This document shows, piece by piece, positions 1 to 7,611 of a stretch of 7,611 nucleotides of DNA. This DNA comes from Octopus sinensis. Taxonomy: Eukaryota. Where the stretch lies: the NCBI RefSeq assembly GCF_006345805.1, contig NW_021828717.1, forward strand, positions 1 through 7,611, in the 5' to 3' direction. The position numbers and the translations under genes were made by a program. How positions within the stretch are numbered: the stretch's first letter is position 1; the number at the start of each line of letters is the position of its first letter. The notes beneath the pieces were generated by a model. The model saw only the letters and a list, made by a program, of their open reading frames with translations, made no database searches and was not told the DNA's origin.

Positions 1-25
1 GAATATCTGCAGAAAACGGACGCTC

Positions 26-98
26 AATAATAATAATAATAATAATAATAATTAATAATAATAATAATAATAACAATAATGATAATGATAATAATAAT

Positions 99-144
<46 letters not shown>

Positions 145-176
145 TTAATAGTCGAAGTAGTAGTAGTAATATAATA

Positions 177-210
<34 letters not shown>

Positions 211-538
211 CTGAATAATATAATAATAATAAGAAAAAAATAATAAGAAGAGAAGAAGAAGAAGAAGAAGAAAAGAAGAAATTAATGTGGAGGAGATGGA
301 CATTATGAATTAGAATAGTAATAATAATAATGGTAGTAGAAAAATAATAACATCAACGACAATATTAATAATAATGATGATGATAATAGTGATGATGATG
401 GTGATGATGATTTATGATAACAACAGCAATAATTATTATAATGATAAAAATCCTAGTAATGATGACAACAATAATAATAGCAATAATAATAATTATCATA
501 ACGATAGTGATAATAACAGTAATAATTTTAACGGCTTC

Positions 539-572
<34 letters not shown>

Positions 573-645
573 TAATAATAATAATAATAATAATGATGAT
601 GATGATGATGATGATAATAATAATAGTAATAATAATAATAATGAT
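26..645. repeat. Compound trinucleotide microsatellite: (AAT)n, (GAA)n at ~244-280, (GAT)n and (AAC) variants
   Basis: Directly visible. It explains the low-complexity ORFs 374-655, 496-819 and 537-740. Confidence 0.97.
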
Positions 646-1160
646 TTTAAAATAGAAGAAATTAGGACAGAATATAAAATATATAAAATATAAAAAAGAA
701 CAAAAAAAATTAAAATGGCGAATCTCCACTTTGTATCCACACAAACAACCGAACAGAATCAAATAGAAAGGCCACTCGGAAAAGACAGCAAACAAAAGAG
801 AGGAAAAGAGATTAATCAATAGTTAATGGAATAAAGCTGGACTGAGATTTCCGGTCTAAAATAGGAGCAATGAATAGAGACAGTCCGAAATATGACGATC
901 TATTCGCGGCCTTTGTTAACCCAGCGATTTACACGCAGCGAAGTATTTCAATAGTATGAGACCTATAAAATGTGCAAAGGGCCAGAAATGTTAATCCCGA
1001 TGTCATTATTTATTAAAAACAAAATTTGTATGTTTTATTTGTTTATTCCTTTTTGCATTTAGTCTACAACATTCTTGATGTGTTCCCTTGTTTTGTGACA
1101 GATTTTGTTGTTTCTCGGGAAGGTCGTTATACCAACAATCGAATTTTCTTTCTCTCTTAT

Positions 1161-1370
1161 TCTAGTGAAGACACAAAGCCTGAAATTTGGAGGGTGACGG
1201 CTAGTCGATGATATCGACCTCAGTGCCTGAGGGGAACTTTATTTTATCGATCACGAAAGGACGAAAAGCAAAGCTGAACTCGTTGGGATTTGAACTTAGA
1301 AGGTAAAGAGCCGGAAGAAATGCTGCTAAGCATTTTGTCCGACGCGCTGACGAGCTTATATGCTCAACGC
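1161..1370 (-). mobile_element. SINE family B, strongly diverged copy
   Basis: agtcgatgatatcgacctcagtgc...ttattttatcga...gaaaggacgaaaagcaaag...gatttgaactt...gctaagcatttt aligns with the other two copies. It shares the ctgaaa(a)tttgg tail with 1391-1605. Confidence 0.7.
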
Positions 1371-1390
1371 TTTTAATTATTTCAAAGATC

Positions 1391-1605
1391 TTTTCTGTTA
1401 TAGTTACCAGGTCTGAAAATTTGGCGGGAAGGAAGCAGCCGATGGCATCGGCCCCAGTACTCAACTGGTACTTATTTTATAGACTCAGAAAGGATGAAAG
1501 ATAAAGTCTACCTCGGCAGGAATTTGAACTCAAAAAGTAAAAAGCCAGAAGGAATGCTGGTAAGCATTTTACCAGATGCGCTAACGATTCTGCCAGCTCA
1601 CCACC
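1391..1605 (-). mobile_element. SINE family B, diverged copy with a different 3' tail
   Basis: ccccagtactcaactggtacttatttt...aaaggatgaaagataaagtctacctcggcaggaatttgaactca...ctaacgattctgccagctcacc aligns with 2150-2300. Confidence 0.8.
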
Positions 1606-2000
1606 TCGCAGTATACTAATACACATTATATTTCACTTCTTTTATTATTATTATTATTAGTCAAGTAGTTAACCATGTAACCAATTAAGTAAACGATTGT
1701 TTGATTAATCGTTCGATCAGTTAATTAATCACTCAATCAGCTAGTTTTGTCAAAATCCTTTCGTCGCAATTCGCGACCTCTTCAATAATATTCTCTCTCT
1801 ATTTCAGGTCTACTTCTGATATATATATTTTTCCAATGTTTAGAATCAATGTTTAAATCCTGATGTCATTCTTGTAACCGCTCTCTAAGTTTTGATTTAT
1901 TGTTGTTTAGTTTTTAGTCCGCGATTAGCTGATCTACGGTCAAAAATCATCCCAGGAGTGGCCCTTCCGTCGTTTTATCTATATCAAGAGTAGTGACACA

Positions 2001-2301
2001 ATACCTATTTCTTTACTACCCACAAGGGGCTAAACACAGAGCGGACAAACAATGACAGACAAACGGATTAAGTCGATTATATCGACCCCAGTGGGTAACG
2101 GTACCTATCTAATCGACCCCAAATGGATGAAAGGCAAAGTCGATTATATCGACCCCAGTGCGTAACTGGTATATATTTAATCGACCCCGAAATGATGAAA
2201 GGCAAAGTCGACCTCGGCGGAATTTGAACTCAGAACGTAGCGGCAGACGAAATACCGCTCAGCATTTCGCCCGGCGTTCTAACGATTCTGCCAGCTCGCC
2301 G
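2001..2301 (-). mobile_element. tRNA-derived SINE (family B), well preserved, with internal 67/68-bp tandem duplication
   Basis: Minus strand begins cggcgagcTGGCAGAATCGTTag (A-box-like), has B box GAGTTCAAATTCC, then a central GGTCGACTTTGCCTTTCATC...GGGGTCGAT domain. Possible 6-bp TSD ATACCT at 2001-2006 and 2302-2307. Confidence 0.85.
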
Positions 2302-2422
2302 ATACCTTAAGCTACACATGTCAACAATGGATTCCTATTAATCAGGACATTGAATAAGAGTTTCCCTGCCAATATCTTTTATGTAAAACTTAGCTAAAAG
2401 CATTTATTTAAAACTATAATAC

Positions 2423-2676
2423 ATATTACCAAAAAAACGTGAGGGATTTCTATGCAATGGAGGTGTAGGTGTTTTCAAGAAGCCCTTTAAACTTCTGCTG
2501 TCGAAGATCCCAGAAGATCCAACATCACGGGAAGAAAAACAAGTGAGAGCAACAATATCAACAGCCCTCTTTTCATCAAACGCCAACCGCTTGTGAATTG
2601 CCATTCAAAAGGTGGTGAAACTGGCGGTGCCTCAGCATGGCTTCAGCCTTGGGCTGAAAGATATAAAGGAAAAAAA
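2423..2676 (+). mobile_element. Decayed 3' end of a CR1-like non-LTR retrotransposon (ORF2 C-terminus plus 3' UTR)
   Basis: 2465-2572 translates VGVFKKPFKLLLSKIPEDPTSREEKQVRATISTALF, preceded through frameshifts by ILPK..VRD. This resembles the invertebrate CR1-group ORF2 ending LP..LR....FK..LD.FL..IPDEP.......RAA.SNSL. It is followed by a 3' hairpin TTCAGCC-TTG-GGCTGAA (2642-2658) and an A-rich end. Confidence 0.6.
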
Positions 2677-2844
2677 TATAGGAAATATGCATCTGAGATT
2701 ACAAAACAGGACCTTTTAAGAAAGAAAGGCTTTGACGTGTTGGGTCAAAATCGCTTTACTACCAGTGGATCTAAGACTATAATATTTAATGTATATATCT
2801 GGTGTGATTAGAGTAAGGTTCAGTGAGGATGTATACAGGCATAT

Positions 2845-3102
2845 TTATATGCATCGCAGTTATGTATGGATATACACACATTATGCAGGCACGTATACAT
2901 TCTAAAACATACATGTTTATGTATAAACACATACATGTGCCTGTATATGTAAATGTATATATATATATATATATATATTGTGATATATTTTCAAGTACGC
3001 TTGAACGTAGGTATGTATACGTAGATATATATATGTATATATATATATACATGTATCTATGTATGTATGTATGTATGTATGTATGTATGTATGTATGTAT
3101 AT
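2845..3102. repeat. Degenerate (TA)n/(CA)n region ending in (TATG)n
   Basis: Directly visible; pure (TATG)n at ~3059-3100. Confidence 0.93.
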
Positions 3103-3105
3103 ACG

Positions 3106-3286
3106 CTTTTATTCTTTTTTTTGTTTCAGCCATTAGAATGCAACCATGCTGGGGCACCACCTTCAAGAGTTTATTAGTCGAACAAATCGACCTCACTAGT
3201 TATTTTGAGGCATCGTACTTCTCCGATCCCTCTCTTTTACCGGTTGTCAGTCAGTGAAGGGAACACACAAAGACACAAAGACACAC
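3106..3286 (-). mobile_element. SINE family A, 3' half, diverged
   Basis: ttgtttcagccatt...ccatgctggggcaccacctt, tcgacc and cggttgtca are reverse-complement matches to 7350-7580. The segment ends in acacac(at)n. Confidence 0.75.
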
Positions 3287-3302
3287 ATATATATATATAT
3301 AT

Positions 3303-3596
3303 ATTCAATTTAGTATTAAATCAAATTTCACTGTATAAATATATAAAATATAAATTAGAGATAAAACCACTATTATGCAACTCAAACAGTGATATACATA
3401 AACCAATACATAAATAATCAATATATATATATATATAATTTTTTTAAAGTATATAACTTATAACTAGATCTCAAAAAAGTATAAAATGAATGATAAATAT
3501 ATAATATAATATTATATATTTACATATTAAATTATATATTTATCATTCATTTTATACTTTTTGAGATCTAGTTATAAGTTATATACTTGAAAAACA

Positions 3597-3644
<48 letters not shown>

Positions 3645-3759
3645 ATTATTTATGTATTGGTTTATGTCTATCACTGTTTGAGTTGTATATAGTGGTTTTA
3701 TCTCTAATTTATATTTTATATATTTATACTGTGAAATTTGATTTAATACTAAATTGAAT
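3303..3759. repeat. Long imperfect inverted repeat (fold-back), ~200-230-bp arms with a 25-bp spacer
   Basis: 3303-3505 (attcaatttagtattaaatcaaatttcac...gaatgataaatatataat) is the reverse complement of 3531-3759, with several substitutions, small indels and different internal (TA)n lengths. The right arm continues ~38 bp unpaired to ~3797 before (TA)n. Confidence 0.92.
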
Positions 3760-3795
3760 TTTTCCCTGTAAGTTTGGAGTTATACTCCCTGAAAT

Positions 3796-3796
<1 letters not shown>

Positions 3797-3830
<34 letters not shown>

Positions 3831-3862
3831 TAATATATATATATATATATATATATCTAATA

Positions 3863-3905
<43 letters not shown>

Positions 3906-3907
3906 TA

Positions 3908-3971
<64 letters not shown>
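3797..3971. repeat. (TA)n microsatellite, ~175 bp with interruptions
   Basis: Directly visible. Confidence 0.97.
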
Positions 3972-3974
<3 letters not shown>

Positions 3975-4109
3975 GGCATTATACATACATGCCAGAAGGC
4001 ATTATACATACATGCCAAACGCTAAGAGGGACAATTAGTCATTTCTACCAAAAATATTACTAATCCCACCGAATGCAATTTTTCAAAGTAAGACATTTAA
4101 AAAAATATA

Positions 4110-4155
4110 GACCTGTATCACAGTGATTTCATACTTACGTACTCATCAGCAGGCC
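4110..4155 (-). ncRNA. Type I hammerhead ribozyme, second copy on the opposite strand
   Basis: gacctgtatcacagtgatttcatacttacgtactcatcagcaggcc is the exact reverse complement of 4575-4620. Confidence 0.9.
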
Positions 4156-4232
4156 TGAATGTATTATAAATAAACATTCGGTGGGATTAGTAATATTTTT
4201 GGTAGAAATGACTAATTGTCCCTCTTAGCGTT

Positions 4233-4278
4233 TGGCATGTATGTATAATGCCTTCTGGCATGTATGTATAATGCCCTC
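4233..4278 (+). repeat. Two tandem 23-bp units TGGCATGTATGTATAATGCCYTC, each a GGCAT/ATGCC hairpin
   Basis: Units at 4233-4255 and 4256-4278. The pair recurs at 4715-4760 and inverted at 3972-4017 as part of the larger duplication. Confidence 0.9.
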
Positions 4279-4574
4279 TATATATAAATTAATATGTTCA
4301 ATAAGAAATAATTATTTTCGAAATTTTTTCTCTTATGAGGTTTTTACGCTATCTACCTGACAATTTCTTGTTAAGTTTTCCTTATTAAGTAGTTGTCCTT
4401 AATTGCTAAATTTTTATTCCGAAAAAACTTTTCTCTCCCGAAATGCAATGCGTAAAAGTTTGCCATTTATCCGGATGTAATATATGTAAACTCACCCATG
4501 TGCTTCGTTGATGTTGAGCAGTTAGCTGATCGGCTTAAGCGGGGCAGGGTCGTTGTTTATTTATAATACATTCA

Positions 4575-4620
4575 GGCCTGCTGATGAGTACGTAAGTATG
4601 AAATCACTGTGATACAGGTC
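4575..4620 (+). ncRNA. Type I hammerhead ribozyme with palindromic helix III (Penelope/retrozyme type)
   Basis: Reads GGCCUG-CUGAUGA-GUAC-GUAA-GUAU-GAAA-UCAC-U-GUGAU-A-CAGGUC. Helix I: GGCCUG (4575-4580) pairs with CAGGUC (4615-4620), one G-U. Core: CUGAUGA (4581-4587) and GAAA (4600-4603). Helix II: GUAC/GUAU closed by GNRA loop GUAA. Helix III: AUCAC/GUGAU. NUH triplet is AUA, with predicted cleavage after 4614. Confidence 0.9.
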
Positions 4621-4913
4621 TATATTTTTTTAAATGTCTTACTTTGAAAAATTGCATTCGGTGGGATTAGTAATATTTTTGGTAGAGAAATGACTAATTG
4701 TCCCTCTTAGCGTTTGGCATGTATGTATAATGCCTTCTGGCATGTATGTATAATGCCCTCTATATATAAATTAATATGTTCAATAAGAAATAATTATTTT
4801 CGAAATTTTTTCTCTTATGAGGTTTTTACGCTATCTACCTGACAATTTCTTGTTAAGTTTTCCTTATTAAGTAGTTGTCCTTAATTGCTATATATATATA
4901 TATATATATATAT

Positions 4914-5051
4914 ACGACAGGCTTCATTCAGTTTCTCTACGAAATCCACTCACAAGTCTAGAAGACACCTGCTCAAGGTGCCACGCAGTAGAGCTGTAAC
5001 CGAAACCATGTTGCTGAGAAGCAAGCTCTTACCACACAGCCACATCTGCAC
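4914..5051 (-). mobile_element. SINE family A, 5' half (tRNA-like head), diverged and internally deleted
   Basis: cttaccacacagccac, aaccatg, tagaagacac and aaatccactcacaag are reverse-complement matches to 7141-7296. The segment ends at (TA)n. Confidence 0.8.
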
Positions 5052-5119
5052 ATATATATATATGCGTGTGTGTGTGCATGTTTGTGTAAACATATGTATA
5101 TAAACGTATATACGTGTAC

Positions 5120-5158
<39 letters not shown>

Positions 5159-5222
5159 TGTGTGTCTGTCTGTCTGTTTGCATGTGTGTATAAGTATGTG
5201 AGAATATGTGTGAATATGCATG
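5052..5222. repeat. (TA)n/(TG)n/(TCTG)n compound microsatellite
   Basis: Directly visible. Confidence 0.93.
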
Positions 5223-5582
5223 TTCAAGGAAAAGTGGCAAAGAGGAATGGCATAAGTTTTCTATGAAAAACCAAAATACATCACAAATTTTAAATATATT
5301 CAAAATACCTTCTTCAGTTGTCAGCTAATGTTATCACAGTTTCAACAGCTACCGATATGATTGTCCATTTTTTTTTTCTGTTGCCAACACAACGGTGCAA
5401 GATTATAGTTGAGTAGAGAGGAAAATCAAACAAAATGCATATGCAAAGATTAACGGAAAAACTAGAAATCATAATAAACAGGAAAATATTTATAGAGTTC
5501 CGACGTGCGATATATTTCTTATAAGTTTTGCAAAAACGGATAAAATGCGAAACAAAATATAGTGGGATATATACGTAATATA

Positions 5583-5802
5583 TACGAGCGGGTGTTGAAA
5601 AGTTCCTGGCTTTGGGCAAAAGAAAATACATGAGGATCAGTTAATTGTGATTTTATTCAGCATACTCCTCACTCAGATTCACATATTTAATGCAGCTGCC
5701 CTTCGGTTTTCCTAAGCCCTGTAAAAGAACACGGAATGTTGGGCCTCCAACCAGGCCTTTCGTGACACCGTTAAAGCCAGGAACTTTTCAGCACCTATTG
5801 TA
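5583..5802 (-). mobile_element. Mariner-derived MITE, copy 1
   Basis: ~28-bp TIRs CGAGCGGGTGTTGAAAAGTTCCTGGCTTT / AAAGCCAGGAACTTTTCAGCACCTATTG, flanked by TA on both sides. Homologous along its length to 6233-6451. Confidence 0.85.
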
Positions 5803-5853
5803 TGTGTATGTATGTATGTATGTATGTATGTATGTATATATGTATGTATGTAG

Positions 5854-5906
<53 letters not shown>

Positions 5907-5930
5907 TATATAAATAATTTATATATATAT
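5803..5930. repeat. (TATG)n followed by (TA)n microsatellite
   Basis: Directly visible. Confidence 0.95.
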
Positions 5931-6200
5931 TCGTCTATATTCGCTGCTTCTTCCAAGGAATCTAATGCTTTTAGCTTAGTTTTTCCTCGGGGATGGCCAG
6001 ATGGAACAATCTCGAGTATAAGCAGCCGAAATTGCAAAGATAATCTGGAACTCGACTTAGCAAAGAAAACTCCGAATGACCCGTCCTTGTGTTTTCTTGT
6101 CCCTTTTTTGTATCACCTGCCTGGATGTTTTATTGTCCCCTTTTTTGTATCATCTACCTGTCTGGATGCTTTGCGTTCTTGTCCCATCTTTTTTTGTATT

Positions 6201-6202
<2 letters not shown>
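5931..6202. repeat. Unclassified ~270-bp insert between (TA)n tracts, with ~2.5 degenerate internal repeats
   Basis: Complex sequence bounded by (TA)n on both sides. TTGTCCC..TTTTTTGTAT starts at 6097, 6133 and 6179, the first two followed by ACCTGYCTGGATG. Confidence 0.5.
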
Positions 6203-6232
<30 letters not shown>

Positions 6233-6235
<3 letters not shown>

Positions 6236-6451
6236 GAGGGGTGCTGAAAAGTTCTTGATTTTGCTTTAAAAAAATTTATGAAGATCAGTTAATTATGATT
6301 TTATTCAGCATACTCCCCTTTCAGATTCACACATTTATTGCAACTGTCCTTTGGTTTTTCTAAGCCCTGTAAAAAAAACTCGGAATGTTGGGCCTCCAAC
6401 CAGGCCTTCGTGGCACCCTTAAAGCCAGGAACTTTTGAGCATCCCCTCGTA
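6233..6451 (-). mobile_element. Mariner-derived MITE, copy 2, retaining transposase C-terminal coding sequence
   Basis: TIRs CGAGGGGTGCTGAAAAGTTCTTG / CCAGGAACTTTTGAGCATCCCCTCG followed by TA (left side reads CA). The minus strand encodes KAWLEAQHSEFFLQGLEKPKDSCNKCVNLKGEYAE*, matching the mariner C-terminal pattern W...Q..EF...GI.KL..RW.KC....GEY.E. Confidence 0.88.
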
Positions 6452-6885
6452 TGTTGACTTTTGAAGAAACCTTTAAAACTAAAACATGAACGAACAAGTA
6501 ACGCAGAGCGGATATCTGTGATAAATCTTTCGACAAAGACAGAATGCATCCGACCATTTCAATGGTCTGACAAGTAAAAATCCAACAAGGGAAACAGGAA
6601 GTGCTACGAGAAGAGTGGTGGTGTCTTATGGGATGGAAGAGAAGGAAGAATGTGCAATAGCTAAATGGAAATAGGGAGAGAATTATCGATACCTGTGGAG
6701 ATAAACACAGAGAGAAAGAGACAGACGGACAGACAAGAGACACAGAATGAAAGGCGGAAAGATACAATGGTAAACAACATGTTACAGAAACGATAGAATA
6801 ACTCGGCAGACATTTCTTTCATGCCTTTCTTCTCTGTCAATAGACACTATACTGCTCCATATATGAGCTAAGACTTCTTGTAGCC

Positions 6886-7046
6886 CAATGGTTCTTTACT
6901 AGGGCCCATATGACCTTTGGGGGTTTATATAAGATTTTGTTGTTAAAGCAATAAATTGGTTATACTCGTACAATACACAAAATATTTTAACTATTTTTAA
7001 TACGGTTCCTAATAATATCAAATTACAAAAATACAGTAGGACTTTA
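6886..7046 (+). mobile_element. Possible left end of a degenerate hAT-type MITE
   Basis: caatggttctttactagggcccatatgacctttggggg resembles the hAT/Charlie terminal motif CAGTGGTTCTCAACC-GGG. No matching right TIR is in the window. Confidence 0.3.
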
Positions 7047-7049
7047 TTA

Positions 7050-7070
7050 ATATATATATATATATATATT

Positions 7071-7138
<68 letters not shown>
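7050..7138. repeat. (TA)n followed by perfect (GATA)n
   Basis: Directly visible; (GATA)17 at 7071-7138 abuts the SINE head. Confidence 0.97.
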
Positions 7139-7139
<1 letters not shown>

Positions 7140-7294
7140 GAGTGGCTGTGTAGTAAGTAGCTTCCTTACCAACCACATGGTTTCAGGTTCAGTCCCACTG
7201 CTTGGCACGTAGGGCAAGTGTCTTCTACTATATCCTCGGGCCAAGCAAAGCCTTGTGAGTGGATTTGATAGACGGAAACTGAAAGAAAACCCGT

Positions 7295-7333
<39 letters not shown>

Positions 7334-7585
7334 GTGTGTGTATGTTTGTGTGTCAGTATTTGCCTCCCCCCCACATCGCTTGACAACCGATGCTGGTGTG
7401 TTTACGTCCCCATAACTTAGCGGTTCGGCAAAAAAGACCGATAGTATAAGTACTGGGCTTACAAAAGAATAAGTCCCGGGGTCGAGTTAAATAAAAGAAA
7501 AAGTTTTTGAAAATCTCAGAAAAGTTAAAGGCGGTGCTCCAGCATGGCCGCACGTCGAATGACTGAAACAAGTAAAAGAGAGAGA
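7139..7585 (+). mobile_element. tRNA-derived SINE (family A), near full length, with internal (TA)n/(TG)n tract
   Basis: A-box-like TGGCTGTGTAGT (7143-7154), B box GGTTCAGTCCC (7186-7196), CORE-like GGGCAAGTGTCTT, internal microsatellite ~7297-7352, 3' tail GGCGGTGCTCCAGCATGG...GACTGAAACAAGTAAAAG. Homologous pieces occur elsewhere in the window. Confidence 0.85.
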
Positions 7586-7611
7586 AAGATATATAATATT
7601 TATATATATAT

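Follow-up and report, generated by a model that had tools for sequence, protein, structure and literature searches.

What kind of element lies in the middle of this octopus contig, and how did it get there? The window, the whole stretch of DNA that was analysed, is 7,611 nucleotides long, makes up an entire contig of the source genome and contains a single retrozyme insertion. The sequence-only reading had described this insertion as a young, non-coding element related to retrozymes and Penelope-like elements (PLEs), built from a partial tandem and an inverted truncated copy and lying in (TA)n. Self-alignment bears out this architecture (Table 1). The direct arm consists of one 480-nt unit plus 234 nt, with 4175-4408 repeated at 4655-4890 at a period of 480, and then of 482 after an AG insertion; the inverted arm (3964/3972-4176) corresponds, in reverse complement, to 4554 through about 4760-4768, a segment that crosses the unit junction. 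The self-matches (blastn E of 1e-119 and 3e-108) exclude chance. The two extra nucleotides, at about 4684-4685, are the sole difference between arms and units, as had been claimed, and were seen in the window alone among the matched units compared, so that they represent a private mutation or a sequencing error. Since both ends of the element merge into (TA)n, its outer limits are uncertain by 2-8 nt. The ORF scan found no frame of 60 or more amino acids within it. The right flank, for which an empty allelic site was sought, is single-copy in the assembly, and the head-to-head architecture recurs at dozens of other loci.

Table 1. Positions in the window of the insertion, its target and its inferred functional sites.
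Feature	Position	Strand	Remarks
(TA)n target, left side	3796..3971		repeat analysis
Inverted arm	3964..4176	-	truncated on its 5' side (unit position 380); 3' terminus at fixed site A (unit about 105-112, where it grades into TA)
Type I hammerhead motif, inverted-arm copy	4110..4155	-	motif match
Head-to-head junction, 2-nt microhomology	4175..4176		arm overlap
Full 480-nt unit	4175..4654	+	33% GC, no ORF, strong fold relative to shuffles
Hairpin (two 23-nt repeats), then fixed 3' end site A (unit 105-123)	4233..4297	+	inferred RT start site
Conserved hairpin, then fixed 3' end site B (unit 231-243)	4367..4417	+	inferred RT start site
Insertion site of a 1.7-kb ORF1-only element in other copies; empty in the window	4510..4532	+	locus comparison
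Type I hammerhead motif, direct arm	4575..4620	+	motif match
Partial second unit, terminating at fixed site B and containing the private AG insertion	4655..4890	+	self-alignment
(TA)n target, right side	4889..4914		repeat analysis

Other repeats share the window with this insertion. Immediately to the left of the target microsatellite, at 3303-3795, there is an inverted-repeat element among TA tracts, whose arms (3303-3455 and 3608-3759) are 88-99% complementary. Two copies of a roughly 200-nt TA-flanked repeat, presumably MITE-like, are found at 5578-5790 and 6226-6430 and are 78% alike over a stretch of 152 nt. Dispersed SINE-like repeats (families D16-D18 and D20) occupy 1200-1610, 2000-2310, 5930-6200 and 7140-7560, and a 68-nt tandem lies at 2070-2211. 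At position 4450, the G of the assembly is T almost throughout in DNA runs, a private mutation or an assembly error.

Hammerheads had been named by the sequence-only reading as background for such elements, and a hammerhead motif is indeed present in each arm. In the direct arm, stem I is formed by 4575-4580 and 4615-4620, the core by 4581-4587 and 4600-4603, stem II by 4588-4599 and a near-palindromic stem III by 4603-4613, with cleavage predicted after 4614. An Rfam search of the window did not detect this hammerhead and returned only spurious microsatellite and miRNA matches. The pair at the base of stem II is G.U, A-U or U.U, versus the usual G-C, and a motif with the canonical base closing stem II gave no match in the source genome. 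A U.U at this place is known from the active Amex2 ribozyme of the axolotl (PMC7229834), and a short, near-palindromic stem III fits the dimer-dependent type of hammerhead (PMC4209133). Between the window family (F1) and a sister family (F2), the core is invariant except at position 7 and four stem pairs are changed on both sides, a covariation that amounts to few events because only these two families were compared. In one test of Xenopus retrozymes, eight of nine showed no cleavage (bioRxiv 10.64898/2026.07.22.740005).

The unit is also strongly structured. The plus strand folds, when linear, with a z of -5.4 relative to shuffles, and as a circle it reaches -125.8 kcal/mol (z -6.2, 40 shuffles), versus -85.4 for the minus strand. 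It thus displays the features of retrozymes, being non-coding, below 45% in GC (33%), strongly self-paired and provided with a type I hammerhead motif per unit. The window copy has one hammerhead per arm, where the preprint (bioRxiv 10.64898/2026.07.22.740005) calls arrays with at least two 'active'; it is therefore likely to be a dead-end daughter that would yield no monomer. Many other loci of the 480-nt family carry two or more hammerheads in one array.

The family to which the unit belongs is large. In the source genome it gave at least 194 matches from the 39 scored of 1071 candidates, and full-length units are 93-100% identical. The exact 28-nt hammerhead motif has 2104 matches genome-wide (control, 0), which count units and not insertions, and a motif common to F1 and F2 has 3565. 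The copies sit in (TA)n, and tandem arrays with a period of 480 reach about 11 units (L033), or 14 in the sister family (L188). The window family is thus a young, non-coding, hammerhead-motif-bearing 480-nt repeat, and the proposed retrozyme/Penelope-like assignment agrees with its many copies, its tandem multimers and its Penelope-type architecture. Contigs of two public runs, whose RNA origin is only presumed, cover all 30 bins of the unit, which we do not count as evidence of expression.

Two related families carry hammerheads of their own. F2 is about 72% identical to F1 and has a period of about 478 (L097:3370-4547, L117:997-2078). The older F3, with 2423 candidates, copies 85-90% alike and a period of about 515 (L203:2572-3611), has in common with the unit the region around both of the end sites discussed below. 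More distant hammerhead relatives were searched by sequence patterns. Other hammerhead-like motifs with the same start of stem III (L191-L202) gave 391 matches versus 36 in the control, and among these loci L195:1933-5507 and L200:1938-3598 are 99%-identical tandem dimers with periods of about 1747 and 809 and one motif per unit. The flank of L031 was considered as a related family and ruled out, having no match to the unit. A Pol III A/B-box reading of 4519-4555 was likewise dropped, as inspection by eye against the usual consensus revealed no B box.

How such copies were inserted is recorded in their ends. The circularly permuted start points that had been suggested were found in part: 5' ends vary, whereas 3' ends are not permuted and fall at two fixed sites about 120 nt apart. 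At site A there are 51 3' ends, at unit positions 105-123 (38 of them at 113-117), and at site B there are 48, at 231-243 (39 of them at 234 or 237). Each site is preceded by a hairpin that is kept in F1 and F2, and the 3' ends overlap the target by a few T/A letters. Two one-armed copies (L144:1424-1562 and L172:3461-3678) end at unit 40-42, a possible minor third end.

The two sites are used in pairs. Of 60 two-armed head-to-head insertions whose ends could both be seen, 56 have one arm terminating at A and its partner at B; the remaining four are atypical, and neither A+A nor B+B occurs. Independent, even choice of the sites would give such a count with a probability of about 1e-17 (by arithmetic). 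The pairing was found in 28/29 independent insertions of the F1 best-hit set (L002 and three loci with the same flank each counted once, L046 atypical), in 9/9 of F2 (four off-edge insertions and one interrupted one omitted), in 15/18 of the position-ordered sample of C1, read by eye (three atypical ones counted, three off-edge ones omitted), and in 4/4 of F3, also read by eye. One-armed copies number nine in the F1 set and nine in the F2 set. Either the A or the B arm may be the longer one. In the two sets in which this was counted, B arms extend past site A in 30/30 and 9/9 insertions, and both arms are longer than one unit in 12/30 and 5/9. The arms share 1-11 nt at 29 of the 61 junctions, abut exactly at 8 and are separated by 1-36 nt at the other 24.

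The arms of an insertion also resemble each other in sequence. Arm-to-arm divergence in three sets was 0.006 within insertions versus 0.014 between them, 0.010 versus 0.043, and 0.009 versus 0.022, and was lower within insertions in 25/28, 11/11 and 16/18 cases, respectively. For variants known from at least three loci, fixation across every unit that covers the site was seen in 59/62, 117/126 and 66/89 cases. The 23 unfixed diagnostic cases among the 89 belong to F2, eight of them to L112, which mixes haplotypes. Variants private to one locus among the 85 sampled, and fixed there, number 10, 14 and 11, and extend over up to 15 segments and both arms. Such sharing of a haplotype by units and arms is what repeated copying of one monomer would predict. 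Variants confined to a single unit (120, 61 and 101 cases) come from later mutation or assembly error. Inside the arrays at L036:3214-5124 and L040:4202-6105, variants repeat with a period of two units, which suggests later block duplication or assembly effects; block duplication would mean that some array growth followed insertion. Arrays appear to be born in the insertion event.

Taken together, it is highly likely that these insertions arose by PLE-type priming at two sites. A purified PLE protein cuts the two strands of its target and extends each of them; it has been predicted to form a dimer, and its two internal RT starts define the tail (PMC11167929). We consider it probable, with somewhat less assurance, that the element is a non-autonomous retrozyme whose RNA, a circular monomer, serves in trans as the template of a Penelope-type RT/GIY-YIG protein, with the two ends of the break acting as primers. 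According to this model, arrays with at least two hammerheads would be transcribed and serve as source loci, and their RNA would self-cleave to monomers and then probably circularise. A PLE protein, likely a dimer, would cut both DNA strands in (TA)n, whereupon the two 3'-OH ends would prime synthesis on a single RNA, one of them at A and the second at B. The cDNAs would be extended round the template over varying distances, through the hammerhead and beyond the start used by their counterpart, and would finally be joined head to head by short microhomology.

The same two-site priming may also have used a different template, namely a linear multimer that is transcribed from a homogeneous source array and left uncleaved or cleaved in part. 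Unprocessed RNA is the main substrate of the purified PLE, which did not require its own hammerhead in vitro (PMC11167929), and transcripts of young, homogeneous arrays would look alike. In the best-hit F1 set, more 5' ends than expected lie near the cleavage site (11/67 versus 3.6 expected, p 0.0009), which could indicate that some templates were linear and cleaved; the F1 positional set (2/32) and F2 (1/47) have no such excess. We nevertheless judge a linear multimer unlikely as the general template, for arrays hold the many single-unit variants counted above, yet recurrent variants are nearly always fixed across units; the sample-unique variants are fixed as the copying of one monomer predicts, and the hammerhead core is conserved in three families.

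Considerably less probable is that the copies derive from the pLTR of a coding Penelope element, as 5'-truncated remnants or through local satellite expansion, with no independent RNA replicon. Against this, what lies 5' of multi-unit arms is another unit or the junction and never an ORF, arrays with a common haplotype are present on both inverted arms, and there are three related non-coding families of different ages. The preprint does derive non-LTR retrozymes from pLTRs with later local amplification, and finds 21 of the 22 Xenopus TEs that match retrozyme families to be PLEs (bioRxiv 10.64898/2026.07.22.740005); moreover, the architecture of our copies is identical in kind to that of PLE insertions, and two arrays contain block duplications. 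The search for a parent covered part of the PLE families; neither 30 loci of one coding PLE family nor 12 loci with related hammerheads, which gave F3, yielded a coding element that has sequence in common with the unit. The element in the window lacks the RT and GIY-YIG ORF of autonomous PLEs, and the linkage to such an ORF for which a check had been suggested was never found in the loci read.

A coding family that could be of the relevant type is nevertheless abundant in the source genome. It has GIY-YIG (PF01541) and RT (L036:1002-2470; L051-L080), comprises 17,928 candidates and is decayed; it bears a zinc-finger-like motif ahead of the nuclease and, as judged by eye, has two end points in (TA)n, separated by roughly 55 nt. 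In our reading it is Neptune-like. The coding PLE beside the array in L036 was ruled out as a parent, as the only sequence shared in the 30 loci was the array in L051 itself, and the PLE fragment in L194 is a separate insertion; in both loci, TA and other repeats stand between the PLE ORFs and the units. Another nuclease frame that is PLE-like was noted at L049:8008-8760. We infer that a PLE protein is the partner that acts on the retrozyme in trans.

That the window copy is an assembly artefact or a fold-back duplication at a microsatellite has only a negligible chance of being true, for although the window is a whole 7.6-kb contig and its own head-to-head junction was not bridged among the read contigs listed from two public runs, 56 loci with differing junctions show a structure that follows the same rule, and contigs of these runs contain seven head-to-head-type joints of other copies (one contig each, short side 21-29 letters). 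Neither a single-copy unit, nor a chimera, nor a mere terminal repeat of a coding PLE, the outcomes that would have spoken against the sequence-only reading, was encountered.

Metazoan non-LTR retrozymes are likewise non-coding, low-GC, self-paired tandem units with one type I hammerhead each, and PLEs have been proposed as their mobilising partner (PMC7229834; bioRxiv 10.64898/2026.07.22.740005). The octopus unit is 480 nt, versus about 170-400 nt for invertebrate retrozymes and 51-972 in the preprint. Unlike these, the octopus insertions bear the PLE signature directly, in two fixed starts, an inverted arm and a TA target, and no parent pLTR was found for the family; the RNA circles shown for retrozymes of other animals (PMC7229834) are a prediction for the octopus family.

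Insertions of EN+ PLEs share with the octopus copies partial tandems, an inverted 5'-truncated copy, a one-ended extension or tail, a bias for (TA)n, a hammerhead and two internal starts (PMC8557442, PMC11167929). The two starts of the PLE tail are 30-40 nt apart, as compared to about 120 nt in the octopus retrozyme; further, the octopus unit has no ORF, either end may be on the longer arm and both arms may be multimeric. The starts of the anole PLE show no homology, while the octopus ends have a short TA/AT overlap with the target. Non-autonomous elements of Chlamys such as MRC1 are also non-coding, PLE-mobilised and frequently present as several copies joined head-to-tail (PMC8557442), with the difference that no such partner was found for the octopus family.

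Twin priming of L1 offers another comparison. There, both DNA ends prime on one RNA and give rise to an inversion, with microhomology at the joint; the stretches of RNA copied into the two cDNAs do not overlap, and the second site is variable. In the octopus insertions, both sites are fixed and the arms copy the same stretch.

The class of element is already known, while the paired-end rule and the single-template fingerprint are absent from the retrozyme and PLE papers compared. New with respect to the systems described in these papers are the spacing of the starts, the strict pairing, the overlapping copying by the arms, arrays born at insertion and a three-family non-coding lineage for which no parent was found. 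Our literature search gave no description of such a family in octopus or cephalopods, nor of the paired A/B end rule; Repbase, most subscription journals and the supplements of PMC7229834 and of the preprint, where the family could be listed, lay outside it.

The retrozyme unit is itself a site of insertion. A 1.7-kb element with one ORF1-like frame was observed in several loci (L032:4609-6303, L034:4675-6374, L042:4572-6272, L087, L090, L097 and L098). Its frame encodes a weak CCHC knuckle below the Pfam cut-off and no RT, and its insertions have an apparent duplication of 22-23 nt. Five of its 30 best loci are at the same nucleotide of the F1 unit, on different retrozyme haplotypes, 2 are at the matching F2 site, 17 are in one other repeat and 6 are elsewhere. 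It looks like a site-preferring non-LTR element targeting retrozyme or PLE-type repeats, which we take to be Tx1-like. The repeat at 5930-6200 of the window resembles, by eye, its commonest target repeat.

One may speculate, with somewhat less than even confidence in the whole, that the three families form a long-lived lineage of protein-free circular RNA replicons without a coding parent. Their integration would be the work of an asymmetric dimer of Penelope RT that holds a single RNA circle, primes both broken DNA ends at two dedicated sites, each marked by a hairpin, and makes two simultaneous passages round the circle. The thousands of insertions would then be a record of how the Penelope tail and inversion arise and of how retrozymes spread, and the unit would in addition be a preferred target of a second, site-specific retrotransposon.

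The transposition cycle of Penelope, or the mobilisation of retrozymes, is called unresolved in three of the papers cited (PMC8557442, PMC11167929, bioRxiv 10.64898/2026.07.22.740005). The octopus family unites both problems: its unit is that of a retrozyme, its young copies number in the thousands and show the Penelope insertion signature in full, and its insertions are a valuable natural record of this mechanism. The A+B rule, together with the haplotype shared by the arms, constrains the mechanism to two primings per break on one type of template, and the family supplies an RNA that is short and defined enough for use in vitro. Were the template circular, these insertions would be evidence, written in the genome, that an RT related to telomerase carries out rolling-circle reverse transcription in the germ line of an animal.
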